Below are positions 1 to 64,000 of a stretch of 64,000 nucleotides of DNA, piece by piece. A program made the translations under genes and the position numbers. Below the pieces are notes generated by a model. It saw only the letters and a list, made by a program, of their open reading frames with translations. It searched no databases and was not told the origin of the DNA. The DNA is from an uncultured Candidatus Sumerlaeota bacterium (lineage in GTDB: Bacteria; Sumerlaeota; Sumerlaeia; SLMS01), in assembly GCA_964420455.1 (NCBI GenBank), contig CAYQTO010000002.1:8796-72795 (forward strand). Direction: 5' to 3'. How positions within the stretch are numbered: position 1 is the stretch's first letter; each line of letters begins with the position of its first letter.

Positions 1-1
1 C

Positions 2-754
2 AACACCGGGTTCTTCGAGGAGGAGGTGGGTCTCCAGTTTCGCGGGCTCGTCTTTGATTACGACGGCACCTCGATCACCAACCTTCGCGAAGTGCCCAGC
101 ACGGGCGTCTCACTCTGGGCTACCGGGGAAACCTACGTCACGCTGCTTGGCACCAACCTCCGGCTGAACGACAGCAACGGGAACCAGATCGGCCTCCAGG
201 AGTTCTCCACCTTTGGCGACTTCGTTATCGGGGGCACTACGGTGGCACGCTTCGACGTCGGCCCCGTTGCGTTCTCCGCTGATGGAGAGACCTACACCAT
301 CGTTGGCTCCTCCCTCGCCCGGGATCTTTCCTTCCGCACCACCGTGGCCGAATACGCGGCCGGGAATCCCTACCTCGACGATGGTCCGCGGCGTGGAATC
401 GGACCATCCTTCAACTTTGCCTTTGGTGGCGGCATGGAGCTTTCGCCCGATGGACAACAGCTCTATGCCTTCCCCAGCGGCCCCGATCGACCAGTGCTCC
501 TCCGTGTGGATGTGGCCACCGGCAATCGGTCGGAGCTGCCATTGTCGCCGCCGGATTCCCTGGACTCCCCCGTCATTCATGGGGTGGGCCCCCGTGTTCC
601 CCTGGCGGGATCGGCGCCGGCCTCCGTGCCGGAGTACGTCGGTCACCTGACCGACGTGCTGCCGTTGAGCGGCGACCGGGCCATCGGGGCGGATGTCAAC
701 GTCGACAGCAAACTGGATTCGGGGGACCTGCGCACGCGCCAGCTGCGGCCGTAG
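2..754 (+). CDS. Hypothetical protein, 5'-truncated by the window edge (C-terminal fragment). Frame is open back to nt 2.
   Basis: ORF 26..754 is the sense frame; the frame is open upstream to the window start; high GC3 codon usage. The antisense ORF 110..646 is RS-rich junk. Confidence 0.55.
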   Translation, partial: NTGFFEEEVGLQFRGLVFDYDGTSITNLREVPSTGVSLWATGETYVTLLGTNLRLNDSNGNQIGLQEFSTFGDFVIGGTTVARFDVGPVAFSADGETYTIVGSSLARDLSFRTTVAEYAAGNPYLDDGPRRGIGPSFNFAFGGGMELSPDGQQLYAFPSGPDRPVLLRVDVATGNRSELPLSPPDSLDSPVIHGVGPRVPLAGSAPASVPEYVGHLTDVLPLSGDRAIGADVNVDSKLDSGDLRTRQLRP

Positions 755-758
755 CGCG

Positions 759-1544
759 TTATTCCTGCACGGCGCCCTTGGCGATCATGCGGCGGGCGAT
801 GAATCCGGCCAAGCGGCGGACGACAAACCTCGGCAGGAACCGCGGCGCCGCCGCCCGCAGGCGCGCCTGGGTCACGCACACGGCCCGCCGGGCCAGCGCC
901 GCCTCGATCCCCATGCGGGCCACCTCCGCCGCCGTCTGTCCCTTGTCGAACAGACTGGGATCGAGCCTCCCCTCCACGTGGAACTGGGTCGGCGTCGGCC
1001 CGGGACAAAGCGCCAGCACGTTGACGTCGCTGTTGCGGAGCTCCTCGTGGAGCGCGTCGGAGAAGCTGAGCACGAACGCCTTGGTTGCGGCGTACAGCGC
1101 AAAGTAGGGCACCGGCTGGAACGCCGCCGTGGAGGCGACGTTGATGATCTGGGCGCTGCGGCTGAGGCGGAGCATGGGCAGGAGGAGATGGGTCAGTTCG
1201 GCCAGGACGACCATGTTCAGCATGGCCATGGCGCGGACCCGTTCAAAATCGAGCGAGTCGTGGCTGCCCACCAGGCCAAAGCCCGCATTATTGACCAGCC
1301 AGGTGGGGTGCATGCCCTCGGACTTGAGGAAGGCGTAGACCTTTTCCGACGCTCCATGCTGGGCGAGGTCGCAGGCGAAGGGGACGGCGCGGATGCCGTT
1401 GCGGTCCTCGAGCTCCTGGGAGAGTTCCCCCAGCCGGTCCGCCGAGCGGGCCACCAGCAGCAGGTTGTGCTGGCGGGCGGCGAGCTGCCGCGCAAACTCC
1501 TCGCCGATCCCCTTGCTCGCACCCGTCACCACCGAGACGTACAT
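759..1544 (-). CDS. Short-chain dehydrogenase/reductase (SDR) family oxidoreductase
   Basis: ORF 759..1643(-). The internal Met gives an N-terminus MYVSVVTGASKGIGEEF, a classic TGxxxGIG Rossmann motif, and the NNAG motif is present. Start refined to 1544. Confidence 0.85.
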   Translation of the reverse strand: MYVSVVTGASKGIGEEFARQLAARQHNLLLVARSADRLGELSQELEDRNGIRAVPFACDLAQHGASEKVYAFLKSEGMHPTWLVNNAGFGLVGSHDSLDFERVRAMAMLNMVVLAELTHLLLPMLRLSRSAQIINVASTAAFQPVPYFALYAATKAFVLSFSDALHEELRNSDVNVLALCPGPTPTQFHVEGRLDPSLFDKGQTAAEVARMGIEAALARRAVCVTQARLRAAAPRFLPRFVVRRLAGFIARRMIAKGAVQE

Positions 1545-1713
1545 CGCAGTCCCACCCTTCGTTTCATGCGGGCCGTGCGGTCGCACGGCCACTCCACTGA
1601 TCGCTTGGCCCGGCAAGGTCCCTCGCACCACGCGGTTGTGCAATCACGAACCTCGGAACGGTGCCCTGCAATCGACTTTACTCCCACGCACCGGGCTGCG
1701 AGGAGTCTCCTCC

Positions 1714-2556
1714 ATGAACCGGTCCTTCCATATCCTGGCCATAATCGCAGCGCTGTTCAACACCGCGCCCGCACAGACGTATTCAACACTCAACGACCAA
1801 ACCTTCCGCCTCGGCAATATCTGGACGTTTCAGGAACTGAGCGCGGGCTTCGGACCCGACGGCGCTTACACCGACACCGACGTGGAGACCTTCCGGATCC
1901 CACGTCTCGCCACCATCGACGGCCGCGAGGCGGTGATCCTCGAACTGCGCGACGACGACGGCCCGGCCACGGAACTCGCCTGGATCGCCAACGCCACCGA
2001 GTTCCGCGAACTCCAGCAACTCTACCGCGACGCCTCCGGGGTGGCCACGCTCGGTTTCGCCTACGAATCCGATTCCGGCGCGCCGGGCATTCTCGCCCTT
2101 CCCAAGGAGGTCACTGCGGGCCAGTCCCTCCCACCGGATACCGGCGATGGGGTGCTGGCGATTTCCGCAGGCGTCGCCTTTGGCCGCGTGGAATCCACCG
2201 TCCTTTTCGAGGGCCGCGAGACACTGACCACCCGCCTCGGCGACTTCGAATGCACCCGTATCCGTGTCCGTCTCCGCCAGGATTTTGATGGGCTCCGGTG
2301 GACGGAGACGCGCACTTTTTGGCTTCACTCCGTCTGCGGGATCGTCCAACTCGCCCTCGAAAGCGAGCTCCAGGAAAATGGCGCAACCACCGCCTTCGAG
2401 ACCTCGGACTTCTCACTGGTCTCCGCGGTGGTGCCCGGTCTGAACCGCTACGTCACGGCGGACAAGTTGCTCGCCCGCGGGGCGGTTGCGGATGCGGACT
2501 TCGAGCCGACAGGGGACGGGCGGCTCGACGCGGCGGATCTTCTCGCCACCCCGTGA
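1714..2556 (+). CDS. Secreted hypothetical protein (signal peptide MNRSFHILAIIAALFNTAPAQ)
   Basis: Within ORF 1393..2556. ATG at 1714 is preceded by AGGAG at 1701-1705. Hydrophobic signal peptide. The upstream part of the ORF is low-complexity. Confidence 0.7.
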   Translation: MNRSFHILAIIAALFNTAPAQTYSTLNDQTFRLGNIWTFQELSAGFGPDGAYTDTDVETFRIPRLATIDGREAVILELRDDDGPATELAWIANATEFRELQQLYRDASGVATLGFAYESDSGAPGILALPKEVTAGQSLPPDTGDGVLAISAGVAFGRVESTVLFEGRETLTTRLGDFECTRIRVRLRQDFDGLRWTETRTFWLHSVCGIVQLALESELQENGATTAFETSDFSLVSAVVPGLNRYVTADKLLARGAVADADFEPTGDGRLDAADLLATP

Positions 2557-2599
2557 AAAGGTTCTTGGCCTTCTTTCCGGCGGCCACCAACCTGTACCC

Positions 2600-3385
2600 A
2601 TGACCCTGCATGCGGAAGACCTCCGGCGCTATCTGGCCGACGTTACCGGGCGGCCGGTGGTCCTGCGCATGAACGACAACCAGCACCGGGTAATCAGCGC
2701 GAACCGCATCGGGGCGACGCCCGGGATTCGCGTCAGCCTCCACCGGATGTTCCTCGAGGCGGACGCCCCCACGCTCGAGGCACTGGCGGCCTTCATCGTC
2801 CGGCCAACGCCTGCCAACCGCGGGGTCGTCCGCACTTTCATTGCCGCCCACGAACACCTTCTGGGTACGCATGTTCCAACGCGTCCGCCCCGGCCGCCGG
2901 CGGGGACCCCGCGGGGCCGCGTCTTTCACCTCCGCCATCGGGCCGACGCCCTCAACGGCCACTACTTTGCCGGCAACCTCGATTTCCGCATCATCTGGGG
3001 CCGGTCTGTCCGCGGAGGCCGGCACCAGCGCCACGTCACTCTCGGTACCTGGAACCGTCTCCAACGCACCATCCGCATCCACCGCATGCTGGATCACCCC
3101 CACGTGCCCCCGTACTACATCGACTTTGTGATCTATCATGAGATGGTGCATATCGTGGTGCCGAGCGAGGCCTGCGGGGGGGGACGGCTGGTGCATCACT
3201 CTCTCGAGTTCCGGGACCTCGAGCGGCAATTCGGCTGCTACGAAGCCGCCGTTGCCTGGGAGAAGCGATGGATGTCGCGTCTGATCCGTGCGTGGAACGG
3301 TGGCGCGGAGCTCCCTCCGGAGGCCGCCCGCGTCTCCCATCCGCGCGCTTGCGCCGGCTTTCCCGGGCACCTTTCCTCCTCATAG
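2600..3385 (+). CDS. YgjP/DUF45-like (M48-related) zinc metallopeptidase, HExxH
   Basis: Within ORF 2486..3385. The HEMVH motif is followed by the HSxEF pattern typical of DUF45/YgjP. Start at ATG 2600 (MTLHAEDL). The antisense 305-aa ORF is Pro/Arg-rich junk. Confidence 0.65.
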   Translation: MTLHAEDLRRYLADVTGRPVVLRMNDNQHRVISANRIGATPGIRVSLHRMFLEADAPTLEALAAFIVRPTPANRGVVRTFIAAHEHLLGTHVPTRPPRPPAGTPRGRVFHLRHRADALNGHYFAGNLDFRIIWGRSVRGGRHQRHVTLGTWNRLQRTIRIHRMLDHPHVPPYYIDFVIYHEMVHIVVPSEACGGGRLVHHSLEFRDLERQFGCYEAAVAWEKRWMSRLIRAWNGGAELPPEAARVSHPRACAGFPGHLSSS

Positions 3386-3472
3386 CCTTGCCCACCATGG
3401 CACAGGCCCTGCACTTCCGTTGCAAATCGCGCCGTGCGCCCGTGGCCGCCCGCCCCCACCAAGGAAACCTCC

Positions 3473-4759
3473 ATGCTCCGCAAGGTCGTCCTGAGCCTCA
3501 TCCTCATCGTTGTGCTGCTCGTGTCGGGCTTCGTGGCCATCGAGTTGGGGATTGCGCTGAGGCCAACGCCGGAGCGCGAGGAGCGGGGGGCGGCGCCGCT
3601 TGCCGTCCGGGTGGAGCGGCTGGAGCAGGGCGACGTCGTTGAGCAGGTGCGCGGCTTCGGCCTGGCGGAGCCGATCCGCCGCGCCCGCGTCGCCGCCCGC
3701 GTCTCCGGACGGCTCGTCGAGATGAACGAGTCACTCCGCGTGGGTCGCCGGCTTTCTGCGGGGGACGTGGTTGCCAGGATCGACCCCCTTCCTTACGAGG
3801 CCGCCGTGGCCCGTGCCGTCGCCCTCGTCGCCGAGACCGGCGAGTCGATCCGCAAGGTGGACTCGGACATCGAGGAGAACGCACGCAAGCGCGAGCTGGT
3901 GGAAAGCGACCTTGAGATCGCACGGTCCGAGGTCCGGCGCGCCACCGAGTTGTTCGAGGAGGGCGTGGCGAGCGAGAGCGCCCGGGACCAGGCCATCTCC
4001 GCCCTGCGGACCGTCGAGCAGCGCCTGAGCGACATCGACCGCGAGGCCGCCTCCCTGCGCATCGAACGCGTCCGTTTCGAGGCGACCCTTCGCGCCCGCA
4101 GCAACGACCTCAAGATCGCCGAGGCCGACCTCGACTATACAACCATCCGCGCCCCCTTCGACGGCATCATCGAGGAACGGGTGGCCGAGAAGGGCGACGT
4201 TCTCTCGCCCGGGCAGACGGTGATCGTGCTGGTGGATCCGAGCGCCCTCGAGCTCCCGATCGAGGTCCCCGCGTCCCAGGCGCGGTCCCTCGCCATCGGC
4301 GCCGCCGCGGAACTCCGCACGGACGAGACGCCCCCACGCCTCACCCGCGGCACCGTCGAGCGCATCGCCCCCACCATCGCCCCCAATTCCCGCACCGTCA
4401 GCGTCTATATCACCATCCCCAACCAGAGGGGCGAGTTCGACCCCGGAACGTTCCTCACCGCCGAGGTCGCCGGACGCCGCTTCGAGGATGTCTACTCCGT
4501 GCCACGCCGCGCCATCGTCGACGGCCGCATCTTCCTCGCTCGCAACGGCGTTGCCGCATTGCTCCAGCCCCGCTTCTTTGTCTATCTGGACGACGTTGCC
4601 CTCACCCGCGACGACCTCGGCGACGGGTCGCTCCTGATCACCACCGGACTCGAGCAGATCTATGAGGGGGCTCCCGTCACGATCCCCGATGCCTCCCCCG
4701 CCGCGCCCCTCGAGGCGCCCCCCGCCGAATCCCTCAGCATGTCCGCCGCCCAGCCATGA
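3473..4759 (+). CDS. Efflux RND transporter periplasmic adaptor subunit (HlyD/MFP family)
   Basis: ORF 3434..4759. N-terminal TM anchor MLRKVVLSLILIVVLLVSGF. Coiled-coil region and beta-barrel (TIRAPFDGII) motifs of membrane fusion proteins. AAGGA precedes the ATG at 3473. Confidence 0.85.
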   Translation: MLRKVVLSLILIVVLLVSGFVAIELGIALRPTPEREERGAAPLAVRVERLEQGDVVEQVRGFGLAEPIRRARVAARVSGRLVEMNESLRVGRRLSAGDVVARIDPLPYEAAVARAVALVAETGESIRKVDSDIEENARKRELVESDLEIARSEVRRATELFEEGVASESARDQAISALRTVEQRLSDIDREAASLRIERVRFEATLRARSNDLKIAEADLDYTTIRAPFDGIIEERVAEKGDVLSPGQTVIVLVDPSALELPIEVPASQARSLAIGAAAELRTDETPPRLTRGTVERIAPTIAPNSRTVSVYITIPNQRGEFDPGTFLTAEVAGRRFEDVYSVPRRAIVDGRIFLARNGVAALLQPRFFVYLDDVALTRDDLGDGSLLITTGLEQIYEGAPVTIPDASPAAPLEAPPAESLSMSAAQP

Positions 4760-7700
4760 ACAAGCTCATCCGCGTCTGCGTCGACAACCCGGTGGCGGTC
4801 AACATCGTCATGTTCGCGGTCATCGCGTTGGGACTCTTCAAGGTCTTCACGCTGGTGCGCGAGTTCTTCCCCCCCGTCGCCTTCGACCGCGTGCTGATCT
4901 CCACTCCGTATCCGGGCGCCACCCCCGAGGAGGTCGAGAAGGGCCTCATCACCAAGATCGAAAACGCCATCGAGGGCGTCGACAACATCGAGGAGATCAC
5001 CTCGATCGCCTACGAGAACGTCGGCTTGGTGATCGTGAAGTCGATCCCCGACGCGGACCTCGATATGTTGGCGGAGGATCTCCGCGTGGAGGTCGACAAC
5101 ATCCAGGACCTGCCGGAGCAGGTGGAGGAATCCACCGTCGACGTGATCGAGCAGCAGGTGCCGGTGATCTCGGTGGTGATCTACGGCTCGACGAGCGAGC
5201 GTCGGCTCAAGCGCGTGGCAGAGGAGGTGAAGGACGAGTTGCTGGCGGCGCCGCTGGTCTCGCGCGTGATGGTATCGGGCACGCGGGCGGAGGAGATCGC
5301 CATCGAGGTCGAGCCCCAGAAGCTCGAGGCGTACGGCCTGACCCTGGCCGAGCTGGGCGGGATCGTCGCTGGGAACAACGTGGACCTGGCCGGCGGCGAG
5401 ATCGACTCGCCGGAGGGCAAGGTCCTCGTCCGCACCCTCGGCGAGGAGACAAGCGGCCTGCCCCTCGAGGACCTGATCGTCCGGAGTGACCCCCGCGGGC
5501 GCACGGTCCGCCTCGCCGAAGTGGCCACCGTTCGCGACGGGTTCGAGGAAACCGCCTTGCGCGGCAAGTTCCGCGGCCAGCGCGCCGTCCAGGTCACCGT
5601 CTTCAAGCGGGTCGACGAGGACGCCGTTGCCATCTCCCGCTACGTGAAGGACTACCTAGAAACGAAACGCGCGCAGTACGCCGGCGAGGCGATCAACTTC
5701 GAATATCGCACGGACCTCGCCCGCTTCATCGAGCAGCGCATCGCCCTGCTCACCAAGAACGCCTTCCAGGGGCTGACGCTGGTCTTCATCGCCCTGGGGC
5801 TGTTCCTCAGCATCCGGATCGCCTTTTGGGTGGGCGTCAGCCTGGTGGTCGCGGCGCTGGGGACCTTCATCATGATGGCGCTGCTCAACGTCAGCATCAA
5901 CCTGATCTCCCTGCTCGGGCTGATCCTTGTGATCGGGCTGCTGGTGGACGATGCGATCATCGTGGCGGAGAATATATACGCCAGGTTCGAGCAGGGCATG
6001 CCCCCCCATGCGGCCGCGGTGGAGGGCGCCCAGGAGGTGGCCCAGCCGGTTCTCGCCACCGGGCTGACGACGATGGCGGCCTTCGCCCCGCTCGCCTACG
6101 CGGAGGGCGTCCTCGGCGACTTCTTCTTCGTGCTGCCGATCGTCGTCGTCTCGGCGATCGGCCTCAGCGTCATCGACAGCTTCACCTTCCTGCCGTCGCA
6201 CCTGGCGGAGCACGGGCGCAACGTCCGGAGACGGAAGCGGCAAGGGGAGCCGTCGGGGTTTGTCTCCCGCACCTCCGGAGAGATCGCCCGCCTCCGCGAA
6301 AGCTGGTTCGGCGAGGGGCTCACGAACCGCTACGAGTGGTTCCTCCGGCTCGCCCTCGAGTGGCGCTACGTCACCATCGCGGCGGCAGTCTCCGTGGGGC
6401 TCTTCACCGTGGCGCTCATTGCCGCCGGCTGGCTCCCCTTCGTTCTGATCCAGCGGCTCGACGCCGACACCCTCGTGGCCGAGGTGGAGATGACCAGCGG
6501 CACCCCGGCGGAGGAAACCGAGGCGGTGCTCGACCGCATGGCCTCAGAGGCGCTCAAGTTCGGGGACGCCCGCACCGTCTATCAGGTTGTCGGCTTCCAG
6601 GAGGAGGCCGACGTGCAGGTGATTCCGGACCCGGCGGTCATCGGCGAGGTGATCGTCGAGCTGTACGAGGTGGACGATCCGGAGAACCCGCGGGTGCGGC
6701 CAAGCCGGGAGATCCTCAACGAATGGCGCGAGGCGGTGGGGCCGGTACCGGGTGCCCTCTCGGTGAAGTTCCGCGACCGTGCCGGCGGCCCGCCGGGCGC
6801 GGAGATTGAACTCAAGGTCAGCGCCCCCGACGACCGCGTCCTTCGCGACGTGGTCCTGTATATACGCGATCGCATGAACCAGTACGTCGGCGTCACCGAC
6901 ATCGAGGACGACGGCGGAAAGGGGAAGATGGAGCTCCGGCTGACCATGAGGCCGACGGCGCGGGCGGTGGGGTTGACGGAGTTGGACATCGCCCAGCAGG
7001 TCCGCAGTGGCTATTTCGGCTACGAGGCGCAGGTGCTCCAGCGTGATCGCGAGGAGGTCGAGGTGTGGGTCCGGCTCGACGCCGCCAGCCGCGCCCAACT
7101 GTCCGAGTTGCTGCGCCTGCGCCTGCTCACTCCCGCTGGCCATCGCGTTCCCCTCGGCGAGGTCGCCAACGTGGAACTCGGCCGCGGCGTCACCTCCATC
7201 ACCCGCGTCGACGGCTTTCACACCACCACGATCACGGCGGATGTGGATTTCGCCCTCGCGAACACCGCCGAGGTCACCGCCGCCATGGAGGCCGAGTTCG
7301 CCGGCGAGCTCGAGGGCCAGCCCGCCCTCGACGATCTCTATCCGGGCGTCACCTTCTCCTTCGAGGGCGCCAAGAAGGAAACCAACGAGGGAGTCGGCTC
7401 CCTCCAAACCGGCTTCCTCTTCGCCCTCATCGCCATCTATTGCATCCTCGCCGTCCTCTTCAAGAGCTACCTCCAGCCCTTCATGGTCATGTGCATCATC
7501 CCCTTCGCGATTGTCGGGGCGTGCCTCGGGCATCTCGTGTATGGCTTCCTGCCGGGCCGCGAGGAATTGCCGATCACCTTCCTCTCGCTCATCGGCATGG
7601 TGGGTCTTTCCGGCATCGTCGTGAACGATTCACTCATCCTCGTCAGCTTCATCAACGAGACCCGGCGATCGAACCGCCATGGCCTGTTCGAGGCCGTGGT

Positions 7701-8019
7701 CGAAGCGGGCCGGCGCCGCTTTCGCCCCATCCTCCTCACCTCCGTCACCACCGTCCTCGGCCTCTTTCCGCTCATGCTCGAGACCAGCTTCCAGGCCCAG
7801 TTCCTCATTCCGATGGCGATCTCCATTTCCTTCGGCCTCGCGCTGGCCACCGTGCTGACGCTGCTGCTGCTGCCGTGCTTCTATCTGGTGCTCGAGGACC
7901 TGCGGACGGTCCTACACTGGCTGGTGACCGGTCGGTGGGAGGTCGTCCGCCTGACCCCTGCCGAGTTCCTCTCGCGCGAGAGCGGCGGCCTCATGGCCCC
8001 GTCCACCGACACCCCCTGA
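4756..8019 (+). CDS. Efflux RND transporter permease subunit (AcrB/HAE1-like, 1087 aa)
   Basis: ORF 4756..8019. 12-TM RND architecture with two large periplasmic loops. ATGA start/stop overlap with the upstream MFP gene, indicating translational coupling. Confidence 0.9.
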   Translation: MNKLIRVCVDNPVAVNIVMFAVIALGLFKVFTLVREFFPPVAFDRVLISTPYPGATPEEVEKGLITKIENAIEGVDNIEEITSIAYENVGLVIVKSIPDADLDMLAEDLRVEVDNIQDLPEQVEESTVDVIEQQVPVISVVIYGSTSERRLKRVAEEVKDELLAAPLVSRVMVSGTRAEEIAIEVEPQKLEAYGLTLAELGGIVAGNNVDLAGGEIDSPEGKVLVRTLGEETSGLPLEDLIVRSDPRGRTVRLAEVATVRDGFEETALRGKFRGQRAVQVTVFKRVDEDAVAISRYVKDYLETKRAQYAGEAINFEYRTDLARFIEQRIALLTKNAFQGLTLVFIALGLFLSIRIAFWVGVSLVVAALGTFIMMALLNVSINLISLLGLILVIGLLVDDAIIVAENIYARFEQGMPPHAAAVEGAQEVAQPVLATGLTTMAAFAPLAYAEGVLGDFFFVLPIVVVSAIGLSVIDSFTFLPSHLAEHGRNVRRRKRQGEPSGFVSRTSGEIARLRESWFGEGLTNRYEWFLRLALEWRYVTIAAAVSVGLFTVALIAAGWLPFVLIQRLDADTLVAEVEMTSGTPAEETEAVLDRMASEALKFGDARTVYQVVGFQEEADVQVIPDPAVIGEVIVELYEVDDPENPRVRPSREILNEWREAVGPVPGALSVKFRDRAGGPPGAEIELKVSAPDDRVLRDVVLYIRDRMNQYVGVTDIEDDGGKGKMELRLTMRPTARAVGLTELDIAQQVRSGYFGYEAQVLQRDREEVEVWVRLDAASRAQLSELLRLRLLTPAGHRVPLGEVANVELGRGVTSITRVDGFHTTTITADVDFALANTAEVTAAMEAEFAGELEGQPALDDLYPGVTFSFEGAKKETNEGVGSLQTGFLFALIAIYCILAVLFKSYLQPFMVMCIIPFAIVGACLGHLVYGFLPGREELPITFLSLIGMVGLSGIVVNDSLILVSFINETRRSNRHGLFEAVVEAGRRRFRPILLTSVTTVLGLFPLMLETSFQAQFLIPMAISISFGLALATVLTLLLLPCFYLVLEDLRTVLHWLVTGRWEVVRLTPAEFLSRESGGLMAPSTDTP

Positions 8020-8038
8020 ACGGAAGGCTGCCTGCCCC

Positions 8039-8500
8039 ATGCGCTTGCTGCTCCAGCGGGTCTCCCGCGCCCGCGTCACCGTCGACGGCGAGATGACCGG
8101 CGAGATCCGCCAGGGTCTCCTCGTCCTTGTTGGCCTCGGCGCGGCCGATTCCGCCGCCCTCTTTCCCGCCGCCACCGAGAAGATGCTCAACCTGCGGATC
8201 TTCGCCGACGACGAGGGAAAGATGAACCGCTCGGTCCGCGACATCGGCGGTGGGGTGCTGCTCGTGTCGCAGTTCACGCTGTATGCGGACGCGCGCAAGG
8301 GCCGCCGGCCGTCGTATATACACGCCATGGCGCCGGCGGAGGCGGAACCGCTCTTTTCCGCCTTCCGCGAACACGTGTCCCGTGTCTATGCGGAGGGTGT
8401 CGTCGCAGGCGGCCGCTTCGGAGCGATGATGGATGTCGAGCTGGTGAACGCCGGGCCGGTGACCATCTGGCTCGATAGCGCGGAGCTGGGCTGGGAGTGA
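8039..8500 (+). CDS. dtd: D-aminoacyl-tRNA deacylase
   Basis: 153 aa. MRLLLQRV...GLLVLVG...LRIF.D.GKMN.SV.DIGGGVL.VSQFTL...NAGPVT matches the Dtd family signature. Confidence 0.85.
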   Translation: MRLLLQRVSRARVTVDGEMTGEIRQGLLVLVGLGAADSAALFPAATEKMLNLRIFADDEGKMNRSVRDIGGGVLLVSQFTLYADARKGRRPSYIHAMAPAEAEPLFSAFREHVSRVYAEGVVAGGRFGAMMDVELVNAGPVTIWLDSAELGWE

Positions 8501-8522
8501 GCGGGCGCGGACTCCCGGCGTG

Positions 8523-9965
8523 CTAGTCCACGATCCGGAATTGCTGGAACCGCGGAACATCGTGATAGAACCGCGGGGCAAGACGGCTCCGCCCGGTGCC
8601 CACCACGGCCTCCGCGGCCCGGAACCCCATGTGGATCGAATGATCCATGTTGTTGTGGAGGAAGAGCCCCTGGCGCCCGACACTCAGGAGGCCCGGGAAG
8701 CCCTCGAGGTACCGAAGCACGGTGCGCAGGCGGCGTCTATACGCCAGGTCGTAGAACGGGTAGGTGAACGGAATCCGATGGACGAAGGTGCGGTCGATCT
8801 CGGCGGGATCGACCAGGCCGGTACGCTCGAGCCCCCGGAGCGTCGCCCGCGTCAGTTCCTCGTCGCTGCGGTTCCACGTCTCGTCGTTCCGGTGGCAGGT
8901 GATCTCGAGCACCAGCAGCGACCGGCCGTCGTCGCCCATCGACTCGTGGAAGTTCTTCGGCTCGTACCCGCGGTTGAAGACCGTGTCCTTTCCCGGGAAG
9001 TAAAGCCACTGGGCGTCGGTGACGCGCGGCCGGCGGACAATGACGCCCACGAGGAAATTGGCGAGGTAGCGGAGCTGGCCGCGGACCTTCGCGACCTCCT
9101 CGTCGGGCCGCTGGGCCAGCAGCATCCGCAGCAGATCACTGACGGGAATCGTGGAAACCACACGGTCGGCCACGAGGCTCTCCCGCTTGCCCGTCTCGCG
9201 ATCGATGATCCCCACCCGGAAGGGCCCCTTGGCGAAGGGATGGAGCGACACGACCTCGCGGACGACGCGGATCTTCCCCCCGCGCTCCTCGACCCCCGCC
9301 CGCAACTTTCTCACGAGGTTTTCCACGCCCCCCGCGATGTAGAAGAACTCCTTCACCGCCGTCGGCTTGTCCTTCGGTTCGCCGACCACGAGCTTCTTGA
9401 CGATCTGGTCGAGGCCGCCGGCGGAGACGCGCACCCGTGCCACGTCGCCATGGAGCCGCGACGGCGCCGTCTTCCACACCTTTCGTGCGTAGGGGCCCAC
9501 CAGCAGCCGGTACAGGTCCGGCCCGAAAGCGTCGACCATCAGCGACTCGAAGGAATCCTCGCTCCTGCCGTTCGACTGAAAGAGCGACGAGGCCTTGTTG
9601 GCGAGGTAGCTGATCCCGGCGTCGGCCACGCGGAGCACGCCGAGGTGGGGAACGATCTGGGCCGGGCGCGGCGGGTAGTCGATCCATCCCCCCTTGAGCC
9701 ACATGCGCGAGACCCGGCGGACCGTCTCGAGCTCGTCTCCCACCAGGTCCCGCAGGAACGCCTTCACGTCGGCCAGTTCCGTGTAGATGCGGTGGGGCCC
9801 GAGGTCGGTCACCTGGCCGTCTACGGTGAGGGACCGTGCGAGCCCCCCGGGGCGCTCTTCCCGCTCCACGAGCGTCACGTCGAGCGTGGGGTCCGACTCC
9901 AGAAGCCGCCACGCCGTGGCCAGTCCACACACACCTGCACCGAGAATGACAACACGCATGCCCAT
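8523..9965 (-). CDS. FAD-dependent oxidoreductase (amine-oxidase/phytoene-desaturase-like fold)
   Basis: ORF 8523..10163(-). Real start MGMRVVILGAGVCGLATAW (GxGxxG dinucleotide-binding motif) at 9965. The upstream 66 codons of the ORF are low-complexity. Confidence 0.75.
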   Translation of the reverse strand: MGMRVVILGAGVCGLATAWRLLESDPTLDVTLVEREERPGGLARSLTVDGQVTDLGPHRIYTELADVKAFLRDLVGDELETVRRVSRMWLKGGWIDYPPRPAQIVPHLGVLRVADAGISYLANKASSLFQSNGRSEDSFESLMVDAFGPDLYRLLVGPYARKVWKTAPSRLHGDVARVRVSAGGLDQIVKKLVVGEPKDKPTAVKEFFYIAGGVENLVRKLRAGVEERGGKIRVVREVVSLHPFAKGPFRVGIIDRETGKRESLVADRVVSTIPVSDLLRMLLAQRPDEEVAKVRGQLRYLANFLVGVIVRRPRVTDAQWLYFPGKDTVFNRGYEPKNFHESMGDDGRSLLVLEITCHRNDETWNRSDEELTRATLRGLERTGLVDPAEIDRTFVHRIPFTYPFYDLAYRRRLRTVLRYLEGFPGLLSVGRQGLFLHNNMDHSIHMGFRAAEAVVGTGRSRLAPRFYHDVPRFQQFRIVD

Positions 9966-10023
9966 TACAGGTGAAACTGGCGGAGAAGGGGCGGAATCGC
10001 CAAGGGGATTTGGCGGTTGTGGG

Positions 10024-11199
10024 TCAGGCCTCGTGCCAACTGGCGGCGAGAATGGCGAGGCGGCGACGGCCCGGCTGAAGGCAGGCGAGGCCGAAATCGA
10101 CCTCCGGCGAGACGAACCAGTCGTTCTCCGCCCGGAAGCCCACCCAGGACGACTGCTCGGCAAACATCGACGTGCGCAGGGGAAGGTCCGGGCAGTCGGA
10201 CCCTGCCATCACCGCGACCGTTTCCCACGCCTCGAGACGACCCCACGCGCCGTAGGACCCAAGGTGCCGCGTCGGCCCGTTGGCCGCCGCCTGGAAAAGG
10301 ATCTGGAACGCATCCGCCGCCTCGAGCCGGTTGAAGACCACCTGGCTTTCGTCGACCTCGCTCAGGCAGAGCAGGCCAAGCGAGAGAAGCAGGAACGGCG
10401 TGACCTCGAAGGAAAGCAGGTCGCGGGAGAACTCGAAGAGTCGGGCCTCGATCACGCCCTGATTGCCTCCGCCCCAGTTATGGACCGCTTCGGCCATGTG
10501 CTCGGCGAGGAGATCCGTCGTCAGGTCGCGGAAATCCGGGACGGCGGTGGGCTGGGAATCGATGGGAGATCCCCCCGGAGGGCCTTCGAGGAGCCGACGC
10601 ACATGGTAAAGGGATCCGCGGTGGTAGGTGGGCGCCTGCACAAGGGACTCGGTTTGAACCCGGACAATCGGCAGCTCCCGGAGCGGGTGGTTGCTCCGCT
10701 GCAGCCGGCGATGGAACCGGAGCAGGTTCTTGTCGCGCTCGCACGGGTATCCGCGGATGACGAGCTCGTTAAGAAGAAGGGCGAAGAATTCAAAGAGACG
10801 GTCGTCGTCGCCGTGATCTTGAAAGAGCGTGAAGAGGAAGTGCTTGCCGAGGCCGCCGCCGAGGTAGGTGGCGACCCGGCGGAGTCGGCGGGCATGGACC
10901 TCGTTCATCGGCTTCAATGTTTCGCTGGTACAGGTGACGCGCTTGAGGAGGGCCTCGAGGAGGACGGGTTCGCGGGAGACGGCGATGGCGCGCTCGCATC
11001 GGAACCGCAGCAGGTCAACGAGTTGGTCGGAAAGGCCGCGGTTTGGCGCGCCCCCGTCGACCTCGTCGAGAACGTCCACCACATAATGCCCGTGACCGGT
11101 ATCCACCCAGTCGTCGAGCTGGCGGTAGGCCCGGTCCAGGTCGCCGGTGCGGAACAAATCGCCGAAAAAGCCGTCGATGGGGTTTGTGGAGTGAGACAT
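10024..11199 (-). CDS. Hypothetical protein (391 aa), upstream partner of the FAD oxidoreductase
   Basis: ORF 10024..11535(-). Start refined to ATG 11199 (MSHSTNPIDGFF) with GGAG 7-10 nt upstream. 58-bp spacer to the downstream oxidoreductase on the same strand. No family recognised. Confidence 0.6.
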   Translation of the reverse strand: MSHSTNPIDGFFGDLFRTGDLDRAYRQLDDWVDTGHGHYVVDVLDEVDGGAPNRGLSDQLVDLLRFRCERAIAVSREPVLLEALLKRVTCTSETLKPMNEVHARRLRRVATYLGGGLGKHFLFTLFQDHGDDDRLFEFFALLLNELVIRGYPCERDKNLLRFHRRLQRSNHPLRELPIVRVQTESLVQAPTYHRGSLYHVRRLLEGPPGGSPIDSQPTAVPDFRDLTTDLLAEHMAEAVHNWGGGNQGVIEARLFEFSRDLLSFEVTPFLLLSLGLLCLSEVDESQVVFNRLEAADAFQILFQAAANGPTRHLGSYGAWGRLEAWETVAVMAGSDCPDLPLRTSMFAEQSSWVGFRAENDWFVSPEVDFGLACLQPGRRRLAILAASWHEA

Positions 11200-11362
11200 G
11201 GGGGGCTCCGCGACCGTTCGGTGTCGTGTCAGCGCGGCGCCCGTATCGGGAGCGTCGTGTGAGTGCAAGTTTACGACGCATGATCCACGCCGGGGCGCTT
11301 CGTACCGTTTCCCCCGTTGACCGCCTTCACTCCCCCGGGTCGCCCTTCCCACGACCCGTCTC

Positions 11363-13840
11363 ATGAACCTCCTCCGCCTTCTTCTTCCCGGGCTCCCGAT
11401 TGTTCTCTTCGCGGTTCTCCTCGCCCCTGGCGTGGGGAACCTCGGGTTTCGCTGGGACGAATCCTTCGGCGAATCGGTCGCCTGGCGGACCGAGGCCGCC
11501 CGCCTCGCCCTCACGGGCGAGTTCCCCTTCTTCACCCACCGCGCCTACGGAGGCATGGCGCTCTTTTCCGTTCCCAATACCGGCGTCCTTTATCCGCCCA
11601 ACTGGTTGTACCTGGTCTTCCCGCCGTGGATCTGGAATTTTCTTCTGTTTGGGCATGTTGTCGCCGGCGGGCTTGGGATGTTTGTCTACCTGCGGTCGCA
11701 CCGGTTGCTGGTACCGGTGGCGGCGGTGGGGTCGTTTCTGTTCCTCGGCCAACAGCTGCTGCCGGTGCACTCGGCGCACATTCCCTTGCAGGAAACGGCC
11801 TTGCTGGCGCCGTGGGTGGTGCTGGCGGCGCGGTGGCTGTTGCGGGCGCCCGGCCCGCGGGGGGCCGCGGCGCTCGCCGTTGCCCTCGCGTTCCAGCAGG
11901 CCGCCGGCTACCAGCAACTCTTTCTCTACACGGTGCTTTGGATGGGGGTCGAATGGCTGGCGGCGCTGCTTCGGCCCGGGTCGCGCCGGCTCGCGGCGAC
12001 CGCATGGCTCGCCACCGCAGGCGTCCTCGGCGTGCTCCTTCTTGCGGTCCAGACCATCGCGACCCTCGACCATGCGGCGCTGACCCATCGGGGCGATCAC
12101 GCCCTTGGCGATGTCCTCGTCGGCAGTTTTCCCCCCGCCCACCTGGTGACGTTCTTCTCGCCGCGAGCCCTCGGCGCGGGGGGGGTCTATATTGGCTCCG
12201 GCCCACCGTCCGAGGTCCTTGCCTTGATCCATCCGCTCGGGTGGGTGCTGGCGCTGTCGGCGGTCGGTGTCGCGGTGGCCCTGCCCCGATGGCGGACGGG
12301 CGGCCGTGCGCGTACCGCCCTTCTCTTTCTCGCCGGGTCGCTGGCGGCCCTCCTGCTCGCCTTCGGCGGCGAACATCCCCTCGTTCCTGCGATCATCGAT
12401 CTGCCGCCGTTTCGGCTCTTTCGCATTCCCGCGCGCATTCTGTTTTTGGCAAACGGTCTCGCGGTGGTCGCCGGGTGCCTCGCCTTGCAGGGGCTGATGC
12501 GGGTGAATCTTCGGGGACGCCTTCTCATCCTTGGCGGGGCGTTGTTCTTTCTCGGGGGGACGACGCTGGGTGCCTTCGCCATCGACCAGTCGACCCTGCC
12601 CCACCCGGCGGCCCGCGGGGCGTCCTTGCTGGAGGTGGCAGCCACCGGCGCCTGGGCGCCCGACGAGGCAACCATCCTGCGGCTCGCGGAGGATGGCTTT
12701 GGTCCTGCCGTGCCTTGGCTTCTCGCACCCGCCAGCGCCCTCGCCGGGCTCCTCCTGCTGCTCGCCCTGGCGACGGTTGGCCGGCGGGCACTCCAGACCC
12801 TTGCCTGGGCCGCCGTACCGGTCCTCGCCCTCGAGGTTCACCTCCTCGTCGTCATGGCCCTTTTCGAGCCGGCCCCGTATAGACAGATGGATGTCTTCAA
12901 CCACACCGAGGTCTTCCGGGCCGCGGGCGTGGCCGATTCCAATGACCGGTTCTTCGGCCTCCATCCCGCCATCGATGCCTTTCCCACCTCGGGTTACGCG
13001 CTTGCCAGCAACCTCTACACGGGGCAACTCAGCCTCGGTGGATGCAGCCCCATGAACCCCGGCCGCCTGCGCCACCTCCTCGGCATCGACGGCTACGGCA
13101 CGGGACTCCTCGACGGGGAGTTCTACACAAATCCCTCCGCGTTCCGGCACCTGGCGGTCCGCTGGATCGCCGTCGATGTGCATCGCCTCTCGCCAGAACG
13201 AGAGCCCCTGTACGGACGCTTCGCGGCGGACCAGGCGACCCTCGTCGCGGAGGACGGCTACCGCGCCCTTCACGAGCTGCGGGGAACGCGGCCGCGGTTT
13301 GACTGGGCCCGGCGCTGGCGCCCCGCCGAGCCCCCGGAGCTCGACCACCACGTCCACGCCAATGATCCCGCAAGCACCGCCACGATCACCATCGTCGAGG
13401 ACTTCCTTTGGCGTGAGATGCCGCCGGCGCTCGAGGACCTGCCCGCCCCGGCGCTCGAGGTCCTGCGCGACGGCGGCAGCCTCCAGCGCGTGCGCGTCGC
13501 ATCGTCGGCCACCGGTGCGGTGCTTCTCGTCCGCGACCTCTACTGGCCCGGGTGGAAGTACCGGCTGCGGCCAGCCGGCGACACAGACGCCCCGTTTAGC
13601 CCCTGGGAGGACGTCGACCGCGCCAACGGCCTCGTGCGCTACGTCCCCGTCCCGGCGGGGGAGTGGATCGTCGAGATGCGCTACCGGCCCCCCCGGTTCG
13701 AGGAGGGCCTCGCCCTCAGCCTCGCCGCACTCGCCATCACCCTCGCGCTCGCCTTTCTCCCCGCCCGCATCCCGCCGTTGCGCCGCCACCCTCGCGGACC
13801 CATACGAAACACACCGCACCCGGAGTCCTCCTCCCCATGA
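11363..13840 (+). CDS. YfhO-family polytopic membrane protein (GT-C-like glycosyltransferase, 825 aa)
   Basis: ORF 11363..13840. More than 12 TM helices at the N-terminus. C-terminal LYWPGWKYRLRPAGD...GLVRYVPVPAGEW resembles the YfhO C-terminal signature. The antisense 830-aa ORF is RS/GE-rich junk. Confidence 0.75.
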   Translation: MNLLRLLLPGLPIVLFAVLLAPGVGNLGFRWDESFGESVAWRTEAARLALTGEFPFFTHRAYGGMALFSVPNTGVLYPPNWLYLVFPPWIWNFLLFGHVVAGGLGMFVYLRSHRLLVPVAAVGSFLFLGQQLLPVHSAHIPLQETALLAPWVVLAARWLLRAPGPRGAAALAVALAFQQAAGYQQLFLYTVLWMGVEWLAALLRPGSRRLAATAWLATAGVLGVLLLAVQTIATLDHAALTHRGDHALGDVLVGSFPPAHLVTFFSPRALGAGGVYIGSGPPSEVLALIHPLGWVLALSAVGVAVALPRWRTGGRARTALLFLAGSLAALLLAFGGEHPLVPAIIDLPPFRLFRIPARILFLANGLAVVAGCLALQGLMRVNLRGRLLILGGALFFLGGTTLGAFAIDQSTLPHPAARGASLLEVAATGAWAPDEATILRLAEDGFGPAVPWLLAPASALAGLLLLLALATVGRRALQTLAWAAVPVLALEVHLLVVMALFEPAPYRQMDVFNHTEVFRAAGVADSNDRFFGLHPAIDAFPTSGYALASNLYTGQLSLGGCSPMNPGRLRHLLGIDGYGTGLLDGEFYTNPSAFRHLAVRWIAVDVHRLSPEREPLYGRFAADQATLVAEDGYRALHELRGTRPRFDWARRWRPAEPPELDHHVHANDPASTATITIVEDFLWREMPPALEDLPAPALEVLRDGGSLQRVRVASSATGAVLLVRDLYWPGWKYRLRPAGDTDAPFSPWEDVDRANGLVRYVPVPAGEWIVEMRYRPPRFEEGLALSLAALAITLALAFLPARIPPLRRHPRGPIRNTPHPESSSP

Positions 13841-14493
13841 CCGACAGCCTCGATCATTGGCGCACCGTCCGCCATACGCCCGGCCGCCACTTCACCGTCG
13901 TCTGCTTTGGCGATTCCAACACCGAGCAGCACGGCGGCACGGAGGGCCGGCTCAATTGGGTCGGCCTGCTGGCCCATGCGATTTTCAACGCGGGCAAGTG
14001 CGGCCAGTACACGGTGATCAACTCGGGGATCTGCGGCGACACGGCGGAGGGCGCCCTCCGGCGGCTCGACCGCGACGTCCTCCGCTTCCGGCCGGACCTC
14101 GTGATTCTCGCCTTTGGCATGAACGACTGGCGTCGATTCCCGCCGGAGATCACCGCGGAGAACCACCGCGAGCTTGTTCGCCGCATTCAGGCCGCCGGGG
14201 CCTCGATCCTCCTCAGAATCCCGCAACCGGTGTATAAGGAGGGGGCGGACGCGTGGGCGGACGAACCCGCTTTCCTCGCCACGGTGGAGGCCCTGCGCTC
14301 CGTCGCCGCGGAAATGAACCTTGCCTGTGTCGACCATTTCGCTCTGTGGACGGCGCCGGGCCAGCCCCACACACCTGCCTATTACTCCCGCGACTGGCTC
14401 CACCCCAACTGGAACGGCCACCGGCGGTTCCTCGGCGAAATTGCTCCCGTTTTGGAAATTCCGGACAAATTCGACTGGGAATCGGCCAGCTGA
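13837..14493 (+). CDS. SGNH/GDSL hydrolase family protein
   Basis: Within ORF 13663..14493. Start ATG 13837 overlaps the YfhO TGA (ATGA). GDS block VVCFGDSNTE, DxxH block DWLHPNW, plus Gly and GxND blocks. Confidence 0.8.
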   Translation: MTDSLDHWRTVRHTPGRHFTVVCFGDSNTEQHGGTEGRLNWVGLLAHAIFNAGKCGQYTVINSGICGDTAEGALRRLDRDVLRFRPDLVILAFGMNDWRRFPPEITAENHRELVRRIQAAGASILLRIPQPVYKEGADAWADEPAFLATVEALRSVAAEMNLACVDHFALWTAPGQPHTPAYYSRDWLHPNWNGHRRFLGEIAPVLEIPDKFDWESAS

Positions 14494-14624
14494 CCCGTCA
14501 ACCGAAGACAAAATTCATGGGATCAAACCATTAAGGGTTGCCGTGGACGGGATTTCACCTAATCTCCGCCACAATATGGCCAACTGGGCTCCGGCCCAAC
14601 CTACTCTGTAAGGAGACGCTCACG

Positions 14625-16904
14625 ATGCGATCTGCTCTCTGGCAGTCGACGACTGCCCGGCTTGCGGCGCTGCTTGGCGCGCTGGCGCTGCTCGCCACCC
14701 CGGCGGTCGTCCCCGCCCTCGGGGAAGTCTACGTGGCACCCGGCGGCGACCCCTCCGGCGCGGGAACCGAGGCGGACCCGGTCCCCGACATTGAAACCGC
14801 CCTGGGGATCGTTGACGCTGGTGGCACCGTCAACGTTGCGCCGGGCACCTACCTGCTCGCCGACACCATCACAATCACCACCCCGGTAACGATTCTCGGC
14901 CCCCAGGCGAATGTCGACCCCCGGCCCTTTTCGCCTCTGGGTCCCAACGCCAATCCCGGCACCCGGGACCTTGGGGATGACAGTTCCGAGGCCATCCTCG
15001 ATGCCGATTCCCAGGACGCTTTCAGCATCCAAACCTCCGATGTTACCATCAATGGCCTGGTGATCACCCAGGGCCATATCGCCCTGACGGTCGGCCCCAA
15101 CCTCCTCGCCAAGGGCGGGATTCTCAACCTTACCAACGTGAATGTCCTCTATTGCGGCTTCCTTGGGGATTCAGGCGTCGGCAGCGGCACGGGCGTCGCC
15201 TACCGCTCTACCAGCGACAGCGAGATCGCCTACAACTACATCGAGGATTTCAACCGGTGGGGCATTCTTGTCGAAGACCAGCCCACCAGCATCGGCATCC
15301 GCTATAACGAAATAGCCGACGTGGGCGGATTGGAACCGGCGATCCAGTTGATCGACCGCGATTCCGCAATTGTCGAGTTTGGCTCGGAGATTCTGGGCAA
15401 CTGGATATACCGGACCGGAGGCGATGGGATCGCCGTTGGCGAGTCACTATTTGAACTCACCCAACCGACCAAGCGGGAAAAGGGCCTTATCGTGCGCCCC
15501 GAGCCGGTCGACTTGGACGAGGATGTGTTGGTCTCCGAAAACGTTGTTGGTGTGGTGCCAGGTCCGATCTTCCGCAAGGGAGGTCCCACCCCGCCAGCTC
15601 CCATCGGCGGCAACGGCATCACCGTCCTTGCCAGCGACGCGATCATTCGCGGCAACATCGTCACCGGGATCGCGGCAAACGGAGAGAACAGCGTTGGCGG
15701 CATCGTGACCTTTGCGGGCGCACGCGATCTCGCCATCATTAACAACACCCTGGTCGACATCGTCTTCCCCGGTTTTCCAGCCGGGGGCGCACTCGCTGTG
15801 GGCCTCCCTTCTCCCACATTGGAGGAACGGAACAAGAGCCTCTTCGCACAGGTTGAGAAGGGTTTTGAGGGCGATCTAGCCGACGAGGTGGTCATCTTCA
15901 ACAATCGCTTCGTTGGCAATTCCCCCGCCATCATCAGTGCTTACCGCGAGGGCCTCCTCGAGATCGTTCACAATGAGTTCGAGGAGAATGCCCCCGCGAT
16001 CGGCGTTCTTGCCAACCAGGGGATGTTGATCACGGATAACTCCTTCGCCCTTACCGAAGGGCCCGACTTGCCCAACGGCATCCCGGGCATTGTAAAGGGG
16101 CTCGACGTGGAGCAACCCCCGCTTGTTCACATTTTTGCGCGGGCCGAGGGTCAGGGCTACGCCGTCACCGTCACTGGTAATGAGATCTACTCCGGCACGG
16201 TGTTCAGCGATTTCGGCTTTGACGACATCATCATTCCGATCCCTCTCGGCAAGGGGGCTCCCATCCGCCAGATCACCGTCGAGGGGAACTGGTACGGTAT
16301 CGCCTTTGACGAGGATCTCGACGGGAACGGTATCATCGATGGTCTCGAGGTGCCCCAGTCCCTTGCCGACTCTGATGTAGCCACGACGGAAACCGCGGTG
16401 GTCGCCCAGCTCGACCGCGACGGCGACGGCGCCAGCGATGCCTCCGAGCTGTTCGGCCAGCTCGGCGCGGACTTCGATAATCCGGATTCCAACGACGACG
16501 GCATCCCCGATGGGGTCCTCTTCGATCCGACCAACGTGTCGACGCCGACCCTCCTCCTGAAGGGCGCCGTTCCGCCTCTTCCCGACTTCGACATCGCCCT
16601 CGACGAGGACGGCGACGGCTTCCCCGGCTGGTACGAAGTCGCCCGCTTCACCGACCCCAACGTCGCGGAAGACTTCCCGCCCCTCGGCCAGATCGTCGAA
16701 CCCGGCACCATCGGCATCGCCGACGCCGTCCTGGCGCTCCAGATCCTCAACGGCGAGGCGGCCCTCAGCCTCGAGACGAGCGAGAACATCAACGGCCTGA
16801 ATGTCGCCGGCACCGGGCTGCGGACGCTCAACAATCCGCTGCAGATTCTGCGGTTCAGCGCCATGATCCGGCAGGGCCTGCCTGCCCTCCCCGGCATCGA
16901 CTGA
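14625..16904 (+). CDS. Secreted right-handed parallel beta-helix protein with TSP3-like Ca-binding DxDGDG repeats and a conserved C-terminal dockerin-like module (paralog 1)
   Basis: Within ORF 14538..16904. ATG 14625 with AGGAG at 14611-14615. Signal peptide MRSALWQSTTARLAALLGALALLATPAVVPALG. VYVAPGGDPSGAGT..TITITTPVTILG beta-helix start. DRDGDGASD / DSNDDGIPDG / DEDGDGFPGWYE repeats. C-terminus ...NNPLQILRFSAMIRQGLPALPGID. Confidence 0.8.
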   Translation: MRSALWQSTTARLAALLGALALLATPAVVPALGEVYVAPGGDPSGAGTEADPVPDIETALGIVDAGGTVNVAPGTYLLADTITITTPVTILGPQANVDPRPFSPLGPNANPGTRDLGDDSSEAILDADSQDAFSIQTSDVTINGLVITQGHIALTVGPNLLAKGGILNLTNVNVLYCGFLGDSGVGSGTGVAYRSTSDSEIAYNYIEDFNRWGILVEDQPTSIGIRYNEIADVGGLEPAIQLIDRDSAIVEFGSEILGNWIYRTGGDGIAVGESLFELTQPTKREKGLIVRPEPVDLDEDVLVSENVVGVVPGPIFRKGGPTPPAPIGGNGITVLASDAIIRGNIVTGIAANGENSVGGIVTFAGARDLAIINNTLVDIVFPGFPAGGALAVGLPSPTLEERNKSLFAQVEKGFEGDLADEVVIFNNRFVGNSPAIISAYREGLLEIVHNEFEENAPAIGVLANQGMLITDNSFALTEGPDLPNGIPGIVKGLDVEQPPLVHIFARAEGQGYAVTVTGNEIYSGTVFSDFGFDDIIIPIPLGKGAPIRQITVEGNWYGIAFDEDLDGNGIIDGLEVPQSLADSDVATTETAVVAQLDRDGDGASDASELFGQLGADFDNPDSNDDGIPDGVLFDPTNVSTPTLLLKGAVPPLPDFDIALDEDGDGFPGWYEVARFTDPNVAEDFPPLGQIVEPGTIGIADAVLALQILNGEAALSLETSENINGLNVAGTGLRTLNNPLQILRFSAMIRQGLPALPGID

Positions 16905-16938
16905 ACCACACCGCCAGCGCCCCGCCTCCCCCCTTACG

Positions 16939-16976
16939 CCGGGGGAACCTTTCCGGTTCCCCCGGCCTTTCTTTTC
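16939..16976 (+). terminator. Rho-independent terminator (11-bp perfect stem CCGGGGGAACC/GGTTCCCCCGG, loop TTTCC, T-tract)
   Basis: Inverted repeat read directly at 16939-16965, followed by CCTTTCTTTTCG. Confidence 0.8.
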
Positions 16977-17109
16977 GATCATTACCGCATTCCGAAGGGT
17001 TCCTCTTGCACGAACATTCGAGATCCCGGAACCTCACCTTCTTAAACAGCAATGGAGTGGTTGCCTTTTAGCTCCCGCTCCTCCCATTTTCTCCGACGGA
17101 GCTTTCGCA

Positions 17110-19290
17110 ATGATGGCACCTTGCGGTTCTGTTCTTGTCCGGCGCCTCGGGGCGGCGCTTGTCGCCATCCCGCTGCTGGCCGGATCCGCCCCCGCCCTCG
17201 ACGTCGTCTATGTTGATGCCGACGCCAACAACCCCGACGCCACAGGGACGCAGGTCGACCCCGTCGCCGATGTCGAAACGGCCATGGGCATCGTCAACCC
17301 CGGCGGCGTCGTGACGCTGTCGGCGGGAGTCTATCCCGTCGTTTCGACGATCTTCATTACCACGCCGGTGACGATTCTCGGTCCGCAGGCGAACGTGGAT
17401 CCGCGCCAGTTTTCGGACTTGGGTCCCGGCGCCGCGCCGGGCTCGCGAACCGTCGACGACTCCACCACCGAGGCGATCCTCGACGGCACCGGCGCCGGCC
17501 GCATCTTCGAGGTCTTCAGCTCCGACGTCACCATCAACGGACTGTCGTTCCGCAACGCGAGCTCGGGCCCCATCATCGTCAACACCCCGTCCGTGCTCAA
17601 GGGCTTGCCCGTGACCAACAGCAATGTGCGCGTGCTCTGCAATATCTTCCACAGCGGGTCCGGCAAGGCGATCCGCTTCGAATACGTGAACGGCGGCGAG
17701 ATCTCCTACAACTATCTGAACGGATTCGGCGGGGGTGGGATCCGGTTGGAGACCGCCACAAGCAATATCGACGTCGAGTTCAACGAAATCGCCAACATCA
17801 CCGGCAACCGCCCCGGCATCCTCGTCGACGACGAGAACCCCGCGATGGGTACGGACTTCAACATCGCAGTCATCGGCAACTGGCTGTACTCGATCGACAG
17901 CGATGCGATCCGGGTGGGCGCCCAGCTCAACGCGGACAAGGGAGCGGACATTGGTCGCGACATGAATGTCCTCCTCGCGGAAAACGTGATCGGCGTGAAC
18001 CCCGCAGAAGATACCAAGCTGATCCTGATTCCCGAATCCGAGATCGGTGGCGCCGGCATCATGTTCAACGCGGATCAGTCGATCATCCACGACAACTACA
18101 TCACCGGCGTTTCAACAAGCGGGCTCTTTCCCGGTGGTCTGGTCCTCCCCGATTTCGCCACGGGTGTGACCATTACCCGAAACACCTTCGAGAGGATTAT
18201 CTTTCCGACGTTGAGCGTCGGCGGGGCGATCACTCTCGGCACTGGCGGTTTCAGCAGCGATGCAGGCTTGGGTGTTCTCATCGTCGACAACACCTTCATC
18301 GAGAATGCGCCGGCCATCAATCTTGGGCCCTATTACGGGCCTGTGACCATCTTCCATAACAACTTCGTCAATAACGCTCCTGCTTTCGCTGTGTACAACG
18401 AGACGCAGGTCGGCATCACCGACAACCGCTTCGAACTGACCGCTCCCCCGGTGCCCGTCCCGATTAAGGGCATCAACGGGGTGACTGGCGCCATTCCCGA
18501 ACCCGTTCACGTTCAGGCCTACCTCGAGGAGTCCGTTGGCGGCCCCGGCTACCAGGTCGCCTTCCTCGGCAACGAGGTCCACAGCGGCACCGTCTTCACT
18601 GATTCCTCCGACCCGCTCATCCCGCTTAAGGGGATCGATGAACCAGTCATTATGGTCCAACGAAACTGGTACGCGATGGCCTTCGATCCGGATTTCGATG
18701 GCAACGGCATCATCGATGGCCTCGAGGTTCCCCAGTCGCTGCCCACCTCGGCTGTGCCGACAACCGAGACCCTGGTCGTCGCCCAACTGGACCGCGACGC
18801 CGACGGCAGGACCGACGCCGCCGAACTGGCCGGCTTCTATGGAACCGCCTTCAACGTCTCTGACTCCGACGATGATGGTATCCCCGACGGCGCCCTCCCC
18901 GATTTCGGCATGCCGACCACACCGACCATGGTAATCATCAAGAGCACCCCCGGCCTCCCCCCAATCGAAGACTTTGTCATCGACGAGGACAACGACGGCG
19001 ACACCTTCCCCGACTGGTACGAGGTCGCCCGCTTTACCGACCCGTCCGACCCCGATGACTTCCCGACGCTCGGCGACATCGCGGTGAACGACGCCGTGGA
19101 CCTGGCCGATGCGGTGCTCGCCCTCCAGCTCCTCAACGGCTCCCAGCCGCTGACGCTCGCCACGAGCGCCAATATCACGGCACTCTCCGTCACGCCCGAC
19201 GGCCTCCTCTCCCTCAACAACCCCCTCCAGATCCTCCGCTACAGCGCCCTCATCCGTGCCGGGCTCCCCGCCCTTCCCGGCATCAACTGA
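17110..19290 (+). CDS. Secreted right-handed parallel beta-helix protein with TSP3-like repeats and dockerin-like C-terminal module (paralog 2)
   Basis: ORF 17110..19290. GGAG 9 nt upstream. Signal peptide. Collinear with paralog 1 throughout (VVYVDADANNPDATGTQVDPV..TPVTILGPQANVDPRQF..DRDADGRTD..). C-terminus ADAVLALQLLNG...NNPLQILRYSALIRAGLPALPGIN. Confidence 0.8.
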   Translation: MMAPCGSVLVRRLGAALVAIPLLAGSAPALDVVYVDADANNPDATGTQVDPVADVETAMGIVNPGGVVTLSAGVYPVVSTIFITTPVTILGPQANVDPRQFSDLGPGAAPGSRTVDDSTTEAILDGTGAGRIFEVFSSDVTINGLSFRNASSGPIIVNTPSVLKGLPVTNSNVRVLCNIFHSGSGKAIRFEYVNGGEISYNYLNGFGGGGIRLETATSNIDVEFNEIANITGNRPGILVDDENPAMGTDFNIAVIGNWLYSIDSDAIRVGAQLNADKGADIGRDMNVLLAENVIGVNPAEDTKLILIPESEIGGAGIMFNADQSIIHDNYITGVSTSGLFPGGLVLPDFATGVTITRNTFERIIFPTLSVGGAITLGTGGFSSDAGLGVLIVDNTFIENAPAINLGPYYGPVTIFHNNFVNNAPAFAVYNETQVGITDNRFELTAPPVPVPIKGINGVTGAIPEPVHVQAYLEESVGGPGYQVAFLGNEVHSGTVFTDSSDPLIPLKGIDEPVIMVQRNWYAMAFDPDFDGNGIIDGLEVPQSLPTSAVPTTETLVVAQLDRDADGRTDAAELAGFYGTAFNVSDSDDDGIPDGALPDFGMPTTPTMVIIKSTPGLPPIEDFVIDEDNDGDTFPDWYEVARFTDPSDPDDFPTLGDIAVNDAVDLADAVLALQLLNGSQPLTLATSANITALSVTPDGLLSLNNPLQILRYSALIRAGLPALPGIN

Positions 19291-19319
19291 CACTCCCCGC
19301 CAACAACGAGGAAAACCAA

Positions 19320-19354
19320 CCGGGGGGAGCCGACGGCTCCCCCCGGTTTTCGTT
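19320..19354. terminator. Bidirectional intrinsic terminator between convergent genes (stem CCGGGGGGAGCC/GGCTCCCCCCGG, loop GAC, flanking T/A tracts)
   Basis: Perfect 12-bp inverted repeat at 19320-19346, then TTTTCGTT. The stop of the minus-strand small gene abuts at 19354. Confidence 0.75.
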
Positions 19355-19521
19355 CAACCCCGCCCAATCAGGAAATACACGATCACGCCGATCAAAGGAA
19401 AGATCGTGACCACGACGATCCAGACCGCCTTCATGAGTGGGGTCATGGGCCGCTGGATGATGTCGATCAGGGCGGCAAGCCAGATGATCAGGAGAACGAC
19501 GCTGACGATGGTGGTGAGCAT
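19354..19521 (-). CDS. PLD nuclease N-terminal (PLDc_N/YxlE-like) small membrane protein, 55 aa. Not in the supplied ORF track (below length cutoff).
   Basis: Hand translation of the minus strand gives MLTTIVSVVLLIIWLAALIDIIQRPMTPLMKAVWIVVVTIFPLIGVIVYFLIGRG. GGAG 7-10 nt upstream of ATG (19521). Two TM helices. PLDc_N-like WxxxxxxxPxxGxxxYxxxG pattern. Confidence 0.65.
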   Translation of the reverse strand: MLTTIVSVVLLIIWLAALIDIIQRPMTPLMKAVWIVVVTIFPLIGVIVYFLIGRG

Positions 19522-19674
19522 GAGAATCTCCGCATGGTGGAATCAGTCACGAATGAGCAAGTGCTCATTTTCCTGATTGCCAAGAGAAATTGTTGTTCGG
19601 AGGGGGCAGCCCTTCCGTCCGGCGGCTGAGATTCTCCTCGTTCCCTCCAACCGCACAGCCCCAGGATCCCCGCC

Positions 19675-20487
19675 ATGGCAATTCGGTACTTCATCGATCT
19701 GGACTGCACGCCGCGGCGCGAACTCGGGGCCGACGGCATCATGGACCGGCTGATGGCGGCGGAGCGGGCCTCCATCCTTCGCGAGCAGTTTCACGAAACG
19801 GCGCCGGGAGTGGCCGACACCGACATCCGGTTCACCGAACGTGTCCTCACGGGGGACGACGGCGAGGAGGAGCGCCAGCGCTCGGTTGCCGACCTGTTGC
19901 GCGAGGCCGCTCCCCTCGCAAACTACCAGCATCACTGCGAGAGCTGCCCGGCGACGTTTCCTGGAATGCCCTTCGGGTGCGCGGGGGCGGTGGGGCTGCC
20001 GATTACGGCGGCGGGCGAGCGATGGCTCCTGGATCAGCTTGGGCCGGAGGGCTCCCATGCCGAGGCGCTCCTTCTCCAAACCAAGGAAGCGTTCGGCTAC
20101 GGCGGGAATCCGCTGTTGGCGAATTGGCGGCGGGCGGGCATCCTGGAGGGTAGGGAACCGGCGGTGGCGGAATGCGCCGGCGGGCTGCTGACGAGCGAGG
20201 ACCTCCTCGAGGACCTGTTCCTAACGGGCGGACTGCCGCCGGCCCGTGGCCTCGGGGTGCTCCTGCTCCTTGGGGCGATTCGCGCGGAGGATGGCCGGGA
20301 TCGCGATGCTCTCATGGAGGCTCTCGAACGGGTGGCCGCGACACAGGACAAGACAGGCGCCCCGATGATCACCTTTGCCCTTGGGCGGGACCCGGACGAT
20401 GATCCCACGATCCGGGATTTCAAGGAGCTCCTTTTCGCCCTCTACCGGGCGTTTACCCTTCAGGCGACGCTGGCGATCCGGTTGTGA
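19675..20487 (+). CDS. Hypothetical protein (270 aa), no recognised family
   Basis: ORF 19675..20487 with high-GC3 codon usage. Competing antisense ORFs are Arg-rich junk. Confidence 0.55.
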   Translation: MAIRYFIDLDCTPRRELGADGIMDRLMAAERASILREQFHETAPGVADTDIRFTERVLTGDDGEEERQRSVADLLREAAPLANYQHHCESCPATFPGMPFGCAGAVGLPITAAGERWLLDQLGPEGSHAEALLLQTKEAFGYGGNPLLANWRRAGILEGREPAVAECAGGLLTSEDLLEDLFLTGGLPPARGLGVLLLLGAIRAEDGRDRDALMEALERVAATQDKTGAPMITFALGRDPDDDPTIRDFKELLFALYRAFTLQATLAIRL

Positions 20488-20580
20488 ACCCCCACGGGCA
20501 CGCTCCGTTGGCATGGAATTCCCTCAGACAATCACGCTCAAGGACGGAGCCACGAGTTCCGGTCCCCCCACGGAGGCAAG

Positions 20581-23073
20581 GTGATCCCAGATTCCAGTAA
20601 CGTCACATCCGGCCCGTTTCCCCAGGATCCCGGCCAGCCCACCGAGCTCCCCGCGGAGATTCCCATTCTCCCCCTCGATGGGATGGTCATTTTTCCGCTG
20701 ATGATCGCGCCGATCGTGATCTCGGACGAGAAGGCGAAGCAGCCGATCGAGGATTCGATGCGGGGCGATCGGATGGTGGCCATCTTTCATCCGGTGGAGC
20801 AGGAGCCCGACGTGGCGGGCGGCAACGGGCATCAGGGGGAAACACCGGAGTACCGACTGTTTCCCGTGGGCACGTTGTGCAACGTCTTGCGCATGCTGCG
20901 AATTCCGGACGGTTCGGTGCGGCTGCTGCTGCATGGCATCTGCCGCGTGCGGCTGGGGGAGCTGACGGGGACGGACCCTTATCTGAAGGGCCGCCTGGAG
21001 GTCGTCACGGACGAGGAGGGGCCGCAAGGCGACCTCGAAGTCGAGGCGATGATGAAGCTGACAATCGACCACCTGCAGCGGGCGATCAATCTGGGGGCGT
21101 TGTCGGAGGAGCTGGCGGTCGCGGCGATGAACGTGGAGGACCCGGGCAAGCTGGCGGACCTGGTGGCGTCGAACCTGCCGGTGAAGCCACAGGACCTGCT
21201 GCCGATTCTGGCGGAGCAAAACGCGAAGGAGCGGCTCCGCAAAATGCAGCACGTGCTCGGTCGCGAGGTCCACGTGCTGGAGATCGGCAACCGGATCAAC
21301 GACGAGGTCCGCGACGAGGTGGACAAGACGCAGCGATCGTTCTTCCTGCAGCAACAGTTGAAGGCGATCCGGCGCGAGCTGGGGGAGGCGGACCCTCAGG
21401 AGGCGGAGATCGAGGAACTGGCCCGGCGGGTCCGGGAAACGGAAATGCCGGAGCGGGCGCGCCGCACGGCGGAAAAGGAACTCGGCCGGCTCCAGTCCAT
21501 GCCCACCGCCGCCGCCGAGTACGGAGTCATCCGGGCCTACCTCGAATGGATCCTGGACCTCCCCTGGTTCGTCTCCAGCGACGACCACATCGACATCTAC
21601 GAGGCAAAGCGCATCCTCGACGAGGACCACTACGGGCTTGAGGAGATCAAGGACCGCATCCTCGAGTATCTGAGCGTGATCCGGCTGAAGCAGGGGAACC
21701 TGAAGGGGCCGATCCTTTGCTTCGTGGGCCCGCCGGGGGTGGGCAAGACGTCGCTGGGGCGGTCGATCGCTCGCGCCACCGGGCGGAACTTCCAGAACTT
21801 CTCCCTCGGCGGCATGCGGGACGAGGCCGAGATCCGCGGCCACCGACGGACCTACGTCGGCGCCATGCCCGGCCGCATCGTCAAGGCCCTCAAGGAGTCC
21901 GGAACCAACAACCCGCTCATCATGCTCGACGAGGTCGACAAGCTCGGGAGCGACTTCCGCGGCGACCCCGCCTCCGCCCTCCTCGAGGTCCTCGACCCCG
22001 AGCAGAACTTCCACTTCACCGACCACTACATGGACATGCCCGTGGATCTTTCGCGGGTGATGTTCGTCACGACGGCGAACACCCTCGACACGATCCCCGG
22101 CCCGCTCCGCGACCGCATGGAGATCATCCGCCTTCCGGGATATACGGACATCGAGAAGGAGGAGATCGCGCGGCGTTACCTGATCCCCCGCGAAATGGAC
22201 CACACGGGGATCAAGCGCTCGCACCTGTCGATCAGCCCGGGGGCATTGCGGCGGATCATCGGTGACTATACGGCGGAGGCGGGGGTGCGAAACCTCCAGC
22301 GCGAGATCTCGAAGCTTTGCCGCAAGACGGCGCGGCGCCTCGCCGAGGCCCAGTCCGCCGAGGAGGCAACCACGCAGAACGGCAGCGACGCACCCAAGGG
22401 GAGGAAGACCACCCGCCGGCGCGCCAGTCGGACACCGGCCTCCTTCGCCAAGTTGAAGGTGACCCCGGGCAACCTCGAGGAGTTCCTCGGGCCCAAGCGC
22501 GCCTTCCAGGAGGTGGCGGAACGCATGGGCCAGCCGGGCATCGCCATCGGACTGGCGTGGACGGCGTACGGCGGGGCGATCCTGTTCATCGAGGCCGCGC
22601 GGTACCCCGGCGAGGGACGCCTCCGGCTGACAGGTCAGCTCGGTGAAGTCATGAAGGAATCGGCCCAGGCGGCGCTGACCTACCTCCGGGCGACGGCGGA
22701 GCGCTACCGGATCACCGAGGAGGCGTTCCGCACGTCCGACTTCCATGTCCACGTGCCCGCCGGCGCCACGCCCAAGGATGGCCCCAGCGCCGGCACTGCC
22801 ATCGCCGTCGCCCTTGCGAGCCTTCTGACAAACCGCTCCGTGCGCGACTTCATCGCCATGAGCGGCGAGATCACCCTGCGGGGCAACGTGATGCCCGTCG
22901 GCGGGATCAAGGAGAAGTGTCTCGCCGCCCATCGCGCCGGCATCCGCGAGGTGTTCCTCCCGGAACACAACGAGGGAGACTTCCGCGAGGTGCCGGAGCA
23001 GATTCGCGAGGCATTGAAGGTGCGCTTTCTGCCGGACGTGGGGGCGTATATCGAGGCGGCGCTTCGGGGCTGA
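20581..23073 (+). CDS. lon: ATP-dependent protease La (Lon)
   Basis: ORF 20581..23073 (GTG start, GGAGG 4 nt upstream). N-terminal LON domain. Walker A GPPGVGKTS. S16 protease domain DGPSAGTAIAVALAS...GGIKEK. Confidence 0.95.
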   Translation: MIPDSSNVTSGPFPQDPGQPTELPAEIPILPLDGMVIFPLMIAPIVISDEKAKQPIEDSMRGDRMVAIFHPVEQEPDVAGGNGHQGETPEYRLFPVGTLCNVLRMLRIPDGSVRLLLHGICRVRLGELTGTDPYLKGRLEVVTDEEGPQGDLEVEAMMKLTIDHLQRAINLGALSEELAVAAMNVEDPGKLADLVASNLPVKPQDLLPILAEQNAKERLRKMQHVLGREVHVLEIGNRINDEVRDEVDKTQRSFFLQQQLKAIRRELGEADPQEAEIEELARRVRETEMPERARRTAEKELGRLQSMPTAAAEYGVIRAYLEWILDLPWFVSSDDHIDIYEAKRILDEDHYGLEEIKDRILEYLSVIRLKQGNLKGPILCFVGPPGVGKTSLGRSIARATGRNFQNFSLGGMRDEAEIRGHRRTYVGAMPGRIVKALKESGTNNPLIMLDEVDKLGSDFRGDPASALLEVLDPEQNFHFTDHYMDMPVDLSRVMFVTTANTLDTIPGPLRDRMEIIRLPGYTDIEKEEIARRYLIPREMDHTGIKRSHLSISPGALRRIIGDYTAEAGVRNLQREISKLCRKTARRLAEAQSAEEATTQNGSDAPKGRKTTRRRASRTPASFAKLKVTPGNLEEFLGPKRAFQEVAERMGQPGIAIGLAWTAYGGAILFIEAARYPGEGRLRLTGQLGEVMKESAQAALTYLRATAERYRITEEAFRTSDFHVHVPAGATPKDGPSAGTAIAVALASLLTNRSVRDFIAMSGEITLRGNVMPVGGIKEKCLAAHRAGIREVFLPEHNEGDFREVPEQIREALKVRFLPDVGAYIEAALRG

Positions 23074-23086
23074 GGCACAGACGATC

Positions 23087-23887
23087 ATGCTCTTTGATTC
23101 GCACTGCCACCTGCACGACCGAAAGTTCGATGGGGACCGCGGCGACGCGGTGGCACGGGCGCGGGAGGCCGGCGTGGGGGCGATCCTCACGCTTGGAGAC
23201 ACGATCGCGGCGAGCCGGGCCGCGCTGGCCCTCGCCCGCGAGGTGCCCGAGGTCCATGCCGCCGCCGGTATCCATCCTTCCGCCGCCGCCAGCTGGTGCG
23301 ACGAAACCGAGGCGGACCTCCGCGCGCTCCTCGCCGAGCCCGAGGTCGTCGTCCTCGGCGAAATCGGCCTCGACCACTACTGGGACACACGGCCCGAGAC
23401 CCTCGCCCGTCAGGAAAAGGCTTTCCGCGCCCAGTTGCGCCTTGCAGACGAACTCGGCCTCGCCGTCTCGATCCACAGCCGCGAGTCGAACGCCGACGTG
23501 TTGCGCGTGCTCGAGGAGGAGGACGGCTCTGCGGCCGGCGGGGTTCTCCATTCGTTCGTCGGCTCCTGGGACGAGGCGCGCCGCGGGCTCGAGATGGGCT
23601 TCTTCCTTGGGGTTGGCGGGATTGCCACGTTTCCGAAGTCGAGCGATTTGCGGGAAGTGCTTCGCCAGGCGGGCCTCGACCGGCTGCTGATCGAGACCGA
23701 CGCGCCCTACCTCGCCCCCCAGCCCCGCCGCGGCCGCCGCAACGAGCCCGCCCACGTGCGTCATGTGGCCGAGATGCTCGCGGAACTGTTCGACACCACC
23801 ATCGACGCGGTCGCCGACGCGACCACGGCCAACGCCGTCCGCGCCTTTCGCCTCGATCCCATTCCCTCCCGGACCCCCCCGCCATGA
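23087..23887 (+). CDS. TatD-family metal-dependent hydrolase/DNase
   Basis: 266 aa. MLFDSHCHLHD, GEIGLDHYW and the SIHSRE...LHSF pattern are TatD-family motifs. Confidence 0.85.
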   Translation: MLFDSHCHLHDRKFDGDRGDAVARAREAGVGAILTLGDTIAASRAALALAREVPEVHAAAGIHPSAAASWCDETEADLRALLAEPEVVVLGEIGLDHYWDTRPETLARQEKAFRAQLRLADELGLAVSIHSRESNADVLRVLEEEDGSAAGGVLHSFVGSWDEARRGLEMGFFLGVGGIATFPKSSDLREVLRQAGLDRLLIETDAPYLAPQPRRGRRNEPAHVRHVAEMLAELFDTTIDAVADATTANAVRAFRLDPIPSRTPPP

Positions 23888-24708
23888 TCCGCGTCGAAAC
23901 GTTCGACTCCGCCCTCCTCGGGCGAAAGCGCAAGCTGCGCGTCTATACGCCGCCGGGCCTCGCGCCCGATGGCGTTGCGCCCCTCCTGATCCAGCAGGAC
24001 GGCCAGCTGGCCTTCACCGACCGCGACGACGATCTCCCATTCGGGTCCTGGCGTCTCGACGCCTGGATCGCACGACTCGCGGCCGGGGGCACCATCCGCC
24101 CGCCGGTTGTCGTCGGCGTCGACAACTCGCCCGCACGCATGAAGGAGTACTTCCCGGTGACGGAGGAGTTCGCGACCTACGAGCGGTTCCTCCACGAGGA
24201 GGTCCTGCCCTGGGCGCGCACGAACCTGCCCGTCTCGCCGGATGGCCCCGTTGCCCTCATGGGCAGCAGCATGGGCGGGCTCGTGAGCTTTGCCCTGGCG
24301 ATGAACCGGCCCGACGTCTTTTCCGCCGCGGCGTGCCTCTCGCCCTGGTTCGAATACGAGAACAACCGGACGATTCATGAGTACCTCCGGCCGATGACCT
24401 CAAAGCCGGCTGTGCGCCTCTACATGGATTCGGGGATCCAGGACTGGCGGGACCTTGACGACGGGCACCGGGGGATGCGCCTCGCGCGGCTCGAGTTGCT
24501 CCGCCTCGGCTTCGAGGAGGGTCGCGATTTCGACTGGATGGTCGACACCTGGTTTCCGACGGAGGCGGACCTGGAGGACTCGGTGGTGAAGGAGGACAAG
24601 CGAGGCCAGGCCCGAACAAACCAGCATAACGAGTTTCAATGGTCGCGGCGGCTGGCGCGTCCGCTGATGTTTCTCTTCGGCCCGGGCGAGGGGGCTTCGT
24701 CCGGCTAA
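23884..24708 (+). CDS. Putative esterase (alpha/beta hydrolase, enterochelin-esterase-like)
   Basis: Within ORF 23296..24708. ATG 23884 overlaps the tatD stop (ATGA). GSSMGG nucleophile-elbow motif. Confidence 0.7.
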   Translation: MIRVETFDSALLGRKRKLRVYTPPGLAPDGVAPLLIQQDGQLAFTDRDDDLPFGSWRLDAWIARLAAGGTIRPPVVVGVDNSPARMKEYFPVTEEFATYERFLHEEVLPWARTNLPVSPDGPVALMGSSMGGLVSFALAMNRPDVFSAAACLSPWFEYENNRTIHEYLRPMTSKPAVRLYMDSGIQDWRDLDDGHRGMRLARLELLRLGFEEGRDFDWMVDTWFPTEADLEDSVVKEDKRGQARTNQHNEFQWSRRLARPLMFLFGPGEGASSG

Positions 24709-24800
24709 ACCTTGCCGCCGCCGGGCGGGTCGGATGGCACGGAAAACCATGCCGGCACCCGCCTTTGGCGGGGCGCACTCCTGAAAAGGAAGCCACCACC

Positions 24801-25739
24801 ATGACCCGCCTTGTTTCCATTGCCACCATCGCCTTGGCGCTCGCGACGGCGGCGGCCTTCGCCCCGTCCGTCGTGGCGCAAATCAACAACCGGATCGAAC
24901 GGTCCTACCTCGGGAGCGAACTGGTTCCCCGGGGGGGGAGCGGCTATCTCGGGGTTCAGGTTTCCGATGGCTATGTGAACGCCGGAACGAGCGAGGAGCC
25001 GGACCCCACCTGGGGGGCGCAGATCGACCGCGTGCTGGAGGAGACCCCGGCCGCCCGGGCTGGTCTCCAGGCTGGCGACCTCGTGCTGCGGGTGAATGAG
25101 GAGACCATCCGCAGCGCCCGCGATCTGACGATGGCCATCGGGCGCATGGACGCCGGCGAGCAGGCCGGCCTGTTGGTCCTCCGCGACGGCGAGGGGGTGA
25201 CCCTGACGGTGGAACTCGCCGAGCGCCCGGCCGCGCAACCTCCCGCCAGCGGAACCCGCATGCGCCGCGGTGCCGACCCGTTAATGATGCCTTCCGGCGT
25301 CACCGGCGACCCCTTCGCCGAGATGGAACGCCAGCTCGAGGAAATGCAGGAAAACATGCTCCGATTCCGCAGCCAGTTTTCAAACCTTCAGATGGATGAC
25401 GGCGCGATGACGCGGATGAAGGCGCGGAGCACGCAGGTAACGACGCTGGTGCACGACTCGGCCGCGGGGTTGGCGCTGCAAAGCCTGACGCCGCAGTTGC
25501 GAATGTTTTTTGGCGCGGGTGAGGACGAGGGGGTGCTGGTGGCAACGGTGGAGTCCGGGTCCCCCGCCGAGACCGCGGGCCTGCGCGCCGGCGACGTCAT
25601 CGTCGAGGTTGCCGGTCTCACCGTCGACGATCCCACCCTCGCGCAGAACCTCATCGCCAACCCGGAGGCCCCCGAGGTGGAGGTGACCTATCTGCGCGGG
25701 GGCGAGGAGCAGACCGCGCTCCTCGCGCTCAACGAGTAA
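24801..25739 (+). CDS. Periplasmic protein with two PDZ domains (no protease domain)
   Basis: Within ORF 24639..25739. ATG 24801 with AAGGA 10 nt upstream. Signal peptide MTRLVSIATIALALATAAAFA. Two ...AGL.AGD.I..VNG... PDZ-like blocks. Confidence 0.7.
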   Translation: MTRLVSIATIALALATAAAFAPSVVAQINNRIERSYLGSELVPRGGSGYLGVQVSDGYVNAGTSEEPDPTWGAQIDRVLEETPAARAGLQAGDLVLRVNEETIRSARDLTMAIGRMDAGEQAGLLVLRDGEGVTLTVELAERPAAQPPASGTRMRRGADPLMMPSGVTGDPFAEMERQLEEMQENMLRFRSQFSNLQMDDGAMTRMKARSTQVTTLVHDSAAGLALQSLTPQLRMFFGAGEDEGVLVATVESGSPAETAGLRAGDVIVEVAGLTVDDPTLAQNLIANPEAPEVEVTYLRGGEEQTALLALNE

Positions 25740-25843
25740 TCGGGGTCGCCGTCCTCCCGGTCGCGTCCTTTGGGCCTTGTAACCCGGGGGGCCCCGCGCC
25801 AGACTTGGCGCGCCGTCCGGGCCCGAAGGGATAACCATCACGC

Positions 25844-28800
25844 GTGACCGCGTCCCGCCCGTCATCTTCCAGTGCCGCCGTGGCCTCCGAGGTTCCCCCC
25901 GACCTCCCCCAGGACACGCTGGCTTCCTACAACCCGGAGCGCAGCCGGATGCTGGCGGCGACGGTCATCAGCGATTCCGGCGATCGGACGATTCCAGAAG
26001 AGGACATCCCGAACACCTCGCCCACGAAAAGCATCGAGCTGCCCCACCCGAGCCTCTCGCGCTGGTCCGTGGTGATCGATAGCGACGACGGCGGGGAAGC
26101 CGCTCCGGCGCTGCTGCCGCAGGCAAACTTTCGCCTGAAGGAGATGGTGGGGCGCGGGGGCTTTGGCGAGGTGTGGGAGGCGCGCCAGGCCAGCCTCGAC
26201 CGGATTGTCGCGGTGAAGCGCCTGCGAAAGGACATCTCGTCGGATGGCGACGACGAGGACACGGCGGCGCGGCGCCGCTCGCTGGAGGTCGCCTTCCGCC
26301 AGGAGGCGATCACCACCGCCAACCTCGATCATCCGAACATCGTGCCCGTGCACGACCTCGGGGTCGACGAGGACGGCTCTTCGCTGCTCGCCATGAAGTA
26401 CGTGCGCGGCACTCCCTGGAACAAGATGATCGCGGCGGACTTCGTCAGCCTCTCGCCGATCGACTTCCTGGCACGGCACATCCCGATCCTGATCGACGTG
26501 GCCCAGGCGGTTGCCTTCGCCCACGCCCGCGGCGTTGTCCACCGCGACCTCAAACCTTCGCAGGTCATCGTTGGCGAGTTCGGCGAGACCATGCTGATGG
26601 ACTGGGGGCTGGCGGTAATCTTCGACCTCGAGGTGATGGCCCGCCATTGCGATCAAGACAGCTGCGAACTGTTGCCGACGATCCACAACGCGACGAACCC
26701 GGCGGGGACGCTGGCGTTCATGGCTCCGGAGCAGACCGAGCGCCACGCGCGCAACATCGGCCCCTGGACCGATGTCTATCTCCTCGGCGGCACGCTCTAT
26801 TACCTCCTTTGCGGGCGTTTGCCCCATCGTGGTGAGGACCCGCGGACCGTGTTCCTCAAGGCGAAGATCGGCGAGTTCATCCCGCCGGAGGAGGCGGAGC
26901 CGGGCCGAGAGATCCCGCCGGAGCTTTCAGACCTCGCGCGCCACGCCATGATGGCCGACCGCAACGCGCGCGTCGGTTCCGCCCGCGAGTTCTTCGAACT
27001 TCTGCAGGACTGGTTGTCGGGCGCGTCGAAACGTCGGGAATCGATTCGCCTTTCGGACGAGGTGACCCGCGAGCTGGACACTTGCGATGCCCGCTACGAC
27101 GTGTTGGCCGACTCCCTCGCGAAGGTCGAGCAGTCGGCGGCCTTGTGGGGTGACAATCCGTCGGTGCCCGCCCTCCGCCAGCGGGCCACCGCGATGTTCG
27201 CCCGCACGGCTCTCGAAAACGGCGACCTCGTGCTCGCGCGGCTCCAGACCGGGAACCTCCAGCCGGGCCAGACCCGCGACGAGATCGCCCTTCGCATCGA
27301 CGAACTCGAAAAGCGCCAGCGCACCCGCGAACGCCAACGCCGCGTGTTTCTTGTCGGGTCGATCTTCTTCCTCGCGGTAATCCTGCTGGTTGTCGCGGTC
27401 TTCAACAGGCGGTTCCTGGAGGAACGGGACTTCGCCCGCGAGGAAGCGCGCCGCGTTCGCGAGGCCCGCAACGACGCCCAGCGCCTCGTCAATTTCATGA
27501 TGGAGGACCTGCTGGAGGAACTCCAGCCTATGGGGCGGCTGGATCCCATTCGGGAGGTCAGCAGCCGGGTGCTCCAGTATTACGATAACGTGCCGGGGGA
27601 AGAGATGCGGCCGGAGGTGGCGCTCCAGCACGCACGGGCCCTCCGGGCGGTGGGCCTCGTCGAATACGAGTCCGGCAATTCGCGCGGCGCCTTGGAATAC
27701 CTCACCAAGGCCGCGCAACTCTTCGACGAAGCGGCTGCAGCACCCACCTCTTCCGTCACGCCCGCCCGCGACCGCGTCTTCGTCTATCTGCTGCTCGCGT
27801 CGGTGCAGGCGGACCGCAACGACCTCAAGGCCGCCACCGCCTCCCTCTCCCGGGCGCTCCTCGCCTTCTCCGGCAGCCTCCACCTCATGCCCGCCGGCGA
27901 CGCCATCCGTGCGATCCTTCCTCCCCCGGAGGAACTCCGCGTCTATACAAGTGGCGATGCCGACCCCGCCGCCATCCCGCGTCTCTTTCGCCTCCTCCTC
28001 GAGGCATCCAACGCGACTTTTGCCGCAGACCCGGATCAGCGGGTCGAGTTCAGCACCACCGTCGCCCTCAACTCGCTCGGTGACCTGGCCTTCTCGGGCA
28101 TACCCGAGCCGCAACTGATGGAGGCGGTGGTGAACGCCCGTCGCTTTCGGCGCGAGGCCGCCGAGGCCAACCCGCAAAACATCGCCGTGGCCCAGGGGTA
28201 TCTCATCTCGTCGTACCGGCTCGGGGATCTGTACCGGAAGGCCGGCGACCTGACGGGGGCGGTGGCGGTTGTGCAGGAAGCGCTGGATTTCGCGCTGGAG
28301 CGGGAAGCGCGATCCCCCGGCCAGTATCAGTGGAAGCAGGCAGCGAGCGAGGGCCGGGGGCGCCTCGGGCTCCTCCACCTCGAGTCCGGCAACATGGCGA
28401 TGGCACGGGCATACCTGCGCGATGCGGTGGCGGACGCGGAGGCGCTGGTGGAGCGCGATCCGCAGAACGCGCTCTGGCAGTACAACCTCGCGGTGCGGCA
28501 GCGGGAGGCCGGCGACCTTGCCCTCGCCGGGGGGGATCTCTCCGGCGCGCTCGACGACTTCACCGCCGCGCAGGCCATCAGCGACCGCCTCTACAGCCGC
28601 GACCCCGAGAACTACCGCTGGCGGCGCGACTTCAACGGGTTGTTCGAGGGGTTGTTCCTGTTGGCCTCGCAGGCGCGGGAAGGGGACGCGCCCGAGGTTG
28701 CCCGGGAGGCCGCCCGCCGCGCCTTCGACATGGCCCGCCTCGACGAGGGGCTTCGCCCCGGCGCCCCGGAGATCCAGCGCAACGTCATCGCCGCCGCGGA

Positions 28801-29146
28801 CGTCTATACGCGGGTGCTGCTTGAGGAGGGAGACGGGGCGGCGGCATCCCGCGTGCTTGAGTTTGGCCTTTCCCGCGCGCGGTTGCGGGCTGGCGGGAGC
28901 ACCGGCGATCCCGCTTACATGAGTCTCCTTGCGAGGCTGCTGCTGCTCGAGGCCGCCCAGGGTCTCGCCTCCGGCGACACGGCCGCCGCCTGGAACTCCG
29001 CGGAAACCGCCGCCCGCCGCCACTGCGGCATCCGTGGTGTACTCGACGACGAACTCCAGGAATGGCTCCGTCCGCTCCGGCTCGAGGACCCCAATCGCTG
29101 GGACGCCCTCCTTGACTTCGCACCCAACGGAAACCCGTTGCCGTAG
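25844..29146 (+). CDS. Serine/threonine protein kinase with one TM segment and large C-terminal TPR-repeat domain (1100 aa)
   Basis: ORF 25844..29146 (GTG start; alternative ATG at 25949). GRGGFGEVW...AVKRL, HRDLKPSQVIV and DWGLAV Hanks kinase motifs. TM VFLVGSIFFLAVILLVVAVF. TPR-like helical repeats to the C-terminus. Confidence 0.85.
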   Translation: MTASRPSSSSAAVASEVPPDLPQDTLASYNPERSRMLAATVISDSGDRTIPEEDIPNTSPTKSIELPHPSLSRWSVVIDSDDGGEAAPALLPQANFRLKEMVGRGGFGEVWEARQASLDRIVAVKRLRKDISSDGDDEDTAARRRSLEVAFRQEAITTANLDHPNIVPVHDLGVDEDGSSLLAMKYVRGTPWNKMIAADFVSLSPIDFLARHIPILIDVAQAVAFAHARGVVHRDLKPSQVIVGEFGETMLMDWGLAVIFDLEVMARHCDQDSCELLPTIHNATNPAGTLAFMAPEQTERHARNIGPWTDVYLLGGTLYYLLCGRLPHRGEDPRTVFLKAKIGEFIPPEEAEPGREIPPELSDLARHAMMADRNARVGSAREFFELLQDWLSGASKRRESIRLSDEVTRELDTCDARYDVLADSLAKVEQSAALWGDNPSVPALRQRATAMFARTALENGDLVLARLQTGNLQPGQTRDEIALRIDELEKRQRTRERQRRVFLVGSIFFLAVILLVVAVFNRRFLEERDFAREEARRVREARNDAQRLVNFMMEDLLEELQPMGRLDPIREVSSRVLQYYDNVPGEEMRPEVALQHARALRAVGLVEYESGNSRGALEYLTKAAQLFDEAAAAPTSSVTPARDRVFVYLLLASVQADRNDLKAATASLSRALLAFSGSLHLMPAGDAIRAILPPPEELRVYTSGDADPAAIPRLFRLLLEASNATFAADPDQRVEFSTTVALNSLGDLAFSGIPEPQLMEAVVNARRFRREAAEANPQNIAVAQGYLISSYRLGDLYRKAGDLTGAVAVVQEALDFALEREARSPGQYQWKQAASEGRGRLGLLHLESGNMAMARAYLRDAVADAEALVERDPQNALWQYNLAVRQREAGDLALAGGDLSGALDDFTAAQAISDRLYSRDPENYRWRRDFNGLFEGLFLLASQAREGDAPEVAREAARRAFDMARLDEGLRPGAPEIQRNVIAAADVYTRVLLEEGDGAAASRVLEFGLSRARLRAGGSTGDPAYMSLLARLLLLEAAQGLASGDTAAAWNSAETAARRHCGIRGVLDDELQEWLRPLRLEDPNRWDALLDFAPNGNPLP

Positions 29147-29191
29147 CCGCATCCGCACCACCAAAACCGGATTCGACCCCAAACGGAATCC

Positions 29192-30958
29192 GTGGCCTTG
29201 CTGCTCTGGTTCATTCCCCTCTTCGCGATCCTCCTGATCAACGTCCTGGTGGCGTTGTGGGTGGGGCGCCAGCGCCAGACGACGCGGGCCGGGTTCTTTC
29301 TCCTCATGAACGCGCTGACGCTCATTCTGTGGAGTGGCGGCGTTGTCCTCTATCGCACCTTTCGCGAGGACGCGCCCCAGTTCCTCATGCTGCCGTACCT
29401 CGCGGCGCTCCTGGTTCCCGGCAACTTTCTGTACTACGCCCTGACACGGCCTCACCCGCTGCGCGAATCGTGGTCCGGCGCGCCGCTCATCACCGTCATC
29501 TTCGGTCCCGCTATTCTTCTCACTCTTTTCGAGTACCTCTTCGGCGACGCGTTGTCCATCGCCGCGAGCTATACGCTCGGCCCCGGCGATCCCACCTTCG
29601 ATTCCTGGCCCCAACGCGCCACCGTTCTCTACCTCCTCATCCTCCTCATCACCACCCTCGCGGTTCTTGGCGTCCGCTACTACACCACGAGCGGGCCCGA
29701 GCAGAACACCTCCAAACATCTCATCGCCGTCCTGTTCGGGCCGATCTTCTTCGCGCTGCTGTTCTGGGCCTCCGCGGCCCGGGACATTCCGGGGGCGATT
29801 CCCTCCCCGGGATTCCTCTTCGCCCTCATCGCCCAGGGCGGCCTCCTTGTCGTCCTCCGCCAGGAGGAACTTCGAAACCCGCGCACGCTCACGCGCTCCC
29901 TCTACTATCTGACGACGGTGTTGATCGCCTTCGTCGTCATGAGCCTCGTCGCCCAATTCTACGAGCTGGTGCAGGGCGTCTTCCTCATCGACGAGACGGC
30001 ACTGCTGGTGCTTCTGGGCGTGACCGCGACCCTGATGGCGCTGTCTCGCTTCAGCCTCATCGAGCACACCTTCGACCGCCTCTTCTTCACGCGCGCGGCG
30101 GAGTACCGCCGGCTGGTGGCGGAGACCCGGGCGGAACTGCGCGAGACCCGCGACCGTCTCCGCCGGGCCGAGCGCCTCTCCGTCGTCGGCGAGGTCGCCG
30201 CCCGCGTCGCCCACGAGATCAAGAACCCCCTCGGGCCCATCCGTGGATATACACAGATGATGCGCGAGAAGGTCGAGGCCGCCGAAACCCTCGAGGACCG
30301 CGAGCGGTTCCTCAGCTACCTCGAAGTGATCCAGGAGGAGGTCGACAACATCGACCGGCGGGTGCGTGAGTTCCTGGCGAGCGCGGGGGAGCCACGGCTC
30401 GCCCTCGAGCAGGTCGACATGAACGACATGGTAGGGCGGTGCGCGCGCGTGTTAAAGCTCGAGTTGACGGCAGGCAAGGAACTGGCCGGCGCGATTCTTC
30501 CCGTCCAGGTGCTGATGGAACTCGAGTCGGGACTCGGTAAGGTCGAGATGGATCCCGGCCGGTTCGAGGAAGCGCTCTTCAACATCGCGCGCAACGCGGT
30601 CGATGCGCTGCTCGGCCAGACCCGCGGGCGGATCGTCTTCCGCACGGCCAGCGTTCCAGGCCCGGACGGCACGGAGGGCATCCTGGTCACCGTGCTCGAC
30701 AACGGACCGGGCTTCGATCCCGCCGCCATGGACCGTCTGTTCGAGCCCTTCTACACGAAAAAGGACACGGGCACGGGGCTGGGCCTCGCCATCGCCAAGG
30801 CCACCGTGGAGGCCCACGGCGGGACCATCGTGCTGCGAAACCGGCCCCAGGGCGGCGGCGAGGTGCGCCTGTGGATGCCGCGTGCGGCTCGCGAGAATCC
30901 CGGCGCCCTCCTCCCCAAACCCTTCCCCGCGGTGGAGGTACCCTCCGGCGAGGGATGA
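29192..30958 (+). CDS. Sensor histidine kinase with N-terminal polytopic membrane sensor domain (no cognate response regulator adjacent)
   Basis: ORF 29192..30958 (GTG start). About 7 TM helices. HisKA H-box VAHEIKNPLGPIRGY. HATPase_c N/G1/G2 boxes (DNGPGF.., GTGLGLAIAK). Confidence 0.85.
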   Translation: MALLLWFIPLFAILLINVLVALWVGRQRQTTRAGFFLLMNALTLILWSGGVVLYRTFREDAPQFLMLPYLAALLVPGNFLYYALTRPHPLRESWSGAPLITVIFGPAILLTLFEYLFGDALSIAASYTLGPGDPTFDSWPQRATVLYLLILLITTLAVLGVRYYTTSGPEQNTSKHLIAVLFGPIFFALLFWASAARDIPGAIPSPGFLFALIAQGGLLVVLRQEELRNPRTLTRSLYYLTTVLIAFVVMSLVAQFYELVQGVFLIDETALLVLLGVTATLMALSRFSLIEHTFDRLFFTRAAEYRRLVAETRAELRETRDRLRRAERLSVVGEVAARVAHEIKNPLGPIRGYTQMMREKVEAAETLEDRERFLSYLEVIQEEVDNIDRRVREFLASAGEPRLALEQVDMNDMVGRCARVLKLELTAGKELAGAILPVQVLMELESGLGKVEMDPGRFEEALFNIARNAVDALLGQTRGRIVFRTASVPGPDGTEGILVTVLDNGPGFDPAAMDRLFEPFYTKKDTGTGLGLAIAKATVEAHGGTIVLRNRPQGGGEVRLWMPRAARENPGALLPKPFPAVEVPSGEG

Positions 30959-31015
30959 GGGGGAGGCCACGCGGACACCCAACGGCCTTTTCGTGCAGAC
31001 GGCAGGGTGTTGGGA

Positions 31016-32053
31016 TCAGGTATCGGGCATCTCGATGACGACCTTGATGGGGTCCTCGTGGTAGCGCCGAAGGGTGGTGTAGGCCTGTTGGACTTCGGCG
31101 AGGGGGAAGCGATGGGTAATGGTGGCGTGGGCCTTGGGGAGCCGGCCATCGACCATCAGGCGGACCGCTCGCTCGAGGGTGTTGTAGGGACGGCGGGTGA
31201 ACTGGAGGGTGAGTTCCTTGTGGCGGGCCTGAATGGCGCTGAAGATGACGCGGTTGTCTTCGGGGACGCCGCCGACAACGACCCGGCCGCCGATGCGGGC
31301 GAGGCCCACCGCTTCGCGGGACCCCTCGCTGGCGTTGCTGACGTCGATGGCAAGGTCGACCCCGCCGCGGGGGAGGGCCTTGGCGGCCTCCAGCGCGTCG
31401 TGGGGCCCGAGGGCCATGGCGGCACCGCGTTCGCGCGCCGCCGCGCACCGGTACGCGAGCAGGTCCACCGCCATGACCTGGGCCGCGAGGGAGCCGCTGA
31501 GCAGTTCGACCAGGAGTTGGCCAAGATGCCCGCAACCCACCACCGCCACCGTCTCGCCCACGGAAACCTCCGCCCGGTCGACGATGTGGATCGCGATGCT
31601 GAGCGGCGTCAGGTGAATCGCCTGCTCGTCATCGAGGACGTCGGGGACGGGCATGCAGAGGTGGGCGGGCCAGGCGAAGGCCTCCTGGAGCACACCGTCG
31701 GTGGGCGGCCGGCCGAGCATCCGAGCGTTCGGACAGAGGTTGGGGGATCCGGCGCGACAGACGGCGCAGTTGTAGCACGGCGAGATGGGGTTGGCGACAA
31801 CGCGGCGGCCGGCGAGGGCGGGGTCGACACCGCGACCGACCTCGAGGACCCGCCCGACAAATTCCGTCCCCGGGATGTGCGGACGGCGAAACCCGTTCTC
31901 CAGCGGCGCGCCCGCGCGAAACCGCGCCACATCGATCCCCGTCAGGCCTACCAGACGCGGCGCGATGACGACCTCGCCCGCGCCCGCCTCGCGACGCGCC
32001 GGCCGCTCCGTCACCGCAACCTTCTCTTTGTCGGTCAAAAACACGATGTGCAT
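31016..32053 (-). CDS. Zinc-dependent alcohol dehydrogenase family (MDR) oxidoreductase
   Basis: ORF 31016..32140(-). Start at MHIVFLTDKEK (32053). GHEFVG-like GTEFVGRV. Structural-Zn Cys cluster CYNCAVCRAGSPNLC. GCGHLG NAD-binding motif. Confidence 0.8.
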   Translation of the reverse strand: MHIVFLTDKEKVAVTERPARREAGAGEVVIAPRLVGLTGIDVARFRAGAPLENGFRRPHIPGTEFVGRVLEVGRGVDPALAGRRVVANPISPCYNCAVCRAGSPNLCPNARMLGRPPTDGVLQEAFAWPAHLCMPVPDVLDDEQAIHLTPLSIAIHIVDRAEVSVGETVAVVGCGHLGQLLVELLSGSLAAQVMAVDLLAYRCAAARERGAAMALGPHDALEAAKALPRGGVDLAIDVSNASEGSREAVGLARIGGRVVVGGVPEDNRVIFSAIQARHKELTLQFTRRPYNTLERAVRLMVDGRLPKAHATITHRFPLAEVQQAYTTLRRYHEDPIKVVIEMPDT

Positions 32054-32238
32054 GGAGGGGAACCTGACGGGCCATGATGGGGGGTGGCAAGCCCGCAGCA
32101 GAAAAGCGGCCCCGGCTTTTTTTCTCCCCGGCCAAACCATCGCACCCGCGAGGGAACTCTGGTGATGACGGACATGTCCGTCACGGGCAGGGAGTTTGCG
32201 TCCCTTCTTTGCCGACGTTACCCGGAGAGACCCGTCAC

Positions 32239-33423
32239 ATGATCGCCAACCGGTTCTTGAATCTTGTCGCGGCGCTGCTGTTTCTCGGGCTTGGGGGGGT
32301 GATCGGGGTAACCATTCACCACCTCTGGACGCCGGAGGACGGCGCAGCGGCGACCGCGCTTATGGGCCCCCCGGCAGCCCACGCCAGTGATTCCGCGGTC
32401 GCCGGGCCGGAGGCCCACGATGTCGCTCCCCGGCCCGAGACCGACGTCTCCCGCGTCGTCCGCCAGGTCAGTGACTCCGTCGTCACCGTTGGCGCGATCA
32501 AGCGGGCGGTCATCGCCCAACCTTGGTTCGATAGCTTCCTTTTTGCCCCCCGCTGGCGTTATCAGGAGCGTTTCCAGCGCATGCCCTACATCGGCAGCGG
32601 CTTCATCGTTGCCAACGATGGCCTCGTGCTCACGAATTTCCACGTGATCGAGGACTCCGAGGCGTACTTCGTGACCCTGCCGGACGGGCGCGAGTTCCCC
32701 GCCCGCCTTGTCGATGCGGACCAGTTTACCGATATCGCCCTCCTCCGGATCGAGGCCGACGGCGAGCCCCTTCCCGCTCCCCTCCCGCTCGCCGATTCCG
32801 ATTCGCTCCAACTCGGCGAGCGCGTCGTCGCCATCGGCAACCCCTTCGGACCCTTCATCGCCGATTCCCGACCCACCATCACGGTCGGTTACATCAGCGC
32901 TCTCAATCGCACCTTCGCCCCGGACCGCCGCAATCGCCGCGTCTATCAGGACATGATCCAGACCGACGCAGCCATCAACCCGGGGAACAGCGGGGGCCCG
33001 CTGGTCGACATGAACGGCCATGTGGTCGGGGTGAACACATTCATTGTCTCGCCGTCGGGGACGAGTGCGGGGATCGGGTTTGCCATCCCGACGAACCGTG
33101 TCTCGGGGTTCCTCGACGAGATCGTCCGCTACGGGCGGTTGAGGCCGCTGCTACTCGACTTCGCGTTCCAGACGGTCCGGCTGCGGAACGGCGAGACAGC
33201 CGTGCAGATTGTGAACATGGAGGAAGACGGCCCGGCCGAACGCGCCGGATTGCGCACGGGCGATTTGCTGGTGCGCGCCGACGGACGCGACGTGCGAAAC
33301 CGCGACGACTTCTATCTGCTCTTCGCCAGCAAGCAGGTGGGAGACATGATGGAACTTGCCGTCCTTCGTGACGGCCGTGAGCGTCGGCTGGCCTACGAAA
33401 TCGCCGAGGCACCGCGTGGCTAG
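32239..33423 (+). CDS. Trypsin-like serine protease with PDZ domain (HtrA/DegP family, S1C)
   Basis: Within ORF 32074..33423. ATG 32239 with GGAG upstream. N-terminal TM. Catalytic triad context TNFHV / DIALL / GNSGGPL. C-terminal PDZ. Confidence 0.85.
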   Translation: MIANRFLNLVAALLFLGLGGVIGVTIHHLWTPEDGAAATALMGPPAAHASDSAVAGPEAHDVAPRPETDVSRVVRQVSDSVVTVGAIKRAVIAQPWFDSFLFAPRWRYQERFQRMPYIGSGFIVANDGLVLTNFHVIEDSEAYFVTLPDGREFPARLVDADQFTDIALLRIEADGEPLPAPLPLADSDSLQLGERVVAIGNPFGPFIADSRPTITVGYISALNRTFAPDRRNRRVYQDMIQTDAAINPGNSGGPLVDMNGHVVGVNTFIVSPSGTSAGIGFAIPTNRVSGFLDEIVRYGRLRPLLLDFAFQTVRLRNGETAVQIVNMEEDGPAERAGLRTGDLLVRADGRDVRNRDDFYLLFASKQVGDMMELAVLRDGRERRLAYEIAEAPRG

Positions 33424-33461
33424 ACGCGGAGCCGCGGACACTCCCCGGCATCGGTCCCTGT

Positions 33462-33722
33462 TCAGATCAGGCCGCGTCGCCCTCCGCCGGCGGCGCCGGA
33501 TCCCGCAGGACCCTTCTCCCCGCGACAGATAATCCGGAAGACTTCTTCCGCCGACTCATGAACAACGAGCAACTGGGGCTCGCCCTTCGGCGCCAGAGCC
33601 GCATCGCCCGACAGAAACACGAGGGTCCCTTCCCCCTCCGTGTTCGGAACGAAGCGCACAATGTGGTTGGGATTCAAGTAAACATCCATCTGAGTGTCGT
33701 TATCGGTCAGCTTGAGGAACAT
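33462..33722 (-). CDS. Small hypothetical protein (86 aa)
   Basis: Within ORF 33462..33830(-). ATG 33722 with AGGAG 9 nt upstream. Locally AT-richer codons. Confidence 0.5.
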   Translation of the reverse strand: MFLKLTDNDTQMDVYLNPNHIVRFVPNTEGEGTLVFLSGDAALAPKGEPQLLVVHESAEEVFRIICRGEKGPAGSGAAGGGRRGLI

Positions 33723-33807
33723 CCGGGGGCTCCTTTCACCCTTTTCACTGAAGGGATCATGTGGGGTGTATGCTGGAAGATCAAGGAAATTAGATGGCGC
33801 CGGGAAA

Positions 33808-34557
33808 TCAACCGGAGCCGGTGGGCACAATCCGGGGAAGGATTTCCCCCGCGGGCCCGACGAGGTGATGCGCGGCGAAGGGTGTCAAGTCGGTCGGCAC
33901 GACGTTGACTTCCACGAGCGCAGCCCCCGCCTGTCGCGCCTCGAGCGCCACCCCCGGCACCCAGGTGACTGCGGCCGTTGTCCCAATGAGCAGCACTGCG
34001 TCCAAAGGGCCTTCTGTAAAGTCTGATACCCTGACGAGTTCCTTCGAAGGAAGCATTTCCCCGAACCAGACAACCCCCGGCCGCAGGAGGGTACCGTCCG
34101 TGTCTCGGGGAGGGATGGTGGCCAGCGGCGCCTCGCGAAGTTCCCATTCCGTGCAGGGCGGCTCGGTTCGCCGTACGCGCCAGATATTGCCATGCATCTC
34201 GGCGACACGGCTTGAGCCCGCAAGCCGGTGGAGCCCGTCCACATTTTGGGTGACCAAGAGGAAGTCGGGTATTCGTCGCTCGAGAGCGGCGAGTGCAAAG
34301 TGGGCCGGGTTGGGTTTGCACGCGGCGATTTGCCGGCGCCGGGCATCGTACCACTGCCAGACGGTGGCGGGGTCCGCAGCGAAGCCCTCCGGCGAGGCGA
34401 GGCGCAGGGCGTCTTTTTCCGTCCAGTGGCCGGCGGCCCCGCGAAAGGTTGGAACGCCGCTCTCGGCGGAGACCCCCGCTCCGGTCAGCGCCATCACCCG
34501 CCGGGCACCGGCGAGCAGATCGCGGACCTTGCGGATCTGATTCTCTAGATCAGCCAT
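33808..34557 (-). CDS. cobB: NAD-dependent protein deacylase, Sir2 family (CobB-type)
   Basis: 249 aa. GAGVSAESGVPTFRG, QNVDGLH and the Zn-binding Cys pattern are classical bacterial sirtuin motifs. Confidence 0.85.
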   Translation of the reverse strand: MADLENQIRKVRDLLAGARRVMALTGAGVSAESGVPTFRGAAGHWTEKDALRLASPEGFAADPATVWQWYDARRRQIAACKPNPAHFALAALERRIPDFLLVTQNVDGLHRLAGSSRVAEMHGNIWRVRRTEPPCTEWELREAPLATIPPRDTDGTLLRPGVVWFGEMLPSKELVRVSDFTEGPLDAVLLIGTTAAVTWVPGVALEARQAGAALVEVNVVPTDLTPFAAHHLVGPAGEILPRIVPTGSG

Positions 34558-35195
34558 TGCATGACGAGACCGGCGCCGAGGGGAACGGCGAAGTTATCGT
34601 CGAGCTGTTTGACGAAGGCCTCGACGAGACATGCCGCCAAGGCGCCAAGCATGACGACCGAGTGGGGCAGGCCGGGAACGAGGGAGGCGGCGATGGCAGC
34701 GGCAAGGAAGAAGGCGAGGCTGCCTTCGAGGGACTTGCGCCCGCCCAAAAGTTTGACCCGCCCCAGCCGACGGCCCACAAGCGCCGCCGCCGGGTCGCCG
34801 ACCACCATCATGAGAAAGGCGGCGGTGGCGACCTCGCGATCGAGGAAGAGGAAGAGCAGGAGCGCGGCGGCCATCATCCATGTGGCGCCGGAGATGGCGA
34901 TGCCGGCCAAGGGGGATTTTTCGTGGGGGCGGTAGACGAAGCCGATGGTGGCGCGGACCAGGCCGCCGAGGGGGCCCGGCCGGAGGCGTTCGACGTCGAT
35001 CAGAAGCGACCCCGTGAGGAGGCCCGTCAGGAGGAGCACGGCGTCCGCCCAAGCCAGCTGCCACAGCACCGCCGCGAGCAGCAGCATGGAAAGGTGGATG
35101 GACTTCCGGACGACCTCGGCCTGGTAGCTGATGGTGAAGGAGGAATTGGGGGAAGGGGGGCTGTCGCGGAGGGCGAGGGCAGTGGAGCGGGTCAT
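34545..35195 (-). CDS. Polyprenol/dolichol-kinase-like (CdsA/VTE5 superfamily) CTP-dependent membrane transferase
   Basis: 216 aa with about 6 TM helices. ...VGRRLGRVKLLGGRKSLEGSLAFF.. matches the K-S-x-E-G-S motif of the dolichol/phytol kinase-CdsA superfamily. 13-nt overlap with cobB. Confidence 0.6.
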   Translation of the reverse strand: MTRSTALALRDSPPSPNSSFTISYQAEVVRKSIHLSMLLLAAVLWQLAWADAVLLLTGLLTGSLLIDVERLRPGPLGGLVRATIGFVYRPHEKSPLAGIAISGATWMMAAALLLFLFLDREVATAAFLMMVVGDPAAALVGRRLGRVKLLGGRKSLEGSLAFFLAAAIAASLVPGLPHSVVMLGALAACLVEAFVKQLDDNFAVPLGAGLVMQWLI

Positions 35196-35325
35196 GGCCG
35201 GTAAGTGGGAAGCAGTCGCATCGGGCCGATGATGCGGGTTCCGGGCGCGGAGGCAAGGGGATGAAGAAAGCCCCCCGGCTGGGGGGCCGGGGGGCTTTGC
35301 AGAGGCCTGACTCGGGGGGGGAAGC

Positions 35326-35847
<522 letters not shown>

Positions 35848-35916
35848 TCAGAGAACCTCGGAGTCAGAAATACCGGCTGGGAAACAGTTCCCGGCCGGGC
35901 GGTTGGGGATCAATGG

Positions 35917-36294
35917 TTACTTGGGGCGCTTGGCGCCGTACTTGGAACGGCGCTGCTTGCGGTTGGCGACGCCCTGGGTGTCGCCCTTCTTGGCACCACG
36001 GACGATGTGATAGCGCACGCCGGGGAGGTCCTTCACACGACCGCCGCGGATCAGCACGATGGAGTGCTCCTGCAGGTTGTGCCCTTCACCAGGAATATAA
36101 GCGGTCACCTCGTAGCCGTTCACGAGGCGGACACGGGCAATCTTGCGCATGGCCGAGTTGGGCTTCTTGGGCGTCATGGTGGTGACGCGGGTGCAGACTC
36201 CACGCTTCTGGGGGCAGGCCTGCAGCGCGGGGACTTTGTTTTTCTTGGTCATCCGCTTGCGGCCCTTGCGGATGAGCTGGTTGACCGTGGGCAT
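35917..36294 (-). CDS. rpsL: 30S ribosomal protein S12
   Basis: 125 aa. [12 protein letters not shown]...[54 protein letters not shown] is the canonical S12 sequence. Confidence 0.95.
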
Positions 36295-36528
36295 TCGGGG
36301 CTCCGGCGTAAGGTTCCATGGCGGGATGCACTGACCCCGCCAAAAGGCTCACGAGCGAAGCGGATCAGTGTCCACCGGTCAAGTGAAAAGGGGAGCACGA
36401 CGTTTCTGGGGCGGCTGTATTCCAGATAGAGAATATCGAGATTTTTCCTTGCGGATTCGTGCCGGGTCGACTCCTTTTTGAGTAGGGCGGTTGACCCGAT
36501 ACTTCCCGCTCCATTCCCCCTCCTTCAC

Positions 36529-39500
36529 ATGCGCAAGCTTTCATCTTTTGGAATTCTCGTGATTTCCGCCGGGATCACGGCGTCTGCAATAGCCCAAAGC
36601 CCGACCGTAACCGTCAACCTTTCAACGCCCCAGGCCCGTGCCCAGACCGTTCAGGCCCTCGCTGCCAAGGCGCGGCAGGAAAAGGCGGAGGCGGAAGCTT
36701 TCGCGGCGCTGTACAACCTGCCAGTCAAGGGCGTGGATGCCCAGGGCCGCGACTTCGAGCTCATGCGCCTCGACCCGAACGGCAACCCCGTCTACTATGT
36801 CACTGACAACGTCAATGCGGCGATCAGCACCGCGGCGGATCAGGTGCGCGATAGCGAGCCGTTCCTCGTGGACGGTTCCACAACGATCGTCGGCGTGTGG
36901 GACTCGGACGCCGTCCGGCCCACGCACCAGGAGTTTGGCGGCCGGGTCATCAACCGCGATAATTCGCCCAACAGTGATCACGGGACCCACGTGGGCGGCA
37001 CCATTGGCGCCGCCGGGGTGGATCCGCGCGCCAAGGGCATGGCCCCAGCTGTCACGATCTACTCCTATGACTGGACCAGTGACGAGTCGGAGATGGCCGC
37101 GAACGCCATGACGGCCCCCGGCCAGGCGGACAAGATCCAGATCTCGAACCACTCCTACGGCACCTACGCGGGGTGGGATGGGACCTACTTCTACGGCAAT
37201 TGGCCCACCTATCGGGAAGATCCGCTCTTTGGCCAGTATGACTCCTCCGCACGCTACTGGGACACCATCGTGTACGACGCGGGCTACTACCTGCCGTTCA
37301 AGAGCGCGGGGAACGACCGCAACGACAAGGCGCCGAGTGCCGGAACCGAGTTCACCTACAGCGGCAACCAAAAGGCGATCTACGACCCGGCGACGGGGCC
37401 CTACAGCGACGGCTACGACAATGGTTTTGATACGGTCGCCTCGAAGAGCGTGGCGAAGAACATTATGACGGTGGGATCGGGGCGCGACGCGGTCCACAAC
37501 GGGACAAGGGACAAGACAAAGGCGAAGCCGGAAAACTACAGCGGCTACGGCCCCGCGGATGACGGCCGCATCAAGCCGGACATTCTCGCGAACGGGGCGG
37601 GGCTCCATTCAACGCGGAGCTCCAGCGACACGGCCTACGGGAGCAAGTCGGGGACGAGCATGGCCTCGCCGAACGCGGCGGGTTCCGCGGCCCTGCTCGT
37701 GGACCTTTACAACCGGCGTCTTCCCGGCCAAGCCATGCGCGCCAGCACCCTCAAGGGCCTCATTCTCCATACCGCCACCGACGTGGACAGGCCCGGCCCC
37801 GACTACAGAACAGGCTGGGGCCTGATGCATACCCGCCTCGCCGCCGAGCAGATCGAACTCCACGCCGCCGCCCAGAACGGCCTCTACATCCACGAGGACG
37901 TGCTCACCCCCGCCGGACCGGCAGACACCTATACCTTCCTCTGGGATGGAACCAGCCCCATCCGCGCCACGCTTTGCTGGACTGATCCCCCGGGACCAAC
38001 CCGAAGCGGTCTCGACGACCGCGCCCCCGTCCTTGTCAACGATCTCGACCTGCGCCTGATCGCCCCCGACGGAACGACGACCTGGTTCCCCTACCGCCTT
38101 GATCCCCAGAACCCCGGCAACGATGCCACCACCGGCGACAACACTGTCGACAACGTCGAGCGCATTGACCTCCCGGTGCCCCCGCAGACGGGCGTCTATA
38201 CGCTCACCGTTACCCACAAGGGATCCCTCACGGATGGCCAGCAGGTCTACTCGCTGATTCTCAACGGGCAGTCGGTGGACTACATCGACGTTCTGCCCAC
38301 AGAGTCGTTCCTGGCCGAGGGCGAGCCTGGCGGGCCCTTCCAGCCCTCCTCGACTGTCTATACGGTCACGAACCGCAGCGAGTCCGAGAGCCTGGACTGG
38401 GCGCTTACGAAAACCGCCTCCTGGCTGGACGTCGATGTGGCCGGCGGCACGTTGCCTCCGGGCGCATCCGCCACCGTCACAGTCTCGCTGAATGCCCAGG
38501 CCGATGCCCTCGGCGCCTCCCCCAACCCCTACGCCGATACGCTGGCCTTCACCAATCTGGCCACCGGCGCCTCTCTCACCCGCGACGTCAGGCTCTTCGT
38601 CGCGCCGAACTACTGGACGGAGCACTTCACGTCCAACGACAACGATCTCGACAACCTCATGCTGACGCTGACGCCCAACGGCTCCGGTGGATACAACGGT
38701 TTTGTGGCGCCGATCACCGAGCTTCCAAGCCCCCCGGCGGGCGGCACCACGCTGTCGCTCAGCGACGACAGCTTCCGATCCATCGACCTTTCGACCCCCG
38801 TCAGCATCTACGACAAGTCCGCCACGCGCCTTTACGTCGGGTCCAATGGGTACATCACCTTCAACTCCGGCGATACGGACACCTACGCGACGATCGGGGA
38901 TCACTTCAATCGGCCGCGGGTGTCGCTCCTGTTCGATGACCTCAACCCGAGCACCGGCGGCACCGTGAGTTGGAAGGAGCTGGCGGACCGTGCGGTGGTC
39001 TCCTACGTCGACGTCCCCGAGTTCAGCCGATCAAACCGCAACACCTTCCAGGCGGAGTTGTTCTTCGACGGGCGAATCCGCCTGAGCTGGCTGAATCTCG
39101 ACGCCACGGACGGCCTCGTGGGGATTTCCGCTGGCGACGGCGAGCCGTCCCTCTTCAAGGAAACGGACATCAGCTCCTATACCGCGCCGGTGAACACTCC
39201 CCCGACGGCGGTGATGGTGGCGGCTTCGACCGCCTCGCCGAAGGAGGGCATGGCCATGAGCGTGAGCGGAACCTTCACGGACCCGGACGCGGATCCGTGG
39301 AGCGTGACCGTGGACTGGGGCGACGGAACGGCACCGACGGAGGTGACGGGCCTGACGGCGCGGTCCTTCGGCCCCATCGGACATGTATATACGGACGGCG
39401 ACGGTACCGGCACCCCCCGAACCATCACGGCGACGGTCCGCGACGCAACGGACTCGGCCGATGGCACGGTGGAAGTCACCGTGCACAACGTGGCGCCGAT

Positions 39501-40491
39501 GGCGATGGTGTCGACGCCGCTGGAGCTGAACGACGACAGCCAGGTGACGATCGACGCGTCGAGCTCGAGCGACCCGGGTGAGGACGCGCTGACCTTCGCA
39601 TGGGACCTGAACAATGATGGGGCGTTCGACGACGGGACGGGCCCGCAGGCGGTGATGCATGGGGCCGAGATGTCGCCCGGGCCGCACCGGTTTGCCGTGC
39701 AGGTGTCGGACGGCGACGCGACGGTATCGGCTTGGGGCGTGGTGGCGGTGAACGACGTGACGGCACCAACGAGCGTCGGGTCCATCGACGACAGGACGCG
39801 GGCCGGTGGTCCGCTGGTGGGTGTCTATACGGCCACGGACAACAACGGATCGGGCGTTGCGCAGGCGCAGCTGTATGTGCAGGCGCCCGGCGGCGTCTGG
39901 CGCGAGGCGGGGATGCTCGCGAATGGCGCGTGGAGCCACACGCCGGAGGCCGGCGATGGCGTGTACCGCTTCGCGGTGCGGGCGCGGGACCGGGCCGGCA
40001 ACATGGCGCCGCCCCCGGGACCCGGCGATTCCGGAGACCTGCTGGTTCTGTGGAACGACGTGGAAAACTCCGAATTTACCCACGTCGCGGTAACGGAAGG
40101 GACCCTGGTGTTCCCGATGACGGACGCGGTGGACGTGGAGCTGGTGTTCGGAGCAGGCGCCGCCGGAGGACCAGTGACGATGCGGCGGCTTGCGGGCGAC
40201 GTGGCGCCGGAGGGGCTGGACGCCGGTCGGCTGATCGACGAGGCACTGGTGCTCGGGGGGACCTTCGGCGGGGGACCGGCGCGGTTGGTCTGGCGACCGG
40301 ACGCGGCGTACCTTGCGGCGCTTCCCACGCCCGTCGACACCGTGTTCCGCTGCGAGGATGGCACCGTGACCGACGTCTATACGGTGAACGAGGTGGACGG
40401 CGCCCTCGTGGTGGAGGACATCGACGCCGGCGGCACCTGGTACGCGGGCAGCAACAATGCCGCTATGCCGGAGTGGCTGCTGTTCGACTGA
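36529..40491 (+). CDS. Secreted S8-family serine peptidase (subtilisin-like) with long C-terminal Ig/PKD-like repeat region (1320 aa)
   Basis: Within ORF 36478..40491. ATG 36529 (MRKLSSFGILVISAGITASAIAQ signal peptide). Asp/His/Ser triad blocks VGVWDSD, HGTHVGGTIGA and GTSMASPNAAGSAAL. Downstream beta-sandwich-like repeats. Confidence 0.85.
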   Translation: MRKLSSFGILVISAGITASAIAQSPTVTVNLSTPQARAQTVQALAAKARQEKAEAEAFAALYNLPVKGVDAQGRDFELMRLDPNGNPVYYVTDNVNAAISTAADQVRDSEPFLVDGSTTIVGVWDSDAVRPTHQEFGGRVINRDNSPNSDHGTHVGGTIGAAGVDPRAKGMAPAVTIYSYDWTSDESEMAANAMTAPGQADKIQISNHSYGTYAGWDGTYFYGNWPTYREDPLFGQYDSSARYWDTIVYDAGYYLPFKSAGNDRNDKAPSAGTEFTYSGNQKAIYDPATGPYSDGYDNGFDTVASKSVAKNIMTVGSGRDAVHNGTRDKTKAKPENYSGYGPADDGRIKPDILANGAGLHSTRSSSDTAYGSKSGTSMASPNAAGSAALLVDLYNRRLPGQAMRASTLKGLILHTATDVDRPGPDYRTGWGLMHTRLAAEQIELHAAAQNGLYIHEDVLTPAGPADTYTFLWDGTSPIRATLCWTDPPGPTRSGLDDRAPVLVNDLDLRLIAPDGTTTWFPYRLDPQNPGNDATTGDNTVDNVERIDLPVPPQTGVYTLTVTHKGSLTDGQQVYSLILNGQSVDYIDVLPTESFLAEGEPGGPFQPSSTVYTVTNRSESESLDWALTKTASWLDVDVAGGTLPPGASATVTVSLNAQADALGASPNPYADTLAFTNLATGASLTRDVRLFVAPNYWTEHFTSNDNDLDNLMLTLTPNGSGGYNGFVAPITELPSPPAGGTTLSLSDDSFRSIDLSTPVSIYDKSATRLYVGSNGYITFNSGDTDTYATIGDHFNRPRVSLLFDDLNPSTGGTVSWKELADRAVVSYVDVPEFSRSNRNTFQAELFFDGRIRLSWLNLDATDGLVGISAGDGEPSLFKETDISSYTAPVNTPPTAVMVAASTASPKEGMAMSVSGTFTDPDADPWSVTVDWGDGTAPTEVTGLTARSFGPIGHVYTDGDGTGTPRTITATVRDATDSADGTVEVTVHNVAPMAMVSTPLELNDDSQVTIDASSSSDPGEDALTFAWDLNNDGAFDDGTGPQAVMHGAEMSPGPHRFAVQVSDGDATVSAWGVVAVNDVTAPTSVGSIDDRTRAGGPLVGVYTATDNNGSGVAQAQLYVQAPGGVWREAGMLANGAWSHTPEAGDGVYRFAVRARDRAGNMAPPPGPGDSGDLLVLWNDVENSEFTHVAVTEGTLVFPMTDAVDVELVFGAGAAGGPVTMRRLAGDVAPEGLDAGRLIDEALVLGGTFGGGPARLVWRPDAAYLAALPTPVDTVFRCEDGTVTDVYTVNEVDGALVVEDIDAGGTWYAGSNNAAMPEWLLFD

Positions 40492-40521
40492 GCAGGACAA
40501 TCCCGGCAAGTAAAAAGGAAA

Positions 40522-40556
40522 CCGGCCCCGCGAGTACGCGGGGCCGGTCGCTTTTG
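40522..40556. terminator. Intrinsic terminator between convergent genes (stem CCGGCCCCGCG/CGCGGGGCCGG, loop AGTA, then TCGCTTTTG)
   Basis: Perfect 11-bp inverted repeat at 40522-40547 followed by a T-rich run. Confidence 0.75.
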
Positions 40557-40575
40557 CGGCTTCGATGGTGGGTGC

Positions 40576-40986
40576 TTAGAAGCTCTCGACCGCGTCGATG
40601 CTGTTGAGGGAGACGGCGACGCCGCTGTAGCTGGTGGTGATCTCGCCGAGGATCGGGAAGAGGATGCCGCTGTACTCGTAGCTGGCGGTCACATACATGA
40701 CGGCGTGGGCGTCGTTGCCATACTGTGCGCGGGCCTGCTCGAGGAGGAGGCCATAGCCCTCGTTGCCGCTCGTGACGATGCCAACGAGGATGTTGGAGGA
40801 GCCGGTGGCGCTCACGGGGCCGAGAATATCGTAGCTGGCGGTCGAGACGATGCTCTGGCCACCCATGGGCTTGCTGCCGGGGTCGTTCTTGCCGGCGGTC
40901 TGCGCGTTGAACATGAGGACGCTTGCGCAACCGGTGGAGAACACAAGCATGGAGGCCAGAACGGCCGAGGCGAGAATGCGCTTCAT
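40576..40986 (-). CDS. Lipoprotein (TRL-like small outer-membrane lipoprotein), 136 aa
   Basis: Within ORF 40576..40995(-). ATG 40986 with AGGAG 9-10 nt upstream. Signal peptide plus lipobox ..LVFSTGC. Confidence 0.65.
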   Translation of the reverse strand: MKRILASAVLASMLVFSTGCASVLMFNAQTAGKNDPGSKPMGGQSIVSTASYDILGPVSATGSSNILVGIVTSGNEGYGLLLEQARAQYGNDAHAVMYVTASYEYSGILFPILGEITTSYSGVAVSLNSIDAVESF

Positions 40987-41206
40987 GGGGCACATCTCCT
41001 GAATGGAGTTTTCCCCCTCTAAATATTGAGGCGGGGTCTAACGTTTCGGGGACAAGCCCCGATTCAACGGGGGGTTGCAAGCCGAATCAATCGACAGCAG
41101 GGGCAAATGAGCAGACGTTCCGACCGTCATGGTCCTTGCAGAGCGGGGGCCCGGGTTCTCAAGAGTGGCCGCCATGAGGTGCCCGTTCCGCGGAGTTGAA
41201 ACGGCA

Positions 41207-43105
41207 ATGAACGAAAGTCGATTCGAGGTGATTGTGGTGGGTGGCGGGCACGCCGGAATCGAGGCGGCGCACGCCTCGGCACGGTTGGGGGTGCGGACGA
41301 TGCTGCTGACGATGGACGTGGCGGCGCTGGGGCGGATGTCCTGCAATCCGGCGATCGGAGGGTTGGGAAAGGGCCACGTGGTACGGGAGATCGATGCGCT
41401 GGGGGGGGTGCAGGCGCTGGCGACGGACGCGGCGGGGATCCAGTTCCGGGTGCTGAACCGGCGCAAGGGCCCGGCGGTGCAGGCGCCGCGGGTCCAGTGC
41501 GACAAGGACGCCTATTCGGCCTGGATGGGGCGGTTCCTCGGGGGCGTGGAGAACCTGGTCGTGGCGGCCGGGGAAGCATCGGAAATCCTCACGGAAGACG
41601 ACGCGATCTCGGGCCTGGTGCTCGACGATGGGAGCCGCCTCCAGTGCCGGGCGCTGGTGCTGACGACCGGGACGTTTCTCGACAGCGTGATGCACTGCGG
41701 GTTGGAACAGACGGAAGGTGGCCGCGTGGGGGAACGGTCGGCGAACCGGTTGTCGCGGTCGTTCCTGGCGCTGGGGCTCGAAACAGGGCGGCTGAAGACG
41801 GGGACCCCTTGCCGGCTCTGGCGCGACTCGATCGACTTCTCCAGGTGCGAGCTACAGCCAGGCGACGATCCGCCACCGCCGGTCAGCTTTCGAACAAAAA
41901 GACTCGATGTCGAGCAGATGCCCTGCTTCCTCACGCGGACGACCGCCGAGACTCACGACATCATCCGGGCGAACATCGATCGATCGCCGATGTTCCTCGG
42001 GCGAATCTCGGGGGTGGGGCCCCGCTACTGCCCCAGCATTGAGGACAAGGTCGTGAGGTTCGAGGACAAGGAATCGCACCACGTGTTCCTCGAGCCGGAG
42101 ACACGGCGTGGCGACACGATCTACCCGAACGGGGTGTCGACGAGCCTTCCGGCGGATGTGCAGGAGGCGTTCATCCGGTCGATCCCGGGGCTCGAGCGGG
42201 CGGAGTTCGCCCGCCATGGGTACGCCGTGGAATACACGTATATCCCGCCGCGCCAGTTGAAACACACGCTCGAGGCGAAGGATGTGTCGGGGCTGTACCT
42301 GGCGGGGCAGATCAACGGGACGTCGGGTTACGAGGAAGCGGCGGGCCAGGGACTGGTGGCGGGGGTAAACGCGGCGCTGGCGGTCCGCGGCGAGCCCCCG
42401 TTCGTCCTCCGCCGCGACGAGGCCTACATCGGCGTGATGATCGACGACCTCCTGACGAAGGACCACCGCGAGCCGTATCGCCTGTTCACGAGCCGGGCGG
42501 AGTACCGGTTGCTGCTGCGTTCGGACAACACGGACCTGCGACTGGTGGGTCATGCGGAGCGGCTGGGGATGTTGCCGGCGGAGGTGGCGGACCGGGCGCG
42601 GGCGCTGGCGGAGGGGGTCGAAGCCGCGGCGGGGCGGCTGCGGGGGACGGCGCTACGGTCGTCGGAGGTCGACTGGGAGGTGGCCGCGGAGAAGGGCGCC
42701 CCGCGGCCGGCCAAGGCGCAGACCCTTGCCCAGTACCTTGCCCGGCCGGATGTGACGATGGAGGCCTTCCGGGGGGTTTTTCCCGCTGCGATCGAGCCGC
42801 CCCCCGCCGACGCAGCCCGGTTCTGGGAACTGCTCGAAAACGAGATCAAGTACGAGGGGTATCTTCAGAAGCAGATGGCGCTGGTGGAGCGGACGCGGCG
42901 TGCGGAGGAGACGCGGCTGCCCGCGGGGATGGACTACGGCGGGGTGGTGGGGCTGCGCAACGAGGCGCGGACGGTCCTGGAGAAGTTCCGGCCGGACACC
43001 CTGGGGGCGGCGGGGCGGCTGGCGGGGGTCAATCCGGCGGATGTGTCGGTGCTGATGATCGAGCTCAAGCGTCGGGAGCGGGCGGGAGCCGCCGGTCCTG
43101 CCTGA
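41207..43105 (+). CDS. mnmG: tRNA uridine-5-carboxymethylaminomethyl(34) synthesis enzyme MnmG (GidA)
   Basis: Within ORF 41129..43105. ATG 41207. [17 protein letters not shown] motif. Full-length collinear GidA-family sequence ([10 protein letters not shown]..., C-terminal tRNA-binding domain). Confidence 0.95.
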
Positions 43106-43165
43106 AATCAGGTTGCTCTTGGCTGAACGATTGGCCAAATTTGGGAAAACTCCCGGACTCCCGAA

Positions 43166-43627
43166 TTGGATGTGCCCGCCGTGCTTTCGAGGTATCGCGA
43201 TTACGACGAGACTCTGGTGATCCTTCGGGAGGAGGAGCGGCCGTGGGGTTTCCTGCTGCACGCGCTGGCGTGGGTGCCGGTTTGGGGATTCGTCGTGAGC
43301 ATGCTGCTCTGGGTGTATTACCGGCACCGCAGCCGCGAAATGGTGTTCCACATCCAACAGGCGATCCAGTTGCAGATCACGGTGCTGGTGCCGGTCCTGT
43401 TGTGGATTGTGGGCTCCATCCTGTCGGAGGTGGTGAAGGGAGTCAGTCCGGCGGTGGGCCTTGCGCTGGCGACGGCGAATGACTTCCTGGCGGTGAGCCT
43501 GCTGACGCTGATGGCAGCCGTGGCGGTTGTGGGGGGCGGCTTGGTCTATCTTGGAAAAGGCTTTCTGTACCCGGTGATCGGGCGACGGGTACTGGAAGGA
43601 ACCCTACGGAAATACACGGAGGATTAA
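43166..43627 (+). CDS. DUF4870-like small membrane protein. Start uncertain (TTG 43166 / GTG 43172 / GTG 43181).
   Basis: ORF 43166..43627. 3-4 TM helices. Confidence 0.5.
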   Translation: MDVPAVLSRYRDYDETLVILREEERPWGFLLHALAWVPVWGFVVSMLLWVYYRHRSREMVFHIQQAIQLQITVLVPVLLWIVGSILSEVVKGVSPAVGLALATANDFLAVSLLTLMAAVAVVGGGLVYLGKGFLYPVIGRRVLEGTLRKYTED

Positions 43628-43631
43628 GTCC

Positions 43632-44675
43632 ATGGCCGATCAAGCCGCAACCGCGCAGCAGGAGGCCGCCGTCTCGGCGGTGATGGCGTATATCAATGAC
43701 TACCTGGACATGCGTTTCCAGCAGGCCCGGCGCGTAAACCCGACCATCGAGCAGGTCTGGCCGGACACTGTCTGGCAGCAGAAGGACATCCTGCGGATTT
43801 GCATCTCGGGGACGAAGGCGTTCGGTCCGGACCGCTACCACGTGGCGGAGTTGCTGCTCGCCGACGATTCCCGCAAGCGGGCGGAACTCTTCAGCCCGAA
43901 GAGCCAGAACTGCCTCCAGGGCGAGATCATCGAGGAGAAGGAGTCGGACGCGCAGCGCACCCGCGGCCAGATGGAGATCCACGACGCGCGGTCGACGATG
44001 CGTGTCGTCGCGCCCCAGTTCGAGGGCATCATCACGCTGATCCAGACGTATATCTGGTGGGACCTTCCGGACGCGGCCCGTCTGGCGCGGTTCGACCGCA
44101 AGGTGGGCCTGCTCCAGCGGCTGAAGGCGGAGGACTACACAGACGACCTCAAGAAGCATTACATGATGGCCATGGGCTTGGAGACGCCGCCGAAGCTCGA
44201 GCAGGCGCGCGAGTTCGAGACGAAGGCCCTCGCCGAGACGATCAATTCCTTCCGCCACGCCCGGGTGGAGGAATCCGGCTACCAGGCGATCATTGCCCAC
44301 GAGAAGACACCCGGCGACAACGCGGACCGTTTGATCGAGGCCACCGGCAGCCAGATCGCCACCCTCCGGGGCCTCCAGAACGGCTCCACGCTAGACGAGT
44401 CCATGACCGAGCAGTTCGCCAAGGCGATGCATTGCGACCCGCAAATGGTGACGAACGAGAAGGCGATCACCTTCCTGGAGAACACGATTGCGGCAAACCG
44501 CAAGCGCCTGCGTCTGGTGCTCGAAGGGGGCGGCAGCGGCGAGCCCTACAACTACAAGCGCCGCCAGCTGGAAAACCTCCGAAAGCGCTTCGAGGAAGTG
44601 GTTGCGGACGACGCCGACGCCTTCGCAACACTGGGTCAACCGCGCCCCACCCGCGACATCGTGGAGAAAGTCTGA
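43632..44675 (+). CDS. Hypothetical cytoplasmic alpha-helical protein (347 aa), no recognised family
   Basis: ORF 43632..44675 starts 5 nt after the previous stop. Coherent codon usage. Confidence 0.6.
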   Translation: MADQAATAQQEAAVSAVMAYINDYLDMRFQQARRVNPTIEQVWPDTVWQQKDILRICISGTKAFGPDRYHVAELLLADDSRKRAELFSPKSQNCLQGEIIEEKESDAQRTRGQMEIHDARSTMRVVAPQFEGIITLIQTYIWWDLPDAARLARFDRKVGLLQRLKAEDYTDDLKKHYMMAMGLETPPKLEQAREFETKALAETINSFRHARVEESGYQAIIAHEKTPGDNADRLIEATGSQIATLRGLQNGSTLDESMTEQFAKAMHCDPQMVTNEKAITFLENTIAANRKRLRLVLEGGGSGEPYNYKRRQLENLRKRFEEVVADDADAFATLGQPRPTRDIVEKV

Positions 44676-44697
44676 ACCCACTCGCAAGGTGCCCCTC

Positions 44698-45705
44698 ATG
44701 CATCGATCGCCAACATGGAGCGCGCTCGCCGCGCTCCTTCTTCTTGTACCGCTCCTCCTTCCCGCCCAACGGACAGAGACAACCTATGTCCCGAATCTCG
44801 AATTGATTTCCCACCTCGACGAGACCCGCTACGACGGACCCTCCCGCGCCGCCGCCGCGGTCACCCTCTCCGGCGTCGACGAACGCGAGACCCGCTACAA
44901 TCCCAAGGGGACCCTTTCGACCTCGGCCGTGGGGCTCGTGAGCCTGCGCCGCGACGCGGCGGACTATCCGGCGTTCCTCCTCGGGCTCCAGGACGCCGCC
45001 ATCGCCTCCTCCGGGTCGCCGCTCAACGTCGCACCGCTGTCAGCCGATACGCCGCAGGAGCAGGTCGATCTCCTCGCCGCCCGCGGCGTCTCCACCTTCC
45101 TCGTCGATTCGCCCCACCCGATGGAGGCCGAGGCCCTGATCCAGCGCAACCGCGAGGGGGGCCGCACGATGGTCCTCATTGCCCAGGCGCTCCCCCGCGG
45201 GTTCTTTCCCCCTCTGGTGGTCGACACGCCGATCCTTCATGCCGAGCGCGCCGGCGAGGAATCGATCCGCCTCGTCGGCAACAACCCGGTCACCATCGCG
45301 TATATCTACGAGAACTACCCGGAGGAACTGCCGACGGAGGACCTCGGGGGGGCGATCCTGCGCGCGTTCCGCCGGCCCTTCGACAATGTGGCGCCGGAGA
45401 TCAACCTGGAGGCGTTCGACCCCGCTCGCCATCTCGATCCCGGCAATCCGCCGGCGGTGGTGGTGGCGCTGACGGCGGAGGACTCGGCCCGCCACGCGCT
45501 CACCCTTCGCGAGCGCTTCCCCGATTCGCGGCTCGTGCTCGTTGGCGAAAGCCCGGAGGTGCTCGCCGCGTGCGAGCGGGGCGACATCGATGTGCGCGTT
45601 CGGCCCGACTATGCACGGCTCCTCGCCTTCGCCATGAGCGAGGCCCGCGAGAAGTCTCCCGTCCCCCTCGTGCTCCACGGCACGGCGGACCGCCTCATCT
45701 GGTAA
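44698..45705 (+). CDS. Hypothetical secreted protein (335 aa)
   Basis: Within ORF 44488..45705. ATG 44698. Signal peptide MHRSPTWSALAALLLLVPLLLPAQ. The upstream ORF portion is junk. Confidence 0.6.
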   Translation: MHRSPTWSALAALLLLVPLLLPAQRTETTYVPNLELISHLDETRYDGPSRAAAAVTLSGVDERETRYNPKGTLSTSAVGLVSLRRDAADYPAFLLGLQDAAIASSGSPLNVAPLSADTPQEQVDLLAARGVSTFLVDSPHPMEAEALIQRNREGGRTMVLIAQALPRGFFPPLVVDTPILHAERAGEESIRLVGNNPVTIAYIYENYPEELPTEDLGGAILRAFRRPFDNVAPEINLEAFDPARHLDPGNPPAVVVALTAEDSARHALTLRERFPDSRLVLVGESPEVLAACERGDIDVRVRPDYARLLAFAMSEAREKSPVPLVLHGTADRLIW

Positions 45706-45762
45706 TTCCAGCCCCGGTGGCTGCGATCACTCACCCCCATCCGAAAAGGACCCGCACCGACC

Positions 45763-47172
45763 ATGAGTGAGAAGTTCCGCATCGAGAAGGATTCGCTCGG
45801 CGACGTCCAAATCCCCGACGGCGCGTACTGGGGCACCACCACCCAACGCGCCGTCCACGTCTATCCCATCAGTGGGCTGCGCCAGCATCCCAAGTTCATC
45901 GACGCCTATGTGATGCTCAAGATGGCGGCGGCCAGGGCGAACAAGAAGGGCAAGGCGCTCCCCGCAAAGGTCGCCGACGCCATCGTCAAGGCCGGCCAGG
46001 AAATCCTCAAGGGTGACCTTCGCGACCAGTTCGTCGTCGACGTCTTTCAGATGGGCGCCGGCACCTCCTTCCACATGAACGTGAACGAGGTGCTCGCCAA
46101 CCGCGCGAACGAACTCCTTGGCGGCACCCTTGGCAACTACGAGCACGTGAACCCGAACAACCACGTGAACTTCGGCCAGTCGACCAACGACACGTTCCCG
46201 ACGACGATCCGGCTCGCGTGCCTCCTGATGCTGCGCGATCACCTTCACAAGCCGCTCGTGGACCTGGAGAACGCCCTGAAGAAGAAGGGCCAGGAGTTCG
46301 ACAAGGTCCTCAAGAGCGCACGGACGCACCTCCAGGACGCGGTGCCCATCCGCCTTGGCCAGGAATTCACCGCCTACGCGGAGGCGATCAACCGATGCCA
46401 CAAGTTCATCGGCAAGGCGCGCGACAGCGTCTGCGAACTCGGCATCGGGGGCAGCGCCGCGGGTACCGGCCTGAACACCGCGCCCGGTTACCGCGAGAAC
46501 ATCCTCGAGGAACTCAGGAAGCTCACGAAGATCGACGACCTGCGCCTTGCCGCCGACATGCGCGAGGCCATGCAGAGCCAGCGCCCCATCGCCGAGCTCA
46601 GCGCCGCACTCCGCAATCTCGCCCTCGAAATCAGCCGCATCAACAACGACCTGCGCCTGCTCTCCTCCGGCCCGACCACCGGCCTCGCCGAAATCGAACT
46701 CCCCCCCGTCGCCCCCGGCTCCTCCATCATGCCCGGCAAGATCAACCCCTCCATTCCCGAGATGTGCAACATGGTCTGCTTCGAGGTGATCGGCAACGAC
46801 ACCTCCGTCAGCTGGGCCGTCGGCGCCGGCCAGCTCGAACTCAACGTCATGATGCCCCTCATGGCCCACAAGATGAACACCAGCATCCACGTCCTCGGCA
46901 GCATGATCACCCAGATGACCAACCTCTGCATCAAGGGCATCAAGGTGAACAGGGACCGGTGCCAGATGTACGTGGAAAGCAGCGTGGCGATCGCGACGGC
47001 CCTCAACCCGTACATCGGCTACAAGGCCGCGGCCGACGTGGTGAAGGTCGCCGTGGCGGAGAACAAGACGGTGATCCAGGTCGTGCGCGAGAAGGAGCTC
47101 CTCACCGAGGCCCAGATCGCCGAGATCATGGACCCGATCAAGATGACCGAGCCCGGAGTTGCGGGAAAGTAA
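45763..47172 (+). CDS. aspA: Aspartate ammonia-lyase (class II fumarase/aspartase family)
   Basis: 469 aa. GSSIMPGKINP signature. DVFQMGAGTSFHMNVNEVLANRA and CFEVIGND are closer to AspA than to FumC. Confidence 0.75.
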   Translation: MSEKFRIEKDSLGDVQIPDGAYWGTTTQRAVHVYPISGLRQHPKFIDAYVMLKMAAARANKKGKALPAKVADAIVKAGQEILKGDLRDQFVVDVFQMGAGTSFHMNVNEVLANRANELLGGTLGNYEHVNPNNHVNFGQSTNDTFPTTIRLACLLMLRDHLHKPLVDLENALKKKGQEFDKVLKSARTHLQDAVPIRLGQEFTAYAEAINRCHKFIGKARDSVCELGIGGSAAGTGLNTAPGYRENILEELRKLTKIDDLRLAADMREAMQSQRPIAELSAALRNLALEISRINNDLRLLSSGPTTGLAEIELPPVAPGSSIMPGKINPSIPEMCNMVCFEVIGNDTSVSWAVGAGQLELNVMMPLMAHKMNTSIHVLGSMITQMTNLCIKGIKVNRDRCQMYVESSVAIATALNPYIGYKAAADVVKVAVAENKTVIQVVREKELLTEAQIAEIMDPIKMTEPGVAGK

Positions 47173-47200
47173 CCCGGCACCACGACGGAGGAAACGCGCC

Positions 47201-47235
47201 GGGGAGGGCCCATGGGCCCTCCCCAGTTTTTTTTT
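47201..47235 (+). terminator. Rho-independent terminator downstream of aspA (GGGGAGGGCCCA/TGGGCCCTCCCC palindrome followed by AGTTTTTTTTT)
   Basis: 24-nt perfect palindrome plus a 9-T run, read directly. Confidence 0.85.
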
Positions 47236-47328
47236 CGCGGCAATTCTCGAAGGAACAAGCGTCTGTCTTTATAGACGATTCTTCCTGGCAATCGGCGAGC
47301 GCAAGGGGTCCGGGCGCGCCTGGCTCCT

Positions 47329-48822
47329 TCAATACACCGTCCAGCCGAGGGGATCGGTGGCAGGCGTCGGGTCGACGACGGTCTTCTCCGACTCGTTCCC
47401 CAGCCGGTCCACCGCCGTGACGACCACCCCCTCGACGCTGCCCGAGATCACCCGCTGGGTGGAGGCCGCGTTGAGGATCACATACTCCCAGGCGCTGTTG
47501 CGGTATTGATAGAAGACATAGTTGCGGACGTCGGCGGGGTCCACCGGGGTCCACTGGACCAGGTTGTCGGTGATGGTGACGTCGGGCGGGGCGGGGGCGA
47601 CGTCGTCGAGCCAAGGCATCGGGGGCCGGAGGGCCTGCTGGCTGTAGGGCCCGTTCATGAGCAGCGTGCGCTGCCCGTCGATGTTATTCTGGAGCCACTC
47701 CATGCGAAAGTGCACGTTGCCGGTGGCGCCGCTGCGGGCTTGGGTTTCCTCGACCTGGCGGACGATTTCCTCCGGGGGCCAGTTGGTGGAGCCGGAGGTC
47801 TTGTAGTTGGCCAGCCCGGGCCAGATCTCCCGGTCCTGCACGTTTTCGGAAATCCACCAGTCCATGAGGGCCGTATAGCTTTGGGCGGGGGGATCGATCT
47901 CCCAGTAGATTTGCGGCGTCAGGTAATCGAGCCAGCCCTCGCGGAGCCAGAGGCGCGAGTCGGCGTAGAGAGAGGCGTAGGCGTCGAAGCCCGCAATGCC
48001 CGGCGGGTTGCCCGGTCGCCAGATGCCAAAGGGGCTGATGCCGAACTGGACGTGGTCCTTCTCGGCGCGTATATCGTTATAGACGTCGCGGATGAAGGTA
48101 TTGACCGAGTCGCGGCGCCAGTCCGCCTTGTCGAGGGTGCCACCTCCATTGAGGTAGGCCTGGTAGGTGCCCGCATCGGGGAACTCCTCCGATGTGGGAT
48201 ACGGATAGAAATAGTCGTCGAAATGGACGCCATCGACGTCGTAGCGCGAGACGACGTCCATGATGACGGAGCGGGAGTAATCCTGGACCTCCGGATCGCC
48301 GGGGTTGAGCCACTTGTATCCGCCGTAGTCGACCACGAGGTCCGGGTTGGTGCGGCTGACGTGGGTGGAGTGGAAGCTGGAGCCGGAGCTGACGCCGGCG
48401 CGGTAGGGGTTGAACCAGGCGTGGACCTCCATACCCCGGGCGTGGGCGAGGTCGAGGACCTCCTGGAGGGGGTCCCACGCGGGGCTGGGGGCCGTGCCCT
48501 GCGACCCCGTGAGGTACCGCGACCAGGGCTCTATGGTGGAGGGGTACATGGCATCGCATTCCGACCGGACCTGGAACACGAGGGCGTTGAGGCGCATGGA
48601 GGCGGCGGTGGAGACGATCGCCTGGAGCTCGGCGCGGGCCTGGCTCGTGGTGAGCGAGGACCGTGAGGGCCAATCGAGATTGACGACGGTGGCCACCCAG
48701 GCGGCGCGGAACTCCCGCGGCACCAGGTCGTCGGGCGGCGGAGCGGGGGGCGTGCCGGCCGTTGCGCCCGCCGCCGCCAGCAGGCACGCGCCCGCCACGA
48801 TTCCTCTCATCCCCATGTTCAT
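47329..48822 (-). CDS. Glycoside-hydrolase-like family 10 (GHL10/DUF4015-type TIM-barrel) secreted protein
   Basis: Within ORF 47329..49323(-). Start MNMGMRGIVAGACLLAAAGATAG (48822). ..FRAAWVATV.NLDWP... and HAWFNPYRAG blocks are typical of the GHL10 family. Confidence 0.65.
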   Translation of the reverse strand: MNMGMRGIVAGACLLAAAGATAGTPPAPPPDDLVPREFRAAWVATVVNLDWPSRSSLTTSQARAELQAIVSTAASMRLNALVFQVRSECDAMYPSTIEPWSRYLTGSQGTAPSPAWDPLQEVLDLAHARGMEVHAWFNPYRAGVSSGSSFHSTHVSRTNPDLVVDYGGYKWLNPGDPEVQDYSRSVIMDVVSRYDVDGVHFDDYFYPYPTSEEFPDAGTYQAYLNGGGTLDKADWRRDSVNTFIRDVYNDIRAEKDHVQFGISPFGIWRPGNPPGIAGFDAYASLYADSRLWLREGWLDYLTPQIYWEIDPPAQSYTALMDWWISENVQDREIWPGLANYKTSGSTNWPPEEIVRQVEETQARSGATGNVHFRMEWLQNNIDGQRTLLMNGPYSQQALRPPMPWLDDVAPAPPDVTITDNLVQWTPVDPADVRNYVFYQYRNSAWEYVILNAASTQRVISGSVEGVVVTAVDRLGNESEKTVVDPTPATDPLGWTVY

Positions 48823-48911
48823 CGTTTTGTTTCCCTTGGAAAAATCGGGGTCCTCCCCCGGAGCAACGAGGGCACCCGATTGCCCACCGGGATTCAAACA
48901 AAAAGCGGAGT

Positions 48912-51041
48912 TCAGGGCGTGGGCGCCGCGAGCCAGTAGTGGGCACTGGTCCAGGCGCCGCGGTGGGGCTCGGGGGTGATTTCGATGGTCCAGGCGGTGC
49001 CGCCGGCCTCGTCGAAGATCGACCCGAGGTCGAGCCGCACGTCGCGGACTGTCTCCGGCACCGGGACGGTGCGCTCCGCCCGGTAGCCGGTCGTGTTCGA
49101 GACGACGGCCACGCGGAGGCGCTCCGCCGCCGGTTCGGCGACGGGCGTTGCCGGGCGCCCGATCCGCATTACCAGCGTGGAGACACCGGCGGGAAAGGTG
49201 GCGGGGGCGAAGTGGAAGGCCTCGCCGCGGACGATGCGGGCGCCCTCCACGGCGGCAAGGGTGCCGGTGGTGGACCCGTCGCTGATCTCGAGACGGACCG
49301 TTGGCGCGAGGGGTTGGGGCCACGCCCGGTGGTTGCCGTCATGGGGTCCGATGGCAAACGTATAGACGGCGGTGCGTTCCGAGGCGAGGTCGGCAACGTC
49401 CACCTCCAGGAGGGCGCGCTCGCCGGGGCTCCCGGGCCACCGGTCGCCCGCGTCCATTGCCCCCCAGTCCACCGGCGTCGCCTCCAGCACGATCCCCGAC
49501 GTGATCGAGGTTCGCGGGATCGAGACGGACCACTCAGGCGCGAGACGGGGAAAGGCGGGGCTCCACCAGTTGGGATAACTGACGAGGAGGCGGGGACGCC
49601 GGTCGGCGGCAAGGCGGGACAGCGCCTCGAGCACCGCTCCCTCGCCATGGGGCGTGGCCCGGGTGAATTCCCCGCTGCCAAGCCCCACCAGGTCGTGCTT
49701 CAGCCCATTGGTGTAGTAGGCGAGGACACCGGCGTCGGTGATGGCGACGGGTTCGCGCTCGGCGGCGAGGGGAAACGTTGCCCGACGCAGCAGGTGGAAG
49801 ATGTCCCGGCTGTTGCGGCCATGCTCCGCCGTCCAGAAGACGAGCGAGGGGAGGGACGCCACGAGGAGCGCGAGGCCGACGGCCTTCAGCGCGGTTTCCT
49901 CGTGTTGCTGGAAGAGCTGGCTCAGGCGCCACAGGCCAACGACCCCGAGGACCACGAGCAGCACCGTGTACGGGGCGAGGTAGCGTTGCTGGTGGATGAA
50001 GGGGAGGCCGCTGGCGGCGACGCTGGCGAGGCCAAGGAGCCAGGCGAGGACGAGCAGGGTGCCGCCGGCGGGTCGGCCGTCGCGGCTTTCCCCCACCACC
50101 AGCATCCCCGCCCCAAACAGACCGGCCACCGCGAGGCCCGGCGCCAGGTAGGGGAGCGACGTGGTCCCCTTGAACGCCGCATAGGCGTCGTCCGGGACGA
50201 GGTTGGCGTGAAAGCGGACGATGCCGGCAAGGGTGTCACCCATGACCGCGAACCGGTCCGCCCAGCCATAATAGGGCGCGGAGGAGAGGCCCTTGATCGT
50301 GAGTCCGGCGGGACGCCAGTCGCCCGTCGCCACCCACAGGATCGCCAGCCAGCCACCCAGCATGAGGAAGCCGAGAAGAAAGAGCGGTGCGGGAATGGCG
50401 GGTGACTGGCGCCCGCGGCGGAGCGCCACCGCCAGCCCGGCGACGGCCAGCAGCACGCCCTCGGGCCGGACCAGCGGCAGGAGCGCCACCGCCGCGAGGG
50501 CCACCAGCCGCCCGTGGGGACGCCCCGCCTGCCACCAGGCATGGGCCCCCAGCACGCCCCCCAGCAGCAGCAGCGTATAGACGCCGGTCTCCATGCCCGA
50601 GAGAAAGTTCCACAGGAGGTGGCCGTTGGCGAGCACCAGGCCACCGGCGATCGCCCCCGGCAGGCAGTGCGACAGGCGCTTGGTCAACTGGTAGGTCCAA
50701 ACCGGCAGCAGCATCCATTGGAGGACACCAAAGGCGAAGGCCGCCGCGGCCCCCCGCACGCCGTCGAAGCCGAGCGCCAGCGCCGGGGAGAGCAGCAGGA
50801 CGTAGAGCGGGCTGGTCATGCCGCCGGAGGGGGCGGCACCCTCCGTATAGACGAGGGGCGAGCCGGCCGCCAGTTGCCGAGCGTACTGGAGATGGATATA
50901 CGAATCGTCGAGCGGGAGCATGAAGTGACCGCCGGCCAGATTCCAGGACACGGCGGCGACGACCACCGCCTGGACGAAGGCCACCAGCGCGAGGCCGACG
51001 AACCACTTGCGGTCGTCCGGATCTGTCTCGAAGGGGAACAC
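48912..51041 (-). CDS. Large polytopic membrane protein with C-terminal periplasmic domain (GT-C-like glycosyltransferase candidate, 709 aa)
   Basis: ORF 48912..51041(-), GTG start. About 13 TM helices then about 290 soluble residues. 89 bp upstream of the GHL10 gene on the same strand. Confidence 0.65.
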   Translation of the reverse strand: MFPFETDPDDRKWFVGLALVAFVQAVVVAAVSWNLAGGHFMLPLDDSYIHLQYARQLAAGSPLVYTEGAAPSGGMTSPLYVLLLSPALALGFDGVRGAAAAFAFGVLQWMLLPVWTYQLTKRLSHCLPGAIAGGLVLANGHLLWNFLSGMETGVYTLLLLGGVLGAHAWWQAGRPHGRLVALAAVALLPLVRPEGVLLAVAGLAVALRRGRQSPAIPAPLFLLGFLMLGGWLAILWVATGDWRPAGLTIKGLSSAPYYGWADRFAVMGDTLAGIVRFHANLVPDDAYAAFKGTTSLPYLAPGLAVAGLFGAGMLVVGESRDGRPAGGTLLVLAWLLGLASVAASGLPFIHQQRYLAPYTVLLVVLGVVGLWRLSQLFQQHEETALKAVGLALLVASLPSLVFWTAEHGRNSRDIFHLLRRATFPLAAEREPVAITDAGVLAYYTNGLKHDLVGLGSGEFTRATPHGEGAVLEALSRLAADRRPRLLVSYPNWWSPAFPRLAPEWSVSIPRTSITSGIVLEATPVDWGAMDAGDRWPGSPGERALLEVDVADLASERTAVYTFAIGPHDGNHRAWPQPLAPTVRLEISDGSTTGTLAAVEGARIVRGEAFHFAPATFPAGVSTLVMRIGRPATPVAEPAAERLRVAVVSNTTGYRAERTVPVPETVRDVRLDLGSIFDEAGGTAWTIEITPEPHRGAWTSAHYWLAAPTP

Positions 51042-51250
51042 GCGGCGGGAGCACCCCGGCGGTTGGAATGCGCCCGAGGCTTTGGGGGGCGTCGCTCAAG
51101 GTCAACGGCCATCGCCGGCCCACGGCTTTCATTGGCAGCAGGGCCCGACCCCCACTAGGAGGAATCGTCAGGAGAAACACCGTGCCCTTTCTGGACCACG
51201 CCGCCACCACCCCCATCGATCCGGAGATCGCGTAGCAGGTCGCCCGCGAC

Positions 51251-52297
51251 ATGGCCGACCCGATGAATGCCTCGTCGGTGCATCGCCATGGCCAGCGTGC
51301 CCGCGCCCTCCTCGAGGAAGCACGCGAGGAGATCGCCGACCTCCTGGGCACCGACCCGGATACGGTTGTCTTCACGTCGAGCGCCACCGAGGCCAACAAC
51401 CTCGCCCTGCGGGGCTACACCCTGAGACAGAACCGCGCCGGCCTTCTCCCAAGGATTCTCACCTCCGACCTCGAGCATGCCTGCATCCGCGAGACAGCCG
51501 CGTGGCTCGGGCGGACGGAGGCCGCCGAAATCATCAGGCTGGCCGTGGGCGAGGACGGCCGGGCCGACCTCCACGGCGCGCCCCCGGCGGACCTTCTTTG
51601 CCTGATGGCGGTCCAGAACGAAACCGGAGTCATCCAGGACGCCACCGCGGCCCGGGCCCACCGCGACGCCCATAGCGGCCTCTGGCTTTGCGACGCCACC
51701 CAGGGGCTCCTGTCGCTCGACGTCTCGCTCCCCTCGCTGGGCGCGGACCTCGTCAGCCTGTCGTCGCATAAGATCCACGGCCCGGCGGGGGTGGGGCTGC
51801 TGGCGGGTCCGGGTATCTGGCAATTGGAACCGCTGCTCACCGGCGGGCCGCAGGAGGGGGAGCTGCGGGCGGGGACCCAACCGGTGGCCCTGATCCGCGG
51901 CTTCGTCGCCGCCGCACGAAAGGCGATTCTTCAGCAAAATCGGCACAGGGAACGGATGGAGCAATTGGAGGCGCTCTTTTTGAGTCACCTTTCCCGCCAC
52001 ACCGGACCATTCTGGATCAATGGGGGCAATCCCCGGGTTCCCGGCTTTCTCAACCTGAGCTTCCCTGGCCTGGCCGGGGCGGATGCGGTCATCGCCCTTG
52101 ATGTGAAAGGCTTTTCGGTCTCCTCCGGGTCCGCCTGCTCCACCGGCGTGGTCCAGAATTCAGCGGCTTTAGCCGTGATGTTCCCTAACATGGAGGACCG
52201 TGTGAGGGGCGGGATCAGAATCGTGTTCGGGCGGGGAACGACGGAGGCGGATGTCATATCGTTATCTGAAGAAATGGCCATGCTCGTCCGTCGGTGA
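51251..52297 (+). CDS. Cysteine desulfurase (NifS/IscS class-V aminotransferase). The ORF as called lacks the conserved N-terminus, which lies upstream of an in-frame TAG.
   Basis: ORF 51251..52297. Collinear with NifS (..TSSATEANN.., SLSSHKIHGPAGVGLL PLP-lysine block, SSGSACS). Upstream in the same frame is GTG 51182 (AGGAG 7 nt upstream) encoding VPFLDHAATTPIDPEIA, then TAG at 51233-51235. Confidence 0.8.
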   Translation: MADPMNASSVHRHGQRARALLEEAREEIADLLGTDPDTVVFTSSATEANNLALRGYTLRQNRAGLLPRILTSDLEHACIRETAAWLGRTEAAEIIRLAVGEDGRADLHGAPPADLLCLMAVQNETGVIQDATAARAHRDAHSGLWLCDATQGLLSLDVSLPSLGADLVSLSSHKIHGPAGVGLLAGPGIWQLEPLLTGGPQEGELRAGTQPVALIRGFVAAARKAILQQNRHRERMEQLEALFLSHLSRHTGPFWINGGNPRVPGFLNLSFPGLAGADAVIALDVKGFSVSSGSACSTGVVQNSAALAVMFPNMEDRVRGGIRIVFGRGTTEADVISLSEEMAMLVRR

Positions 52298-52422
52298 TGA
52301 TCTGGACTCGGGGTTGCTGACGGGGATCCACAAGGCACCAATATTTCTTTCGCTTGCCGAAGGATTTAGGGCTTGCCCCAGAGACCCCGCTCTCCACATT
52401 GTCGACGTTGAGGAATATAAGA

Positions 52423-52794
52423 ATGCCCATGCGTTCTCTCACCCCCCAGATGCGCAGCAAGGTTGCCGAGCGTTTTCGTGCACTCGGCGACGAGACCCGG
52501 CTTCGCCTGCTGGTTCGCCTGTACGAAGGCGAGTGCAATGTTTCCCGCCTGAGCCACGAGCTCGGGGTCGGCCAGGCATCCGTCTCCAAGCACCTGGCGA
52601 CCCTCCGTAACGTCGGATTCCTCAAGGTCCGACGCCAGGGTGCCCAGTCCTTCTACAGCATCTGCGACGACGCCATGTTCGACATCTGCAACCAGATGGC
52701 GGCCGGCGTGTTGCGCCATCACAGCGAGATGAACGAGTCGCTCGGCCTGCGGGGAAAGAAGACCAACGGGCGCACGGTGGAGACCGGGGTGTGA
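52423..52794 (+). CDS. ArsR/SmtB-family metalloregulatory transcriptional repressor
   Basis: Within ORF 52354..52794. ATG 52423 with AGGA 8 nt upstream. wHTH ..LGDETRLRLLVRLYEGECNVSRLSHELGVGQASVSKHLATL. Confidence 0.8.
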   Translation: MPMRSLTPQMRSKVAERFRALGDETRLRLLVRLYEGECNVSRLSHELGVGQASVSKHLATLRNVGFLKVRRQGAQSFYSICDDAMFDICNQMAAGVLRHHSEMNESLGLRGKKTNGRTVETGV

Positions 52795-52857
52795 TCCAGA
52801 GGCCTCTCCCTCGCGGTGCCTGACCGGGCCAATCACTCCCAAGACCGGAGGTGAGCC

Positions 52858-54540
52858 GTGACGGTTCGCAAACTTGTTGTCGTGGGTGGCGTTGCTGGCG
52901 GAGCCAGCTGCGCCGCCCGGGCACGCCGCCTCAGCGAGGATGCCGAGATCGTCCTCGTTGAACGTGGCCCCTTTATTTCCTTCGCCAACTGCGGTCTGCC
53001 TTATCACATCGGCGGGGAAATCCCCGACCGTGGTAAGCTTATCCTTCGCACCCCGGAGGAGCTTAACCGCCAGTTCCGCCTGGACGTCCGGGTTCGCACC
53101 GAGGCGGTGTCGATCGACCGCGAGGCGGCAACGGTCCGCCTCCGAAATCTGGCAACCGGCGAGGAGACCGACGAGTCCTACGATGCCCTGGTGCTTTCCA
53201 CCGGCGCGGCGCCCCTTCGCCCGCCGATCCCGGGAATCGACCAACCGGGCATCTTTTCACTCCGAAACATCCCAGACATGGATGCGATCGGGGCATGGAT
53301 GGACGAGACGGAGGCCCGGCAGGCGGTCGTCGTTGGCGGCGGCTACATCGGGCTCGAAATGGCGGAGCAACTCCATCACCGGGACCTCCGGGTGTCCGTG
53401 GCCGAGGCGCTCCCCCAGATCATGGCCCCCCTCGACCCCGAAATGGCCGCCATCCTCGAGGGCGAACTGCGCCAGCGCGGTATCGACATCCACCTTGGTT
53501 CGAAGGTGGTTGGGTTCGACGGACCCGAGGAGGGCAAGGGCGCGCCGACGGTGGTGCTCGAGAACGGTACCCGCCTGCCCGCGGACATCGTGGTGCTGGG
53601 GCTTGGGGTGCGGCCGGACGTGCCGCTGGCGCGCGAGGCGGGGATCGAACTGGGCGAGCGCGGCGGCATCCGCGTCGATGAATACAACCGCACGAGCGAT
53701 CCGAGGATTTATGCGGTGGGCGATGCGGTGGAGGTCCGCGACGGGGTAACCGGCGAGTGGTGCCTGGTGCCGCTCGCGGGGCCGGCGAACCGCCAGGGCC
53801 GCAACGTCGCCGACACGATCTTCCTTCACCCGACGGCATACCGCGGAACCTTCGGCACGGCGGGGGTGCGCCTCTTTCAATACGTGGCGGCGTGCACCGG
53901 TGCGAACGAGAAGCGCCTGCGGGCCGCGGGAATCCCCCACAAGGCGATCCACCTCCACCCGGGCAACCACGTCGGCTATTACCCCGGTGCCACACCGATC
54001 GCGATGAAGCTTCTCTTCTCGCCGGAGGACGGGCGCGTTCTGGGCGCCCAGGCCGTTGGCCAGGAGGGTGCCGAACGTCGCATCGACGTAATCGCGACCG
54101 CCATCATGGCGGGGATGACGGTCGACGAACTGGCGCACCTGGAACTGGCGTACGCGCCGCCCTTCGGCGCCGCCAAGGACCCCGTCAACATGGCCGGCAT
54201 GGCCGCGCAGAACATCCTCCGAGGCCTGACGGACGTCGTTCACTGGGACGAGGTGGAACTCCTCGATCCGGAGAAGGACTTCCTGCTGGATGTGCGTAAC
54301 GAGGGGGAACTGACCGTCGGCCGCATCCCCGGCGCCGTCCACATTCCCTTCCCGGAACTGCGCGAGCGCCTCGACGAACTGCCGCGCGACAAGCGCATCG
54401 TGGCACACTGCGCCACCGGGCCCCGGTCCTACTTCGTCACCCGGATTCTCAACCAGAACGGTTTCCGGTCGGCGAACCTCAGTGGCAGCTACGTCACCTG
54501 GTCCAAGGCCCCCAAGAAGGTTCCGGCCCCCTCGCCCTAG
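52858..54540 (+). CDS. CoA-disulfide reductase / NADH oxidase family flavoprotein with C-terminal rhodanese domain (CoADR-RHD)
   Basis: 560 aa, GTG start with GGAGG 6 nt upstream. VVVGGVAGGASCA FAD motif. Redox-active FANCGLPYHIGG (Cys). Second Rossmann VVVGGGYIGLE. C-terminal rhodanese with active-site Cys in VAHCATGPRS. Confidence 0.85.
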   Translation: MTVRKLVVVGGVAGGASCAARARRLSEDAEIVLVERGPFISFANCGLPYHIGGEIPDRGKLILRTPEELNRQFRLDVRVRTEAVSIDREAATVRLRNLATGEETDESYDALVLSTGAAPLRPPIPGIDQPGIFSLRNIPDMDAIGAWMDETEARQAVVVGGGYIGLEMAEQLHHRDLRVSVAEALPQIMAPLDPEMAAILEGELRQRGIDIHLGSKVVGFDGPEEGKGAPTVVLENGTRLPADIVVLGLGVRPDVPLAREAGIELGERGGIRVDEYNRTSDPRIYAVGDAVEVRDGVTGEWCLVPLAGPANRQGRNVADTIFLHPTAYRGTFGTAGVRLFQYVAACTGANEKRLRAAGIPHKAIHLHPGNHVGYYPGATPIAMKLLFSPEDGRVLGAQAVGQEGAERRIDVIATAIMAGMTVDELAHLELAYAPPFGAAKDPVNMAGMAAQNILRGLTDVVHWDEVELLDPEKDFLLDVRNEGELTVGRIPGAVHIPFPELRERLDELPRDKRIVAHCATGPRSYFVTRILNQNGFRSANLSGSYVTWSKAPKKVPAPSP

Positions 54541-54645
54541 GGGGGCCGTTGAATCGGCCGGGGTGGTGCCTGCTCAGCCCCGCCCCGGCCGTCCCACCTT
54601 ACCTTTCCTTGATCGGCGGGGTCCTCTCTGGCAGTAGACCCGGCC

Positions 54646-55593
54646 ATGTCGACGAGCGTCCTTCCCCTCCCTTCCCCCACCGCGCCCGAACCCCGCCGGC
54701 TCGAGCGCAACGCCGGCTACCTCGTGGCGGTCCCCGCAGTGACGGCGGTGCTGGTGATTCTGGCGTTGATCCGTCTCCCGCTCCCCCAGGAGCCGCCGCC
54801 CCTCCCCATGAAGGTGGTCGTCCAGCTGGAGGAGCCACCGGAGCCCGAGCCGATGGTGGAGCCAGAGCCCGAGCCCCAACCGGTCGAGGAACCGCCGCCG
54901 ATGCCGGAGGTCGTCGCCACGCGCCCTGATTCGGACGAGCAGGGCGAGGAAATCGTCGATCCGGTGAAGGCGGAGGAGCCGCCCGCCACGCGCGAACTGG
55001 TGCTCGAGCAGCCCCTCGACGAGCCGGTCCCCACGCCGCCAAACATCGTGGACTGGGTGCCCAACGTGGACGAGGCGGAGCAGATCGCCGCACTCCGCGA
55101 GGAACTCAACCAGGCGCGCGAACAGCTTGATGCGAAAGCCAGGGAAGTGCGCGAGTTCGTGATCAAGCAGGAGGTCTCGAGCGCCGCGCGGGACTTCGAG
55201 CTGTCGAGCGATGGGGGGACGGAGGGGGCCATCCGGCTGCTCAACCTCCAGGACCATTTCCCCGAGGCGATTATCGAACAGATCAAGGCGCGTTACGGCA
55301 TCCGCTACGACCATCGGTACACGACGCCGTCTGCGGGCCGGGGTTTCCTGAACGCGGCGACAACGGAGGCGGGAAGCTTCTCGAACACGCAGAGGCCGGG
55401 CTATTACGAGGTGCTGGTGCTTTCGCCCAAGGCCATCCACGCGATGTCGCTGCTCGAGCGCGAGGCGATGCTGGACAAGGGGTTCGAGCCGCGGCGCGAC
55501 CGCGTGCGCAAGGTCGTGTTTGGCATCGTGATGAACCGCCAGGGGGAGTACGACCTGGGCGTGACAGACCTCGAGATCGAGCGGGTACGCTAG
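54646..55593 (+). CDS. Hypothetical membrane-anchored protein with Pro/Glu-rich (TonB-like) linker, 315 aa
   Basis: ORF 54646..55593. N-terminal TM YLVAVPAVTAVLVILALI then EPPEPEPMVEPEPEPQPVEEPPP. The C-terminal domain is unassigned. Confidence 0.55.
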   Translation: MSTSVLPLPSPTAPEPRRLERNAGYLVAVPAVTAVLVILALIRLPLPQEPPPLPMKVVVQLEEPPEPEPMVEPEPEPQPVEEPPPMPEVVATRPDSDEQGEEIVDPVKAEEPPATRELVLEQPLDEPVPTPPNIVDWVPNVDEAEQIAALREELNQAREQLDAKAREVREFVIKQEVSSAARDFELSSDGGTEGAIRLLNLQDHFPEAIIEQIKARYGIRYDHRYTTPSAGRGFLNAATTEAGSFSNTQRPGYYEVLVLSPKAIHAMSLLEREAMLDKGFEPRRDRVRKVVFGIVMNRQGEYDLGVTDLEIERVR

Positions 55594-56636
55594 CGGCGGC
55601 GGGCATCCAGCGCGATGCCCACCGCCAGCGCCACCAGCCATCCCCCCAGCAACCAGACAAGAAGGCTTTCCGCCGACGGCCCGAGATCCACCAGTCCCGC
55701 CCGCGAGGCGAGCCCAAGCGTATAGACAACGTAGCCTGTGAGGAGGAGGGCGCCCTCCAGCCGGCTCACTCGGGTGCCCGTCCAAAAGAGCGGTAACAGC
55801 ACAACGGCGGCGGCGACGACGACGGGAAAGTCCGAACGGAGGGAAATCGCATCGACGGGAAGGCCCCCCTCGCCAGCCAGGAGTGAAGCCGGCCCCAAGA
55901 CCCCCGTCAGGTTGAAGATGTTGCTTCCAACGACATTGCCCACGGCGAGGTCCCGTTCGCCGCGCAAGGCGGCGACCACCGAGGTGGCCGCCTCCGGGAG
56001 CGAGGTCCCCGCCGCCACAATGGTCAGCCCAATCAGCGCGTCCCCCACGCCCGCCATGCGTGCCAGGCCCGCTGCACCCTCCACCAGGGCATGGGCACCA
56101 CCCGCCAGGAGCAACAGCCCCCCGAGCACTTGAAACGCCCCCCAGCTGAGGGAGACCGGCCCCTTCTCGTGCATTTCCTCCTTCTCCTCCGCCCCCCGCC
56201 CCGTCCACATCTGCACAACGGTATACACGACGATCCCGGCCAGCATCGCGATCCCGTCCAGCATCCCGATCGCCCCGTCCGCCGCCAGTGCCCATGCCCC
56301 CAGCGACACGGCCACGAGGATGGGGGCCTCGCGCCGAATGACATCGCGACTGATCGACAGGGGAACGATCACCGCCGAGATGCCAAGGATCACCAGGGTG
56401 TTGAAGAGGTTGCTGCCGAGGACGTTCCCAAGGGCGATTCCCACTTGGCCCCGGAGGGAGGCGACGACGCTCGCCGCGACCTCCGGGGCGCTTGTCCCAT
56501 AGGCCACCACCGTCAGGCCGATGACCAACGGCGAGAGCCCCGCTGCACGGCTCAGCCCGCTGGCCCCACGCACCAGCAGCTCGGCCCCCCACACAAGGAC
56601 CGGCAGTCCCACAAGCAGAAGCAGAACGTCCATCAT
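55590..56636 (-). CDS. Ca2+/Na+ antiporter (CaCA family, YrbG-like)
   Basis: Within ORF 55590..56678(-). ATG 56636 with GGAG 7 nt upstream. Two alpha-repeat motifs GTS.PE and GN..GSN.FN, about 10 TM helices. Confidence 0.8.
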   Translation of the reverse strand: MMDVLLLLVGLPVLVWGAELLVRGASGLSRAAGLSPLVIGLTVVAYGTSAPEVAASVVASLRGQVGIALGNVLGSNLFNTLVILGISAVIVPLSISRDVIRREAPILVAVSLGAWALAADGAIGMLDGIAMLAGIVVYTVVQMWTGRGAEEKEEMHEKGPVSLSWGAFQVLGGLLLLAGGAHALVEGAAGLARMAGVGDALIGLTIVAAGTSLPEAATSVVAALRGERDLAVGNVVGSNIFNLTGVLGPASLLAGEGGLPVDAISLRSDFPVVVAAAVVLLPLFWTGTRVSRLEGALLLTGYVVYTLGLASRAGLVDLGPSAESLLVWLLGGWLVALAVGIALDARRR

Positions 56637-56886
56637 CAAGGCTCCGGTCGGGCGGGGCTTCCTGTTTCTCCTCGCCAATCGGAGGATTGTCGATGGATCG
56701 TCGAAGCGGAATCAATCCTGTCTGCCACCAGCGCAAGGAGGCTTCAAGGACCATGACGAGCCCGGCGGTTCCTTTCCCCCCCGACCAGTACCCCCGCAAT
56801 CCCGAGGGAGTGTGACACCCCCCCGCGACGGCCCCGGGTTTTTGCGCACGCTGACGGGCCTGCTGGCCCAACTGGGGGGGGATCCC

Positions 56887-57486
56887 GTGCGCCGCCAGCT
56901 CGAGGCGCGGGGCATCACCAACCCGCGCCTGCTCCAGGCCTTTCGCCGGCTGCCCCGGTGGCGCTTTGTCCCCGGCGGCGCCCTCAACGCATGGGTCGAC
57001 CATCCGCTCCCTATCGGCGCCGGCCAGACGATCTCGCAACCCTATGTGGTGGCCTACACGCTCCAGGTGGCGGATCCCCAGCCCGGCGACCGCATCCTCG
57101 AGATTGGCACCGGTTCCGGCTACCAGACGGCGCTCCTTGCCCAGCTCAGCCGCGATGTCTATACGATCGAGGTCCATGGCGATCTCCAGCAGCGGGCCCG
57201 CCGGGTACTCGGCTGCCTCGGCCTCACCAACGTTCACTATGCCATTGGCGACGGGCACTTCGGGTGGGACGCAGCCGCGCCGTTCGACCTCATCGTGGGG
57301 AGCGCGGCGGCGACCCGGATCCCGCCCTCCCTCGCGCGCCAGCTCGCCCCGGGCGGTCGCCTCGTCATGCCCGTCGGGCCCGAGGGCGGGAACCAGGAAC
57401 TCCTCCTCATGCGCAAGTCGCCGCAAGGCGTCTATACGGTCGAGAAGCTGATCGAGGTGCGCTTCGTCCCGATGGTCGGCGGCTAG
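56887..57486 (+). CDS. pcm: Protein-L-isoaspartate O-methyltransferase
   Basis: Within ORF 56521..57486. Proposed GTG 56887 with GGGGGG 5 nt upstream. ..VPRW.FVP...AY.D..LPIG.GQTISQPY.VA... and ILEIGTGSGYQTA are PIMT motifs. The upstream part of the ORF overlaps the antiporter gene antisense. Confidence 0.7.
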   Translation: MRRQLEARGITNPRLLQAFRRLPRWRFVPGGALNAWVDHPLPIGAGQTISQPYVVAYTLQVADPQPGDRILEIGTGSGYQTALLAQLSRDVYTIEVHGDLQQRARRVLGCLGLTNVHYAIGDGHFGWDAAAPFDLIVGSAAATRIPPSLARQLAPGGRLVMPVGPEGGNQELLLMRKSPQGVYTVEKLIEVRFVPMVGG

Positions 57487-59270
57487 TCGTCGCCGATGCG
57501 TTCCGCGTAGGTCAGCAGGCCGAGATCGTCGAGCCGGGCCTTGTCGACCCCCACGATGATGTCGTAGCGGCCGACGGTGTGGAGTTCATGCGCGAGTCCT
57601 GCGCCCTCGAGATCGCGGGCCACCAGCTGGAGGTCGCGCCCGACGAAGGCGAGGCGGCTGGCGGCGCGGAGCTCCTCGCGGTATCGGTCGACGCGCGGCA
57701 TATGCAGCACCGGATGCAGCCGGATCGACTCGCCGGAGGAGAAGGAAAGCCGGTAGGCCTCCCAGTAGCCGATGGCGGTGTTGTTGAGGCTGGTGGCGCC
57801 GTGGGTGACTCCGCGACCGCGGAGGAAGTCGATCACGGCGGCATCGTCGCGATGGATGCCGGTCCAAGGGTCGACCGGTTGCGTCGGCCGGTCGATGGAG
57901 GACCACAGGTTGACCGAGACGAGCAACGCGGCCGGCAAGGCCGCAGCGGTCCGGGACCGCACCGCAATGGCCCCCAGCCCCCCGGCCGCCACCGCCAGCA
58001 ATCCCACCAGCGGCGTCACCGCGTAGTGCGGCGGCAGGTGGAGATGGCGGAGGATATACGCGAGGAACAGGTAGGGGAGCAGGAGGAGGGCGAGCAGGAG
58101 GACCTCGGGAAAGTGGCGCCGCACGCCCCGGCGCGACCGACGGAAGGATTCCGAAACCACCACCACCAGCAGCGTGGTATAGACAACGACCACCGCCAGC
58201 ACCATCACCACCGGGCGCCCGAGGGGCTCGTTATATGCGTCCTGCAGACCGATGAAGGAACCCCCATTGATCAGCACCAACGCCACCGCGTTCACCCACA
58301 TTGTTTCCAGGCCCCCGACACCGGTTGTGTTGTAGAGGACCTCGCGCCCGAGCACCACAACCAAGGCCGGCAGGTAGCCAACCACGAATCCCGCCAGGAA
58401 CGCCCCCGGCCATCCGCGCCACCACCCATACCAGGCGCCGACCCCATAAACCAGCGTTGTGCCGAGAAACGAGGCCACAAGGGCCAGGCGATGCTCGAAG
58501 AGCCACGCGCTCCACGGATTCATGTAGTAGACGGTGCCTCTCAGGATGAGTGCGAAGCAGGCGATCGTATAGACGACGGCGGCCGTCACGGTGGCCGCGC
58601 GTTGTGCCGGTGTCCGGCCAAGATCGAGTCTCGCCCGCCACGCCGGCACCGAGGCCAGGTGCGCCGCCCCGGCGAGGAAAAACATCGCCACCAGCTGCGA
58701 CGTCCACCAGGCGAGGCCGCTGGTCGCGCCCAGCAGCGCCCAGCCGGCGGTCGCCCGCCATCCCGTCCGCCTTCGCAGGAAGAACCACGTATAGACAGAG
58801 AGCCAGACCGTGCCGAGAAAGAACACCTCCACCTGGCCGCGGGCCTTCATGGTCCAGACCGCGAGGAACTCCGGAGGGATGGCGAAGAGGAGCGCGAACC
58901 AGGGCCAGGCGCCCGGCAGGCCCACCCGGCGAAAGATTCCCCTCCACAACAGCAACGCCACAGCGCCCTGCGCCACCGGCGCCAACCAGAGCCCCATCGG
59001 GTTTGCCCCCCAAAGGGCCACGAAGGGCATCGCGGCAATCGACTGGAACGAGCCGAGGTAGTCCTGTCCGAGGAAAAACGGGTGCCAGGCGCGGAGGTTC
59101 AGGAAGTCGAGCGTGGTGATGCCAACGATCGCCTCGTCGGAATCGAGCACGAGCCGCCCCGAGGCCAGGAACCAGATGCGATGAAGTGTATAGACGGCGA
59201 GGAGGACGGCCGGGACGAGCCACGGGTGGCGCCACCAGTCGCGCCTGGCGGCCTGCGGGTCGCCGGTCAT
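57483..59270 (-). CDS. Polytopic membrane protein, GT-C-fold (ArnT/PMT-like) glycosyltransferase candidate, 595 aa
   Basis: Within ORF 57483..59780(-). Real start ATG 59270 overlaps the serS stop (ATGA). About 13 TM helices, first-loop DSDEA acidic motif. The N-terminal 170 codons of the ORF overlap serS out of frame. Confidence 0.65.
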   Translation of the reverse strand: MTGDPQAARRDWWRHPWLVPAVLLAVYTLHRIWFLASGRLVLDSDEAIVGITTLDFLNLRAWHPFFLGQDYLGSFQSIAAMPFVALWGANPMGLWLAPVAQGAVALLLWRGIFRRVGLPGAWPWFALLFAIPPEFLAVWTMKARGQVEVFFLGTVWLSVYTWFFLRRRTGWRATAGWALLGATSGLAWWTSQLVAMFFLAGAAHLASVPAWRARLDLGRTPAQRAATVTAAVVYTIACFALILRGTVYYMNPWSAWLFEHRLALVASFLGTTLVYGVGAWYGWWRGWPGAFLAGFVVGYLPALVVVLGREVLYNTTGVGGLETMWVNAVALVLINGGSFIGLQDAYNEPLGRPVVMVLAVVVVYTTLLVVVVSESFRRSRRGVRRHFPEVLLLALLLLPYLFLAYILRHLHLPPHYAVTPLVGLLAVAAGGLGAIAVRSRTAAALPAALLVSVNLWSSIDRPTQPVDPWTGIHRDDAAVIDFLRGRGVTHGATSLNNTAIGYWEAYRLSFSSGESIRLHPVLHMPRVDRYREELRAASRLAFVGRDLQLVARDLEGAGLAHELHTVGRYDIIVGVDKARLDDLGLLTYAERIGDD

Positions 59271-60541
59271 CCCCCGATCACGTCGCATCCCATCCGGTCG
59301 CGGACCACTGCGGGCACGGCGACGGTGCCGTCCGCCCGCTGGTCGTTCTCCAGCAGCGTGATCAGCAATCGCGGGAGGGCGAGGCCGCTGCCGTTGAGCG
59401 TGTGACAGAACTCGGGCTTCGCGCCGACCGCCGGGCGGTAGCGGATGTTGGCGCGCCGGGCCTGGAAGCTGCCAAAGTTCGAGCAGCTCGACGCCTCGAG
59501 CCATGCCTCCATCCCCGGCGCCCAAATCTCGAGATCGATCTGCTTCCGGCCACAGAAACCGATCCCTTCCGTGGAAATCTCGACGACGCGGTAGGGAACC
59601 TCGAGCGCCTCCAGCAGGCCGCAGGCATGGCCGATCAGGTCCTCGTGACGCCCGTCGCTTTCCTCCGGCCGGGTGATGTGAACCAGCTCGACCTTGTGGA
59701 ACTGGTGCACGCGCGAGATGCCGCGATTCTCGCGACCCGCGCTGCCCGCCTCGCTGCGGAAGCACGGCGTGTGGCAGCAATACGCGATCGGCAACGCCTC
59801 CGGCTCGAGGATCTCGTCCGCGTGGAGGTTCGTCACCGGCACCTCCGCCGTTGGGATCAGGTGCAGGTCGAATCCGTCTATATGGTAAAGGTCCTCCTCG
59901 AACTTGGGCAACTGGCCCGTGCCGGTCATCGTCCGGCGGTTGACGAGGAAGGGGACATTGACCTCCGTATATCCGTTGCGGGCGACATGGGTGTCGAGCA
60001 TCCAGCCGATGAGGGCGCGCTCGAGCCGGGCGCCCGCGCCCTTGAGCGCGTAAAAGCCCGATCCGGTGACCTTGGCGCCACGGGGCAGATCCAGAATCCC
60101 GAGCGCCTCGCCCAGTTCCCAGTGGGGCTTGGCGGGAAAGTTATGGCGGACCGGTTCGCCCCAGGAACGCACAACCCGATTGGCGGTTTCCTCCGGGCCG
60201 ATGGGCACCGACGCGTCCGGCACGTTGGGAATCCGCAGAAGCAGATCGCGGAGCGCCTCGTCCACACCCCGCGCCTTCGCGTCCAGCATGGCGATCTTCT
60301 CGCCGATCATCTTTGATTCGTCCTTCAACGCGTCGATCGGCTCGCCCGCCTTCGCCCGCTTTGGGATCTCCTTGCTGATCTCGTTGCGACGCGCCTTCAG
60401 GGATTCCACCTCCGCGAGGACCGTCCGCCGCTCGGCGTCGATCTCCAGAACGCGATCCACCATCGACTCGTCATCGCCACGGGCCGTCAGGCCGGCGCGA
60501 ACGATTTCGGGCTCTTCTCGAAACAGGCGAATGTCCAGCAT
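59267..60541 (-). CDS. serS: Serine--tRNA ligase
   Basis: Within ORF 59267..60667(-). ATG 60541 (MLDIRLFREEPE). N-terminal coiled coil. Class II motifs (..FRSEAG.., GSGLALPRL). Confidence 0.95.
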   Translation of the reverse strand: MLDIRLFREEPEIVRAGLTARGDDESMVDRVLEIDAERRTVLAEVESLKARRNEISKEIPKRAKAGEPIDALKDESKMIGEKIAMLDAKARGVDEALRDLLLRIPNVPDASVPIGPEETANRVVRSWGEPVRHNFPAKPHWELGEALGILDLPRGAKVTGSGFYALKGAGARLERALIGWMLDTHVARNGYTEVNVPFLVNRRTMTGTGQLPKFEEDLYHIDGFDLHLIPTAEVPVTNLHADEILEPEALPIAYCCHTPCFRSEAGSAGRENRGISRVHQFHKVELVHITRPEESDGRHEDLIGHACGLLEALEVPYRVVEISTEGIGFCGRKQIDLEIWAPGMEAWLEASSCSNFGSFQARRANIRYRPAVGAKPEFCHTLNGSGLALPRLLITLLENDQRADGTVAVPAVVRDRMGCDVIGG

Positions 60542-60690
60542 CGCGGTCGCTTTCCTCCGCAGGTTCAGGGGATCGCAATGGGGCGAAACGCCTGTCGGGG
60601 CGTCAAGCGCGGTTCCCCATGGCTGGCCCGCCGCTTGCCAAATGTTCCGGCGGCAGCCCCCCTCCACAGCCCCCTCGGGAAGTCCTCCAG

Positions 60691-62145
60691 ATGCCCATAC
60701 GCGCCAGCGCCCTCGCTCTTCTCGCCGCCACGCCGGTCCTGACGCCCGCCGGGGTGCACCCCATCCGCGGCGAGATGATCGCCTTAATCCAACAGAGCGA
60801 TGCCCCCGTTTCCGCGGACTTTCGCGAACGCCACCTGCCAGGTCTCGAGTCCCTTGCGACCGAACTCGGCAGCCCCCTCCGCGTCGTTGATGTCACCGAC
60901 GCCGGCGCACCCGCGGAGGTCGCCCTGACGCCCCTCATCGTGTTTCAGAATCACAAGGGCCGGTCGATTTTTCAGGGGCGTTATGCAGACATGGGCAAGG
61001 TGCGCCACTTTGTCCGCACATCGCGCTTCGTCCCCCAGGGCGAGGGTGGCCTCGTCAAGGATGCCATTCCCGTGGCGGCGATGGGGCGCGCCCGGGTCGG
61101 CGCCCCGATCAAGATCACCCCCCTCGCGGACATGGCCGATCCGGCCTTCGATTTTGGGGCCTTCGAGCAGCAGGCCCATGCCGCCGTCCGCTCCGCCTTC
61201 GAGACGATGACCGTCCACCCCGAGGCCCGCTTCGGCCGCTCCGACCGACTCTTCTACATGGACTTCTACCCCTACGCGGCGGAGGGCGGCAACCTCGCCA
61301 TCCTCATGGCCTTCTATAGCCAGTTCGACTGCGAGAATCCCGTCTATACAGAGTACGGGGACGTGGTGTTTGGCCCGATGGGGGAGGGGGGCCGGCTCTT
61401 CGCCGAGGCGGCCCGAATGCTCGAGAGGGAAATGGATCGCCAGATTGCGACGTCGACGATTGGCGACGGATTCGTCCCGGTCCCCAGCGATACCGCGATC
61501 GTTTCGTGGGAGTCCCTGGGGCTTGCCCTTCCCCCCGCCCCGGTCGTGGACACCGCCAGCCTGCCGGACGGATTTACGCTCGGGCAGGATTGGCGAGTGC
61601 TCCCCGAGTCCGTCGAGGGGGCGCCGCTCCTCGCCTTTCGGTTCCCCCCTCCGTTGGACAACTACGTGGGCTCCGCCGGCCGGATCGAGGGGGGCCTCCG
61701 CCTTGGCCCCAACGCCAGCCTCGACGGCGCCACCGGCCACGTCGTCGTTCCTGTCGAGTCCCTCACCATGGGCGAGCCGGGACTTGATGCCACCGTCTAT
61801 AAATCTATCAGTGCCGACGCCTATTCCACGGCCCGCTTCGACCTGGAGTCCGTCTCGGCAAAAACCCGAGGCCCCCTCGAGTTCGGTACCGCCCGGCCCT
61901 TCACCGGTCGTGGCACCTTTGCCATGAAGGGCATCGAGATTCCTTTGGAGCTCCATGCGGAGTTGACCCCGACGGTGACCGAGGCCGGCACCGTGCGACT
62001 CCTCGCGACGGCCACCTTCTCGATCCGGCTCCGCGAGGCGTTCGGCATCGAGGGCCCGCCGGGGCCGGCCCCGCTCAACGATACGGTCGAGTTCTTTCTC
62101 GTCTTCCCCCTCGAGGCAGCCAGCCCCGGAAAGATCGGCGGCTGA
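60691..62145 (+). CDS. Hypothetical secreted protein (484 aa)
   Basis: Within ORF 60619..62145. ATG 60691. Signal peptide MPIRASALALLAATPVLTPA. Confidence 0.55.
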   Translation: MPIRASALALLAATPVLTPAGVHPIRGEMIALIQQSDAPVSADFRERHLPGLESLATELGSPLRVVDVTDAGAPAEVALTPLIVFQNHKGRSIFQGRYADMGKVRHFVRTSRFVPQGEGGLVKDAIPVAAMGRARVGAPIKITPLADMADPAFDFGAFEQQAHAAVRSAFETMTVHPEARFGRSDRLFYMDFYPYAAEGGNLAILMAFYSQFDCENPVYTEYGDVVFGPMGEGGRLFAEAARMLEREMDRQIATSTIGDGFVPVPSDTAIVSWESLGLALPPAPVVDTASLPDGFTLGQDWRVLPESVEGAPLLAFRFPPPLDNYVGSAGRIEGGLRLGPNASLDGATGHVVVPVESLTMGEPGLDATVYKSISADAYSTARFDLESVSAKTRGPLEFGTARPFTGRGTFAMKGIEIPLELHAELTPTVTEAGTVRLLATATFSIRLREAFGIEGPPGPAPLNDTVEFFLVFPLEAASPGKIGG

Positions 62146-62156
62146 CCGCCCGGCTC

Positions 62157-63977
62157 CTAGATGGGCGCATATCTCAGGAGCCTGACCCGGAGCCCCGGCG
62201 GATCCCAACGCACGGAACCGACGATCCCGATGCCATCCCGGCCGCTCTCCGGCTCGTGCACTCGCAGCACAACCCCGGGGGCAAGGCGCGCCCAGCGCGG
62301 GTCGAGCAACACCTCCCGCTCCGACGCCTCGGGGAGACGCCAGGCCGAAAGGAATTCCGCCAGGACCGCCGCCCCCTTCGCCAGCCAGCGCACCCGAACC
62401 TCCTCGCCCGCCTGCACGCGCCCATCCACGGTAACACTGTCCTGTTCGCGGACGATGCACCCGGGCCCCCGCAACAGCCACGCGGGACGGACGGTGACCG
62501 TATCGGCGAAGGCCACCTCCGACGGGGGAACCTCCCAGGCAAGGGAAGGGTCCGGAGGAAGGGCGAGTCCGAGAAGGCGCCAGGCACCTTCCGTATAGAC
62601 AAGGCCGAGGGCCGTTTCTCCCAGCAGGCGTCCGAGGACACCGGCGACCTCCTCCGGCCCCGCAATAACCGCCCGAACGCCAAGCCCCAGCGCCTCCGCC
62701 ACGCTCGCGGTGTCGTCCTCCGCCCCCGAATCCCACGCCTCCGCGGGGACGTTGGCGAACGCCCTGTCGCGCGCAAGCACCCCCGCCACGCGTGCGGGAT
62801 TCGCATTGCCGTCGGAGTCTGTCAGCCGCCCCCGGGCGCGCACCAGCAGCCGGGGCTCCGGTCGGACGCTTGTCACCGGAAAGGCCACAAACTGGATTCG
62901 CACCTGGCGCACGATGACGTCAAAGAGCGGATCGGTGGGAGCGTCGAGCAGCTCCATTTCGAGCTTGAAAGGGACTTCCGCATCCTCGAACAGATTCCAT
63001 CCGAGGGCCGCCTCGACAAACGGAACGAGGTCCATCTCGACCGGATGGAAAACCGGTGCGAAGGGCATGTCGACGGTGACGGGGATGTCCTCGGCCGGGC
63101 GCGCCGACTGGCCCCCGGAAGGGACGAGATCGACGTCGAGCCAGGCCTCGCGCACGCCCACGGTACCGCCCTCGGGAAAGGCAAGCGTATAGACAACATC
63201 TGCAGCGAACGGGTCGACCGGTGATGCTTCCAGACCGGCCGTGCCCGCGAATGCCGGCGGCAGCACGACACAGGTCGTCGCGATGGGGCCGCTGGTGTCC
63301 TTGATGGCAAGTTCGGCCGCCGCGGGCGTGGCGCCAAGGTTCTCGACGTGGACACAAAAGGCGAGGTGGCCCGCATACCGGTCCGTGGACGTGCCCTGCC
63401 GCTGCAGGCAAAAGCGGAGCGTGGCAGGCGAGGCCGTGTTTGCCTGCGCCGCTTCCTGGAGATGGCCATCAATGGCGGCGACGGGGTATGTCCATGGTCC
63501 GTCGCCGTCGACGCGATCAAAGCCGCATCGGATGGTTTCGACGGGCGCGTCACCCGATCCCTTTGCCGGGATCGCTGCGACTCCCTCCATTGGATGCCTC
63601 CGGATCACAGCGCCCGCTCCGTACTCCTGCTCGATTGTCACGGGGTCGCGGGTAACCCGCACGCGGAGCCTCGTCTGCTCGGTCCATCCTGGCGGGGTCG
63701 TAAAGTCGAAGCAGAGCGCCAGGCCGGTAATGCGATCAAAGCGCCGTGGGTTGTCTCCGGCCGGCAGGGTGGCAACGGCCGACAGGCGGCTAGCGGATGC
63801 GGTAAGAACCGCCCCGCAGGTTCCCGCCACGGCGAAGAAGGCGAATCCCGGATTCAGCGCCGAGGAGTCGCCCTGAGGTGCCCACGCCAGCCTCGTTTCC
63901 ATGGTCGTATAGACGACCGGCGAGAGAGCGTGGCGAGCGACGAGCGGGAGGGCTTCGCGGCCATGGAGGGTTGCCAC
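62157..63977 (-). CDS. Hypothetical protein (606 aa or more). The reading frame stays open upstream to the window end, so the true start may lie beyond nt 64000.
   Basis: ORF 62157..63977(-) begins with GTG. Upstream codons to 64000 contain no stop. Confidence 0.5.
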   Translation of the reverse strand: MATLHGREALPLVARHALSPVVYTTMETRLAWAPQGDSSALNPGFAFFAVAGTCGAVLTASASRLSAVATLPAGDNPRRFDRITGLALCFDFTTPPGWTEQTRLRVRVTRDPVTIEQEYGAGAVIRRHPMEGVAAIPAKGSGDAPVETIRCGFDRVDGDGPWTYPVAAIDGHLQEAAQANTASPATLRFCLQRQGTSTDRYAGHLAFCVHVENLGATPAAAELAIKDTSGPIATTCVVLPPAFAGTAGLEASPVDPFAADVVYTLAFPEGGTVGVREAWLDVDLVPSGGQSARPAEDIPVTVDMPFAPVFHPVEMDLVPFVEAALGWNLFEDAEVPFKLEMELLDAPTDPLFDVIVRQVRIQFVAFPVTSVRPEPRLLVRARGRLTDSDGNANPARVAGVLARDRAFANVPAEAWDSGAEDDTASVAEALGLGVRAVIAGPEEVAGVLGRLLGETALGLVYTEGAWRLLGLALPPDPSLAWEVPPSEVAFADTVTVRPAWLLRGPGCIVREQDSVTVDGRVQAGEEVRVRWLAKGAAVLAEFLSAWRLPEASEREVLLDPRWARLAPGVVLRVHEPESGRDGIGIVGSVRWDPPGLRVRLLRYAPI

Positions 63978-64000
63978 GCGGCCGCCCAGATCGCGTTCTT

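Follow-up and report, generated by a model that had tools for sequence, protein, structure and literature searches.

Group-I cysteine desulfurases are recognized by an N-terminal LDxAATTP motif, an SSHK motif carrying the PLP lysine and an SSGSAC loop carrying the catalytic cysteine; the loop consensus SSGSAC(T/S) is characteristic of group I. In E. coli IscS, the small domain is formed by residues 1–15 and 264–404 and carries the active-site cysteine, and the large domain begins at residue 16 (PMC2854127). The closest solved structure to the protein considered here is that of Archaeoglobus fulgidus IscS2 (PDB 4eb5, 4r5f), which is collinear with it over the full length from residue 1 (E 3e-54).

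In-frame amber codons within enzyme genes are known from recoding systems: methylamine methyltransferases carry pyrrolysine, and some phages and uncultivated lineages have reassigned TAG. A different picture is presented by young pseudogenes and by nonsense alleles segregating in bacteria: one point substitution creates a stop, no further lesions follow, the sister species has an intact orthologue, and the mark of earlier purifying selection can still be seen.

Here, we analyzed a desulfurase gene in a 64-kb stretch of DNA (64,000 nucleotides, G+C content 66.8%), referred to below as the window. The gene carries the three sequence hallmarks of the group-I enzymes, from which it differs in that its frame is broken at codon 18, that its product scores under every NCBIfam equivalog cut-off and that no IscU, NifU or Suf scaffold gene adjoins it. 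Its likeness to amber recoding systems is limited to the in-frame TAG in an enzyme gene; unlike in those systems, genes here commonly end in TAG, no relative shares it at this site and no decoding machinery is found in the window. The locus shares all the listed features of young bacterial pseudogenes and nonsense alleles, and nothing sets it apart from them.

The interrupted gene and its neighborhood

The features of the locus are collected in Table 1. Every coordinate of the original prediction, from the AGGAG and the GTG through the TAG and the open frame behind it to the ATG restart, proved correct on re-reading the sequence. Past the amber codon, the desulfurase frame contains neither a second stop nor a frameshift, and the TAG at codon 18, which prevents the frame from being full-length, is thus the single lesion. 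A further Shine-Dalgarno-like stretch, TAGGAGGA, lies at 51156–51163 and contains GGAGG at 51157–51161.

Table 1. Features of the interrupted desulfurase locus and of the flanking genes (positions in the window).
Feature	Position	Strand	Remarks
709-aa hydrophobic membrane-like protein, divergent neighbor	48912–51041	−	No Pfam or NCBIfam match
AGGAG, Shine-Dalgarno-like	51170–51174	+	7 nt 5' of the predicted native GTG; read from the sequence
Predicted native GTG start (51182–51184) and codons 1–17, VPFLDHAATTPIDPEIA	51182–51232	+	From the sequence and the homologue alignment
In-frame amber TAG, codon 18	51233–51235	+	From GAG (Glu) via G-to-T at 51233
Remaining desulfurase frame, codons 19–371 and TGA (52295–52297)	51236–52297	+	Uninterrupted
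ATG, Met24, first in-frame start past the TAG	51251–51253	+	Annotated start, 348-aa product
ArsR/SmtB-family HTH regulator, 123 aa	52424–52794	+	NF033788, 78.4 bits against a cut-off of 55
CoA-disulfide-reductase-like flavoprotein with C-terminal rhodanese domain	52858–54540	+	Ends in TAG

The 348-aa product of the ORF at 51251–52297 is identical to the database protein P0001, which comes from one NCBI contig (78,744 bp) and for which PF00266 (Aminotran_5) is on record as a precomputed match. When the frame is joined across the amber codon, the resulting 371-residue protein is predicted to be a PLP-dependent cysteine desulfurase of group I (IscS/NifS-like). The NCBIfam DndA, NifS and IscS models match residues 3–347 to 3–370 with E-values of 1e-64 to 1e-54. 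DndA scores best (218.8 bits against a cut-off of 480), followed by NifS (212.2 against 530.75) and IscS (192.4 against 548). No score exceeds the cut-off of a specific equivalog (IscS, NifS, DndA or SufS), and since all of them fall under the curated values, only the family-level name 'cysteine desulfurase family protein' is justified. The PLP-lysine motif is present as SLSSHKIHGP, its H196 and K197 being invariant in 32/32 aligned sequences, and the catalytic-cysteine loop reads VSSGSACSTG, with C319 invariant in the same 32-sequence alignment. The nearest homologues are 50–56% identical, and those with names belong to Candidatus Sumerlaeota MAGs.

Over 51182–54540, the gene order is desulfurase, ArsR/SmtB regulator and CoA-disulfide-reductase-like flavoprotein with a rhodanese domain. 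The exact 123-aa product of the regulator gene is on record; the BigR, TsoR and CmtR models match it only under their cut-offs. The rhodanese domain of the 560-residue flavoprotein extends to residue 550. At another Sumerlaeota locus (L001, 9938–13787), a flavoprotein–rhodanese protein with 68% identity is encoded ~1.1 kb downstream of a desulfurase homologue. The recurrence of this pairing in a distant Sumerlaeota MAG suggests a conserved persulfide/sulfur-trafficking module.

Neither an adjoining Fe-S scaffold gene nor a desulfurase paralogue within the window was found. Because no scaffold gene adjoins the desulfurase and its neighbors are the ArsR regulator and the CoA-disulfide-reductase/rhodanese protein, the enzyme probably has an accessory, sulfur-trafficking role, and its loss may therefore be tolerated. 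On the divergent side, the first 177 residues of the 709-aa protein are 96.6% identical at the amino-acid level in the sister-species contig described below. The 3' end of its gene is overlapped by ~400 nt by another minus-strand ORF (47329–49323), whose true start, given this overlap, probably lies further downstream.

Native start and the ancestral state of codon 18

All homologues in the alignment (31/31) begin at the position of GTG 51182 or a few residues from it, and A. fulgidus IscS2 pairs its residue 1 with residue 1 of the joined protein; the alignments of the homologues and of both PDB entries begin at residue 1–3. The original prediction had raised the possibility that the downstream Met is the natural start in orthologues, and this fails against both the homologues and the IscS2 structure. 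The product of codons 1–17 fits the N-terminal family consensus M-x-[FY]-LDHAATTP-x-DP(RV); across 32 sequences, Asp5 of this motif never varies, and the conservation of Ala7, Thr9 and Pro11 reaches 90% or more. All of its residues (17/17) recur at the start of P0121, a protein of the sister species. Judged from these comparisons, the 17 upstream codons are no chance reading. GTG 51182 is the predicted native start and ATG 51251 an internal codon (Met24), since the homologues and the crystal structure begin at the position of the GTG. The original prediction thus named the right family, the genuine start codon and the interruption by TAG.

The 90% cluster of P0001 has one other member, P0121, a 372-aa protein reading ...DPEIAEQVAREMADP... 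and encoded on contig L013 of the Logan assembly of SRR28089850. This contig aligns to positions 50457–52400 of the window with 90.4% nucleotide identity over 1,944 bp, and it carries the same divergent upstream gene, so that the two loci are orthologous (syntenic). It has the same GTG start and, at the same place, a ribosome-binding site that contains AGGAG (AGGAGG there). The codon aligned with the TAG of the window is GAG (Glu), which makes the lesion a single derived G-to-T transversion at 51233; of the two sense codons guessed beforehand, GAG and CAG, it is the former that occurs in the syntenic sister contig. Position 18 is variable among homologues, with E the commonest residue (17/54), followed by D and A. 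A TAG at this codon was seen in none of the 31 aligned homologues, nor in L013.

Two further Logan contigs (L014 and L015), reached through a cluster mate of the ArsR protein, are ~89–90% identical to the window and ~99% identical to L013. They belong to the same sister species and cover the desulfurase gene at its 3' end only.

Identity between the window and L013 varies along the alignment. It amounts to 94.0% in the upstream gene, 95.0% in the 140-nt divergent intergenic region and 95.7% in desulfurase codons 1–23, against 88.0% in the gene body and 83.5% in the downstream spacer. The 5' part of the locus (50457–51250) is thus more conserved than 51251–52400, which could be due to regulatory constraint on the promoter region that both genes share or could mark a boundary of recombination.

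A young nonsense allele or a consensus error

For the desulfurase gene, the comparison of the window with L013 gave a dS of 0.36 and a dN/dS of 0.155. Amino-acid differences were polarized with 54 outgroup sequences, leaving out the start codon and the stop itself; four derived replacements fell on the window lineage and eight on the sister lineage. All 38 invariant alignment columns (38/38) are retained in the window copy. There are neither several lesions nor relaxed constraint, as would be expected of an old pseudogene, and by these measures nothing suggests unconstrained evolution of the window copy. Either the stop arose very recently or it is not real.

We lean towards the former, that is, a very young null or hypomorphic allele which arose by one G-to-T transversion, GAG to TAG. 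Its youth would follow from the undecayed state of the rest of the gene. Bacterial genomes commonly carry some genuine nonsense alleles, and per genome, real nonsense or pseudogene alleles outnumber substitution errors of the consensus.

The other reading, under which position 51233 owes its T to an artefact of sequencing, assembly, consensus or strain mixture and the real gene has GAG and is intact, is possible but rather unlikely. Such a T could stem from a miscalled base, from an oxidative G>T change where coverage was low or from the allele of a minor strain in the MAG consensus, and G>T is a classic class of oxidative-damage library artefact. In its favor, the substitution stands alone in an otherwise perfectly conserved gene, the sister species has GAG, and the source is metagenome-assembled, with P0001 on one NCBI contig only and all relatives being MAGs. 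Against it, no in-frame stop occurs in the other ~40 coding-like ORFs of the 64-kb window. A scan for further stops inside coding-like stretches of the window returned nothing beyond two matches, one at 60784, which is the boundary between neighboring ORFs in the same frame, and one at 3731, which is a minus-strand stop opposite the plus-strand ORF 3386–4759. No truncation was seen in the further window ORFs that were checked. As the other ORFs are free of stops and the checked genes are complete, the assembly does not look error-prone.

A lone stop with neither a second lesion nor relaxed constraint looks exactly the same whether it is a new mutation or a consensus error, and the window sequence alone cannot separate the two. 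Genome and metagenome contig searches for the window species in other assemblies found only relatives with at most 55% identity, and an exact look-up of P0001 for a second assembly returned no contig on record. Cluster look-ups of three neighboring proteins led to the same NCBI contig only. A protein search with the 149-residue N-terminal fragment was uninformative, yielding one weak match and not even the fragment itself.

The original prediction had listed four causes for the interruption. Our analysis reduces them to two mundane ones, a recent nonsense mutation and a base-calling or assembly error. The term 'pseudogene', in the sense of an old, decaying copy, finds no support, given the dN/dS of 0.155 and the lack of an excess of derived changes; recoding, discussed below, is not supported either.

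Predicted consequences of the amber codon for the protein

Coding-like ORFs in the window were picked by a codon-position G+C scan (n = 40); 21 of them end in TGA, 12 in TAG and seven in TAA. The next large gene downstream (52858–54540) is among those that end in TAG, 10 residues past its last Pfam domain. This genome uses TAG as an ordinary terminator. Same-frame pairs of adjacent ORFs were considered as candidates for other TAG-split genes and rejected, the pairs being separate complete genes; those checked include 2486–3385 with 3434–4759 and 25844–29146 with 29192–30958, and the genes concerned are Lon, fumarase and a Ser/Thr kinase followed by a histidine kinase.

The last of these pairs occupies 25844–30958 on the plus strand. 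Its first gene, for a 1100-aa Ser/Thr protein kinase with TPR repeats, has TAG as its stop, and a histidine kinase (HisKA and HATPase_c) follows 45 nt further on in the same frame. A second TAG-split gene at this place was rejected, as the two are separate and complete.

Since TAG is an ordinary terminator, ribosomes starting at GTG 51182 would stop after 17 residues and release a 17-residue peptide, and the enzyme would not be made at normal levels. Two leaks could leave some residual product. One would be rare near-cognate readthrough of the TAG; because position 18 tolerates many residues, the product of readthrough would be functional. The other would be termination followed by reinitiation at ATG 51251, giving a protein without residues 1–23. 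This ATG, 15 nt 3' of the TAG and 23 codons 3' of GTG 51182, is the sole plausible reinitiation site; inspection of the sequence found no canonical Shine-Dalgarno motif 5–10 nt upstream of it.

The missing residues 1–23 include the invariant Asp5 as well as the strand with the LDxAATTP motif, which corresponds to IscS residues 1–15. Residue 3 of the joined protein aligns with IscS residue 6, and by this alignment and the IscS domain limits the truncation would cost the small domain its N-terminal strand and the large domain its first part. By analogy with IscS, the form without residues 1–23 would most likely be unstable or inactive.

The 348-aa protein might instead be functional, with the TAG having merely moved the start and coupled it to a 17-codon leader ORF. 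A distance of 15 nt lies within reach of reinitiating bacterial ribosomes, and both the PLP lysine and the catalytic cysteine are preserved downstream. We nevertheless regard this as quite improbable. None of the homologues examined starts at the position of ATG 51251, no Shine-Dalgarno motif precedes it, and the loss takes away an invariant Asp together with the nearly invariant AxTxP motif. In IscS, the missing segment is a structural strand of the very domain that bears the catalytic cysteine (PMC2854127).

Still less probable is a real, fixed and functionally meaningful amber codon, either as a leaky TAG that throttles the accessory desulfurase or with a genome-encoded suppressor that restores the protein. 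If the leaky version were true, a throttled desulfurase would stand beside a persulfide-handling ArsR/CoADR-rhodanese module.

Several further scans of the window bear on how the codon is read. No tRNA genes were found in the 64 kb, and no Rfam family matched anywhere across the whole window. The sequence around the TAG has no stable RNA fold, being less structured than shuffled sequence (z = +1.8). A scan for consensus promoters and terminators gave nothing useful. At the site itself, orthologues have sense residues of many kinds instead of a kept TAG, and as a terminator TAG is neither rare nor absent. Codon reassignment was rejected on the stop-codon usage (12/40 ORFs ending in TAG). Programmed readthrough, suppression and Sec/Pyl insertion, all considered in the original prediction, likewise find no support, in view of this usage, the TAG-free orthologues and the tRNA-free window.

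The least credible explanation, by which the amber codon is deliberately decoded (through pyrrolysine, a suppressor tRNA, reassignment of the codon or programmed readthrough) to give the full-length protein, could draw on the otherwise intact gene and on the many residues tolerated at position 18, but has against it the 12 coding-like ORFs, the next large gene included, that TAG terminates, the want of this codon in the sister species and all other homologues, the lack of a tRNA gene, an Rfam element or a second TAG-interrupted gene in the window, and the unstructured RNA at the site.

Together, our results point to a gene of a known type with an unremarkable premature stop that stems from one base change or from a miscall, and not to a recoding signal. 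The deposited 348-aa protein starting at ATG 51251 is a gene-caller by-product of the premature stop. The locus is better annotated as a disrupted gene with its native start at GTG 51182 or, if the T is an error, corrected to GAG. For the metabolic reconstruction of a Sumerlaeota-like lineage, a loss of this desulfurase, whose gene adjoins a putative persulfide/CoA-disulfide module, would be a minor point, and the finding is mainly a matter of annotation hygiene. If the allele is real, it would mark a population without, or with very little of, one accessory cysteine desulfurase.
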